Origin: an uncultured Alphaproteobacteria bacterium
GTDB lineage: Bacteria > Pseudomonadota > Alphaproteobacteria > RF32 > CAG-239
Reading direction: 5' to 3'
Assembly (NCBI GenBank): GCA_944390275.1
Contig: CALXPL010000006.1
Span: forward strand, 28,734 to 92,733
Length of the DNA stretch: 64,000 nucleotides
In this document: one piece after another, positions 1 through 64,000 of the stretch
Numbering within the stretch: position 1 is the first letter of the stretch
Layout of the letters: each line of letters begins with the position of its first letter
The notes under the pieces: generated by a model
The model's input: the letters and a program-made list of their open reading frames with translations, nothing else
Told to the model about the DNA's origin: nothing
The model's database searches: none
Program-made: the position numbers and the translations under genes

Positions 1-423
1 ACAGGCCACTGACGAATCATTTCCAAAGCGTTGTAATACGAAGCCTGAACTATGCGTGTCAAAATAAGAAGGTTCTAGATACAATAGCTTTTTATACAAA
101 CTTCTTTTTAAATCTTGGTCTATTTTTGTTCCTACCCATGCATTTAAATAGGTGGCAAAATAATTCAAAAAACCTTGTAAGGATGTAAATGCTACTATCA
201 ATAAAGGAATATATACCGGAGAGGCTTGAGATTTGTCTATTAAAACAATATCCATGTAAGGTTTTAATGCTAAGGCAACAACCGAATCCAATGCGCCTAT
301 CGGAATACTAATTAATACCGCTAATAATGCACGAAACCAATAAGGCTTTACATACGGCCACATTTTTTTGTAATGTTCAGAAAACTTCATTTTCGGTATG
401 GCTTGGAGCTCTTCTTCTATCAT
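1..423 (-). CDS. ABC transporter, N-terminal transmembrane domain (MsbA-like), 5' part only; gene continues beyond window start
   Basis: Minus-strand translation from ATG at 423..421 gives MIEEELQAIPKMKFSEHYKKMWPYVKPYWFRALLAVLISIPIGALDSVVAL..., typical of the N-terminal TMD of an ABC exporter. Runs off the window start. Not in the ORF track because it is truncated. Confidence 0.45.
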   Translation of the reverse strand, partial: MIEEELQAIPKMKFSEHYKKMWPYVKPYWFRALLAVLISIPIGALDSVVALALKPYMDIVLIDKSQASPVYIPLLIVAFTSLQGFLNYFATYLNAWVGTKIDQDLKRSLYKKLLYLEPSYFDTHSSGFVLQRFGNDSSVAC

Positions 424-434
424 TCAATCTATCC

Positions 435-893
435 TTAAATTATACGCAAATATTTTATAATTATTACAAACACACTTAACTGAAAAAAGAATATTAACCA
501 AAATACAGCTTGAAATCCTTTTTTCTTATTTTTATGATGAAAAATTTTTTGTGCTAAAAATGCACCACACCATCCTCCCAATAATTCTAATGTATGGAGT
601 TGGACTTCGGGAATACGCCAGTTTCCTCTTACTGCTGATCTTTTATCTTTCCAATAGGCTATAATGGTAACAATATTGATACTGACAAAATGAAAAACTA
701 AAAATAATAAAAATGTTTTGTATATCAGTATTGGGTTATAGATTTGCAAAGGAGGTAGTCGAAAATAATGGTGTTCTACGTAATATGCCGATAGAATAAC
801 CAATGCTACATGGAGCAAATAGTATATATTTCTTTGTAGCGGTTTTATTAAAAATAACAACCCAAGTAAAATAATTGAAAATATTATTACCAT
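435..893 (-). CDS. small integral membrane protein (DUF1294-like)
   Basis: 152-aa ORF with 4-5 hydrophobic helices. The C-terminal segment RIPEVQLHTLELLGGWCGAFLAQKIFHHKNKK resembles the DUF1294 signature. Confidence 0.4.
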   Translation of the reverse strand: MVIIFSIILLGLLFLIKPLQRNIYYLLHVALVILSAYYVEHHYFRLPPLQIYNPILIYKTFLLFLVFHFVSINIVTIIAYWKDKRSAVRGNWRIPEVQLHTLELLGGWCGAFLAQKIFHHKNKKKGFQAVFWLIFFFQLSVFVIIIKYLRII

Positions 894-1034
894 TGTCGTT
901 TTATCTCCGTTCCTTCTTTCTTAATGTAATATTATTATTTATTATTTGCAATTAGTGAATAACTCTCATTTTTTTTTCCAACATTTTTTTTATTGTTTAT
1001 ACTTGTTTTGTATTGTGTTTTATATGGAAGTCGT

Positions 1035-2063
1035 ATGTCTTTTAGTAAATTTTATATATTTATTTTCGGATTTTTAATCTTTTTCCCGTTTGTTTCGCTT
1101 TCGGCAAAAGAAAGTGTTTTGCCTATGGAAATAAAAGCTATTGCCTGTGAAACGATAAAAGACGATGAGGCAAAATCTACCGCTCGCATACGCGTTACTG
1201 ATAAAGCTACTTTTAATGCTATTTCTGAAATCCCTCAGCTAAAATCTTATAAAGAAAAACTAGACAGTCATGATTTTAATGTCATGGTTTATACAATTGT
1301 TGATGAATATATTGAAGATTTTTCCGTAAAAACAACAGAACAATCTGATGAAAAAATTTGCGTTGAAATCCACGGTTTTGTTAACCCTACCAATGTTCAG
1401 TCCGCAATTGACGCGACTTTAAAAAAACAAGCCGTGCAAGAGGAAATTTCTGATGATAGCACGACTGAAAATACAGCCTTATTATCTGATGAAATTACTG
1501 ATCATTTGAATAAAACGAATCCTGTAAATGATACACCTGCTCTTGTCTCCACTCAAGAAAATGAAAAAACCATTTCAACTGATACGTCAAACTTACTCGG
1601 TCGTCTTTATGTTGCCCCTGTTGCTTTTTTCAACAACACCACCTCAGATTACCATGCGCAACTCATTGTTGATAGTTTCAAAAACGCTTATAATTATGAA
1701 ATTGTTGATTCGCCAAATGATGCTGATTATCTTATCAAAACTTCCGTTTTACGAGCAAAAGTTGACGCTCTTAACAATTCAACAAGTCGTTTACAGATGG
1801 TCATTGCCATGGAGCTTTCTTTTAAAGATGGAACATCTTCTCAAACTATTCATCAGAATCGTTTTGTCGTCTTCGAAAATTCAGAAAACGAACAAAATGT
1901 TGCCTTGAAGTTGTTAACAAAATTATTTAACAATGCTGTTGAACAAATTGAAGTTTATATGCAAAAACATGAAAAAGAAAAAGGAAATATTCCTGTTCTT
2001 CCTTCTGTTATTACCCCTTCTTCTCTTTCCGACACCAACAAAGATTTCTCTTCCTTTGAATAA
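1035..2063 (+). CDS. secreted hypothetical protein (signal peptide)
   Basis: Long ORF. An in-frame ATG at 1035 gives MSFSKFYIFIFGFLIFFPFVSLSA, a clear signal peptide. The rest is hydrophilic and D/E/N/T-rich. No recognisable family. Confidence 0.5.
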   Translation: MSFSKFYIFIFGFLIFFPFVSLSAKESVLPMEIKAIACETIKDDEAKSTARIRVTDKATFNAISEIPQLKSYKEKLDSHDFNVMVYTIVDEYIEDFSVKTTEQSDEKICVEIHGFVNPTNVQSAIDATLKKQAVQEEISDDSTTENTALLSDEITDHLNKTNPVNDTPALVSTQENEKTISTDTSNLLGRLYVAPVAFFNNTTSDYHAQLIVDSFKNAYNYEIVDSPNDADYLIKTSVLRAKVDALNNSTSRLQMVIAMELSFKDGTSSQTIHQNRFVVFENSENEQNVALKLLTKLFNNAVEQIEVYMQKHEKEKGNIPVLPSVITPSSLSDTNKDFSSFE

Positions 2064-2069
2064 TTTTCA

Positions 2070-2519
2070 CTATCCTTTGTGTTCTCGTTCTAACATAAAA
2101 GTTACAGGACCGTCATTTATTAATGATATTTGCATGTCGGCTTGGAATACTCCTGTTTGGACGTTAAATGATTTTTCTTTCAGCTCTTTGATAAAATATT
2201 CATAAAGTAATTTTGCTTTTTCAGGATGTGCTGCATTTTCAAACCCAGGTCTATTGCCTCGGCTTGTATCTCCAGCCAACGTAAATTGCGATACAACGAG
2301 AATACTCCCCGAAATATTCTGCACCGATAAATTCATTTTACCTTGTTCATCTTCAAATATCCTCAAGGAGGCTACTTTTTTCGCTAAATACGAAGCCTCA
2401 CTTTCTTCATCACCTTTTTCAACACCTAAAAATACTAAAAGCCCTTGTTCTATGCGTGAATATTCTTTTCCGACTATCTCTACTGATGCTTTTTTAACGC
2501 GCTGTACCAATGCTTTCAT
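2070..2519 (-). CDS. dtd: D-aminoacyl-tRNA deacylase
   Basis: 149 aa. MKALVQRV...LLVFLGV...[24 protein letters not shown] matches the Dtd family, including the SQFTL motif. Confidence 0.85.
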
Positions 2520-2606
2520 TTCTTTTTCCTATCTCAATTAATTGAATTTAAATAGTTCTGCTTTATATTTAATATACTTGCAAATGTTTTAAGGATATCT
2601 AAATTT

Positions 2607-3857
2607 ATGAAATCGTTTTTTCTTCTTATTCCTTTTCTCTTTTGGCTTACCGGTTGCGAATCTTTCGGAAAAGGTGTGGCTCAAGCTTTTTTAGAAAAAG
2701 ACGAAGTACAAGACTTAAAAAAATGTGAAATTATCGGTGATGAAATTACCGGAATTCAAGACTCCTTTAAAACTTCTAATGTTGTTAAAATTATGATGAT
2801 CCATGGAGTTGGAACGCATACTCCCGGATATTCGGCAAGAATCCGCGAAAATATTGCAAAAAAACTCGGGTTTACTGTCTGGGTTCCTAAGGCGAAATCT
2901 ATTACTCTCGTTAATCCTGACGATAAAAACATTGATTTGGGAACTTTGGTCGTTAACAAAATGCAAAACCCCAACCTTTCTAAAACAATACTTTTTTATG
3001 AGCTTACTTGGTCTGGAATTACTGAAAAAGAAAAAGAAATTTTACTTTATGACAACTCCGGAACTTATTCTTATAAACGAGCCGCTTTTAATAACTCTAT
3101 GAAAGCCTTTCTTAACGATACTCTGCCTGACCCCATGATTTATTTGGTTGACCAAAATAACCTTATCCTTAATGCGGCAAAACAATCTACTTGTTGGATG
3201 TTAAGCCGCGGATGGGATGATTTAAAATACTCTCAACGGCAAATTTGTTCCGTTTCTTCTTTTGACCAAATTAAAGACTTAACTCAAGAAAATATTATTT
3301 ATATAACGCATAGCCTCGGAAGCCGTATTTTATTAGACAGTGTTATTGATGTCGCTGATGAAGTGGCTAACATTTCTTTTGATCCTCAAGCTGATAATGC
3401 AAATGAAGTACAGCAAATTCTTAATATTCTAAAAAATAAAGAAATTACCGTTTTTATGCTGGCTAACCAGCTTCCTCTTCTGCAAATCGGCAGAAAAAAA
3501 CCTTCCGTAACGCGGCGCATATCTTCTTATTGCTCGCCTCAAGGTAAATATTATCATTCCCGTGTTTTTAAAAAAGTAAACATTATCGCCTTTTCAGACC
3601 CGAATGATTTGTTAAGTTATGGTATATCTCAAGATTTTGTTGACAATTATATTGATTCTCGAATTTGCCCTTCCGTTACAAATGTGGAAATTAATATTGC
3701 CGATATTATTTCGGCTTTCGGGGTCGGCGTTGTCAATCCTGTTGCTGCTCATACCGAATATGACAATGATAATCGTGTTATTCAAATAATTGCTAAAGGA
3801 ACAAAGTATCTTGACGATAATTCTTCGCGATGTAATTTTATCAAACTAAAAAATTAA
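2607..3857 (+). CDS. lipoprotein, alpha/beta-hydrolase-like (putative lipase/esterase)
   Basis: Signal peptide with lipobox LTGC. MMIHGVGTH near the N-terminus and a nucleophile-elbow-like ITHSLGSRILLDS (GxSxG-type) suggest an alpha/beta hydrolase fold. Assigned by motif only. Confidence 0.45.
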   Translation: MKSFFLLIPFLFWLTGCESFGKGVAQAFLEKDEVQDLKKCEIIGDEITGIQDSFKTSNVVKIMMIHGVGTHTPGYSARIRENIAKKLGFTVWVPKAKSITLVNPDDKNIDLGTLVVNKMQNPNLSKTILFYELTWSGITEKEKEILLYDNSGTYSYKRAAFNNSMKAFLNDTLPDPMIYLVDQNNLILNAAKQSTCWMLSRGWDDLKYSQRQICSVSSFDQIKDLTQENIIYITHSLGSRILLDSVIDVADEVANISFDPQADNANEVQQILNILKNKEITVFMLANQLPLLQIGRKKPSVTRRISSYCSPQGKYYHSRVFKKVNIIAFSDPNDLLSYGISQDFVDNYIDSRICPSVTNVEINIADIISAFGVGVVNPVAAHTEYDNDNRVIQIIAKGTKYLDDNSSRCNFIKLKN

Positions 3858-3872
3858 CTTGGGAGACATATA

Positions 3873-4871
3873 ATGACAAATACTGAAAGCTGTGAAATTT
3901 TTGCTTTTCCCTATGCCGCAATAGTCAAAAGTAATCGAAAATCAACTTTTTTCGATATGAATACCCAACCTCCCAAAATTTCAAAAAATTCTTATATTTG
4001 GCTCAATTTAGACTATAAGAACGAAAATACATTTAATCTTTTAACGCAAAAATATTCTCTGCCTCATGAAGTTGCCGAAGCTCTTTGCGATGAAACAACT
4101 CGTCCTCGTTACTTTCGCTTTGGAGACGGTATCGTTCTTATTTTAAGAGGAATAAACTATAACCAAGGAAGCGACCCCGAAGATATGGTTTCGCTTCGCA
4201 TATGGGTTGATAAAGAAAAAGTCATTACCTTATCACACCGCCGTTTAAAAATTATCAATATTATGCGAAAAAAACTTGAGAATAATGCCGCTCCCAGCTC
4301 TTCTGTTCAATTCTTTTTAACTCTTGCGCAAATTATGGTCGATGAAATTAACGATACTATTATAGATATTACCGAAAATACTTCAGATCTTGAAGAAAAA
4401 GTTATCGGAACAGATAACCTTAGCGATTTTGAATTGCGTAATGAAATTAGTGAATTGCGAAGAAAAATTATTTCAATACGCCGCTACACTGCTCCACAAA
4501 AAGAAATTTTTCTTAGCTTGCAGAACGATAAATGGGAAAATTTTACTGCTGATGATAAAAATGATATTCGCGAAATTTTTAATGATATTACAAAATCTCT
4601 TGAAGATTTAGATTATTGTCGCGATCATCTGGCGATTTTTCATGAAGAGCTCCAAAGCAAAACTACTATTCGTATGACAAAAATCATGTATATGATTTCT
4701 ATTGTTACGGTTATTTTTACTCCTCTTGCCGTATTAACCGGTCTTTTGGGAGTTAATGTACAAGGAATTCCTTATGCTGATAAAGATTATGCTTTTTCAG
4801 CCGTATGTCTTATTTTATTATCTATTTCTTTAATTTTAATCATTCTTATGAAACGATTAAAATGGCTTTAA
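3873..4871 (+). CDS. CorA/ZntB-family divalent metal ion transporter
   Basis: 332 aa. A long soluble N-domain precedes two C-terminal TM helices flanking a GVN motif (LLGVNVQGIPY), the CorA-superfamily GxN signature. A RBS (gggaga) sits 7 nt upstream. Confidence 0.6.
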   Translation: MTNTESCEIFAFPYAAIVKSNRKSTFFDMNTQPPKISKNSYIWLNLDYKNENTFNLLTQKYSLPHEVAEALCDETTRPRYFRFGDGIVLILRGINYNQGSDPEDMVSLRIWVDKEKVITLSHRRLKIINIMRKKLENNAAPSSSVQFFLTLAQIMVDEINDTIIDITENTSDLEEKVIGTDNLSDFELRNEISELRRKIISIRRYTAPQKEIFLSLQNDKWENFTADDKNDIREIFNDITKSLEDLDYCRDHLAIFHEELQSKTTIRMTKIMYMISIVTVIFTPLAVLTGLLGVNVQGIPYADKDYAFSAVCLILLSISLILIILMKRLKWL

Positions 4872-6091
4872 TAAAAAAGATAACCACATATTATAGCCGT
4901 ACTTATACCTGCAAAATCAGCCAACAAAGCACATGGTAAAGCATGTCGTGTTTTCATTACCTTTATTGCTCCGAAATAAACCGCTAAAATATAAAATGTT
5001 GTTTCGGTTGATCCTTGAATAACTCCTGATACAAAACTCGGAAAACTATCGGCTCCATAATTACTCATCGTTTCTATCATCATTGCGCGGGCTCCGCTTC
5101 CGGACAAAGGTTTTAAAAGTGCCGTCGGAAGTGCCGGTACAAAATCCGTATTAACTCCTAACAGGGTCAAAATTCCTGTTAAAACATCTATTATATAGTC
5201 TAATGCTCCAGAACTACGAAAAACGGCTATTCCAACCAACATTGCTACTAAATATGGAATTATTTTTACAGCGACTCCAAATCCTTCTTTCGCCCCTTCT
5301 ATAAATACCTCGTAAACATTGAGCCTTTTTATTAATCCCGCTACAATAAATCCAACAACTATTCCATATAGGAGCATATTGCTGATTATTGTCGAATAAT
5401 ATGTTCTTTTTTCCGGTGAATTTGAAATAAAAAAATATGCCGATAGAGCAATTATACTCATAAATGCCAACAAATATCCCAACACTACTTTGTTAAAAAT
5501 ATTTAATTTCTGAACATAGGCAACACTTAAAAAACCGATTAACGTGGATGCCGAAGTGGCAAATAATATTGGCAAAAATACGGCACTGGGATTGGTGGCT
5601 CCCATTTCTGCACGATACATTATAATACTAATCGGTACTAAGGTTACGGCTGACGAATTAATTACCATAAATAAAATTTCAGCGTTGCTTGCCGTATCTT
5701 TATGAGGATTTATTGTTTGCAACTCCTCCATTGCTTTTAACCCCATAGGCGTTGCGGCATTATCTAATCCTAAAAAATTTGCCGCCATATTCATTATCAT
5801 AGAACCATATGCCGGAGAGTTTTCCGGTACTTCGGGAAATATTTTTTTAAATAACGGACGTAAAAATTTGCAGAGCATCCCTGTTAAACCCGATTGTTCG
5901 GCTATCTTTAAAAGCCCCATCCACAAACATAATATCCCTGTTAAATTTATTGATATCATAAAGGCATTTTTTGACGATGAGAACAAACTACCAACCAGCT
6001 CTGACCATATGTCATAATTTCCTTGTATGCTTTGTCCTATTCCTGAAAAAAAAGCCAGTATAAAAAAGGATGCCCAGAGGATATTCAACAT
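4868..6091 (-). CDS. nucleoside-recognition (Gate) domain membrane protein, SpmA/SpmB-like fusion
   Basis: 407 aa, polytopic. The FLGLDNAATPMGLKAMEELQ segment is typical of the nucleoside transporter/FeoB gate-domain family. Confidence 0.5.
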   Translation of the reverse strand: MLNILWASFFILAFFSGIGQSIQGNYDIWSELVGSLFSSSKNAFMISINLTGILCLWMGLLKIAEQSGLTGMLCKFLRPLFKKIFPEVPENSPAYGSMIMNMAANFLGLDNAATPMGLKAMEELQTINPHKDTASNAEILFMVINSSAVTLVPISIIMYRAEMGATNPSAVFLPILFATSASTLIGFLSVAYVQKLNIFNKVVLGYLLAFMSIIALSAYFFISNSPEKRTYYSTIISNMLLYGIVVGFIVAGLIKRLNVYEVFIEGAKEGFGVAVKIIPYLVAMLVGIAVFRSSGALDYIIDVLTGILTLLGVNTDFVPALPTALLKPLSGSGARAMMIETMSNYGADSFPSFVSGVIQGSTETTFYILAVYFGAIKVMKTRHALPCALLADFAGISTAIICGYLFY

Positions 6092-6100
6092 TGTCCAATC

Positions 6101-7213
6101 CTAGTTTGACGACGGAAGCGTATTTAAGTCCTTTCCGGCCAGAGGCAAGGTATTTTCAGATATCTCATCAAATAAAACACACGCCTCAACCATGCTTATA
6201 TAATTATCCATCTCTGATGTCCATTTTACTTGTGACGGACGTATATTTTTATTTAAAGCTACTAATTCAACAATGGCTTGTCTTCTTAATATATCCAATT
6301 CGTTTTTGATACTGTTTTCTAGCTTTTCTCCATATATGCGTTTGGCATTGTCATAGTATTCCTGCAAACTGGAATCCCTTTCAGATAATTCTTTTTCAAC
6401 GGATGCTATCTCATTGGCATATCTTTTCGCAAACAATGTCGGATATATCTTTAATTCATAGCCTTGTTTTTGGCAAAATTCTTTATAACCATACAGACTT
6501 CTTGAAATAATTCCGGCGTTTCGGTTAAGTTGATGATTGTCGCGAAGGACTTCTTTTTTTGGCGACAGATTTGGCATGGCAACATACCTTACCATTTGAG
6601 ATAAGAATAAGCTCAGAATAATGATTATGGCGACACCGACAATATCTTTTTTAACATGACGCACTAACGGAGGGATTTCCCCCTTATCTGCCATTTCATA
6701 TCTTGCATTTTCGTAACGGAAAGCAAAGAAATATATTGAACAAGCAATAAACCACCAAACTCCGATAAATAATATACTCGTCGGTTCACGAATGAGCATT
6801 AGTATTGAAAAGAAGGTATTGGTTAAAATCAGTAACAGATAACTTATTCTGTATCCTCGGCATAATAAATACACTAACGGCAAATTTACAACCAAAACCC
6901 GCCATGCAACTAAAATTCCTCCTCCTGTGGCAATTACTGAAAATATGATTCTGAAAAGAACTGCTGCTATGGAATAGACGCGAAATATTTTGACAATATT
7001 TCCCGTTTTTATCTTTTCTTTTTCTGCTGCCGTTACTTTTAAATATTTCCGAAAATACTTGAAAAATTTTATAACAATTTTATCTCGTGTTGGGCGCAAG
7101 CGTTCTAATAACGGTATGATAACATTAAACAACGGTGTCAGAAATTCCGTACAGCTTTCAAGCCAAGCATCTATTTTCTTAAACATTGGCAACCTTCTTC
7201 TTTTGTGCTTCAT
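6101..7213 (-). CDS. hypothetical membrane protein with C-terminal cytoplasmic coiled-coil region
   Basis: 370-aa ORF. Several TM helices are followed by a charged helical C-terminal third. A possible alternative start is MFKKIDAWL (9 codons in). No family recognised. Confidence 0.4.
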   Translation of the reverse strand: MKHKRRRLPMFKKIDAWLESCTEFLTPLFNVIIPLLERLRPTRDKIVIKFFKYFRKYLKVTAAEKEKIKTGNIVKIFRVYSIAAVLFRIIFSVIATGGGILVAWRVLVVNLPLVYLLCRGYRISYLLLILTNTFFSILMLIREPTSILFIGVWWFIACSIYFFAFRYENARYEMADKGEIPPLVRHVKKDIVGVAIIIILSLFLSQMVRYVAMPNLSPKKEVLRDNHQLNRNAGIISRSLYGYKEFCQKQGYELKIYPTLFAKRYANEIASVEKELSERDSSLQEYYDNAKRIYGEKLENSIKNELDILRRQAIVELVALNKNIRPSQVKWTSEMDNYISMVEACVLFDEISENTLPLAGKDLNTLPSSN

Positions 7214-7340
7214 ATATTTTATTGGTAACAGTTCCCTTTTATCAAGTCAACGAAGGATTCTATTTTGTACGATTATTTTTTCTATTGATTTACGTTTTTT
7301 TATGATTATCTTTTTTATAAGTAGCTTTCAGGAGGTTGTC

Positions 7341-7811
7341 ATGAAAAAATTTTTTTATTTCTTTTCGTTTTATTTCTTTTTAATTTGTTCCGCTCATGCT
7401 CAATTATCTCCTTATTCCGGATATTACGGAGAAACAGGACCTGATAATCAATCTTTTGAGACGAACGGAAATCCTATTATTTTCGTTTTCTACAACAATG
7501 ATGATTGCCCCTCTTGTCCTGAAGCCCTTGATTTAATTGAACAGGCTTATAATGAAAATTTTGAAGGAGAATATAACTTTTATATTATTAATTATGAAAA
7601 TCAGGAAGAAAGCGGTAACTATCTTTTTGCTGAAAACTATAATTTAGAAATGCCTTTAACTGTGGTTTTACAATATGTTCAAAATGGACAACTTACAAAA
7701 TATCAAAAACTTCCTTATTTGTATAATTTCAATCCTTATACTTTTCAAGAGACCTTTATTGAGGAAGTTTCTACATTTTTTGAAAATGAAGGCGATCCTT
7801 TTAGTGATTAA
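7341..7811 (+). CDS. small secreted thioredoxin-fold-like protein (CPSC motif)
   Basis: An in-frame ATG at 7341 is preceded by AGGAGG. The signal peptide is MKKFFYFFSFYFFLICSAHA. IIFVFYNNDDCPSCPEAL looks like a beta-strand followed by a CxxC helix N-cap. The track ORF 6990..7811 has an N-terminal extension that overlaps the upstream gene. Confidence 0.45.
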   Translation: MKKFFYFFSFYFFLICSAHAQLSPYSGYYGETGPDNQSFETNGNPIIFVFYNNDDCPSCPEALDLIEQAYNENFEGEYNFYIINYENQEESGNYLFAENYNLEMPLTVVLQYVQNGQLTKYQKLPYLYNFNPYTFQETFIEEVSTFFENEGDPFSD

Positions 7812-7814
7812 TTT

Positions 7815-8570
7815 CTAATTATTCTTTTCTTGCTTTTTAAATTGCTCAAAATAATTATCGCCTAAATATTTATCCCTTTCCTCTTGGCTGAAATGCTTGG
7901 CGATAATTTTTTTGGCATTTTCTATTGCCACATCAATTCCGGTATTGGAAATTCTTTTATGATCTTGTGCATCATTATAATGAACAACAACCTTTTTAAT
8001 AAAATACGGCTTATAATGTTCCGTATAGGTTAAAACTAAATCATAGTCCACCAATCGTGTCAAACTCTCATCAAAACCGCCTAATTTTTCATAGACCTCT
8101 CTTGAATGTACCAAAGCCCCCATATCAATGTAATTTCCTTTTATCAGAGATTTACGGCTGAATTTTTTTCCACTGACGATTCCACTCGTATTTCCTTTAT
8201 ACTGGGCATAAAAAATTTTCTTCCATGGATGCCAACGCATAGCTTTTCTATATGTTTGTATAAAATCAGAAACTATTGTATTATCGGAATCAATATAGGC
8301 TATCCATTCTTTTCGTGCATTCTTTAAACCTACGTTTCTTGCTGGACAAACTCCTTTATGCTCTCCGAAAACATAGCGAATCTTACCTGAAGATAGTTCC
8401 GAAGGATATTTCTTTTTGATTAATTCTTCCGTACCATCCGTTGATCCATCATCAACGATTATTAATTCTAGATTATCATAGTTTTGCGCTAAAACAGAAT
8501 CTATGGCATTACAAATACAAAAAGCGCGGTTATAAGTCGGCATGATAAATGAAAAACCTGGGGTACACAT
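7815..8570 (-). CDS. family-2 glycosyltransferase
   Basis: FIMPTYNRAFCICNAIDSVLAQNYDNLELIIVDDGSTDGT is a GT2 (GT-A fold) signature, including the DxD region. The likely true start is MPTYN. Confidence 0.7.
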   Translation of the reverse strand: MCTPGFSFIMPTYNRAFCICNAIDSVLAQNYDNLELIIVDDGSTDGTEELIKKKYPSELSSGKIRYVFGEHKGVCPARNVGLKNARKEWIAYIDSDNTIVSDFIQTYRKAMRWHPWKKIFYAQYKGNTSGIVSGKKFSRKSLIKGNYIDMGALVHSREVYEKLGGFDESLTRLVDYDLVLTYTEHYKPYFIKKVVVHYNDAQDHKRISNTGIDVAIENAKKIIAKHFSQEERDKYLGDNYFEQFKKQEKNN

Positions 8571-8587
8571 TTCTTTTGCTCCCTCTT

Positions 8588-9544
8588 TTACTTCTTAAAT
8601 CTTTGTTTCAAAGCTGTTAATTTATCACTCACATTCGCCGTATCTCTTCCGGTTTTCGCTAATCTTTCATACATTCTATCTATTTCTTTTTCGAGATAGG
8701 CTTGTTCAATTTCACCGGCTAAATTCCTTTTTTCTTCTTCCGTACCGTTTTGATTAATATAATTCATATTTGCTATAATATCTTCGACATGAACTGAACT
8801 GTCTGTCTTATGCTTAATAAAATATGGAAGTTCATATGCTAACTGACGAGCATTGGCGTAGGCCTCTGATGTTGTGTGATTTTTATCATATCGAAATTTT
8901 AAAAGACGGAAAACAATCGCTAAATCTTTACTGTCATCAACCACAATAAATGGTATGGGATCAGAAAAACCTTTGCTAGCAATTTCTTTTAAAAATTCAA
9001 GTATATGATGGAAAAAACCACCAACATTGTAGATAATAAAAGGTTTTACGGGAAGAAGTCCGTCTTGCATTGCAACACAATCATACGCTAATTCATCTAA
9101 AGTTCCAACGCCGCCAGGAGCAAAGACAACAAAATCTGACTCTAATAATTTTTGTTTACGTTCTTCCAACGTTTTCGCCAAAATAACATTTTCTATTTGT
9201 TTTACCAGTTCATCATCTTGCGGATACAAATCATAATATGCTTGTGTTGTTACAGCTTGTATCGGAAGACTTGCCAATTTATATTGCTTTTTATTCCAGC
9301 CATCCAAAACACCTCTTGCTACTGCTCCCATAATGCCTGAATTTGACAAGCCAAAATCTAGCCTAAAATCCATTTTTATTATTTGTCTTCCTAAATTGTA
9401 GGCTTCTTGCTCGTATATGGGATCATTACCTCCGCGATGTCCTCCGGCCACAAACACCCTCAACCCTTCTTTTTTATTTTGAACGATAAAGGAATCAACG
9501 ACTTCCTGATTAGGTTTATTTTTTAGTGTATCTTCATCTTCCAT
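8588..9544 (-). CDS. LOG-family (lysine-decarboxylase-like / nucleotide 5'-monophosphate nucleosidase) protein with ~100-aa C-terminal extension
   Basis: VFVAGGHRGGND...GIMGAVARG...FVVFAPGGVGTLDEL carries the PGGxGTxxE LOG motif. It lies directly downstream of tgt in the same orientation. Confidence 0.65.
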   Translation of the reverse strand: MEDEDTLKNKPNQEVVDSFIVQNKKEGLRVFVAGGHRGGNDPIYEQEAYNLGRQIIKMDFRLDFGLSNSGIMGAVARGVLDGWNKKQYKLASLPIQAVTTQAYYDLYPQDDELVKQIENVILAKTLEERKQKLLESDFVVFAPGGVGTLDELAYDCVAMQDGLLPVKPFIIYNVGGFFHHILEFLKEIASKGFSDPIPFIVVDDSKDLAIVFRLLKFRYDKNHTTSEAYANARQLAYELPYFIKHKTDSSVHVEDIIANMNYINQNGTEEEKRNLAGEIEQAYLEKEIDRMYERLAKTGRDTANVSDKLTALKQRFKK

Positions 9545-9545
9545 T

Positions 9546-10712
<1,167 letters not shown>

Positions 10713-10802
10713 TTAATTTCCTTACTTGGCAAGGTTAAAATTGATTATTTTCTTGAAGTGCTTTCTCTTTGTCAATTTTTTGAATTCCGTTAAAAATAAT
10801 GT

Positions 10803-10831
10803 TTGACATTCTTTATATCTTTATGTAATAT
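10803..10831 (+). promoter_or_regulatory. sigma70-like promoter (TTGACA-17nt-TAATAT) for cysteine-rich protein gene
   Basis: Near-consensus -35/-10 with a 17-nt spacer about 50 nt upstream of ATG 10882. An equivalent TTGACT-17-TAGTAT lies at 50549..50577 upstream of the paralogue. Confidence 0.4.
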
Positions 10832-10881
10832 TACTCTTAGGAGAAAAATGGAGAGGGATTCTTATTCCGAAGGAGGATATT

Positions 10882-12165
10882 ATGGTGAAATATTGGCATT
10901 TTTGTTTATTATCGGCAACAAGTTGTTTGCTCTTGTCAACAGATAATCTTGATGCAACTGTATTATCATCCATCCCTTCCGAATCGAGCAAACATCACTC
11001 ACACATCCACACTTTATCACACCTCGATTTGTCTCGTTTTTCTCCGTATCTTTTCCTGAAACAATCTGGTTATCAATCTTATAGAATGGCTTCGGTGTGT
11101 TTTATAACCGATGCCGGAAATTGCTCGGGACAAGAATTCAGTAATCTCGAAACACCGGATGGTACAAACCGCCCTGATTATGATACTATACCTGAACAAT
11201 GTCGTGATGCAGGATATACTAAAACGTCTTGTCCGGCAGGGCAACATTTAGTAAATCCTTGCCCTTCGGACAACCGTTATTACGAACGTTGTGAATGTAA
11301 TGAGAATTTAACCGAAATTTGTAATATTCCTTATTATGGGGTTGGATCGTCTTGTGATGGTAAATATGAAAAATGTGAACGAGATGACGACCGCGCTTGT
11401 AAAGAAGAAGGTTATCCTTTAACGGGAAGCTGTCCGACTTTGCAAGTTCCCAATCGTCGTTGTCCTTATGATTCCAATTATTACGATAAATGTGTTTGCC
11501 AATCAGGATTAATCAGTTGCCCGTCGCCGCAAATCGGAGTTGGACCGTCTTGTGGCGGAAAATATCAATCTTGTCAATGTCCGAGCAATTATAAATCTTG
11601 TGATTGCGGACCGGCTGTGGGAGCTTCTTCTTGTACCATTAACGGCAAAACCACTTACTCAGATTGTAAGGCTTGTTGCGATGATACTTGCCCAAGCGGT
11701 TATTCAAAAACCAACCCCGGAGGCTGTTATGATACAAGAACCACCGGATGTGGAAATACCTGTTATAAATCTAAATCTTGTTGCTCTTCATCTTATCGTT
11801 TTACATGCACTGGTTCACATGAAATACCCCCTGATGATGAATTATCCTGCGAAGGAAAATATCCTAAATGTCGATGCGATAGTTCTTCCTTGACATGGAA
11901 TATTAATTACGAAAGATGTCTCGCCCTTGGTCATCACGAAGTATATATTTCATCTGGAAAAGACTTATTTACCAATAACGGTAAAACTATTTATACATAT
12001 TCAGGTTTACCAATGAGATGTACAGCATGTCCTGAGAAACAATTATCATCTTCTACTGTTGTAGTTACAACTGTTGGCGGTTTTGATGAAGCAAAAGAGT
12101 TTATAAACAATTGGTCTGCAAAATGGTTCACAACAAATGAAAGTTGTTCTTCTGAATGTTTATAG
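10882..12165 (+). CDS. secreted cysteine-rich modular protein, paralogue 1
   Basis: 427 aa. Strong RBS (AAGGAGGA). N-terminus MVKYWHFCLLSATSCLLLSTDNLDA. Repeated modules of the form C..GYTKTSC...CP...YY..C.C and GVG.SC.GKY..C.C give 50 or more Cys. The first ~75 codons and the 5' leader are near-identical to the gene at 50631. Confidence 0.6.
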   Translation: MVKYWHFCLLSATSCLLLSTDNLDATVLSSIPSESSKHHSHIHTLSHLDLSRFSPYLFLKQSGYQSYRMASVCFITDAGNCSGQEFSNLETPDGTNRPDYDTIPEQCRDAGYTKTSCPAGQHLVNPCPSDNRYYERCECNENLTEICNIPYYGVGSSCDGKYEKCERDDDRACKEEGYPLTGSCPTLQVPNRRCPYDSNYYDKCVCQSGLISCPSPQIGVGPSCGGKYQSCQCPSNYKSCDCGPAVGASSCTINGKTTYSDCKACCDDTCPSGYSKTNPGGCYDTRTTGCGNTCYKSKSCCSSSYRFTCTGSHEIPPDDELSCEGKYPKCRCDSSSLTWNINYERCLALGHHEVYISSGKDLFTNNGKTIYTYSGLPMRCTACPEKQLSSSTVVVTTVGGFDEAKEFINNWSAKWFTTNESCSSECL

Positions 12166-12196
12166 AATCATTTCTTAACTTTAATTATACAAAAGT

Positions 12197-12225
12197 AATG
12201 AGCTTCTGCTTTTTTAGAAGCTCAT
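12197..12225. terminator. hairpin terminator (perfect 10-bp stem AATGAGCTTCT/AGAAGCTCATT with T-rich loop)
   Basis: Sits between the convergent genes 10882..12165 (+) and 12298..12456 (-). Confidence 0.5.
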
Positions 12226-12297
12226 TTTAATATTGCTAAAGATTATAGGAAGTTTAAATCAGAACAAAAAATGACAAAGATTATTCCCAAAACCTTA

Positions 12298-12456
12298 TTA
12301 CCATGGTATTCCTAAATAACATCTATCCGGTTTTCTTTGGCAATAGTCATCCTCTTTGCCCATTTGATGCAATTTTTCTCTGTCTTCAGAAAAATCTCCA
12401 ACAATAACACAACTGTTTAATAATATCAATGCTATGAGAAGAAGAACTTTTTTCAT
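12298..12456 (-). CDS. possible small lipoprotein (52 aa)
   Basis: MKKVLLLIALILLNSCVIVGDFSEDREKLHQMGKEDDYCQRKPDRCYLGIPW. Signal peptide plus Cys. Starts 13 nt downstream of the stop of 12469..12837. Below the ORF-track length cutoff. Confidence 0.3.
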   Translation of the reverse strand: MKKVLLLIALILLNSCVIVGDFSEDREKLHQMGKEDDYCQRKPDRCYLGIPW

Positions 12457-12468
12457 TATTTATTCCTT

Positions 12469-12837
12469 CTAAAAAATAATTTTATAACATATAAAAAGCA
12501 TCATGACCATTATTACTCTTGAAACATAACGCAAACAGATACTTTTATCATATTCTGCTGAGCTTTTCCATGTTCCGCTAACTAAAACAAAGCTATAAAA
12601 CACAAAAGCTGCTAAACATCCTAAGTAACATACTATTAATAATAATAGGCTTGTATTCATGTGCAACGGGTGAAAATATCTTGTAAAATACACCCATAAA
12701 CTTACTCCCGCTAATTTGTGGGCTAAAAGACTGCCAAAAAAACGAATTATAAAAACGGACACTATTAATCCTAAGACACCAAACTTCCAAAATGTATCGG
12801 TTAAGCTGAATTCTCCGTCCATCAATTTTTTTAACAT
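12469..12837 (-). CDS. hypothetical small membrane protein
   Basis: 122 aa with 3-4 TM helices. No family recognised. Confidence 0.4.
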   Translation of the reverse strand: MLKKLMDGEFSLTDTFWKFGVLGLIVSVFIIRFFGSLLAHKLAGVSLWVYFTRYFHPLHMNTSLLLLIVCYLGCLAAFVFYSFVLVSGTWKSSAEYDKSICLRYVSRVIMVMMLFICYKIIF

Positions 12838-12914
12838 CTCAATAAACCTCTCTGCTTATCTTTGTGCAATTTTGGCGTAATTATAGTATTAACGCAAGCA
12901 AAATCAACCTTAAA

Positions 12915-14297
12915 TTAACAAGTTGCTACATTTGCCGCCAACCCTCCTAATGAGGTTTCTTTATATTTATTTTGCATGTCTTTACCTGTATCGTACATCG
13001 TTTTTATTACACTATCTAATGAAACTGTATGTTGCCCCTTTCCTGATAAGGCTAAACGTGTCGAATTTACTGCTTTGATTGCTCCCATGGCATTTCTTTC
13101 TATACAGGGTATTTGAACCAAGCCACCGACTGGATCACAAGTTAATCCTAAATTGTGTTCCATCGCGATTTCCGCAGCACTTTCTATTTCTGATAAACTT
13201 CCTCCTCTTGCCGCTGTTAAACCCGCTGCTGCCATTGAACAGGCTACACCAACTTCCCCTTGACACCCGACTTCTGCTCCTGATATAGACGCATTGCTTC
13301 GATATAAACAACATATTGCCGAAGCGGTTAACATAAATATTTTTAGTCCTTCTTCTATGGTGTATGGCGATTTTACATGTGCAAACCGTTCAAAATAGCG
13401 ACTTACCGAAGGAATTACTCCTGCCGACCCCATCGTGGGGGCTGTTACTATTTGTCCCCCTGATGCATTTTCTTCGGCAACGGAAAATGCCCATAAATTT
13501 ATCCAATCAATTATTTGTAACGGATCGTAATTATTCTTTACAAAATTTTCTTCTAACTGTTTATATATTTCCGGGGCGCGGCGGCGAAGATTTAGTCCTC
13601 CCGGCAAGATTCCTCTTGTCTTCATTCCTCTATCTACGGCATTTTGCATAATTCGATAGATTTTCATTATACCTTCATCCGTATATTCCTTCCCGTGAAT
13701 TGCACATTCATTCTCATATATTATCTCGGAAATGTTTTTATTTTCTTTTTCACAAATCTCCCTAAGCTCCTTATAGGAATTAAACTCATACGGAACATTA
13801 TACGGAACTCTTGATATGCGGCGCGTAATTTCATCTTGTCGCGCTATTGTTCCTCCGCCTACCGAAAAATATATTTCATTCAATAATTCTTTACCCTCTT
13901 TATCGTAGGCTTTAAATTCAAGACCATTCGAGTGCTCTTTTAAAAATATTTCTTTTTTAAAAATAACATCTTTGTCTAAACTAAAATTTATCGCCTTTTC
14001 TTGGTTTAAATGCAATATATGATCTCTTTCAACCGCATTTACATATGGAATTTGAGGATCAATTGCTTCTGCTTCCAACCCCATTAGTCCATAGACTATG
14101 GCTTTTACCGTGCCGTGTCCTATTCCTGTTAGAGCTAATGATCCATAGAGTATTACTTCAATTTTTTCTACCTTATCAAAAAATCCTTGTTGATGAAGGT
14201 TATCTACATACCTTTTGGCTGCTCTCATTGGCCCTACCGTATGCGAACTTGAAGGACCAATTCCTACTGAAAATATTTCAAAATAGCTGTAATACAT
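12915..14297 (-). CDS. sdaA: L-serine dehydratase (single-chain, Fe-S dependent)
   Basis: [27 protein letters not shown]..., 460 aa. The [17 protein letters not shown]-terminus is diagnostic. Confidence 0.85.
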
Positions 14298-16003
14298 TAA
14301 AAATATGTCCTTATTCTTTTATAGGGTTTGTTTCCTAAACGCTTGTGAACTGATGCTATATATTCATGAAGATCATCCCAATTTGTATAGGCTTCTATAA
14401 ATTTTTTCGCTTCTTCCGGAGATTTTGATAATTGTATTCTTATTGTTTCCTCTAAAATCTTATGCATAACCTCGGGCAACTTTGTAAAGTTTATTACCAA
14501 CTTGTTCTCGGCATCAAAACTGATAGCTCCATGCTTCAGTAAAAAGTTAAAATGCATTAAATCTCCTAAACGATGAGGTTCTTCTGTCTTGGCTTTTAAC
14601 AATAAACGAACTATCCATGTCGTATAAACTTCTTTCAAGGTTTGTTCACTAATTATTCCTGCTTTCACATATTCCGGCATAAATGTTATGGAAACGACAT
14701 CGGCCTTATTTTCTTCAATTGTATGCTTATACAAGCCTAAAGCATTTTGATAGCTGCTGTCTGGTCCTAAAGAGTGGCCGTTTTCGTGTCCAATAACAAA
14801 AATGTGTTCTGCTTCCGGATTAAAATACTTATAAAAATCCTGATGAACAAGTGCTTTTAACAATTCTGAATCTCTTTTTTTATCCCTTGTCATGCGAACC
14901 TGACGGTGATAGACATTTCTTCGTCCACCTCCGGTTTTTATGGATAATTTATCATTATTCGGTAAATTTTGCGCCGTGGTTATCGCTCCTCGGCATTGGG
15001 CATAATCTCCCGTTAACGCTATCAAATCAACATCAACCATCGTTTGCTTTATTTCGCTGCCTTGAGTTACATTTTGGCTATATTGTTCTGAATACGGCAT
15101 GAGTTTTGCCAACTTTTTCATATAATCTTTGAATTTCAGCAACAGTGCCGTTCCTTCTTTATTGACTACTCCAACTCTTACTCCGAGCATATCTTTTGAA
15201 TTTACTTCAATTCCTCTTGCGGCAAGCATTCCTTGCAATTTCGAATTTTCACACAATGTCGCACTCATCTTATCATCATAATTTTCTCGGCTTAATGTAA
15301 ATTCAATATCCGTATTTTGCATTTGTGCCCAATGCTTATCTGCCAACATGTCCATATCTTCATTATTTTGCAGCAATGCTTGTGCTTGCCAACCGAGATA
15401 ATCTTTAAACAGAGAATCCGTTGTATAATGTGCTGCCAATTCCAACAAGTTGGCAATTTCCGAAAATTCTTTTGCAAAATATTCCGTATAATCTATTGCC
15501 TTCAGTTCGTTTCCTTGACGGCGAACCATTGTTCTGACACTTAGTATTTTTTTTACTTCTTCATCCTTACCTTCTTTAAGCATATTTTCTATGATGCGGT
15601 GAAATTCCTCAACGCTTAAATCTTCAGGATAAAAATTTCTTCCCGGTTTGGCACTAACATCTTTAAATATTTCAATATGCTTTGCATCTATTCCATTACT
15701 GCCTTCCACTCCATTAAGTGAATTAAATAAAATCAATGCTTTGGCTGCATAACTGCTACTCGTTGCGGCTTCTTCCAACCCTTGTTTTAACAGTCTATTT
15801 AAATGATGATCTTGTTCTAAGCTGACATTATTGATAATTTTTCCCGCTTTTACCAAATATTCCAGAGCTTTTTTATCTCCTTCACTTAGATTTTGATATC
15901 CTGGAAATTCTTTGCTTATCAATTCTATATCTATCATCTGATTGTTAATGATGTCGTCTAACTGCTCTTCCGTGAGTGCTATTTCATATCCTTTTATTTT
16001 CAT
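14297..16003 (-). CDS. zinc metallopeptidase, M49 (DPP III)-like with pentapeptide HExxH
   Basis: 568 aa. FVIGHENGHSLG is followed 22 residues later by EENKAD (HExxH...EExxAD). This pattern matches the short-spacer variant of bacterial DPP III-like enzymes. Stop/start overlap with sdaA. Confidence 0.5.
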   Translation of the reverse strand: MKIKGYEIALTEEQLDDIINNQMIDIELISKEFPGYQNLSEGDKKALEYLVKAGKIINNVSLEQDHHLNRLLKQGLEEAATSSSYAAKALILFNSLNGVEGSNGIDAKHIEIFKDVSAKPGRNFYPEDLSVEEFHRIIENMLKEGKDEEVKKILSVRTMVRRQGNELKAIDYTEYFAKEFSEIANLLELAAHYTTDSLFKDYLGWQAQALLQNNEDMDMLADKHWAQMQNTDIEFTLSRENYDDKMSATLCENSKLQGMLAARGIEVNSKDMLGVRVGVVNKEGTALLLKFKDYMKKLAKLMPYSEQYSQNVTQGSEIKQTMVDVDLIALTGDYAQCRGAITTAQNLPNNDKLSIKTGGGRRNVYHRQVRMTRDKKRDSELLKALVHQDFYKYFNPEAEHIFVIGHENGHSLGPDSSYQNALGLYKHTIEENKADVVSITFMPEYVKAGIISEQTLKEVYTTWIVRLLLKAKTEEPHRLGDLMHFNFLLKHGAISFDAENKLVINFTKLPEVMHKILEETIRIQLSKSPEEAKKFIEAYTNWDDLHEYIASVHKRLGNKPYKRIRTYF

Positions 16004-16004
16004 C

Positions 16005-17405
16005 TTAATCTATCTCCACTGTGTAAAAACGGTACACTTTAATTTTATTTGACCAATATATCGGACTCATTCCGGCTTTTAATTTTAATTCGTTTAAAAA
16101 TCTTTGCTTATCGGGAAACTCTTTCCATTCCGATGGTAAAAAGACTGCCTGTCTGTTTCCTGAACGGATTACAATTCCATCTTTTTCAGGAACTAATTTC
16201 TCTAACAAATCTTGCTCATTTTTATATTTTATTTCTTCAAAACCACTTAACAAAGAAATCGTTATCGTTATATCTTGCATTTCTTGCGGCTTAATATTTT
16301 CAAAGCGTTTATCTTCTTTGGCCGCAACATATATATTTTCCGATATATTTTTTGCTAAACTCTGTGTTGCAAGAACAGAACCACTCCAGGCTCTTTTCTG
16401 CCCTTGTTTTTTCAGTGTAATATAAACGGCTCCTTTATCAAATATTGAATCTTTATAATCTTTTCGAGACGGTTTATATTTTTTTCCTTCAAATACCGCT
16501 TGCGTTAGAGCCTCTTTTGCTATTGTTTTAATTTCTTCTTCATGCACTCGTTTGAAGTCTTGCAAAGATTTTATATCATCTGCCAATGTTCGCAATGCAT
16601 CTTGATTAATTGACATATCTTTTTCTCTTGTATCTTTTTTTTCTTTTTGTCCTGATGAAAAATCTATAATTTTGGGAAGAAAATCATTCTGTTTCGCTAA
16701 AGCTATTATTGTTTGTTCTGCTATTTCATTATTTATATTACCTTCGTTCTCTGATAAATCTGATACAAAAATTATTAACGTATTTATATTTTGTGTATAT
16801 TTATCAACGGCTTCTGCTAACTCTTGTGATGTAATTCTCTTATAAACAAGAGGAATAAACTGAAATTTTTTTAATTTTTTATTGAGTATCTCTAATTGTT
16901 TTTTAAAAACTTTTAATTGTTGTTCATTTGTTTTTAATACTTTCACATTATTTTCCGAAACCAAGGAATCAACCTTTGTTTTCTTGTCTTTTATATCAAC
17001 TAAACTTATTCCTTGTTTTATTTCCGGATCTATTGCGGGCGCAATCATTAGAATATTCTTTATCTTTGTCTGATTTGCTGATAATAAATTGTATGCATAT
17101 TCCGCAATTGTTGCACTATAAATATCTTCAATCTCGGGAACGACCATAATTCTTGGAATATCATATACCTTTTTTTCTGACGATACACTTTTTGTTGCTG
17201 AACTATAAAAAACTCCGGCAACTACCGTGGGACGATTTCTTTCCTCATAATCATCCGGCAAGGTATAGTTGGTAATATATTTATTATTTGAAGCCATGTG
17301 CTCACTTAAACTGCAATAATTTATTGCTAAAAGTGCCATAACAGCTGCACTTATCATTAACCACCGCAATATTTGTTTATAATCTATTGCAAATTTTGAG
17401 TCCAT
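16005..17405 (-). CDS. membrane-anchored MEMO1-like / AMMECR1-like fusion protein with substituted signature residues
   Basis: 466 aa. N-terminal TM helix (WLMISAAVMALLAINY). PTVVAGVFYSS, VPEIEDIYSATIAEYAY and IIFVSDLSEN parallel the MEMO1 motifs (R.P.VAG.FYP, PHAGY.YSG.VAA.AY, SsDlSHy) but with His replaced by Glu. The C-terminal 150 aa, GAVYITLKKQGQKRAWSGS...DKRF...ISLLS...VFLPSEW...LKAGMSP, parallels AMMECR1, with LRGCIG replaced by KRAWSGS. Confidence 0.5.
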   Translation of the reverse strand: MDSKFAIDYKQILRWLMISAAVMALLAINYCSLSEHMASNNKYITNYTLPDDYEERNRPTVVAGVFYSSATKSVSSEKKVYDIPRIMVVPEIEDIYSATIAEYAYNLLSANQTKIKNILMIAPAIDPEIKQGISLVDIKDKKTKVDSLVSENNVKVLKTNEQQLKVFKKQLEILNKKLKKFQFIPLVYKRITSQELAEAVDKYTQNINTLIIFVSDLSENEGNINNEIAEQTIIALAKQNDFLPKIIDFSSGQKEKKDTREKDMSINQDALRTLADDIKSLQDFKRVHEEEIKTIAKEALTQAVFEGKKYKPSRKDYKDSIFDKGAVYITLKKQGQKRAWSGSVLATQSLAKNISENIYVAAKEDKRFENIKPQEMQDITITISLLSGFEEIKYKNEQDLLEKLVPEKDGIVIRSGNRQAVFLPSEWKEFPDKQRFLNELKLKAGMSPIYWSNKIKVYRFYTVEID

Positions 17406-17448
17406 ATTTGTTCCTTTGTTCCTTTGCTGCTATTTTAGTGTCATCTTT

Positions 17449-18126
17449 TTAATTTTTTGCTAATTTTAATAATTTTAATAATTTTGAAAAATTTTCTACC
17501 CAAATTATTCTGCTATCTTTTTCTTGTATTCCATCTCCCCATATTGATTTATTGATTCGGATTGGAAGAGCTCCTATTGACAAAGCAACTGAACTATCTT
17601 GCGGACTATCTCCTATTATCCAAACATTATCTCTATTTATTTCTTCCGGTTTTAACAGTCCCTTTAATGCGTAAAGAGCATGTTGTCCATCTGGTTTATC
17701 CGCCGGAGCTTCATGACCACACACTATTTTATAAAAATTATTTTTTTCAAATAACAAAGGCAGTTCATATTCCAACAAGCACCTTTCTTTGTTTGTCATT
17801 ATTATTAATCTAACTTTATGCTCTAAAAAAAATTTTATTACCTCCGGAACCTTATCAAACGTTGTTATTTTATTTATAACAATTTGTTTATATATTTCTC
17901 GATATTCTTCATAAGCCTCTTTTGCTTTATCTCCAAAAATCAACGGAAAATTGTCTTTAAAAGACAAATTTCTATTTCTTTTTTCTTTACTAACTTCCCA
18001 GCATGGTAAGCCATAATTTGCCAAGACTTTATCAACTGCGTAAACCAATGATGTTCGACTTTCCGCTAATGTATTATCCCAATCAAATAGAACATACTTT
18101 AATTTTGATATATTTAACTGCTGCAT
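17449..18126 (-). CDS. HAD-superfamily phosphatase
   Basis: KYVLFDWDNTLAESR carries the DxDxT motif I. The downstream motifs are consistent with a HAD hydrolase. Confidence 0.7.
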   Translation of the reverse strand: MQQLNISKLKYVLFDWDNTLAESRTSLVYAVDKVLANYGLPCWEVSKEKRNRNLSFKDNFPLIFGDKAKEAYEEYREIYKQIVINKITTFDKVPEVIKFFLEHKVRLIIMTNKERCLLEYELPLLFEKNNFYKIVCGHEAPADKPDGQHALYALKGLLKPEEINRDNVWIIGDSPQDSSVALSIGALPIRINKSIWGDGIQEKDSRIIWVENFSKLLKLLKLAKN

Positions 18127-18196
18127 TTTTATATATACCGTTGTTTCGTGTTTCTGTTATAATTACCAGTAAATTTTCTTTTTTTCAATTTAAATA

Positions 18197-18232
18197 CAAA
18201 AAAAAGAACAAACCATTTGCCGTTCTTTTTAC
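18197..18232 (-). terminator. rho-independent terminator after XRE regulator gene
   Basis: AAGAAC-12nt-GTTCTT stem flanked by an A-run and a T-run (bidirectional geometry). It lies immediately 3' of the stop at 18248. Confidence 0.45.
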
Positions 18233-18247
18233 TTTCTGTTTTTATTA

Positions 18248-18655
18248 CTACTCTTCATCTTTACTAATATAACGCGACGACATTGACATAAGTAATTTAA
18301 AAAATTTATCTGCCAAATCTTTGTTAGAAATTGAATTGTAGGCATTGATTAAACGCATTGTTTTTTCTGTGTATATTTCATTATCATGCGTTTTGCTCTT
18401 TTCTGCGTCCATAAAAAAATAATCTATCGGAATATTTAATATTTGACTAAGCTCCCATAAACGGCTTGCACTAATTCTATTTTTTCCACTTTCGTATTTT
18501 TGAATTTGTTGAAATGTTAGGCCTATCATTTGTCCTAGCTTATCTTGGCTATACGCTAAATTTTGTCGGCGCAAACGAATCCTCTTACCTATTAAAATAT
18601 CGAGTGTGTTGGAATTATTTTTGTGCAAACAATCAGGAGATTTTGTTTCCATCAT
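18248..18655 (-). CDS. XRE-family helix-turn-helix transcriptional regulator
   Basis: GKRIRLRRQNLAYSQDKLGQMIGLTFQQIQKYESGKNRISASRLWELSQILNIPIDYFF is a Cro/C1-type HTH. Confidence 0.75.
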   Translation of the reverse strand: MMETKSPDCLHKNNSNTLDILIGKRIRLRRQNLAYSQDKLGQMIGLTFQQIQKYESGKNRISASRLWELSQILNIPIDYFFMDAEKSKTHDNEIYTEKTMRLINAYNSISNKDLADKFFKLLMSMSSRYISKDEE

Positions 18656-18674
18656 ATTGTCCTTAAACGATTTC

Positions 18675-18918
18675 CGGATATATCTGTAAATTCTGCAAGG
18701 CGGTGGTCAGGCTATCCCAAGAAAATCATCTAAAGCTATGACCGCTGTTTTGATATACAAAACAACTCGCACCGACCACCATATTATAAGTGGAAACGTA
18801 CGTTTGTTAAACAACAATAGACGGTACCGATATCTTTTAGGCGGTATCGGCACCGCCGCTTTAGACTAAGAGGAATTCTTGGGGTTCCTCTGAACCGCTT
18901 TCAGGTTCATGCTTTTTA
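18675..18918 (+). ncRNA. candidate structured small RNA (unclassified) in GC-enriched intergenic region
   Basis: Local G+C is clearly above the flanks. Several perfect hairpins are present (GGTGGTC...GACCACC, GGCGGT-ATCGGC-ACCGCC, GGTACCGATA...TATCGGCACC). A terminal TGAACC-GCTTTCA-GGTTCA stem is followed by TGCTTTTTA on the + strand. No match recognised to tmRNA, RNase P, SRP or 6S consensus. The strand is uncertain. Confidence 0.25.
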
Positions 18919-19103
18919 TAATAACTATCATTATAAATCATTTATGAAATATAACAATAGTGGCAGTTACAAGATAATTCTATCTCTAGACTATATCTGT
19001 TGGTACTTCTGCCTCTTTACCAACTCGTTTATGATATATCACTAATATTTGAATTGCAATAACAAACTTCAACATTCTTTTTGGTTGTGAATATTTATTA
19101 TTC

Positions 19104-20387
19104 CTACACGTTTTTTCCTATTTTTGTTTTTCCGTTCATATACGGTTGTAATTTGCTCGGAATATTTACCGTTCCATCTTCATTTTGATGACATTCTATA
19201 AATGGAACAAGAGCTCTTGGTGTCGCAATTCCCGTATTATTTAATGTATGAACAAATTTAACTCTGTTATCTGAATTATCTCGATATCTTAAATTTGTAC
19301 GGCGAGCTTGCCAATCGGTTATATTGGAACATGAATGCGTTTCTCTGTAACAATTTTGCGACGGAACCCATGCTTCCAAATCGTACTGACGGTATTTCGG
19401 GGCTCCCATATCTCCGGTACAAATATCCAATACTTGATAAGGGAGTTCCAAGTCTTGCAAAACTTCTTCAGAAATGGCCAACAAGGTTTTGTGCCATTTA
19501 TCACTTTCTTGGATATCATTTTTGCAAATAACAAACTGCTCTGTTTTCATGAATTGATGGACGCGAACCAAACCACGCGTATCTTTTCCTGCGGCTCCTG
19601 CTTCACGACGAAAACATGGTGAAAATCCCGCGTAGAGAATCGGTAGTTCTGCTTCATTTAATATTTCATCCGCTCTCAGTGAGTTTAAAATAAGTTCTGC
19701 CGTTCCTGACAAATAAATATCATCTGCCGGCATGTAATAGATTTCATCACGTGAAAAAGGCAAATATCCTTGTCCGTACAAAGGTTTCTCTTTTGAAATT
19801 GATGGAACGGTTATAACTGTAAAACCATGCTCTCGCAATTTGTCTAACACCATCATATGCATGGCCAATTCTAATTTTGCTAAATCATTTTTTATCGCAT
19901 AGGTACGAGAACCGCTTACCTTAGCAATTCTTTCCATTTCTGACCAATCATTTAATTCCATTAGTTCGACATGGTCGCGTGGCTTAAAATCAAAATGTGG
20001 TATTTCTCCGACTTTTCTAATTACGACATTGCCGCTTTCATCTGGTCCGACGGGACATTCTGGGCTCGGCATATTCGGCATACGAAGCATAATTTCATCA
20101 AACTTTTTTTGTTCAACTTCTAATTCTTCCAATTCTTTCTTTAATTCTTCACCTAACGCTTTACTTTTAGCAATAATTGACGGGCGTTCTTCCGTCGATG
20201 CTGATTTTATAGAATTACTCAATCTATTTTTTTCTTCAGCTTTGGCTTGTGATGATGTTTTTAATTTATTTATGGAACCATGCAATGATATTAATTCATC
20301 CAAATTTATTATCTTTGAGTATCCTTTTTTATCCAGTCCTTCTTGAATTTTTTCTTTATTTTCAATAATAAATTTTATATCCAACAT
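19104..20387 (-). CDS. serS: seryl-tRNA synthetase
   Basis: 427 aa. N-terminal coiled-coil arm plus class II core (FSPCFRREAG..., GTAELIL...). Confidence 0.9.
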   Translation of the reverse strand: MLDIKFIIENKEKIQEGLDKKGYSKIINLDELISLHGSINKLKTSSQAKAEEKNRLSNSIKSASTEERPSIIAKSKALGEELKKELEELEVEQKKFDEIMLRMPNMPSPECPVGPDESGNVVIRKVGEIPHFDFKPRDHVELMELNDWSEMERIAKVSGSRTYAIKNDLAKLELAMHMMVLDKLREHGFTVITVPSISKEKPLYGQGYLPFSRDEIYYMPADDIYLSGTAELILNSLRADEILNEAELPILYAGFSPCFRREAGAAGKDTRGLVRVHQFMKTEQFVICKNDIQESDKWHKTLLAISEEVLQDLELPYQVLDICTGDMGAPKYRQYDLEAWVPSQNCYRETHSCSNITDWQARRTNLRYRDNSDNRVKFVHTLNNTGIATPRALVPFIECHQNEDGTVNIPSKLQPYMNGKTKIGKNV

Positions 20388-20489
20388 GGTTTCTTGTCCT
20401 ATTTTCTTAATTTTTTAATTGATTTTCATTGCCATTCAGAGTATCAATTTTACAAATAAATTCAATATAAAAATTAGGGATATTACAAA

Positions 20490-21506
20490 ATGTTTGATAA
20501 AAAAACCATTTTAACCGGTGTTAAACCAACCGGAACTCCTCATTTGGGAAATTATCTCGGAGCAATAAAACCAGCTATCCAATTAGGAAAAGACGCTGTC
20601 GAAAACGGTGGTCGCCATTATATGTTTATTGCAGATTATCACGCTATTAATGCCGAAAAGAATCCTGAAGTTTTAAATCAAAAGATGAGAGAAATTGCTT
20701 GCATCTATTTGGCTAGCGGACTAGACCCTAATAAATCAATTTTCTATCGTCAATCCGACATTCCCGAAATCCCCGAAATTACAACAATTCTTTATGCTTA
20801 CACACCCAAAGGTTTTATGAACAAAGCCCATGCTTATAAAGCCTGCGTTGATAAAAATCGTGAAGCCGGAAAACCTGATGATGATGGTATTAATATGGGA
20901 CTTTATACCTACCCTACTCTTATGGCTGCCGATATTTTAGCTTATGACACGGACATTGTTCCCGTCGGAAAAGATCAAGTTCAACATGTTGAAATTGCTC
21001 GTGATATTGCCGGAGCAATTAATGCTCATTATAACAAGCCTCTCCTTCATCTGCCAGAATATTATATTGACGAACACGTTGCGGTTGTTCCCGGAATTGA
21101 TGGAAGAAAAATGAGTAAATCTTACGGCAATGTTATTCCTTTATTTGAAGACGATAAAGCTATAAAAAAAGCAATCTTTTCTATCAAAACGGATTCCCGT
21201 CCCTTGGAAGAACCTAAAGATCCTGAAGGAATCCTTGTCTATGAAATTTATAAATCAATTGCCTCTGATGCTCAATTACAAGAAATGGCTGACGGCTTGC
21301 GTCAAGGTAAATTGGGATACGGGCATATTAAAAATATGCTTTTAGATGCTGTTATTAACGAAATCAAAGACGCTCGTGAAAAATATAATTATTATATGGC
21401 ACACTTTGATGAAGTTGAAATGCTCTTACAGCAAGGAGCGGGAAAAGCTCGTCCGGTTGCTAAAGAAACGCTCAAACGTTTAAAAGATGCCGTGTTCGGA
21501 CGTTAA
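20490..21506 (+). CDS. trpS: tryptophanyl-tRNA synthetase
   Basis: TGVKPTGTPHLGNYLGAIKP (HIGH-type) and KMSKSYGN motifs. 338 aa. Confidence 0.9.
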   Translation: MFDKKTILTGVKPTGTPHLGNYLGAIKPAIQLGKDAVENGGRHYMFIADYHAINAEKNPEVLNQKMREIACIYLASGLDPNKSIFYRQSDIPEIPEITTILYAYTPKGFMNKAHAYKACVDKNREAGKPDDDGINMGLYTYPTLMAADILAYDTDIVPVGKDQVQHVEIARDIAGAINAHYNKPLLHLPEYYIDEHVAVVPGIDGRKMSKSYGNVIPLFEDDKAIKKAIFSIKTDSRPLEEPKDPEGILVYEIYKSIASDAQLQEMADGLRQGKLGYGHIKNMLLDAVINEIKDAREKYNYYMAHFDEVEMLLQQGAGKARPVAKETLKRLKDAVFGR

Positions 21507-21519
21507 TTTACTTTCTTAA

Positions 21520-21556
21520 AAATAAAGTCTGGATTTCTTCAGACTTTATTTTTTCT
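21520..21556. terminator. bidirectional rho-independent terminator
   Basis: AAAGTCTG-GATTTCTTC-AGACTTT stem with an A-run upstream and a T-run downstream. Sits between convergent trpS and 21565..21972. Confidence 0.55.
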
Positions 21557-21564
21557 CTTTTTCT

Positions 21565-21972
21565 TTATTCCTGTTCGGAATTTTCTTCTTTAGGCTGTTC
21601 TTCATAAATTAATTCTTTGCCATCCGAGGTCTTAAGTATTAATTTTTTTCCATCTAACTTAAACGAATTAACTTTTGGTAATGCTGCCAAATAATCACTT
21701 TCTGCCTGCATCATTTCTTGAGGACCTGCCATCATGGTTGTTGCAACTTGACTGAAAATAATTTCTTCGCCTTCTTGTTTATAGCTTCCCATGTAATTGT
21801 TTAAGGCTTTACCATAGAAACGCGGTTCTTGAGCATCAAATCCTAAAGTTATTGCCATATTTTCCGGTGATGAGGTATATTTATATAACTTTCCTTTAAA
21901 AGTGTTTTCTGAAGAATCGAAACATCCGGAAACCATAAATAATGCTAAAAATAAAGATAGAAGTTTTTTCAT
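21565..21972 (-). CDS. META-domain lipoprotein (HslJ-like)
   Basis: Start MKKLLSLFLALFMVSGC (lipobox). MAITLGF...MMAGPQEMMQAESDYLAALPKVNSFKLDGKKLILK matches the META/DUF306 pattern. Confidence 0.55.
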   Translation of the reverse strand: MKKLLSLFLALFMVSGCFDSSENTFKGKLYKYTSSPENMAITLGFDAQEPRFYGKALNNYMGSYKQEGEEIIFSQVATTMMAGPQEMMQAESDYLAALPKVNSFKLDGKKLILKTSDGKELIYEEQPKEENSEQE

Positions 21973-22065
21973 TGTTGCTCCTTGTCCTCTCATATTTGTT
22001 GTATTTTTTTTACCTTTTTAACACTAATCTTTCTCTTGATACAAGTCAATGTATAAGTTATTTTT

Positions 22066-22644
22066 TTAATTTTCTTTACGAATATATCGAGGCGGGATAA
22101 TACCGCCTTTTACAACAATTAAGTAGTATGGAACTACGGAAAAACGAAGCCCGAGTTTTTCATCACAGACCGTCCAATCTACCGGAGATGTATCAATTTC
22201 ATTTATAGAATTTAATTTTACCAAAACTTCATCGACATCTTTAAGCAACTTTTTATCAAGATTAGGTCTTAAAGCCGGAGAAACATAGACCCCCTCAACA
22301 AATCCGTCTGCTTCTAGTGCCGAAACATCTATGGCAAATAAATCTGCTTTTTCTATAAAATCTTTAAACATCTTTTCACTTTTTTCAGTCCATTGAATAG
22401 GCTCTGAAAATCCTCGAATGGCACGACTTCTCCCTTTGAAACAACTTTCCATCCATTTTACAACACCTTCGTGAGTTGTTTCTCCGCCTGTTCGCTTATA
22501 ATAATAACTTAAATCAGCTTGAGGATTGGCCGCCAAAGACAAAATTCCTTCACTTAATGCTGTATTTCCTTTGGTAATATAATGATATAATATCATAGTG
22601 TTTTTTCCTAATGTTTTACTATGCCTCTTGTTTTTCTTTTTCAA
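22066..22644 (-). CDS. hypothetical protein
   Basis: 192-aa ORF. The probable start is MILYHYITKGN. No confident family. Overlaps the 3' end of the upstream GNAT gene if the long start is used. Confidence 0.4.
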   Translation of the reverse strand: MKKKNKRHSKTLGKNTMILYHYITKGNTALSEGILSLAANPQADLSYYYKRTGGETTHEGVVKWMESCFKGRSRAIRGFSEPIQWTEKSEKMFKDFIEKADLFAIDVSALEADGFVEGVYVSPALRPNLDKKLLKDVDEVLVKLNSINEIDTSPVDWTVCDEKLGLRFSVVPYYLIVVKGGIIPPRYIRKEN

Positions 22645-23197
22645 AGTCCTGTTTTAATTTTGCAAATACATTCCTGTCTCGGTATCTTTGTTCTGTTTTG
22701 TCCCAATTCGATTGTCTTGATATTCCTTCTAAAACATAGCCTCTTTTTTGAGCAACATTTGCCGATTTTAAATTCAAAACATCCGTATATATAACTATTC
22801 GGTTTATACCTTGTCCAAAAAATTCTTTTTCCATTAAAGAAACGGCCTCTTGCATATATCCCTTTCCGGCATATTTTGTTGCTATCCAATAACCAATTTC
22901 CATTGTTTTATCTGATTCATGAATGTTTGCCGCAGAAATCGTTCCCATAAAACTCGTTGAATTATCACTGATAATATAAGTATAATCTTCTCCTTTGTTC
23001 CATTTCTGACTGCATTGTAATAAATATTCGTAGCTATCTTCAACTTTATAATCCGGAGTTGCCCAACTTAACCATGGAGCGAGTTCCGTTATACTTTCTT
23101 TAAAAGCCATAAAGTGATTTTGAGCCATTGCAAAGCTTTTTTCTGCTTTGGTCAAAATAATTCTTGAACCTTGAATCTTTGTTTTTGGGTTAAGCAT
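22619..23197 (-). CDS. GNAT N-acetyltransferase (RimJ/RimL-like)
   Basis: IGYWIATKYAGKGYMQEAVSLMEKEFFGQGINRIVIYTDVLNLKSANVAQKRGYVLEG is a GNAT core, and the N-terminus is RimJ/L-like. Confidence 0.7.
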   Translation of the reverse strand: MLNPKTKIQGSRIILTKAEKSFAMAQNHFMAFKESITELAPWLSWATPDYKVEDSYEYLLQCSQKWNKGEDYTYIISDNSTSFMGTISAANIHESDKTMEIGYWIATKYAGKGYMQEAVSLMEKEFFGQGINRIVIYTDVLNLKSANVAQKRGYVLEGISRQSNWDKTEQRYRDRNVFAKLKQDFEKEKQEA

Positions 23198-23478
23198 GAT
23201 TTACTCCTTGTTTTCTTTCATCTTATTACCCCCTTTGTCTAAAGTAAAGCACAATTTTATCTAGAAAATCCATTCTGACTACCTTTTACTCGCCCATAAT
23301 AAGCTATAGTTCTTTGTAAATTCATGGATATGAAAACTATATAGATATTTGCAAAATAATTGAATTATAAAATAACATCAAAGCGTTTTCTTCCAGTTAA
23401 TATTTCAGAAAGCATTTTTTTATATATAATTAATTGTTATAATTTTTTTTGTACCTCTTGGGGTAACAGGAGCTTTAA

Positions 23479-24009
23479 ATGAACGAAAAAATTTATACCT
23501 TAAATGAAAATGGTTCTCTCAACGGCTTAGAATTTCGTAATATTGTTCACGAAAAAGCTATTCTCCATTCTACCGTTCAATGTTGGATTATGAACCAAGA
23601 TGGAGATATTTTAATACAAAGGCGTGCCGAAACCAAAGGAAATAGTGCCGGAAAGTGGGATGTTTCTTTTGGAGGGCATTGCTCCGAAACCTCTGAAAAC
23701 GACGTTATTTTGGCAAATATCATCAAAGAAGGAAAAGAAGAGTTAGGAATTAACATATCTTCTCATGATTTGATAAAGCTCGGTGAAGCTCGCTATACTT
23801 CTCAACAAAACAAGAATAAAGAATTAGTGAGTGTTTTTTTACTTAAACTTGACAAATCACAAAATTTTAAATTTACCGATGGTGAAGTTTCTGAAGTCAA
23901 ATGGATAAAAATTGAAGATCTGTTTGATAATATCTTAAATAATTCTCAAGAATATGCTAATCGTCTTCCGGCTCTTTATCTTTTAAAATTTTATATGTCT
24001 CATAATTAG
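23479..24009 (+). CDS. NUDIX hydrolase
   Basis: Nudix box GGHCSETSENDVILANIIKEGKEELGI (Gx5Ex7REUxEExGU-like). Confidence 0.7.
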   Translation: MNEKIYTLNENGSLNGLEFRNIVHEKAILHSTVQCWIMNQDGDILIQRRAETKGNSAGKWDVSFGGHCSETSENDVILANIIKEGKEELGINISSHDLIKLGEARYTSQQNKNKELVSVFLLKLDKSQNFKFTDGEVSEVKWIKIEDLFDNILNNSQEYANRLPALYLLKFYMSHN

Positions 24010-24031
24010 TTTACTCAAAAGGATTATAGTA

Positions 24032-24847
24032 ATGATAAATAATAATATTATTCATTTACGAAACTCGTTGGCTGAATGTAAATTATCCCTTTGGGGCGGC
24101 AATCTTCTCTCCTACCGTCCTTTGACTGAAAAACATGATGTTTTCTGGCTCGGAGATTTAAATAAATTTGATAACAATCAAGCCATTCGTGGTGGCATCC
24201 CCGTCTGTTGGCCGAGATTTGCCGAAGAAAAACTTAATAACAACCTTCCTCGCCACGGTTTTGCTCGATTGTCAAACTGGACCTTAAACAATATCTTTGT
24301 TGACGAGAAGAAAATTGAAATAACACTTTCATTACAACCTGATACAAAATTTAACATTAATCTTTCTGCCATGCTCGCGATTAAGATTACCGATAAACTC
24401 AAGTATTCTTTAGAAACTATAAATCTGGGAAATGAAAATTTTTCTTTTAGCGAAGCCTTGCACGCCTATTTTAATATCAGCTCCCTTGACAATGTTTTCT
24501 TAAAAGGTTTGACTCATCATAACTATAAAAATTCTCTTGATGGTAATGTCTATACTTTGGAAAATGATTTGCAAATAAAAGGTGAATTCGACTCAATTTT
24601 TCTTAACCATGTTTCTCCTATTTCTATAATTGATAAAGGGTTTAATCGTGTGATTTTTATGGAAAAACAAGGTTCGCAAACAACGGTCGTGTGGAATCCG
24701 GCGAAAGATTTAGCTGAAATGAGTCCGGAACAATATAAAACATTCGTTTGCGTTGAACCTTCTAATGTCGGAGAATATTGTGTTTGCTTAAAACCTCATG
24801 AGAAACACAAAATATCTGCAACAATTAAAGTTCAATCTCTGAAATAA
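24032..24847 (+). CDS. D-hexose-6-phosphate mutarotase (aldose-1-epimerase family, YeaD-like)
   Basis: GGIPVCWPRFAEE and PRHGFARLSNWTL motifs. 271 aa. Confidence 0.7.
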   Translation: MINNNIIHLRNSLAECKLSLWGGNLLSYRPLTEKHDVFWLGDLNKFDNNQAIRGGIPVCWPRFAEEKLNNNLPRHGFARLSNWTLNNIFVDEKKIEITLSLQPDTKFNINLSAMLAIKITDKLKYSLETINLGNENFSFSEALHAYFNISSLDNVFLKGLTHHNYKNSLDGNVYTLENDLQIKGEFDSIFLNHVSPISIIDKGFNRVIFMEKQGSQTTVVWNPAKDLAEMSPEQYKTFVCVEPSNVGEYCVCLKPHEKHKISATIKVQSLK

Positions 24848-24920
24848 TTTTATTTTGTAGGTCAATAATTGTTTCTAATTGAATATTAATTTCAGCTATC
24901 CCATAACAATTTTACAAAAG

Positions 24921-26474
24921 TTAGTGTTGTTTATCGGCCAAATATGAGGATATTTGAGCATTAGAAAGTTTTAATCCTCTAGTTTGAGCCCTTGAAATTT
25001 GGGGATTCTGTCGTATGTTATTTCCATTCCTCAGTGCTATAATTAAATCTTTTGCATCAGTTGATAGTTGTTTTTTTGCAGCTTTAATATGTTGTTTTAA
25101 ACGGTTATAGCGTGAGATAACCATTGCCCTACGTTGAGGATTTAAACGCCAATTCTGTCTTTGCGGTTGCTGCAATGATGATTGAGGCTTCAAGCTAGAA
25201 GTCATCTTGTAATATATATTTTTAACAGCTTTCTTAAATAATTGAGCAGGAAAATCAATTGCTTTTTTTACAAGATTAAAAGTCCTATTCGTTTTAGATA
25301 CTTTTTTCAAAGATGGCTTCGTAGATATCCGCGCATTAAGTCTTTGTGGATTTCCCTTCACAAAATTATTTTTCTGGGATGACAACATATGTTCTTGGCT
25401 TTTCTGTCGTGCAGAAGGTCCTGAAGACAAGGTTTTAGGTGTATTTTGATTTTTAGCAAATATATCATCTAGAGCACTAAAAACAAGATCTTGTCCCCGT
25501 AAACGTTGGTTGTTTTGATTATTTTGGTGATTTTGTTTTTGAAATTCCCGAAAAGTATCAAGAAGGTTTGTATAATTTTGAAATTGCCCAAGACTAATAG
25601 GATTCTGCGGATTTTTTGATATGTTTTTATCAACTGTTTCTTTGAAATGTTGGGCTAATTTGGCATTGATTTTGCTGAGTTGTTGATATAATTGATCACA
25701 TTGTTGCAAATCAACTTCTTTTGCAGTTACAATTCCATCAGCAATTAATTTTCCATCCAAATCATTAATACGCGAAGGTTTATCTCTACGAATATATGGA
25801 GCAGCAATTTTTTTCAATTCCTCTATTTCTTCAGGCGTTTGAGCGCGAGGACAATAAATAACAATGGAATCATTACGGTCATACCAGTTTGTTGGGCGAC
25901 AAGTCTTGTAATGCATGCCATGTTTTGTTGCAAAATCATCTAGCTTTTGAATAAACTCTTTATCAGGAATTGCATTAATCGCATAGCGATGGTCTATTTT
26001 TCCTTTGATAAAATTACGCGGAGCACGATAAATCCAACTACTAGTGGTTTCGTTAATAATATCAATAGAATTGCTGCTTTGTTGCAAATAATTCGCAAAA
26101 CGAGCTCCCTTTGCAGTAAATTGCCTGCTTCTACTATTATCAGTATACATTCCATATGCGGTACGATCATAGTTTGCAAGTTTTTTTGCTTCATAGAGGC
26201 ACTTTATTGCAGAATTTAACGCACCTAAATTGCCCATTGAGGAATAATCTGGTGGATTTTTTTGGAGTTGCATAATTTTAGTTTTAATATATTCATCATC
26301 AATAATGCGCCCCTTTCGAGTTGTGTTAGCCAAAAGGCGAGCACTTCCTAGTAAAGAAATTTTATCAAAGAAAATTTCTTCATCAGAACGATTAAAATTA
26401 GCACTTTTTGCCATTGCATCATAAGCGGAAAAAAGTTTTTTTTCTTCAGAAGACAAATTCTCAAATAAATTCAT
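24921..26474 (-). CDS. large hydrophilic Q/N-rich protein, paralogue of 29736..31346 (effector-like)
   Basis: 517 aa. The central block WIYRAPRNFIKGKIDHRYAINAIPDKEFIQKLDDFATKHGMHYKTC...DSIVIYCP...PYIRRD...NPISLGQF aligns with the 536-aa protein. The C-terminal third is low-complexity and Q/N/K-rich. Confidence 0.55.
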   Translation of the reverse strand: MNLFENLSSEEKKLFSAYDAMAKSANFNRSDEEIFFDKISLLGSARLLANTTRKGRIIDDEYIKTKIMQLQKNPPDYSSMGNLGALNSAIKCLYEAKKLANYDRTAYGMYTDNSRSRQFTAKGARFANYLQQSSNSIDIINETTSSWIYRAPRNFIKGKIDHRYAINAIPDKEFIQKLDDFATKHGMHYKTCRPTNWYDRNDSIVIYCPRAQTPEEIEELKKIAAPYIRRDKPSRINDLDGKLIADGIVTAKEVDLQQCDQLYQQLSKINAKLAQHFKETVDKNISKNPQNPISLGQFQNYTNLLDTFREFQKQNHQNNQNNQRLRGQDLVFSALDDIFAKNQNTPKTLSSGPSARQKSQEHMLSSQKNNFVKGNPQRLNARISTKPSLKKVSKTNRTFNLVKKAIDFPAQLFKKAVKNIYYKMTSSLKPQSSLQQPQRQNWRLNPQRRAMVISRYNRLKQHIKAAKKQLSTDAKDLIIALRNGNNIRQNPQISRAQTRGLKLSNAQISSYLADKQH

Positions 26475-26598
26475 AATTAATCTCTCTCGCCTACATAATT
26501 AAGCAATATAAATTATTTATAACATATTAATTAAAAAAAATCAACAAAAATCTATGAATTGTACAATCTTTGTATTCGCATTACGCAAAGGTAAACAA

Positions 26599-27483
26599 TT
26601 ACAACAAAACCATATTAATGCCGATGATAATGGCAGTAAATGAGATGAGCTTTTTGATAACTTCTTGTCTGGTTAAGTTTTCTTTGAAGCTGTTTCCGAA
26701 GATTTTATAAAGCACAAACCCTAACAAAAGCGTAAAAATACTCTGTGATGAGCCTATTGATTTTACGGCTAATACAGGTAAATGAGCTAAAGCTATTGTT
26801 CCAGCTAAAGTTCCGCCTTGGTTTAGAATTTCATTAGATAAAAAGAGTTTTATTCTCTTTTTATACTGTGGAAAGGTGTTTACAATATCCGTTCTATATT
26901 GAGGAAGAAGTAACAGAGATAAACAAATTGATGTTGCAAAAAGTGAACCCCAAAATAAAACGGTTACAAAGTCAACGCTCTGCAGAGAATATTTGGACAA
27001 TACCGAAGACAGGGATAATAAAACGGAGACGACCAACATCAAGAAGAACGCGATATTAATTTTTAATTTCTTGATATCAAAATTAAGCAAAAAAGTGGAA
27101 AGTAAAATAATTCCGAAACCACAATATTGAGTTAAGCTCAGTTTTTCATTTACAATAAAATAAGCCAATACCGGAACGGCAATTTTACCTAAAGAGAATA
27201 ATGCTACAACAATCGAAGTATCAATATTACGGAGCGCATGATAATAAGGAATTTGATAACAAACTTCGATTAATGAGATGATAAATAATATTGCTAAAAT
27301 TTCTAATGGCGGAATAATCGGGGTTCCGAAGAAAAATAAAAACGGAATGATAATGATGTTGCTGATTGTGGCATAAAATACAAGTGAAGGTACTTTCTTA
27401 AAAATATTATTAGAAAAATGCGCATCTACAATACAAGACAAAGCGTGTAAAAGTGGCGTTAAAAAGGCAATCAGAACGTACAT
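26599..27483 (-). CDS. DMT-superfamily (EamA-like) membrane transporter
   Basis: 294 aa with about 10 TM helices in two repeated halves. Confidence 0.5.
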   Translation of the reverse strand: MYVLIAFLTPLLHALSCIVDAHFSNNIFKKVPSLVFYATISNIIIIPFLFFFGTPIIPPLEILAILFIISLIEVCYQIPYYHALRNIDTSIVVALFSLGKIAVPVLAYFIVNEKLSLTQYCGFGIILLSTFLLNFDIKKLKINIAFFLMLVVSVLLSLSSVLSKYSLQSVDFVTVLFWGSLFATSICLSLLLLPQYRTDIVNTFPQYKKRIKLFLSNEILNQGGTLAGTIALAHLPVLAVKSIGSSQSIFTLLLGFVLYKIFGNSFKENLTRQEVIKKLISFTAIIIGINMVLL

Positions 27484-27600
27484 ATCAAATCCTTAATCTT
27501 TGTTTTACAAGGAAATATAATATTTTATTTAATTTTATATTAAGAGTTTGATGTTTCATAAAAATTAGTTTTTTACCTCTACAAATATAAATCCACATTT

Positions 27601-27680
27601 ACGAGCTTAAATATAAAAAACGGTGCGTAACCAAAGCAATTATCGAATTAATGAATATGAGGATTTTAAGACTTGAGTAG
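27601..27680. repeat. intergenic repeat element copy A (related to 28563..28642 and to the region upstream of the recombinase gene)
   Basis: ACGAGCTTAAAT...GGTGCGTAACCAAAGCAATTATCGAATTAATGAATATGAGGATTTTAAGAC aligns with ACGTTCTTAAAAT.GGTGTGCGTGCCTCAAGCAATTATCGGGCTAATTCTTATGATGATTTTAAGAA. Confidence 0.5.
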
Positions 27681-27813
27681 GAAAATTGAAAACAATATTT
27701 TTTGTCTATTTTTGTGTTAACTTACTTCTAAAATTTTGATATATTTTTTTCATTAAAAGCATTATTGTGTACAATTATTGAGTAATCAAAAACGTGTTTC
27801 ATGATATGCTTTT

Positions 27814-28476
27814 TTGTATTTTAAAATATGTTTAACCCCAAATAAAAAAAATATGAAAAAATTAAAAATTTTAACTTCTAATCTAGAGATTAAAGTTGCT
27901 CAAATGCCAGTAACTTCAGAATTCAAAGCAGTAAAACTTAGTTATGAACAAGCGATGGCTTTTGATCATCATGTAACAAGTTTTGACGAGCTTATTGCTC
28001 GTCATGGGGCTTCTCGTCTGCTTAAACCTAACGAGCATTATGAAGGATATATTGCTCTTCCTTATTCTTGGGGAAGAGTTGATGTTATCCACCTTGCAGG
28101 AGCCGTTCAAAAAGTTGACCCTAATGCGGCAAAATACTTTTGGGACGAAAACAAAAAGGCTAAGCTTGTTCGTGAAGGCAAGTGTTGGTATGTGCAATGG
28201 CAAAACTCTGATGGCTCTACTTACCCTGGAAAGTTCAATTATGTGTGGACTTTTAATGGGTGTCACTTTACAAAAACAATTATTGACTTGCAAGAAGCAG
28301 GTTATCTGCCTTCGGATATTGATGCCGAAGGAACAGATAAAATCCTTAAAGACAAGTTGGTTTCTGCGTTGTGCGGAAACAAAATTGTCGAAGTTAGCGA
28401 CAATGAGGATTTGATTCTCAAAGCGTATCTTGGAGAATACTCTTATTATAATAGTTTTTTTAAAGAGGTACAGTAA
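27814..28476 (+). CDS. hypothetical protein (island)
   Basis: 220-aa ORF. An alternative start is MKKLKIL at 27853. It is followed by a hairpin with a T8 run at 28489..28520. No family recognised. Confidence 0.45.
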   Translation: MYFKICLTPNKKNMKKLKILTSNLEIKVAQMPVTSEFKAVKLSYEQAMAFDHHVTSFDELIARHGASRLLKPNEHYEGYIALPYSWGRVDVIHLAGAVQKVDPNAAKYFWDENKKAKLVREGKCWYVQWQNSDGSTYPGKFNYVWTFNGCHFTKTIIDLQEAGYLPSDIDAEGTDKILKDKLVSALCGNKIVEVSDNEDLILKAYLGEYSYYNSFFKEVQ

Positions 28477-28488
28477 CGAATCTCACAC

Positions 28489-28520
28489 AGAACAGCATCT
28501 TAAAAGGTGCTGTTTTTTTT
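28489..28520 (+). terminator. rho-independent terminator
   Basis: AACAGCA...TGCTGTT stem followed by TTTTTTTT. Confidence 0.55.
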
Positions 28521-28562
28521 GCAATCTTCTTAGTATAAAATACATACAAAAGAAGCAACTTT

Positions 28563-28642
28563 AATGGTACGTTCTTAAAATTGGTGTGCGTGCCTCAAGC
28601 AATTATCGGGCTAATTCTTATGATGATTTTAAGAAAATAAGA
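28563..28642. repeat. intergenic repeat element copy B
   Basis: See copy A. It contains CAATTATCGGGCTAATTCTT, which matches CATTATCGGACTAATTTT at 32411..32428. Confidence 0.5.
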
Positions 28643-28714
28643 AGAAAAATTAAAAAAACATAATTTTATCTAATTGAAAAAGGTCATGATCCAAACACAA
28701 CGGTTCGAGTTTGG

Positions 28715-29005
28715 GTGAATGAGAGTTGGAGCTGTCCTCCAGAGTATTGTGACTGTTCTCATTATGAAACCAGAACTTTGCTGGACATTAGTTCGAGTCC
28801 AGCAGTGAAAAAACTCTTGAGATCCTATGGAGCTAAAACTATTAAGGAAATTAGGGAAGAAGAGGCCGCAATAGAGAAAGCTCGTCATGATGCAGAAGTA
28901 GCCAAAATAATGCGCCAAGATGCCATTCGTGAGGCTGAAAAAAAAGCTAAAGAAGAGGCAGATATGCAAAAGGTTGAAGCCTTTTTAGCATCTAAAAAAG
29001 CCTAA
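28715..29005 (+). CDS. small hypothetical protein with charged helical C-terminus
   Basis: 96 aa, MNESWSCPPEYCDCSHYE...KEIREEEAAIEKARHDAEVAKIMRQDAIREAEKKAKEEADMQKVEAFLASKKA. A strong terminator lies 12 nt after the stop. The 5' third overlaps GC-richer T-loop-like hairpins, so the N-terminus is uncertain. Confidence 0.35.
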   Translation: MNESWSCPPEYCDCSHYETRTLLDISSSPAVKKLLRSYGAKTIKEIREEEAAIEKARHDAEVAKIMRQDAIREAEKKAKEEADMQKVEAFLASKKA

Positions 29006-29015
29006 AGTATAGAAA

Positions 29016-36130: not shown

Positions 36131-37021
36131 ATGATGAATAGCTCTCAAAACATATTTGTTTTAGAAAAGAAAAAATTTTCTCACTCTTCTTGCTGCACTT
36201 ATATTCTTCCCAATATCTCCGCCGAAGAAATTGACAAATTGGATTATCTTCCTCAAATTTGCCTTCCTGAAGCAACATTTACTCCCAAAAAAGGTCTGCC
36301 CACTATTGGAGTTATTTTAGCCTTAGAAAGTGGATTTTATTCTATTGATGAACCCTATGTACTTGCTTTGCTTCAAGCAGGAGCTAACATTAAATTTATT
36401 ACTTATAAAAATGTTGAAACGCAACTGTCCGATATTGATGGCGTTCTGCTTATCGGAGGTTTCTTCCCGACACCGAATAACTGGTATGTTCATCCATCCC
36501 AAGAAGCACAACCGCCTTTACCTCCGCGTACGTTAGCTTATCTTTCCATCCTTGATTGGGCTTATCGTCATAAAATGCCGATTTTCGGTGTATGCGGCGG
36601 AATGCAAATGATGTCCGGCTTCCTTGGCGCAAAATTAATGTTTCTTGAAAAAGATTTCGGATACACTCCCTTTCAACACAAAGGCATTAATGCTAATGAT
36701 TATGCTCACCCCATTATCATTAATTCTAATTCCTTACTTTTTGATGTTGCTAAAATTAATCATATTACCGTAAATTCCGTTCATAGCGAAGCCGTTGCTT
36801 CCGTTCCTCATGATAAAATTAAAATTTCAGCTCAAACAGAGGACGGAATTATTGAAGCTATTGAATTTATCAATTATCCGGCTTTTGCTCTCGGTGTCCA
36901 ATGGCATCCGGAAAGAATGGCTGTTCAAGGTGAAATCTTTTCAAAAAATTTATATAAACGTTTTGTTCTTGAAGCTCATAAATTTTATCAAACTAAGGTA
37001 TTTGACAACTCTCCTTTTTAA
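36131..37021 (+). CDS. class I glutamine amidotransferase-like hydrolase (peptidase C26 / gamma-glutamyl-GABA hydrolase family)
   Basis: IFGVCGGMQMM carries the nucleophile Cys. The downstream VQWHPE is typical of the C26/PuuD family. Confidence 0.65.
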   Translation: MMNSSQNIFVLEKKKFSHSSCCTYILPNISAEEIDKLDYLPQICLPEATFTPKKGLPTIGVILALESGFYSIDEPYVLALLQAGANIKFITYKNVETQLSDIDGVLLIGGFFPTPNNWYVHPSQEAQPPLPPRTLAYLSILDWAYRHKMPIFGVCGGMQMMSGFLGAKLMFLEKDFGYTPFQHKGINANDYAHPIIINSNSLLFDVAKINHITVNSVHSEAVASVPHDKIKISAQTEDGIIEAIEFINYPAFALGVQWHPERMAVQGEIFSKNLYKRFVLEAHKFYQTKVFDNSPF

Positions 37022-37047
37022 GTTATACTGCTTACTAAATTGAACGG

Positions 37048-37473
37048 GTGTATATCATGAATATTGAAGAATTAGAAGAAAATTTTGATTGCCTTGATGA
37101 TTGGGAAGACAAGTACCGCTATATTATTGAACTTGGCGAAAAACTGGCTCCTTTATCTCCGGAATTGCACACTCCTGAATGGAAAGTAAAAGGTTGTCAA
37201 TCTCAAGTTTGGCTTGTTCCTAAAATAACCGAATCTAAAAATGGAAAAATTTTAGATTTTTTTGGAGATAGTGATGCGGTTATTGTAAAAGGAATTATTG
37301 CTATCGTTCTCATTATTTATTCTTCAAAATCTCCACAAGAAATATTAAAAATTAATATTGAAGATATTTTTAACAAAATAGGATTGCAGGAACATTTGAG
37401 TCCTAATCGGAGAAATGGCTTGTTCTCTATGGTTGAAAAAATTAAATCTTATGCACGGGAGATGATTGAATAA
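37048..37473 (+). CDS. sufE: cysteine desulfuration sulfur acceptor SufE
   Basis: KVKGCQSQVWL and GDSDAVIVKGI motifs. 141 aa. Confidence 0.75.
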   Translation: MYIMNIEELEENFDCLDDWEDKYRYIIELGEKLAPLSPELHTPEWKVKGCQSQVWLVPKITESKNGKILDFFGDSDAVIVKGIIAIVLIIYSSKSPQEILKINIEDIFNKIGLQEHLSPNRRNGLFSMVEKIKSYAREMIE

Positions 37474-38679
37474 ATGAATATTCACGAATACCAAGCTAAA
37501 AAAATTTTAAGTCGTTTCGGTGTACTCATTCCTGAAGGTCGTATCGCCTATACGCCAAATGAAGCTAAGAATGCCGCAATTTCCGTCTTTCCGCGCGGGC
37601 CTTGGATGCTTAAAGCCCAAATTCAGTCAGGAGCACGCGAAAAAGGTCATTTTATTGAAGAAACTGCTGGCAAGGGTGGTGGTATTCGACTTATAAAAAA
37701 ACGCAGAGAAATTATTAAAGCAGCAAAACAGATGTTGGGAGCTACTTTATGCACCCCTCAAACCGGTCCTAAAGGGAAGCCTGTCGGTCGTATTTATGTC
37801 GAAGCCTTTGTAAAAGTTAAAAAGAAATTTTATGCCGCTATGATTATTGATCGTGTAATTCCGGCTCTTACTTTGTTAATTTGCGAACCGGATGAAAAGG
37901 GAATTCTTGATGTTGCCGTACACCATCCTGATAAAATTTTAAAATTAAACTTAAATCTTGAAAAAGGGGCTCGAAAAACACAAATCGAAAAAGCACGCAA
38001 ATTTCTTAATCTTCCTGAAAGAAGTTTTCCTTATTTACGTAATCTTATTAGTGGTATGCATAAAGCATTTATTAGTTGCGATGCAACAATGATTGAAATT
38101 AATCCTGCCGGTGTGACGAGATGGGGAAGAATTGTTGCTTTAGATGCCAAAATGTCTTTTGATAATAATGCCCTTTACAGACAACCCAATATCGCCGTTC
38201 TGCAAGATGAATACGAATCTGAAGAACGAGAAATCAAAGCGGCAAAATTCGGTTTTAAATATAGCGATTTTGACGGTGGAAGTATCGGCTGTATTGTTAA
38301 TGGCGATGGTATTGCTTTAGCTGCCATGGATTTAATTCGAAAAAACGGGATGGATACAACTTGTTTTCTTAATGTCAAAGGTGGTGTTGATAAAGATAAA
38401 ATTGCCGCTGGTATAAAAATTATTATGACTAATCCTCGGGTTGAAGGTATCTTAATTAACATTCTTGGTGGCTTTTTGAGATGTAATTTATTAGCCGAAG
38501 GTATCGTTTCTGCGGCCTCTGAAGTCGGTCTTAATGTTCCTCTTGTCGTACGTTTTGAAGGAACAAACAAAGAAGAAGCAACCGAAATTTTACAAACTTC
38601 AAAACTTCCTATTATTATTGCCGATAATATGGAGGATTCCGTTGACAAATTAATCGCGGCAGTCAAGGAGACTGATTAA
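37474..38679 (+). CDS. sucC: succinyl-CoA synthetase beta subunit
   Basis: MNIHEYQAKKIL..., ATP-grasp fold plus CoA-ligase domain. 401 aa. Confidence 0.9.
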   Translation: MNIHEYQAKKILSRFGVLIPEGRIAYTPNEAKNAAISVFPRGPWMLKAQIQSGAREKGHFIEETAGKGGGIRLIKKRREIIKAAKQMLGATLCTPQTGPKGKPVGRIYVEAFVKVKKKFYAAMIIDRVIPALTLLICEPDEKGILDVAVHHPDKILKLNLNLEKGARKTQIEKARKFLNLPERSFPYLRNLISGMHKAFISCDATMIEINPAGVTRWGRIVALDAKMSFDNNALYRQPNIAVLQDEYESEEREIKAAKFGFKYSDFDGGSIGCIVNGDGIALAAMDLIRKNGMDTTCFLNVKGGVDKDKIAAGIKIIMTNPRVEGILINILGGFLRCNLLAEGIVSAASEVGLNVPLVVRFEGTNKEEATEILQTSKLPIIIADNMEDSVDKLIAAVKETD

Positions 38680-39561
38680 ATGTCTATTTTAGTTAACAAA
38701 AATACCCGTGTCCTTGTTCAAGGTATTACCGGAACTCAAGCGTCCTTTCATGTAAGACGTTCTGTTGATTATGGTACAAATGTCGTGGCTGGAGTTACCC
38801 CTGGGAAAGGGGGAATTTCGTATATGGATATTCCTGTTTTTAATACTGTTTCAGAAGCTGTTAAAGAAACTCAAGCGAATGCATCTGTTATGTTTGTTCC
38901 GGCTAAAGCTGTTAAAAGTGCCTTAAAAGATGCCGTTGATGCCGGTCTTGAACTGGTCGTATGTATCGCTGACGGGGTTCCTATTAAAGATATGATGGAA
39001 ATAAGACATATTTTAAGTGGAACTCCTACAAAATTTATCGGCCCTAATACTCCCGGAATTATTACTCCCGGAGAAGCTCGACTGGGAATTTTTCCTGAAA
39101 ATATTCTACAAAAAGGAAAAGTCGGTATCATTTCTCGATCTTCCACCTTAACTTATGAAGCGGTTTTGGAAACTAATCGCGCTCATCAGGGGCAATCTAC
39201 AGTTATCGGCTTGGGCGATGATATGGTTATCGGTATGGATTTTATTCCGCCATTGGAAATGTTTATGAATGATTCTGAAACAGAAGCTGTTGTCATTATT
39301 GGACAGCTTGATGGTGCTTTTGAAGAAATGTGCGCAAAATATTATGCTGATTTATCTTATAAAAAGCCTGTTATTAGTTTTGTCGCCGGAAATGCTATTC
39401 CTTTCGGACATAAAATGGGTTATGCCGGTGATGTTATCGCTCAAGGAAAAGTAACCGCAGAAGATAAAAAAGACGCTATGAAACAAGCTGGCATGATTGT
39501 CGTTGATGATATTAATGATATTCATAAAAAGTTACTTGATATTTTTAATGGAAATGACTGA
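38680..39561 (+). CDS. sucD: succinyl-CoA synthetase alpha subunit
   Basis: VLVQGITGTQASFH, ISRSSTLTYE and the phospho-His loop GHKMGYAGD. 293 aa. Confidence 0.9.
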   Translation: MSILVNKNTRVLVQGITGTQASFHVRRSVDYGTNVVAGVTPGKGGISYMDIPVFNTVSEAVKETQANASVMFVPAKAVKSALKDAVDAGLELVVCIADGVPIKDMMEIRHILSGTPTKFIGPNTPGIITPGEARLGIFPENILQKGKVGIISRSSTLTYEAVLETNRAHQGQSTVIGLGDDMVIGMDFIPPLEMFMNDSETEAVVIIGQLDGAFEEMCAKYYADLSYKKPVISFVAGNAIPFGHKMGYAGDVIAQGKVTAEDKKDAMKQAGMIVVDDINDIHKKLLDIFNGND

Positions 39562-40279
39562 TTTTCTTAATAAAATATTGGATTTTTTCTTGCCCCCGCG
39601 CTGTAAAATTTGCGGGAAAGTTATTTCTGACAATAATGGTTTATGCCCTGAGTGTTTTCAGCAGATTTCTTTTATCTCAACACCTTATTGTGCCAAATGT
39701 GGTCGTCCTTTTTTTGAGGCTCCTCACAATCATAATCTCCTTTGCGGTTGTTGTGCTCATGAAAAAAAATCTCTTTTTCGCATGAACCGTGCTGCCGTTT
39801 GTTATGATGATGCTTCTAAAAACTTATTACTTGGGTTAAAATTTTTTGATAAAACCGACAATGTTCCCCTACTTGCAAAATGGTTAAAGTTGGGAGGGCA
39901 AGATATTTTTAATGCCGGAGTTGATTTAATCATTCCTACCCCTCTGCATTATTTGCGTTTGGTAAAAAGGCATTATAATCAATCAGCCCTTTTAGCTCAT
40001 GAATTATCCAAATTAACAGGTATTGAGGTTAATTATTCCGCTTTAATTCGTTCTCGCTACACCAAGCCTCAAGTCAGCTTTTCCGGTAAAGCTCGAATTA
40101 AAAATGTAAAAAATGCTTTTTATGTTAAGCATCCTCAAGATGTTTGCGGTAAACGAATTCTCTTAATTGATGATGTAATGACTACCGGCTCTACCCTTAA
40201 AGAATGCGCTCTCGTTTTGAAAAAAGCCGGTGCAAAATCAGTTGATTCTTTAACAGTTGCCCGCACTTTTAAAGATTAA
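39551..40279 (+). CDS. ComF-family phosphoribosyltransferase-domain protein
   Basis: The N-terminal zinc finger CKICGKV...CPEC...CAKCGRPF is followed by the PRTase motif ILLIDDVMTTGSTL. Start MEMTDF at 39551 is preferred over the track start, which overlaps sucD. Confidence 0.65.
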   Translation, partial: EMTDFLNKILDFFLPPRCKICGKVISDNNGLCPECFQQISFISTPYCAKCGRPFFEAPHNHNLLCGCCAHEKKSLFRMNRAAVCYDDASKNLLLGLKFFDKTDNVPLLAKWLKLGGQDIFNAGVDLIIPTPLHYLRLVKRHYNQSALLAHELSKLTGIEVNYSALIRSRYTKPQVSFSGKARIKNVKNAFYVKHPQDVCGKRILLIDDVMTTGSTLKECALVLKKAGAKSVDSLTVARTFKD

Positions 40280-40282
40280 ATT

Positions 40283-41500
40283 TTAGAAAAACTTTTTCGC
40301 CTTTTCTATTGACGACACAAGTATATCAATATCTTCATGATTTGTATATAATCCGATACTTGCTCTGGCGACGCTCTCATACCCGAAGCGATGAACCAAC
40401 GGTTCGGCACAATGATGTCCCGTACGAATGGCAACCCCTTCTTTACTTAGAATAAATGCCAAGTCTTGAGGATGAATTCCATCGACAACAAAAGAAAAAA
40501 CACCACCCTTTTCTGTTGCTGTTCCTATTTGCTTTAACCCTTTTACGGTATTTAAGGCTTGAGTTGTATATTTTACCAGTTCTTGTTCGTGTTCTATTAT
40601 ATTTTTTTGACCCAATGTCATCATATATTCTAAAGCGGCACCTAATCCAATTGCTTCAATAAAAGCCGGTGTACCGGCTTCAAATCTTGCCGGAGGTTCG
40701 TCAAATGTTGTTTTTTCATAAGTCACATTATCAACCATTTCTCCGCCTAATTGATAAGGAGGCATTTCGTTTAAAATTTCTGATTTTCCATACAACACGC
40801 CTATTCCTGTCGGACCGTATGTTTTATGTCCCGAAAAAGCCAAAAAATCACAATCCATATCTTGAACATCTATATTTCCGTGAACCGCAAATTGACACGC
40901 ATCGACCAGAACCAAAGACTTATTTTTGTGAGCGGCTTCTGCTATTTTTTTTATCGGGAAAATTGTTCCTAATACATTTGACATTGCCGTAACAGCAACC
41001 AATTTTGTCTTTTTACTCAACTGTCCAAAAAATTCATTCCATAGAAAACTTCCGTCATCGGCAACTTTAAAAATTTTCAACGTAAATCCAAGTTCATCCC
41101 TTAAAACTTGCCATGTTACCAAATTTGCATGATGTTCAGCTTCCGAGATTAAAACTTCGTCTCCGACTTTTAAATTCTTTCTTCCCCAAGTCGATGCGAC
41201 TAAATTAATTGATTCTGTTGCGTTTCTTGTAAATACGACTTCATTCGAAGATGCGGCGTTGATAAAACGTTGTACCGTTTTTCGGGATTGCTCATAGGCA
41301 AACGTCATATATTCTGATAAGTAATAAGCCCCTCTGTGGACATTGGCATATTGTTCCGTCATGGCTTTTATCATTTTATCCATAACACATTGCGGCTTTT
41401 GTGCCGATGCGGCCGTATCCAAAAAGGTATTTCTTTTCCCCTCTATATGTCTTTGTAAAATCGGGAAATCTTTTCTTATTTCTTCAACGCTATACACCAT
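40283..41500 (-). CDS. sufS: cysteine desulfurase SufS
   Basis: 405 aa. Class V aminotransferase fold with SGHKTYGPTGIGVLYG (PLP Lys) and HHCA near the C-terminus. Confidence 0.85.
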   Translation of the reverse strand: MVYSVEEIRKDFPILQRHIEGKRNTFLDTAASAQKPQCVMDKMIKAMTEQYANVHRGAYYLSEYMTFAYEQSRKTVQRFINAASSNEVVFTRNATESINLVASTWGRKNLKVGDEVLISEAEHHANLVTWQVLRDELGFTLKIFKVADDGSFLWNEFFGQLSKKTKLVAVTAMSNVLGTIFPIKKIAEAAHKNKSLVLVDACQFAVHGNIDVQDMDCDFLAFSGHKTYGPTGIGVLYGKSEILNEMPPYQLGGEMVDNVTYEKTTFDEPPARFEAGTPAFIEAIGLGAALEYMMTLGQKNIIEHEQELVKYTTQALNTVKGLKQIGTATEKGGVFSFVVDGIHPQDLAFILSKEGVAIRTGHHCAEPLVHRFGYESVARASIGLYTNHEDIDILVSSIEKAKKFF

Positions 41501-41507
41501 TTTGCTC

Positions 41508-42803
41508 CTATTTACTCACCCTTAGCCATTCCCTTATCTGTTCATTATCTATTTGTGAAAATAAATCTTCTAAATAAGCTTCTATCAATATTTGTTTTGC
41601 CGTATCCTCATCTATTCCTCGCGAACGCATATAAAACAGTTGTTCGGCATCAAGCTCTCCACTGGCGGCTCCATGCGAACATTTTACATCATCAGCATAG
41701 ATTTCTAATTCCGGCTTACAATCTATTTCGGCTCTATCACTCAATAGCAGGGCTTTATGTAACTGGTGTCCTTCTGTTTTAACCGCGTCAGGGGCTATAT
41801 GAATTTTTCCTTGAAAAACACCTTTTGCATCACCGCCGACTATACCTTTTACTAGTTGATTGGAGCATGTTTCCGGAGATAAATGTTCTATATCCGTCGT
41901 CGTATCAATCGTTGCCCAACCATTCATTAAATATGCCGCGTTTACTTCTGCCTTGGCCTTTTCCTCCGTTAACTGCACTTTTGTTTCGTTTCTTGCTAAA
42001 TTAGCCCCTTTTTGCATACAAAAGCTCTTATATTCGCCCCCTTCTTTGACCTTTACTTGCGACAAAGCTATGTGGACGGCTTTAAATGCTTCTTCTTGCA
42101 ATTTGTAATGTTTTATTTTGGCGTTTCTTCCAATATAAATTTCATTTACGATATTGGCAAAATACCGTGATTTTTCTATCCCACTATACTTATATACTTC
42201 AAGAAACTCTAAAGACGAATCTTTTTCGGCAACAATTACGTTTCTTATATTGTAATATAAATTTTCATGGCAAGAATGTGTATGATTGATAAGAATTATC
42301 GGCTTGTCTAATTTTATTCCTTTATCAATATGAATAAATACACCTTCTTCAATATATGCCGTATTTAAAGCGGCAAACGGATAGTTATTTATATCGACTA
42401 TTTTTCCTAGATAATGCTTGATTTCATCATTATAAATTATTGCTTCCGGTAATGATTGAATAAAAACCCCTTTGGGTAATTCACTATGATTATGTTGCAA
42501 TTTCCCGTTATAAAAATTAATTTCATACCCTTCTATCGGAATATTTTTTATCTCTCGATGGTGGCAAGCGTCTTTTTTTTCTTCTTCTTCACACGAACAA
42601 TGGTTGCATTCTTCCGTATCTTCGTTTTCGTACATTACAAAATCATCTGTTTGCAAATCTCTTGGACGTGTATATTTCCATGCTTCTGTTTTTGCGGTCG
42701 GAAGCCCTTGAGTCATAAAGGCTTCCTTTCCTTTTTCCCGTAGGGCTTCCAGCCATGGAATATTATCTCCGAATAATTTTATTTCTTGTAATAAACCGCT
42801 CAT
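41508..42803 (-). CDS. sufD: Fe-S cluster assembly protein SufD (with Cys/His/Glu-rich N-terminal insertion)
   Basis: 431 aa. The C-terminal beta-helix region is homologous to SufB/SufD. The insertion is EDTEECNHCSCEEEEKKDACHHREIK. Confidence 0.75.
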   Translation of the reverse strand: MSGLLQEIKLFGDNIPWLEALREKGKEAFMTQGLPTAKTEAWKYTRPRDLQTDDFVMYENEDTEECNHCSCEEEEKKDACHHREIKNIPIEGYEINFYNGKLQHNHSELPKGVFIQSLPEAIIYNDEIKHYLGKIVDINNYPFAALNTAYIEEGVFIHIDKGIKLDKPIILINHTHSCHENLYYNIRNVIVAEKDSSLEFLEVYKYSGIEKSRYFANIVNEIYIGRNAKIKHYKLQEEAFKAVHIALSQVKVKEGGEYKSFCMQKGANLARNETKVQLTEEKAKAEVNAAYLMNGWATIDTTTDIEHLSPETCSNQLVKGIVGGDAKGVFQGKIHIAPDAVKTEGHQLHKALLLSDRAEIDCKPELEIYADDVKCSHGAASGELDAEQLFYMRSRGIDEDTAKQILIEAYLEDLFSQIDNEQIREWLRVSK

Positions 42804-42804
42804 G

Positions 42805-43566
42805 TTACTTCTCTTTCACAAACTGAGCATAACCTGTTTTTTCCAATTCTAACGCTAATTCTTTTCCGCCAGATTGTACAATATGTCCATCGGCAAAAAC
42901 ATGTACATAATCGGGAACAATATAATTTAAAAGGCGCTGATAATGCGTAATTACAAGCATGGCATTGTGTTCATTATGTTCAGCATTTACACCATCTGCG
43001 ACGACTTTTAACGCGTCGATATCCAACCCCGAATCCGCTTCATCTAAAATAGCAAATGTTGGTTTTAAAATAGAAAGTTGTAAAGTTTCCAAGCGTTTTT
43101 TCTCGCCCCCTGAAAAGCCGACATTTATTGGCCTTTTTAGCATATCATTCGATATTCCCAGCTTTTTTCCTTCTTCCCGAACCATTTTGATAAAGTCCAT
43201 TGTATCCAATTCTGGAAGATTTTGATGCTTTCTTACGGCATTTACAGAATGCTTTAAAAATGTTGTAACCGGAACTCCCGGTATTTCAACCGGATATTGC
43301 ATAATTAAAAATAAACCTTCGCGAGCGCGCTCTTCCGTTGACATTTTTAAGAGATTTTTGCCTTTAAAAAGAACCTTTCCTGAGGTTACTTCATAACCTT
43401 GCTTTCCGCTTAAAACGTATGATAATGTTGATTTTCCGGCTCCATTGGGTCCCATTAAGGCATGTATTTCGCCTTCGTTAATCGTTAGATTGAAACCTTT
43501 TATTATTTCTTTATCTGCAACTTTTGCGCATAAATCCTCTATTTCCAATAACGGCGTTTTACTCAT
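42805..43566 (-). CDS. sufC: Fe-S cluster assembly ATPase SufC
   Basis: [10 protein letters not shown] Walker A. LSGGEKKR ABC signature. Walker B region FAILDEADSGLD. Confidence 0.9.
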   Translation of the reverse strand: MSKTPLLEIEDLCAKVADKEIIKGFNLTINEGEIHALMGPNGAGKSTLSYVLSGKQGYEVTSGKVLFKGKNLLKMSTEERAREGLFLIMQYPVEIPGVPVTTFLKHSVNAVRKHQNLPELDTMDFIKMVREEGKKLGISNDMLKRPINVGFSGGEKKRLETLQLSILKPTFAILDEADSGLDIDALKVVADGVNAEHNEHNAMLVITHYQRLLNYIVPDYVHVFADGHIVQSGGKELALELEKTGYAQFVKEK

Positions 43567-43567
43567 T

Positions 43568-43849
43568 TTATTCTGCTTTCTTCCATTGATTTAAACGCTC
43601 TTCAATTTGAAGAAGTTTCTTTTGTTTATACTCTATAACTTCTTGTTCTATTTTATAATTGGCTTTTAATTGTTCCAACATAATTTCAACATCTGCTGTT
43701 TCTTCAATAATCTCAGAAATATTGTCTTTATGACGATTGATATTTTTTAATATTTCTTTTGTTAGTTCAGACATTTCTTCTATTACCATGAGCATTTGAG
43801 CGGTTTCTCCCCATGTTTCCAAAGCTCTTTTACATATCGGATGTACCAT
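43568..43849 (-). CDS. MazG-like nucleotide pyrophosphohydrolase-domain small protein
   Basis: 93 aa. The EEMSEL and EETADVEIMLEQL segments match the MazG EExxE...ExxD helix pair. It lies between sufB and sufC with 1-2 nt gaps. Confidence 0.5.
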   Translation of the reverse strand: MVHPICKRALETWGETAQMLMVIEEMSELTKEILKNINRHKDNISEIIEETADVEIMLEQLKANYKIEQEVIEYKQKKLLQIEERLNQWKKAE

Positions 43850-43850
43850 G

Positions 43851-45305
43851 TTAACCTACACTTCCTTCTAAACTAATGTTAATTAATTTTGCAGCTTCTA
43901 TGGCGAATTCTAACGGGAGATGCTGCATAACCTCTTTACAAAAACCATTGACGATTAAACTTACTGCCGTTTCTTCATCTATGCCTCTTTGCAAACAATA
44001 AAATAATTGTTCCTCACTGATTTTTGAGGTTGTGGCTTCGTGTTCTATTCTTGCTGTTCTATTACGATTTTCTATGTATGGGACTGTATGCGAGCCACAT
44101 TTATTTCCAATCAACAAACTGTCGCATTGTGAATAATTTCTTGCATTTTGCGCTTGCGGGCTTACCTTAACCAATCCTCGATATGTCTGATTGGAATATC
44201 CGGCTGAAATGCCTTTGGATATTATTTTTGAACTCGTATTTTTGCCAATATGTATCATTTTGGTACCGGTATCGGCTTGTTGATAATTATTGGTAAGGGC
44301 AACCGAATAAAATTCTCCAACAGAATTATCTCCTTGAAGAATGCAAGACGGATATTTCCATGTAACCGCAGAACCTGTTTCCACTTGGGTCCAAGATACT
44401 TTGGAATTTTCTCCACGGCAAGCCGCTCTTTTGGTTACAAAGTTGTAAACACCACCTTTTCCTTCTTTATCACCGGGATACCAATTTTGCACCGTCGAAT
44501 ATTTTACTTCTGCATTTTTTAAAATTACTATTTCCACTATTGCCGCATGGAGTTGATTTTCATCTCTTTGCGGTGCTGTACAGCCTTCAAGATAGGAGAC
44601 GTAACTCTCTTCATCGGCAATAATCAATGTGCGTTCAAATTGCCCCGTATTTCTTGCATTAATACGAAAATATGTAGATAATTCCATCGGACATTTTATG
44701 CCTTTTGGAATATAAACAAATGAGCCATCCGTAAAAACAGCCGAATTTAGACATGCAAAAAAATTATCCGTATAGGGAACTACCGATCCGAGATATTTTT
44801 TTACTAAATCCGGATATTGTTTTATCGCTTCTGATATTGAACAAAAAATTATCCCTTGCTCTGCTAATTTTGCGCGGTAGGTCGTTGCTACCGAAACCGA
44901 ATCGAAAACAGCATCTACGGCAACTATTCCTGCCAAAGCCTCTTGTTCTTTTAAGGGGATACCTAATTTTTCGTATGTTGACAATAATTCCGGATCTACC
45001 TCGTCAAGATTTTTTGGGGCGGCTTTTTGTTTTGGAGCCGAATAATAATATAAATCTTGGTAATCTATTTTATCATATTGTAATTTTGCCCAAGTCGGCT
45101 CTTCCATTTTTTGCCAGAAACGAAATGCTTGCAAACGCCAGTTCAAAAGCCAATCCGGCTCTTGTTTCTTTTGCGAGATTTGCTTAATAATATCCTCATT
45201 TAAACCTTTAGCAACCGTATCTGAAGCTATTTCCGTTACAAATCCGTATTTATATTTGTCGCCGCTTTCATCTATTATATTCGGCGTCTTCTGAATATCT
45301 GGCAT
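43851..45305 (-). CDS. sufB: Fe-S cluster assembly scaffold SufB
   Basis: 484 aa. The C-terminus [13 protein letters not shown]...CDSLLIG..., typical of SufB, is conserved. Confidence 0.9.
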
Positions 45306-45437
45306 ATTTTCTCTCTAATAAACTCTTTTCTCTGCCTAAAAATACGTTTTTTTATTCTAAAAAGCAACTTTTATTTAATGAATATTTAAAATCCGATGCT
45401 ATACTCTTCTTAACTTAACCTCACAAAGGAAACTTCA

Positions 45438-46448
45438 ATGTCGCTTTTTGTCTGTATTTTTGGTATTCTCTTGCTCTCCGCTTATATCATTTATCTTCAA
45501 TATGATATACGCAAGCTCCGAAAAAGTTTTAAAGAACTTCTACAAGAAAGCCGTATGCAAACTCCTACAGAAAAAAGAAATATTCAAAATATCTATTTTC
45601 ATTTAAATGACAAATTTTCTATTATTTATATAAATAATACCGCTTGTACCTTTTTTGAAACAACTCAAGACCAAATTTTAAATCAATCCGCATTAGGGAC
45701 AATTTTTGAAAATTCTCCTGCTAATCTTGCTTATTTAAATGCTTGTTTGAACCGCTTGCAAAAACATCCTGAAACCATTAATAACGAAATTATCGTTACT
45801 CCGAACGCAGACAAAAAAATTTTGATGAAAATTCGAATCCGTCCTATTCTCAATGAAATTTTGAATTGTACTGGTATGAGTATTATTTTAAGCGATATTT
45901 CAGAAACAAAAAAATTACAAAACAGACTTCTTAACATTAAAGGACAGGATATTCTTAACAGTAAAATTCTAAATGAAACAGCTCTGTTTCAAAAATTTGA
46001 AAAAGAGTTTAATCGCTGCAACCGTTATAATAAAAACTTTTCTTTAGTTGTTTTGGAACTTAAAGATATTTATGATTTTATATGTAAAGGTATAAATTTT
46101 GAAACCGGCGATAAATTAATTATTCAAGCAGGAAAACTATGTTGCCAAAATACTTATACTAAGAAAATTGTCGGTCGCTTCAATAAAACAAAATTTGCTA
46201 TACTCCTTCCTAATGAACCTCGTGACACCGCTGCAAATTTTGCTCAAAATCTGTATTACCCCTTACTTAAAACAATACAATCTTTTGGCGTTGACCGTTA
46301 TAATGCCGAAATGTTTGTTATTTCTTATACCAACCGCAAAAATTTTAATGAAACGCCAGATACTCTTTTAGGACGTATTAACCGCCACATTTCTTTGGCT
46401 CTTAAAACTCGCTCTTATGGAATTAAATCATCTGATAAAGAAGGTTAA
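45438..46448 (+). CDS. membrane-anchored protein with PAS-like region and degenerate GGDEF domain
   Basis: N-terminal TM helix. The C-terminus FSLVVLELKDIYDFICKGINFETGDKLI...VGRFNKTKFAILLPNE parallels the GGDEF core, with RYGGEEF replaced by RFNKTKF. It is probably inactive as a cyclase. Confidence 0.5.
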   Translation: MSLFVCIFGILLLSAYIIYLQYDIRKLRKSFKELLQESRMQTPTEKRNIQNIYFHLNDKFSIIYINNTACTFFETTQDQILNQSALGTIFENSPANLAYLNACLNRLQKHPETINNEIIVTPNADKKILMKIRIRPILNEILNCTGMSIILSDISETKKLQNRLLNIKGQDILNSKILNETALFQKFEKEFNRCNRYNKNFSLVVLELKDIYDFICKGINFETGDKLIIQAGKLCCQNTYTKKIVGRFNKTKFAILLPNEPRDTAANFAQNLYYPLLKTIQSFGVDRYNAEMFVISYTNRKNFNETPDTLLGRINRHISLALKTRSYGIKSSDKEG

Positions 46449-46518
46449 TCATTTTTCGTAAACAAATCTTAACCTTATATCTTCTATAATAAAATTATGG
46501 ATTAATTTTGAGGAATAG

Positions 46519-47460
46519 ATGTTTCGAAAATTCATATTTTTGTTGTTCGTCTTTCTTAGTGCCTGTTCTTATAATTCCGGAAGAATCAGGTTGCTGAATT
46601 ATGACCTGAGAACAGAACTTTTCGGCGATATTCCCTCTTCAATTATCGTCAGTAAAGGTGATACTCTATATAGTATATCTCGTCGTTATAATGTTCCTTT
46701 ACGCGATTTAATTACTGTTAATCAGTTAACTCCCCCCTATACCCTTGCCGTCGGTCAATCTCTAAGTATTCCTACGGCAAAATATCATATTGTTGCCAAA
46801 GGCGACACCCTTTATAATATTTCAAAACGTTATAATATTGATTTAACTACTTTAAGTCGTCTAAATAACCTATCCCCCCCCTACACACTCTCTATCGGAC
46901 AAAAACTTGCCTTACCAGCAACGATAAGTTCTTCTCGAAATATGTATGCCGATACCGATGACGAAGTTTGGTTACCCCAAAAATCCACAAAGGTTACTTC
47001 CTCAAAAAAATCTACCGTAAAAAAGGCACAAACGAAGGCAAAAAAAACTGTTTCGTCCTCGAAAACAACAACTGTCAAAAAAAGAACAACAAAATTTGCA
47101 TGGCCTGTGAAAGGAACTGTTATTTCTAAATTCGGCACCATCGGTAAAGGTCGCAATAATGACGGCATTAACATAAAAGCCTCGAAAGGAACTGCTGTCA
47201 AAGCGGCTGATAAAGGAACCGTTGTTTATTCTGGTAATGAATTAAAAGGTTTTGGAAATTTAATTCTAATTCGTCATTCTGACGGATGGATTACTGCTTA
47301 TGCTCACAACCAAAAACTCCTTGTCAAAAAAGGGCAAAAAGTCGTGCGCGGAGAAAAAATAGCCACTGTCGGCGATACCGGAGGCGTTAACGAACCTCAA
47401 TTGCATTTTGAAGTTCGTGCCGGGAAAAAACCTGTTAACCCACTAACTTATCTCCCCTAA
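46519..47460 (+). CDS. LysM-domain / M23 peptidase lipoprotein (NlpD-like)
   Basis: Lipobox LSAC. Two LysM repeats (GDTLYSISRRYNV, GDTLYNISKRYNI). C-terminal M23 domain (HSDGWITAYAHN...GDTGG). Confidence 0.8.
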   Translation: MFRKFIFLLFVFLSACSYNSGRIRLLNYDLRTELFGDIPSSIIVSKGDTLYSISRRYNVPLRDLITVNQLTPPYTLAVGQSLSIPTAKYHIVAKGDTLYNISKRYNIDLTTLSRLNNLSPPYTLSIGQKLALPATISSSRNMYADTDDEVWLPQKSTKVTSSKKSTVKKAQTKAKKTVSSSKTTTVKKRTTKFAWPVKGTVISKFGTIGKGRNNDGINIKASKGTAVKAADKGTVVYSGNELKGFGNLILIRHSDGWITAYAHNQKLLVKKGQKVVRGEKIATVGDTGGVNEPQLHFEVRAGKKPVNPLTYLP

Positions 47461-47581
47461 AACGCATAAGAAACATTCTCTTTCTTAAACAATTTGTTAA
47501 CAAGTTTGCTCTTTTGTTATTGTTATCCTTAAATAATCGTGTATATTGCTATAAAGAATTTTTTTAAGGAGAGTATTTAAT

Positions 47582-47968
47582 ATGTTTATTAATGATGCTT
47601 TGGCTCAAACTTCCGCTACTGCTGCACAACAAGGTTCCGTTTTTGCAACAGTTGTTCAGTTGGCTCTTATTTTTTTAATTTTTTATTTATTGCTGATTCG
47701 TCCGCAACAAAAACGAATTAAACAGCATGAAGCCTTGCTTGCTGCCATAAAAAAAGGTGATCAAGTTATCACCGGAGGCGGTATTTTTGCAAAAGTTATT
47801 AATGCAGATAATCCTTTGGAATTAACTGTTGAAATTGCTCCTAATTTAGAAGTTCGTGTTAGCAGAGCGTCTATTCGCGATGTCATTTTGCCTGAAACTA
47901 CTCTTAATGTTTCTGGAAATATTGAAAAAAACAAAGCCGCTAACTCTAACAAGAAAAATAAAAAATAA
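47582..47968 (+). CDS. yajC: preprotein translocase subunit YajC
   Basis: Single TM plus GDQVITGGGIFAKV. Confidence 0.8.
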   Translation: MFINDALAQTSATAAQQGSVFATVVQLALIFLIFYLLLIRPQQKRIKQHEALLAAIKKGDQVITGGGIFAKVINADNPLELTVEIAPNLEVRVSRASIRDVILPETTLNVSGNIEKNKAANSNKKNKK

Positions 47969-47985
47969 TTTAAAGGCATGTCGTC

Positions 47986-49530
47986 ATGTATAAATTATCA
48001 AAATCTCGTATTTTAATTATTCTCGCTATTTGCTTAATTGGCGTCTTTTTTGCTGTTCCGAATCTTATTCGTGATAACAAAAATTTACCTTCTTGGTGGC
48101 AGCCCGTTAATTTAGGTCTTGATTTGCAAGGTGGCTCTAATCTCCTACTCCAAGTTCAAGTCGATGATGTTATCAAAGAAAGAATGGCTAATGTTGAAGA
48201 TTCTATGCGGCAAATTTTGAGAGAAAATAAAATTCGATACACAAATTTATCTGCTCAAGATAATTTTGTCCGTGTGAAAATTGACAATCAACTTTCTAAA
48301 GATAAAGCTCGCTCGTTGTTTCAAAAAATCGACGATGGTATTGTTGTTGAAACGGATGAAGACGGTTTTTTAGTCATTTCTTATTCTGATGTTGCCATCA
48401 ATCAACTCAAACTTAAAATCGTTGACCAATCTATTGAAATTGTCAGACGTCGTATTGATGAACTTGGAACAAAAGAGCCTGTTATTCAAAGGCAAGGTAC
48501 CGATAGAATCGTTGTTCAACTTCCCGGTTTGCAAAATCCTGAAGAAGTTAAATATTTACTTGGAAAAACAGCAAAATTATCGTTTCACCTTGTTGATAGC
48601 CGCTCAAATGCCGCAGATGCCCGCAGAGGAAAATTAAGCAGCTCTTCTCGTTTAATTAATTCGGCTGAAGGCGGAACTTATGTTATTAAAAGAAAACCTG
48701 TTGTCGGCGGAGAAAATCTTGTCGATGCTAATGTTTCTTTTCAAGAAGGAAGTCCTGTTGTCAGCTTTAAGTTTGACTCAATCGGTGGTAAAAAATTTGG
48801 CGAAGCCACAAAAAACAACATTGGAGAACAGCTTGCCATTGTCCTAGATAATGAAGTTTTATCAGCTCCAACCATCCAAACAGCAATTACCGGAGGAAGC
48901 GGTGTTATTACAGGAAATTACACAACAGAATCGGCTAATGAGTTAGCTATGCTCTTGCGTTCCGGTGCTTTACCTGCTCCTTTGGAAGTGTTGGAAGAAC
49001 GTACTGTTGGTGCCGGACTCGGAGCTGATTCTATTTCAGAAGGTGTTACAGCTTCAATTATCGGATTTATTGCAATTGTTGTCTTTATGGTTTTAGCATA
49101 TGGTTTATTTGGTATTTTTACAACTATTACCGTCTTTATGAATCTATTCTTAATGCTTGGAGCTTTAAGCCTTATGGGGGCAACGTTAACCTTACCCGGA
49201 ATTGCCGGTATTATCTTAACTATTGGTATGGCCGTTGATGCGAATGTTCTCATTTTTGAAAGGATGCGCGAAGAAGTTAAAGCAGGAAGAACCCCTAAAG
49301 ACGCCGCTGAAGCTGGATTTACTGAAGCATGGGCAACAATTGTTGATTCAAATTTGACAACTCTTGTGGCTGCTTTTGTCTTGTTCTATTTTGGTACTGG
49401 TCCGGTTAGAGGTTTTGCCGTTACTTTAGCAATTGGTATTGCAACGTCTATGTTTACTTCCGTTACGGTAACAAGACTTATCATAGCGGCATGGATAGCT
49501 CGCTATAAACCGAAGAAACTTCCTATTTAG
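47986..49530 (+). CDS. secD: protein translocase subunit SecD
   Basis: 514 aa. Periplasmic domain followed by 6 TM helices. Conserved GLDLQGG near the N-terminus. Confidence 0.9.
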   Translation: MYKLSKSRILIILAICLIGVFFAVPNLIRDNKNLPSWWQPVNLGLDLQGGSNLLLQVQVDDVIKERMANVEDSMRQILRENKIRYTNLSAQDNFVRVKIDNQLSKDKARSLFQKIDDGIVVETDEDGFLVISYSDVAINQLKLKIVDQSIEIVRRRIDELGTKEPVIQRQGTDRIVVQLPGLQNPEEVKYLLGKTAKLSFHLVDSRSNAADARRGKLSSSSRLINSAEGGTYVIKRKPVVGGENLVDANVSFQEGSPVVSFKFDSIGGKKFGEATKNNIGEQLAIVLDNEVLSAPTIQTAITGGSGVITGNYTTESANELAMLLRSGALPAPLEVLEERTVGAGLGADSISEGVTASIIGFIAIVVFMVLAYGLFGIFTTITVFMNLFLMLGALSLMGATLTLPGIAGIILTIGMAVDANVLIFERMREEVKAGRTPKDAAEAGFTEAWATIVDSNLTTLVAAFVLFYFGTGPVRGFAVTLAIGIATSMFTSVTVTRLIIAAWIARYKPKKLPI

Positions 49531-49547
49531 TATTAAGGATAAAAGAA

Positions 49548-50483
49548 ATGAAACTTTTTAGTTGGGTAACAAAAGATACAACAATTGATTTTATGAAAAC
49601 ACGTAATTTTGGTTATGCTCTTTCCATTATCATGGTTGTCTTGTCTTGTATTTGTTTTTCTATCAAGGGTTTTAATTACGGAATCGATTTTTCCGGTGGT
49701 ATTTTGATGGAAATTAAAGCTAATCAGCCTATTGATATTGAAGCAATGCGTAAAACTCTAAATCACATTGAACTTGATGAAATTAATTTACAAACACTTG
49801 GTGAAATCGGCGATGAAGTTATGATTCGTGCTCAAGCAAAGAATATGAACGAAAAAGAACAAATGGCCGTTATCAATAAAATTAAATCGACATTAGGTTC
49901 TGATTATGAATATCGTAGAGTTGAATTAGTCGGACCTCAAGTCGGTGATGAATTAAAAATCGACGGAATTGTGGCTTCTGTTATTGCGGTTTTGGCAATT
50001 ACTTTATACATTTGGTTCCGTTTTGAATGGCAATTCGCTTTAGGTGCCATGATTGGTTTGATTCATGACATTATTACAACACTTGGTGTCTTGTCATTAT
50101 TTGATTTTGACTTTAGTTTAACAACCGTTGCCGCTATTTTAACTTTAGCCGGTTATTCAGTCAACGATACTGTCGTTACTTATGACAGGATTCGTGAAAA
50201 CTTAAGAAAATTCAAAAAAATGAATCAATATGATTTATTAAATAAAAGTATTAATGACATTTTCTCTCGAACAATTTTGACGGGATTAACAACGTTGCTT
50301 GCTGCCTTAGCTTTATTTGTTTTTGGCGGCGATACCTTACGTAGCTTTTCTTTCGTCATTGTATGGGGTGTAATTATCGGAACTTATTCATCAATATATG
50401 TTTCGGCTACCTTCTTAGATTTATTTGATTTAAGAAAACGTCCTGACGAAAAAGCCATTAATCCTTTTGGAAACGTAGAATAA
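49548..50483 (+). CDS. secF: protein translocase subunit SecF
   Basis: 311 aa. GIDFSGG plus a C-terminal TM bundle. Confidence 0.9.
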   Translation: MKLFSWVTKDTTIDFMKTRNFGYALSIIMVVLSCICFSIKGFNYGIDFSGGILMEIKANQPIDIEAMRKTLNHIELDEINLQTLGEIGDEVMIRAQAKNMNEKEQMAVINKIKSTLGSDYEYRRVELVGPQVGDELKIDGIVASVIAVLAITLYIWFRFEWQFALGAMIGLIHDIITTLGVLSLFDFDFSLTTVAAILTLAGYSVNDTVVTYDRIRENLRKFKKMNQYDLLNKSINDIFSRTILTGLTTLLAALALFVFGGDTLRSFSFVIVWGVIIGTYSSIYVSATFLDLFDLRKRPDEKAINPFGNVE

Positions 50484-50485
50484 AA

Positions 50486-50514
50486 AAAAGGAGTGTTTAT
50501 CACTCCTTTTTTTA
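50486..50514 (+). terminator. rho-independent terminator after secF
   Basis: AAGGAGTG-TTTAT-CACTCCTT followed by T5. Confidence 0.6.
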
Positions 50515-50548
50515 TGTCCTTCTTTTTATTCTTTTCTGAAATTTGTGT

Positions 50549-50577
50549 TTGACTTTTTATTTTATTTTTGATAGTAT
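50549..50577 (+). promoter_or_regulatory. sigma70-like promoter (TTGACT-17nt-TAGTAT) for cysteine-rich paralogue 2
   Basis: Positionally equivalent to 10803..10831. It is followed by a conserved ~55-nt leader. Confidence 0.4.
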
Positions 50578-50630
50578 GACTCCTAGGAGAAAAATGGAGA
50601 GGAAGTTCTTTATTTCCGAAGGAGGATATT

Positions 50631-51653
50631 ATGATGAAATATTGGCATTTTTGTTTTTTATCGACAACAAGTTGTTTGCTCTTGTTGTCCGATAACCTCC
50701 AAGCCGCTGTTTTATTATCTTCTCTTTCTAAATCGAGCCACTATCACTCACACATCCACACTTTATCACACCTCGATTTGTCTCGTTTTTCTCCAAATCT
50801 TTTTCTGGAGCTGACTGATAAGCAATCTTATCAAACTGTTTCTGTATGTTTTATTACCGATACAAGGAATTGTTCGGAAGACAGGTTTGGTAATCTTGAA
50901 AGCCCTAACGGAGGAAATGGCGGCGGGGGAAAACCTGATGACCACGGCACTCCTGAGGAACTTTGTAAACAAGCTGGTTATACCAACACGCCTTGTTCCG
51001 ATGGAAGCTCCCCTACCTCTTATTGCCCTTATGACAGTTCTTATCATTCCGATTGTGAATGTTCTTCCGAATATAATCAAGTTTGTGATACGGCTCTTGG
51101 AGAACAAGGTGTTGGGAATCCTTGCGGCGGCAAATATAAAGAATGTTGTAATCTCTGTTCTGATTATAAATATACATCTATTCCCTCGGGTTATGTGAAC
51201 AACGGTGAATGTCAATCTTGTGATGGTAAAAAATACAAAATCAAATGCGACCCACAAAAATATGTTTTAGCACCAACCTGTGGAACCTTAGGCGGCTATG
51301 GTAATACTTGTACCGATGACGGAGGAACTTACTATGCTGAATGTAAATGTCCCAATAATTATGAATGGAGTTCCTCGCAAAAGAAATGCGTTTGTGCCAC
51401 TTCTTTCAAATATTCTTGCTCCGGTACGGGCTATTCGGGAGGAGATGGAAATTCTTGCGACAACAAATATTCAAAATGTAAATGTGCGAGTGGTTTTACA
51501 TGGAACGCTTCACAAGGAGCTTGTGTTTGTCCCGGCTTTGATTTCTGTACGCTAAGCCAAGATTGTTCCGTTTTGGGTTATGCCCAACAAAGCTGTGAGG
51601 GAAAATCTGTAAAATGTCCGTTCAATACCAATTATGTTTATTGCCTCGATTAG
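50631..51653 (+). CDS. secreted cysteine-rich modular protein, paralogue 2
   Basis: 340 aa. N-terminus MMKYWHFCFLSTTSCLLLLSDNLQA. Modules include QAGYTNTPCSDG...CPYDSSYHSDCEC and GVGNPCGGKYKECC. The terminal module is CTLSQDCSVLGYAQQSCEGKSVKCPF. Confidence 0.6.
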   Translation: MMKYWHFCFLSTTSCLLLLSDNLQAAVLLSSLSKSSHYHSHIHTLSHLDLSRFSPNLFLELTDKQSYQTVSVCFITDTRNCSEDRFGNLESPNGGNGGGGKPDDHGTPEELCKQAGYTNTPCSDGSSPTSYCPYDSSYHSDCECSSEYNQVCDTALGEQGVGNPCGGKYKECCNLCSDYKYTSIPSGYVNNGECQSCDGKKYKIKCDPQKYVLAPTCGTLGGYGNTCTDDGGTYYAECKCPNNYEWSSSQKKCVCATSFKYSCSGTGYSGGDGNSCDNKYSKCKCASGFTWNASQGACVCPGFDFCTLSQDCSVLGYAQQSCEGKSVKCPFNTNYVYCLD

Positions 51654-51667
51654 AAAGGAGAAAAGAA

Positions 51668-52447
51668 ATGAGAAAATTTACTTTATTAACTTCGGTTTTA
51701 TTAACGGCTCCTTTTGCTATGGGCAATGTTTCAGCACAATGCGTTGCGACACAAGATTGTGCAAGTTTAGGCTATACGGAAACATCATGTGAAAACGGCG
51801 GTATTAAATGCCCGTTTGGCAATACATGGGCATGTAAAAGTGAAAGCTGCGACCGAGGAGAAAATAATCCCGATTGTACTTACGGTTCTATTTATTATAA
51901 TGACGGAACCTGTATAAAAGAGTTTGTATCGGGACGAATTCCTATCGGAGTTGTCGTTTATATGGATACCGTAGATAATCAAAAATGGATAATGGCATTA
52001 GACAATGCGGCAAGCTATGTAAAATGGTCACCGGAATATGTCGATATACCGGAAATAACGAATTATACAATAGAGAGAACGGCGGTAAGTGATTTGAAGA
52101 GTTGCGAAAATACGGAAGCGATGCTCGCTTTAGGAGTAGGTACATATCATCCTGCGGCGGCGGCAGCCAAGTATTATGCACCAGCGGGAGCGGGAAGTAC
52201 CAAAGGGAAATGGTGTTTGCCGTCAGCGGGTATCTGGAATATGGTAAATAATCATCGAACGGAAATAGACGCAGCGATTTCACGGGTAAGAGGAACCTCA
52301 TTAGGGTCTTCATCATATTATTGGTCGTCGTCTGAGTGTTCTTCCCAGTATGCTTGGAGGTGGAGTTCCTCGGGGGTGTTCCATAGCTACAGTAAGGACG
52401 ACTACGGCTACAGCGGCTACAGTGTTCGCCCGGTGCTCGCTATTTAA
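51668..52447 (+). CDS. secreted cysteine-containing protein with C-terminal DUF1566 (Lcl-like) domain
   Basis: Signal peptide MRKFTLLTSVLLTAPFAMGNVSAQ. The N-terminal module QDCASLGYTETSCENGGIKCPF matches the last module of the upstream paralogue. The C-terminus KWCLPSAGIWNMV...YYWSSSE...YAWRWSSSGVF...SVRPVLAI follows the DUF1566 pattern. RBS AAAGGAG lies 7 nt upstream. Confidence 0.55.
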   Translation: MRKFTLLTSVLLTAPFAMGNVSAQCVATQDCASLGYTETSCENGGIKCPFGNTWACKSESCDRGENNPDCTYGSIYYNDGTCIKEFVSGRIPIGVVVYMDTVDNQKWIMALDNAASYVKWSPEYVDIPEITNYTIERTAVSDLKSCENTEAMLALGVGTYHPAAAAAKYYAPAGAGSTKGKWCLPSAGIWNMVNNHRTEIDAAISRVRGTSLGSSSYYWSSSECSSQYAWRWSSSGVFHSYSKDDYGYSGYSVRPVLAI

Positions 52448-52459
52448 TTTTCCTATACA

Positions 52460-52496
52460 AAACTACCTCTCTTGGCGGAGAGGTAGTTTTCTTCTG
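52460..52496. terminator. bidirectional terminator (12-bp stem AAACTACCTCTC/GAGAGGTAGTTT)
   Basis: Sits between the convergent 51668..52447 (+) and ettA (-). Confidence 0.55.
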
Positions 52497-52514
52497 TCTT
52501 TTTGATAACTTTTT

Positions 52515-54194
52515 TTATCTTATAAGTGGTTTGTATTTAATGGCATGAGGATTACATGCATCCTCTCCTAAACGGCGTTTTTTATCCTTTTCATATTCTT
52601 CAAAATTTCCCTCAAACCAAACGACATGGCTATCGCCTTCATAAGCTATAATATGTGTTGCCAATCTATCTAAGAACCATCTATCGTGTGATGTAACTAA
52701 GACACAACCCGGATATTCCATAATTCCTTCTTCTAATGAACGAAGTGTATCAACATCCAAATCGTTAGTCGGTTCATCTAATAAAATCACATTTGCTCCT
52801 TTTTTAAGCATTTTAGCCAAGTGAACACGATTCCTTTCTCCGCCGGAAAGTTGTCCGACTTTCTTTTGCTGGTCGCCTCCTTTAAAATTAAATTGTCCAA
52901 CATAAGCTCGCGAAGGCATTTCTTTTTTTCCTAGCTGAATTATATCCAAACCATCGGAAATTTCTTCCCAAACATTTTTATTCGGATTTAATTCATCTCG
53001 CGTTTGATCGACATAGCCTAAATCAACAGTTTCTCCTATTCTTATTTCTCCGGAATCCGGCTGTTCTTGTCCCGTTATCATACGGAACAGCGTAGTTTTT
53101 CCGGCTCCGTTTGGTCCAATTATTCCGACTATTGCTCCCTTGGGAATCTTAAACGATAAATCATCAATTAATAATTTATCTCCATACCCTTTACTTATAT
53201 GATTTGCCTCAATAACCAAATCTCCTAATCTGTCCGTCATCGGAATATTAATATGTGCTTGGGTAATCTTGTCTTTTGTTGCGGCGGACAATAACTCATC
53301 ATAAGCATTTATTCTTGCTTTAGACTTTGCTTGTCTTGCTTTAGGATTTTTTCTAATCCATTCTAACTCATTTGCTAAAGTTCTTTGTCTTGCACTTTCT
53401 TCTTTTTCTTCTTGCTCTAAACGTTTTTGTTTTTGTTCAAGCCAAGAACTGTAATTTCCTTCATATGGAATTCCTTGACCACGGTCTAATTCCAAAATCC
53501 ACCCTGTTACATTATCCAAGAAATAACGGTCGTGAGTTACCATAACAACTGTTCCTTTATAATCTTGGAGATGTTTTTCCAACCATGCAACAGATTCGGC
53601 ATCTAAGTGGTTTGTCGGTTCATCTAAAAGCAACATATCCGGCTTTTGTAACAATAAACGACATAAGGCAACACGGCGTTTTTCTCCTCCCGATAATTTC
53701 GTTACATCGGCATCGCTTGGAGGGCAACGCAAAGCATCCATGGCTATTTGTATTGTTCGTTCAATATTCCAACCATCGCAAGCATCTATTTTCTCTTGAA
53801 GTGCCGCCTGTTCCTCTATTAATGCATTCATTTCATCATCTGTCATAGGCTCTGCAAACTTCATCGAAACTTCTTCATATCTTTTAAGCAAATCTCGAAC
53901 TTCTCCCATACCATCCATAACGTTTTCCATAACGTTTTTATTAGGATCTAATTTTGGTTCTTGTTCCAAATATCCGACGCGAACTCCTTCAGCAGCCCAT
54001 GCCTCACCGTTAAAATCTTTATCTACTCCTGCCATTATTTTTAACAATGTTGATTTTCCGGCTCCGTTTACACCTAAAACCCCTATTTTTGCTCCGGGGA
54101 GAAATGATAAGGTTATTCCTTTAAAAAGCTCTTTTCCATTTGGAAAAACCTTGGTTAAATTTTGCATAACATAGACATACTGGTAGGACGCCAT
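52515..54194 (-). CDS. ettA: ABC-F ATPase, energy-dependent translational throttle EttA
   Basis: Two tandem ABC domains with Walker A at [17 protein letters not shown] and [17 protein letters not shown], and two LSGGE motifs. 559 aa with an EttA-like C-terminus. Confidence 0.9.
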
Positions 54195-54284
54195 GTCTTC
54201 TTACTCCTTCTCTTTGCTTGTGTTGTCTTAATTTGATGTGCAGTATAACGAATTCTTTTTAACTTGCAATCTTTTTAGTTCTCT

Positions 54285-54950
54285 TTATTTTTTACGCTTG
54301 ATATGCCTTACACCGCTATCATCAATCGCATTATTTTGGACTTCCGGAATCGGAGCTACTTCTTGAACTCCGCTCACTTGTGTTATACTGTCTTTTGAGG
54401 CTGAAACTTCCGGAACATATATGGTTTGAATATCTCCTTCATTTTCACTTGCTTGTATCTTTAATTCCGGAACTTTCTGATTGCCTCTCCCCTGATAAAT
54501 AGCTTTTAAATCATCTCTTATTTTGGTATTCTTTTTATATATTTGTGAGGCATCGTACGGCTCTCTTGGTGTAATTACTTCGCCATCCGGCATTTTTATT
54601 GTTCCATCGGCATAAAGAGTAGCATCAAAAATTTTTTGAGAATTAAAACGCCTATTGATTTCTCCACATTCATAAAATCCATCATATTGTTTGGAAACAT
54701 AGGAATTTGCCTTTTCTTCATTATAGGCATACATGCCTTGTGCTTGAAGTTCGTTATTGGGTGCTTTTGATATCAGAATCGCCCTTGCCAGTAATTCAAA
54801 TGTATCGTACTTTGAAGCACCACATGCCAGACCTTGCCCTGCAACAGAACCTAGAGCCCTGACTTCTTCTAAATAAGGCATTTGTGCTTCTACTCTCTCA
54901 GCACCGACACATAACATAAGAGCAACTATTTTTAATATTCCCTTTTTCAT
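54285..54950 (-). CDS. secreted hypothetical protein
   Basis: 221 aa with signal peptide MKKGILKIVALMLCVGAERVEA. Confidence 0.45.
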   Translation of the reverse strand: MKKGILKIVALMLCVGAERVEAQMPYLEEVRALGSVAGQGLACGASKYDTFELLARAILISKAPNNELQAQGMYAYNEEKANSYVSKQYDGFYECGEINRRFNSQKIFDATLYADGTIKMPDGEVITPREPYDASQIYKKNTKIRDDLKAIYQGRGNQKVPELKIQASENEGDIQTIYVPEVSASKDSITQVSGVQEVAPIPEVQNNAIDDSGVRHIKRKK

Positions 54951-55090
54951 TCCTTTCTCTCCTCTTCTTCCCTTTGATTATATTATTCTCTTAAGAAATA
55001 GCAAGTTTTTTACTCATTTTCGAAAAATATGGTTGACAAACTCTATCTTTTGGCTTATTTTGCGGGCAAATAGTTTGTAAAGGAATTGAT

Positions 55091-55216
55091 ATGAAAGTTT
55101 ATAGCTCTTTAAAATCTAAAAAAGTTCGTGATAAAGACTGCAAAGTTGTTCGTCGTAAAGGTCGCGTATATATCATTAACAAGAAAAACCCCAAGATGAA
55201 AGCTCGTCAAGGTTAA
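55091..55216 (+). CDS. rpmJ: 50S ribosomal protein L36 (zinc-free alphaproteobacterial type)
   Basis: [41 protein letters not shown] (41 aa) matches the L36 core RRKGRV..I.NK.P..KARQG. Not in the ORF track because it is under 60 aa. It is followed by hairpin terminators. Confidence 0.75.
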
Positions 55217-55245
55217 TTCTTTGTTGTTGGTTTTTGAAAATTTCT

Positions 55246-55278
55246 AAAGCTCGCTGTTTTTATGCGAGCTTTTTTGTT
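55246..55278 (+). terminator. rho-independent terminator after rpmJ
   Basis: AAAGCTCGC-TGTTTTTAT-GCGAGCTTT followed by TTTGTT. Confidence 0.6.
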
Positions 55279-55297
55279 ATTTCATTTTATTTATTTT

Positions 55298-55330
55298 TAA
55301 AGCTCCTTATTTCTAAGGAGCTTTTCTTTA
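55298..55330. terminator. second hairpin terminator (AAAGCTCCTTA-TTTC-TAAGGAGCTTT)
   Basis: It is in tandem with the previous terminator and lies immediately 3' of the pyk stop on the opposite strand. Confidence 0.5.
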
Positions 55331-55331
55331 T

Positions 55332-56765
55332 TTATTTTTCTTTCGGAATATATACCGTATGTAGCATATTGGTTCGACCTTTCTTTCCTAACGGAAAACC
55401 TGCGGTAATAATAATATGCTCTCCGGGTTTGGCAAAACCATTCTCTACGGCTACTTTTATTGCAATTTCTTCTATCTTATCAAAACTCTTGAAACTTGCT
55501 TTATTTATGTAGCTTTTAGCACCCCAAACAATTCCTAAACGACGAGCAACTATGATATCCGGTGTTATTGCCAATATGGGCAAATTTGGTCTTTCACGAG
55601 CTGTTAATAATGTTGTTAAACCTGATGAGGTATAAGTAACAATACACGCAACTTTTTGCAATACACTTGATATATCACTGGCAGCAAAAGTTATCGAATC
55701 GGATTCTCCAACACAGCACGGATGAACGCGAGAGCTTTCCATTAATTTATAAAAAAGTGGATCTGCTTCTACTTCCGTAATAATATCTCTCATCATCTTT
55801 ACTGCTTCTACCGGATATTTACCGGCAGCACTCTCAGCGGACAACATTACCGTATCTGCACCATCATAAACAGCTGTTGCAACATCCGAGGCTTCTGCTC
55901 GGGTTGGGCTGGGGTTGTTAATCATCGATTCAAGCATTTGAGTGGCTATAATTACCGGCTTTGCTTTTCTACGGCATGCCGATACTATCTTCTTTTGCAA
56001 AACCGGAACGGTTTGTATCGGGCATTCTACTCCCAAATCTCCTCTGGCTACCATTATTCCATCCGAAAGTTCAATTATTTCATCTAACTCATTAATGGCA
56101 TTGGGTTTTTCCAGTTTTGATATAATCCAGGCCTTGTCTCCGACTAACTTTTTAGCCATACGAACATCGTCGGCTTTTTGCACAAAGGATAGGCATATCC
56201 AATCAAACCCTAACTTCAGCGCAAATTTTAAATCTTCTTCATCCTTTGGCGTAATCGCTGATATCGGCAAGGTAATATTGGGTAAATTTACACCTTTATG
56301 GCTGGATAATTCTCCGCCAACAACAACTGTTGTCCATATGTTGTTTTTGTCGGCTTTATCAACATGGAGACGAATATTACCGTCATTTAACAACAACTCA
56401 TCGCCGGCTTTTACTGCGGCAAAAATTTCCGGATGCGGCAATGTTACTCTTGTTTCGTCACCAAGTTCTGAACGCATATCAAATTTAAATGCTTGGCGCT
56501 CTTTTAATATTACCTTCCCTTCTTTGAATTCCCCTACTCTTAATTTCGGTCCTTGCATATCCGCTATTAACGTTATGTGTCTTCCTTTTTCTTCCGATAG
56601 CTTTCGAACTATTTCATAACGCGCTTTATGTTCCGCATGCGTTCCGTGACTAAAATTAAAACGAAAAGCATCGGCTCCCGAATCTATCAACTTTTCAATT
56701 ACTTCTTTAGATGCTGATGAGGGGCCTATCGTTGCTAATATATGTGTTTTTGTATTTTTAGGCAT
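55332..56765 (-). CDS. pyk: pyruvate kinase
   Basis: MPKNTKTHILATIGPSS...FNFSHG...MVARGDLGVE. 477 aa. Confidence 0.9.
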   Translation of the reverse strand: MPKNTKTHILATIGPSSASKEVIEKLIDSGADAFRFNFSHGTHAEHKARYEIVRKLSEEKGRHITLIADMQGPKLRVGEFKEGKVILKERQAFKFDMRSELGDETRVTLPHPEIFAAVKAGDELLLNDGNIRLHVDKADKNNIWTTVVVGGELSSHKGVNLPNITLPISAITPKDEEDLKFALKLGFDWICLSFVQKADDVRMAKKLVGDKAWIISKLEKPNAINELDEIIELSDGIMVARGDLGVECPIQTVPVLQKKIVSACRRKAKPVIIATQMLESMINNPSPTRAEASDVATAVYDGADTVMLSAESAAGKYPVEAVKMMRDIITEVEADPLFYKLMESSRVHPCCVGESDSITFAASDISSVLQKVACIVTYTSSGLTTLLTARERPNLPILAITPDIIVARRLGIVWGAKSYINKASFKSFDKIEEIAIKVAVENGFAKPGEHIIITAGFPLGKKGRTNMLHTVYIPKEK

Positions 56766-56931
56766 CGTTTTTCCTTTAACTTGTTTACCTACTTTTTTGG
56801 TCAGTTTATCTCAAAATATATTAACAAGCTATTAGCTTCAAGCACATATCCCATAAAATTTATTGCTTGTAAATTAATTTGACTTTTGTTAAATTTCTAC
56901 CATTGTTTCAAATATGTTAAGGAGAGAAATT

Positions 56932-57174
56932 ATGACTGATGTTGGAGGAATTGATAGTTCTCGTTTGGCTTCTTTGATTGAAAGAATCGAACATCTTGAA
57001 GAAGAAAAAGCCGCTATTGCTTCAGATATCCGCGATATTTTTGCTGAAGCTAAAGGTGCCGGCTTTGATGTAAAAATTATGAGAGCTATTCTTAAATTAC
57101 GCAAAATGAATGCTGCTGACCGTGATGAGCAAGAAATTTTGCTTGAAACTTATCGTAAAGCTCTTGATATTTAA
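56932..57174 (+). CDS. gapR: GapR-like DUF2312 (UPF0335) nucleoid-associated protein
   Basis: LASLIERIEHLEEEKAAIASDIRDIFAEAKGAGFDVKIMRAILKLRKM is highly characteristic of this alphaproteobacterial family. Start MTDVGG with AAGGAG upstream. Confidence 0.8.
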   Translation: MTDVGGIDSSRLASLIERIEHLEEEKAAIASDIRDIFAEAKGAGFDVKIMRAILKLRKMNAADRDEQEILLETYRKALDI

Positions 57175-57202
57175 TCCACTTTAACTATTTACTTTGCTCT
57201 TT

Positions 57203-64000: not shown

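Follow-up and report, generated by a model that had tools for sequence, protein, structure and literature searches.

Genes and features of the locus

The minus strand of the window (the whole 64-kb stretch of DNA that was analysed) carries a gene for a membrane-anchored fusion of a Memo (MEMO1)-like and an AMMECR1-like domain (Table 1). Both families are conserved across a range reaching from archaea to humans, and both have been connected with disease.

Table 1. Coordinates of the fusion gene, its encoded features and its neighbours (positions in the window)
Feature	Position	Strand	Remarks
HAD-family phosphatase, 225 aa	17449..18126	(-)	upstream, 43 nt before the fusion gene
Degenerate Memo-AMMECR1 fusion CDS, 466 aa, membrane-anchored	16005..17405	(-)	stop codon 16005-16007
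N-terminal transmembrane (TM) helix, ~aa 15-34	17304..17363	(-)	hydropathy and charge statistics, 80 orthologues; AF2 helix 9-37
Juxtamembrane segment NYCSLSEHMASNN...ER.R, aa 29-60	17226..17321	(-)	conserved
Memo/LigB-like core, stripped-down, aa 61-250	16656..17225	(-)	metal triad gone
P90-E-I-E-D94 replacing the PHAGY motif	17124..17138	(-)	MEMO1 H49→E91
S215-D-L-S-E-N220 replacing SADLSHY	16746..16763	(-)	D189 kept (D216); H192→E219
Disordered linker, aa 251-271 (pLDDT <50), then long inter-domain helix, aa 274-306	16488..16655	(-)	AF2
AMMECR1 domain, aa 307-466	16008..16487	(-)	Pfam match 295-462; pLDDT ~90
K337-R-A-W-S-G-S343 replacing LRGCIGS	16377..16397	(-)	predicted catalytic Cys→W340
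AMMECR1 C-terminal lobe, aa 379-466	16008..16271	(-)	80% identity to canonical sister
GGAG Shine-Dalgarno (SD) for the DPP III-like gene	16014..16017	(-)	inside the last fusion codons
DPP III-like (M49-like) metallopeptidase, 568 aa	14297..16003	(-)	downstream; HENGH aa 406, EENKAD aa 430
L-serine ammonia-lyase (SDH alpha+beta)	12915..14297	(-)	start overlaps M49-like stop by 1 nt
Small multi-TM protein, 122 aa	12469..12837	(-)	conserved; no family match; lies in synteny below the operon (downstream) in most loci

Profile matches and fold upheld both domain identities given in the preliminary description. The AMMECR1 half scores above the cut-offs (PF01871, 117.5 bits, cut-off 25; TIGR04335, 148.6 bits, cut-off 99). 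The Memo half falls below them (PF01875, 23.0 bits, cut-off 27, with a match restricted to positions 4-187 of the 269 in the profile; TIGR04336, 22.4 bits, cut-off 26), and its Memo homology is supported by profile and fold together. In the AF2 model each half is folded, the AMMECR1 half confidently (pLDDT ~90) with its two-lobed fold kept, and the Memo half still with pLDDT of 75-86.

The N-terminal TM helix was likewise found to be real, by hydropathy and charge over 80 orthologues and by the AF2 helix. Its flanks carry on average 3.6 K+R on the N-terminal and 1.4 on the C-terminal side in these orthologues, which by the positive-inside rule suggests an N-in/C-out orientation with the domains facing the periplasm. 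A lipoprotein signal was rejected by inspection, the conserved L-N-Y-C not matching the lipobox.

Gene coordinates and synteny support the tight operon described for the HAD phosphatase, the fusion, the DPP III-like peptidase and L-serine dehydratase. The fusion stop codon is separated by a 1-nt gap from the DPP III-like ATG (16001-16003), the two genes overlap in two related loci (L088 and L090), and the DPP III-like gene is probably translationally coupled to the fusion gene. Promoter prediction did no better than chance (29 sites, 31.8 expected), and no minus-strand terminator-like sites were seen.

No M49 profile match was obtained for the downstream peptidase in Pfam or NCBIfam. It matches solved DPP III structures (6EOM, 3e-30 over aa 37-540; 5ZUM, 3.8e-12). 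6EOM is the Caldithrix abyssi DPP III, deposited as a MutT/NUDIX family protein. The zinc motif of the neighbour is the pentapeptide HENGH and not the hexapeptide HEXXGH; the Caldithrix enzyme, with HEISH, also has a motif of five residues. EENKAD fits the second zinc motif, EExK/RAE/D, and is conserved in 75/76 M49-like orthologues.

Loss of the catalytic residues in the window copy

MEMO1 binds Fe(II)/Cu(I) via H49, H81 and C244 (PMC11081632). All three ligands are gone from the window protein (H49→E91, H81→I125, C244 deleted), as are H131 (→K165) and H192 (→E219). Four secondary-structure elements of the canonical Memo domain are deleted, and the lost pocket-shaping parts include the C244-bearing element just downstream of S215-N220, the TPLG hairpin and the terminal strand. 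C244 was mapped with hhalign, since a PDB search using the canonical C-terminal Memo segment alone gave no match. The human MEMO1 sequence behind this mapping, which we take to be correct, agrees with the PDB alignment over residues 11-201, and its aligned Cys is residue 244.

RGChG and DxRa form the predicted AMMECR1 active site, with the near-invariant, exposed RGChG Cys as the predicted catalytic thiol (PMC2034487). This Cys is found in 71/71 of the canonical and 0/12 of the degenerate orthologues, and is W340 in the window protein. The DxRa motif is kept there as D365-K-R367-F368, though it is gone from most other degenerate lineages.

Mapping against MEMO1 and the orthologues thus confirmed that neither half has kept its signature residues. 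The further statement that both halves appear catalytically remodelled found no support: the replacements differ among independent degenerate lineages and four Memo structural elements are deleted, suggesting loss and not redesign.

The absence of a radical-SAM gene nearby was also borne out. No CxxxCxxC ORF was detected in the 64-kb window, and a TIGR04337 radical-SAM probe (validated at 466 bits) gave nothing better than E=0.27 by tblastn on the window and 84 related loci (1.5 Mb).

Clade-wide architecture and canonical relatives

A genome search yielded 171 fusion loci, and the M49-like gene is syntenic in 78/80 loci. The TM-anchored fusion is the standard architecture in this clade of uncultured gut Alphaproteobacteria, and the order HAD-fusion-M49-(SDH)-122-aa TM protein is found in nearly all 80 loci. 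Fusion and membrane tether, presented earlier as a peculiarity of the window gene, are therefore the norm, within the same operon, and 71/83 analysed orthologues keep every catalytic residue. Memo-AMMECR1 fusions were already noted in 2007 (PMC2034487).

In the nearest genome (L001), the neighbour genes are 84-93% identical to those of the window, compared with 42-47% for the fusion protein, which differs at ~250 amino acids, in-frame deletions being among the changes. The closest relatives of the window fusion come from the same genomes as the closest relatives of its M49-like neighbour, which points to vertical descent and excludes horizontal replacement of the fusion gene. Judged from these sequence comparisons, the window gene is a vertical orthologue of the clade-specific TM-anchored Memo-AMMECR1 fusion. 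The preliminary description had considered that relatives might retain canonical His and Cys residues and this copy be just a sequencing variant; the relatives do retain them, but the window copy is no such variant, its protein recurring at 99-100% identity on >24 contigs from several samples.

Coupled losses in independent lineages

Of 83 orthologues, 71 are intact throughout and 12 lack H131/H192 together with the AMMECR1 Cys; no sequence shows a mixed state. The catalytic residues of Memo and AMMECR1 appear to have been lost together in at least seven independent lineages, the window included, a count taken from an NJ tree of a single linked gene (M49-like) in which the placement of the window and L088 is weak (41-58% bootstrap). 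The tree groups L001+L015+L089 (93% bootstrap), L002+L090 (86%) and L006+L011 (98%), and a single-clade origin of the degenerate members of the window's subclade (window, L088, L089, L090) received 0%.

The replacements are diverse. Across the seven lineages the residue in place of H192 is E, A, R, A, N, L or G; that in place of H81 is I, A, S, P, N or P, or the His is kept; D189 (window D216) was kept in nearly all. The PHAGY loop reads EIED in the window, PENQ in L088 and ADDE in L089. The Pfam Memo score is 167 bits for the canonical domain and 72, 60, 29, 23 or no match in degenerate lineages. The losses are always joint and never of one site alone, evolutionary evidence that both sites act in one process, and this links the Memo and AMMECR1 sites even without a neighbouring radical-SAM partner.

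Selection and evolutionary rates

The dS between the window gene and L001 is saturated (undefined), and branch dN ratios were used in place of omega. The window branch relative to the L001 branch shows 5.5x the dN in Memo and 3.3x in the AMMECR1 N-lobe, with 1.2x in both the N-terminal segment and the linker, suggesting that the acceleration is confined to the catalytic parts of the fusion. Between other degenerate lineages dN/dS is 0.08-0.10 (Memo cores, 0.10-0.15), with dS saturated (1.3-2.5). Eight C-lobe residues (D409, G410, G416, R418, Q419, L423, P424, W427) and a further eight (F436, L440, K441, G445, P448, W451, F460, E464) are kept in 7/7 degenerate lineages, and N29, S39, N40 and R58 of the juxtamembrane segment in all of them. 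The extreme C-terminal conservation (..VEI) could partly reflect nucleotide-level constraint from the embedded SD.

The fusion ORF has 0 stops, compared with 10-21 in composition-matched random sequence. With an ORF intact on many contigs, degenerate sisters at dN/dS ~0.1, and TM/juxtamembrane segment and C-lobe kept, the window gene is, by these sequence measures, not a pseudogene. The strain variants P0002 and P0004 show 3-4 codon differences, 0 of them synonymous, too few for dN/dS. The excess of flank differences in these variants is a recombination tract in SerRS and the spacer, unrelated to the fusion gene. Window GC falls to 0.30 over the fusion gene (Memo core, 0.28).

Discussion

Our analysis suggests that the product of the window gene is probably a pseudoenzyme, a Memo-AMMECR1 protein anchored in the membrane that no longer performs the ancestral chemistry and has been retained for a role other than catalysis. 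The ancestral fusion may have had two separable functions. The catalytic one, for which the metal site in Memo and the thiol in AMMECR1 would both be needed, would have been dispensable and repeatedly discarded, while the second, non-catalytic one would reside in the membrane anchor plus the C-lobe of AMMECR1. This lobe has been described as the cleft's floor and proposed to contact the substrate (Balaji & Aravind). The window protein would perform the non-catalytic function alone: at the inner membrane it would bind some ligand or partner that it does not turn over, with the Memo remnant as a structural spacer; it is the conservation pattern that points to such a binding role. The protein would be made in a fixed ratio with the coupled DPP III-like peptidase, a candidate partner. 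Its domains would face the periplasm, following the positive-inside rule, which would also explain how the subfamily works without a radical-SAM activase.

The acidic replacements of the PHAGY loop in the window, L088 and L089 may be a sign of a new cation site and not of plain loss. An enzyme with a new function, in which E91, E93, D94, D216 and E219 form a carboxylate metal site (e.g. Mg/Mn/Ca) with a different catalytic activity, would fit the changes H49→E and H192→E, the further acidic residues in the same loop, the acid-rich loops of the two other lineages and the nearly universal D189. We consider it unlikely, because the replacements at catalytic positions are not convergent across the seven lineages, the pocket-shaping C244 element, TPLG hairpin and terminal strand are deleted, and the Memo core is the fastest-evolving part instead of a newly constrained one. 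Quite unlikely, too, is a functionless relic whose frame stays open only for translational coupling to the DPP III-like gene. Ribosomes would have to read through the fusion gene to reach an ATG 1 nt after its stop, and the SD inside its coding sequence, the overlaps in L088 and L090, the low GC expected under relaxed selection and the solely nonsynonymous strain differences all agree with a relic. Coupling, however, constrains stops and frameshifts and not amino-acid identity, yet dN/dS is ~0.1 in the degenerate sisters, at least 30 C-lobe and juxtamembrane residues are kept in 7/7 independent lineages, and the window C-lobe remains 80% identical to L001 at saturated dS with a still confident AF2 model.

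That the protein is an ordinary AmmeMemoRadiSam component, with its radical-SAM partner encoded elsewhere in the genome, appears very improbable. Its AMMECR1 half does exceed the TIGR04335 cut-off, and soluble Memo-AMMECR1 fusions elsewhere adjoin a TIGR04337 enzyme, but both halves miss the residues of the presumed chemistry, no AmrS homologue came up in the 64-kb window or in the syntenic loci of 84 relatives (1.5 Mb), and the likely periplasmic orientation would part the fusion from a cytoplasmic radical-SAM enzyme. The probability of a sequencing or assembly artefact, or of a single aberrant allele, is close to nil: the canonical close relatives are all that speaks for it, and against it stand identical or 99%-identical proteins on at least 24 contigs from independent samples and assemblers, the in-frame deletions and the ~250 amino-acid differences from L001.

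For the subfamily as a whole, we put forward more tentatively, as a possibility that we regard with some doubt, that a periplasmic fusion works without radical-SAM, that the metal site of Memo and the thiol of AMMECR1 make up a single, obligately coupled catalytic unit, and that C-lobe and anchor carry an indispensable non-catalytic function. If true, the repeated natural knock-outs would amount to a first dissection, by genetics, of two domains without a known biochemical function in organisms from bacteria to humans. We know of no established biochemical activity for Memo or AMMECR1, and of no ligand or partner for either in bacteria. A literature search for bacterial AMMECR1 biochemistry was without result, "AmmeMemoRadiSam" was found only as annotation mentions in unrelated papers, and the papers retrieved for RF32 dealt only with community profiling.

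The clade offers a natural experiment, in which at least seven lineages appear to have shed the Memo metal/active-site residues and the AMMECR1 cysteine jointly; the TM anchor and AMMECR1 C-lobe are always kept, pointing to a separable, cysteine-independent function. Proteins of the L001 type and of the window type could serve as experimental constructs differing in defined residues. The results are also a warning for annotation, the label "AmmeMemoRadiSam system protein A" being applied to proteins predicted to be unable to do the presumed chemistry. By itself, the window gene is a single degenerate representative of a family that is uncharacterised, from an organism not in culture, and its immediate impact is moderate.

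Comparison with known systems

The closest known proteins are the canonical fusions of the clade (L001, UQAB01000011.1, "uncultured Azospirillum sp. UMGS63"; P0005), which are orthologous to the window copy and have the HAD-fusion-DPP III-like-SDH operon in common with it. TM helix, juxtamembrane motif, domain order and AMMECR1 C-lobe are shared. Unlike the window copy, they retain the full set H49/H81/H131/H192/C244 as well as the AMMECR1 Cys; their length is ~520 aa, and their scores are 167 bits for Memo (window, 23 bits) and 148 bits for AMMECR1.

Human MEMO1 (PDB 7KQ8/7L5C/3BCZ) has H49, H81 and C244; in the window protein the first two are E and I and the third is deleted. The window protein further differs in its fusion to AMMECR1 and its membrane tether. 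The archaeal AMMECR1 proteins PH0010 (1VAJ), MM0484 (1ZQ7) and ST0229 (1WSC) have the RGChG Cys, which is Trp in the window.

The AmmeMemoRadiSam system (TIGR04335, A; TIGR04336, B; TIGR04337, radical SAM; with soluble A-B fusions, e.g. P0039) comprises the same two domain families, and the functional linkage of A and B is supported here by their coupled loss. The window protein differs from it in being membrane-anchored, in the absence of the catalytic residues and in having no radical-SAM neighbour in the window and 84 loci.

Pseudoenzymes such as pseudokinases, and iRhoms derived from rhomboid proteases, have lost key residues while the fold is kept under purifying selection. The window protein shares the loss and the fold, and probably the selection, which is seen in other degenerate lineages and in the retained sites. 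For the window protein, "dead" is defined here by residues and not by assay. Unlike in typical pseudoenzymes, two fused domains were apparently inactivated together, and repeatedly.

Domain composition and active-site residues

Profile searches detected the AMMECR1 domain at aa 295-462 of the window protein (PF01871, E 5.6e-34; TIGR04335, 148.6 bits vs a cut-off of 99), while the Memo half (aa 62-229) remains below threshold for PF01875 (23.0 bits vs 27, profile positions 4-187 of 269) and TIGR04336 (22.4 bits vs 26). The Memo identity is nevertheless secure, since ~35 database homologues with both Pfam domains align over the full length of the protein and the family profile finds human MEMO1 in the PDB (2e-26), along with three archaeal AMMECR1 structures.

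MEMO1 binds Fe/Cu via H49, H81 and C244, with H131, D189 and H192 nearby (Dolgova et al., PMC11081632), and the AMMECR1 active site has been predicted to consist of the RGChG Cys and DxRa (Balaji & Aravind, PMC2034487). MEMO1 residues were mapped by HMMER alignment of a canonical orthologue (catalytic residues of both domains kept) with the MEMO1 crystal chain (residue number = chain index + 3) and by hhalign of the family profile with human MEMO1 (99.4% probability). The human sequence in the second mapping agrees with the crystal-chain alignment over residues 11-201, and with it the Cys of the family S-C-G-A motif falls on position 244. In the window protein H49 is replaced by E91, H81 by I125, H131 by K165, H192 by E219 and the RGChG Cys by W340, and C244 is deleted; D189 (D216) and DxRF (D365/R367/F368) are kept. 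The preliminary description was right on both domain identities and on the motif losses, but not in stating that every His had become acidic, which holds for just two of the four. AF2 secondary structure, compared with the model of the canonical TM-anchored fusion P0005, additionally revealed the deletion of four Memo elements (the helix after VAGxFYP, the TPLG β-hairpin, the C244 helix and loop, and the terminal VVGYGAW strand), which accounts for a length of 466 aa vs ~520 aa.

Fusion and anchor in related genomes

Scanning one genome per species yielded 171 loci, and the best 80 of these all belong to uncultured gut Alphaproteobacteria (human 'Azospirillum sp. UMGS/CAG', 'Proteobacteria bacterium CAG:495', chicken 'Candidatus Scatocola', ruminant MAGs). 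Nearly all of the 80 have the gene order TrpRS / SerRS / (HTH) / HAD / fusion / DPP III-like / (SDH) / 122-aa membrane protein, and all share the N-terminal hydrophobic helix and the juxtamembrane motif NYCSLSxHxxSN. Fusion and membrane anchor are therefore the norm of the clade and no peculiarity of the window gene, as had been implied. Memo-AMMECR1 fusions as such have been known since 2007 (PMC2034487); the window gene is a new, degenerate variant of this known kind of protein.

Repeated and coupled loss of both centres

The metal triad, H131/H192 and the AMMECR1 Cys are all kept in 71 of 83 full-length orthologues, H131/H192 and the Cys are both lost in the other 12, and a mixed state of these two was found in none of the 83. 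The metal triad is also lost in 10 of the 12 degenerate proteins and kept in the loci L006 and L011. In an NJ tree built from the adjacent DPP III-like gene, the 12 degenerate copies separate into the following groups: the window, L088, L089, L090, L006+L011, L038 and the clade L043/L051/L059/L069/L071. Bootstraps are 93% for (L001, L015, L089), 86% for (L002, L090) and 98% for (L006, L011), and the four degenerate lineages of the window's subclade come together as one monophyletic group in 0% of replicates. This scatter would imply at least seven independent losses, provided that loss is irreversible. Pfam Memo scores descend from 167 bits in canonical proteins (P0005, with 148 bits for AMMECR1) through 72, 60 and 29 to 23 in the window, with no match in two lineages. 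In L038 and L089 every key His or Cys is replaced and the surrounding scaffold motifs are still recognisable, and these two look like early stages of decay.

Retained constraint

Pairs from within the degenerate clades have a dN/dS of 0.08-0.10 over the whole gene and of 0.10-0.15 over the Memo core alone (approximate, as dS is saturated); dN is far below dS and 2-4 times as high as in canonical pairs with comparable dS. For pairs at least 95% identical in the adjacent gene, the fusion protein is 93% identical in canonical and 75% in degenerate lineages. Degenerate Memo cores hold no stops, vs 10-21 expected in composition-matched random sequence. Judged from these patterns, with dN/dS taken from the other degenerate clades, the fusion gene does not appear to be a pseudogene.

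Among 131 columns at least 93% conserved in canonical proteins, the degenerate lineages lost the Memo metal/active-site residues and their loops, the AMMECR1 Cys (0/7 lineages), D405 and the DxRF Arg. Kept in 7/7 are the near-membrane N29, N40, R58 and F66 and almost the whole AMMECR1 C-lobe (D409, G410, G416, R418, Q419, L423, P424, W427, F436, L440, K441, G445, P448, W451, F460, E464).

Divergence of the window copy

Compared with the nearest genome (L001, UQAB01000011.1), identity is 93% for SerRS, 91% for TrpRS, 89% for SDH, 84% for the DPP III-like protein, 68% for HAD and 42-47% for the fusion protein. In a three-taxon comparison (window and L001, outgroup L002), the ratio of window-branch to L001-branch dN was 5.5x for the Memo core, 3.3x for the N-lobe of AMMECR1 and 1.2x for both the TM/juxtamembrane segment and the linker, vs 0.6-2.5x for neighbouring genes; the AMMECR1 C-lobe is still 80% identical to that of L001. 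The excess change sits on the window branch, in particular regions of the protein. Whether ranked by fusion-protein identity or by the adjacent gene, the same genomes come out closest to the window, so the divergence occurred in place and gene replacement was rejected. Identical or 99%-identical proteins on at least 24 contigs from several samples refute an artefact.

GC content of the fusion gene is the lowest of its neighbourhood (0.30 in window 16001-18000; Memo core 0.28), vs 0.43-0.52 in the Memo cores of the close relatives L088, L089 and L090, a large range given SerRS proteins 87-93% identical among the same genomes. L081 and L084, strain variants of the same species, diverge from the window at 18656-20387, with differences of 3-4.6% for SerRS and ~10% for the spacer between SerRS and HTH; the HAD, fusion and DPP III-like genes differ by just 0.2-1.1%, which suggests a local recombination tract.

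Operon and neighbouring genes

Coordinates of the fusion gene, its neighbours and related features in other loci
Feature	Sequence	Position	Strand	Remarks
Memo-AMMECR1 fusion ORF, 466 aa	window	16005-17405	-	
DPP III-like peptidase	window	14297-16003	-	6EOM match 3e-30; orthologues in 78/80 loci
122-aa multi-TM protein (predicted)	window	12469-12837	-	no family match
427-aa very Cys-rich protein	window	10882-12165	+	hydrophobic N-terminal segment, repeated CP/CxC-type motifs; no Pfam match
NUDIX gene	L086	1559-1993		adjoins P0040
NUDIX gene	L087	2678-3112		adjoins P0040
GCPWRCPFC ORF, ~235 aa	L055	~19372	+	~9 kb from fusion gene
GCPWRCPFC ORF, ~235 aa	L038	~19405	+	~9 kb from fusion gene

The fusion stop lies 1 nt before the ATG of the DPP III-like gene, whose GGAG Shine-Dalgarno sits inside the last codons of the fusion gene; the two genes overlap in L088 and L090, and no terminator-like sites were found on the minus strand at 12,200-19,200. 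The DPP III-like protein is recognised by neither Pfam nor NCBIfam. It is an M49-like peptidase of a pentapeptide-motif type, since it matches the DPP III structures of Caldithrix abyssi (6EOM) and 5ZUM and carries HENGH, not the M49 hexapeptide HEXXGH, and EENKAD; it represents an under-annotated M49 subfamily, universal in the clade. Because the whole neighbourhood, tRNA synthetase genes included, is syntenic across the clade, adjacency is weak functional evidence, and the tight coupling is the sole specific hint of a functional link between the fusion and this peptidase.

The L-serine dehydratase gene is absent in L006, L024, L035, L037, L038, L040, L041, L046, L050, L051, L055, L059, L063, L066, L072-L074, L076, L077, L088 and L090, where the DPP III-like gene is directly followed by that of the 122-aa protein; across these lineages its absence shows no clear correlation with the degenerate state. 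Orthologues of the 122-aa protein (31-80% identity) lie downstream of the operon in most loci, and it is a possible membrane partner.

Proposed function and alternatives

Our results demonstrated that both presumed catalytic centres are lost, recurrently and together, with fold, anchor and C-lobe kept. The ancestral protein may have had two functions: a dispensable catalytic one, for which the metal site of Memo and the thiol of AMMECR1 are jointly needed, and a non-catalytic one residing in the membrane anchor and the C-lobe of AMMECR1, a lobe that has been proposed to contact substrate (Balaji & Aravind, PMC2034487). The window protein would retain the non-catalytic function only: tethered to the membrane, it would serve for binding or scaffolding, perhaps jointly with the co-translated DPP III-like peptidase. 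K+R averages 3.6 in the N flank of the TM helix vs 1.4 in the C flank (n=80), which by rule of thumb favours an N-in topology that places the domains in the periplasm; such a location would fit the absence of a radical-SAM partner.

An ORF kept open merely for translational coupling is contradicted by the amino-acid-level constraint. Neofunctionalisation to an enzyme that uses a carboxylate metal site, the 'remodelling' of the preliminary description, was considered, but the replacing residues show no convergence and elements of the pocket have been deleted. We also considered an ordinary member of an AmmeMemoRadiSam system whose partner is encoded at a distance; the absent catalytic residues argue against it. 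The preliminary description is confirmed as an observation and supported in part as an interpretation. Of most interest is a result from beyond the window: across a clade, both centres have been lost repeatedly and in perfect coupling, with one lobe and the anchor always kept.

Comparison with known systems

The gene context described previously (HAD, fusion, M49-type peptidase, L-serine dehydratase) holds in the window and in clade synteny, as does the lack of a nearby radical-SAM gene: the TIGR04337 enzyme adjoining the fusion P0039 gave a best E of 0.27 as a probe of the window and 84 loci (1.5 Mb), and no window ORF of at least 120 aa has a CxxxCxxC motif. The GCPWRCPFC ORFs of L055 and L038 carry a motif typical of glycyl-radical/NrdG-type activases; they were rejected as AmrS homologues, the TIGR04337 probe giving no significant match.

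The distant fusion P0040, with a signal-peptide-like N-terminus and an intact metal triad, no longer has H131, H192 or the Cys of AMMECR1. A NUDIX gene comes next to it downstream, and 6EOM, the structure matched by the window's DPP III-like protein, was deposited as a 'MutT/NUDIX family protein'; these two facts may reflect a recurrent link between Memo-AMMECR1 and Nudix-DPP III, or they may coincide by chance. The window's clade, without a TIGR04337 neighbour, differs from the soluble fusion P0039 of another lineage, which adjoins a true TIGR04337 radical-SAM enzyme in the classical AmmeMemoRadiSam context.
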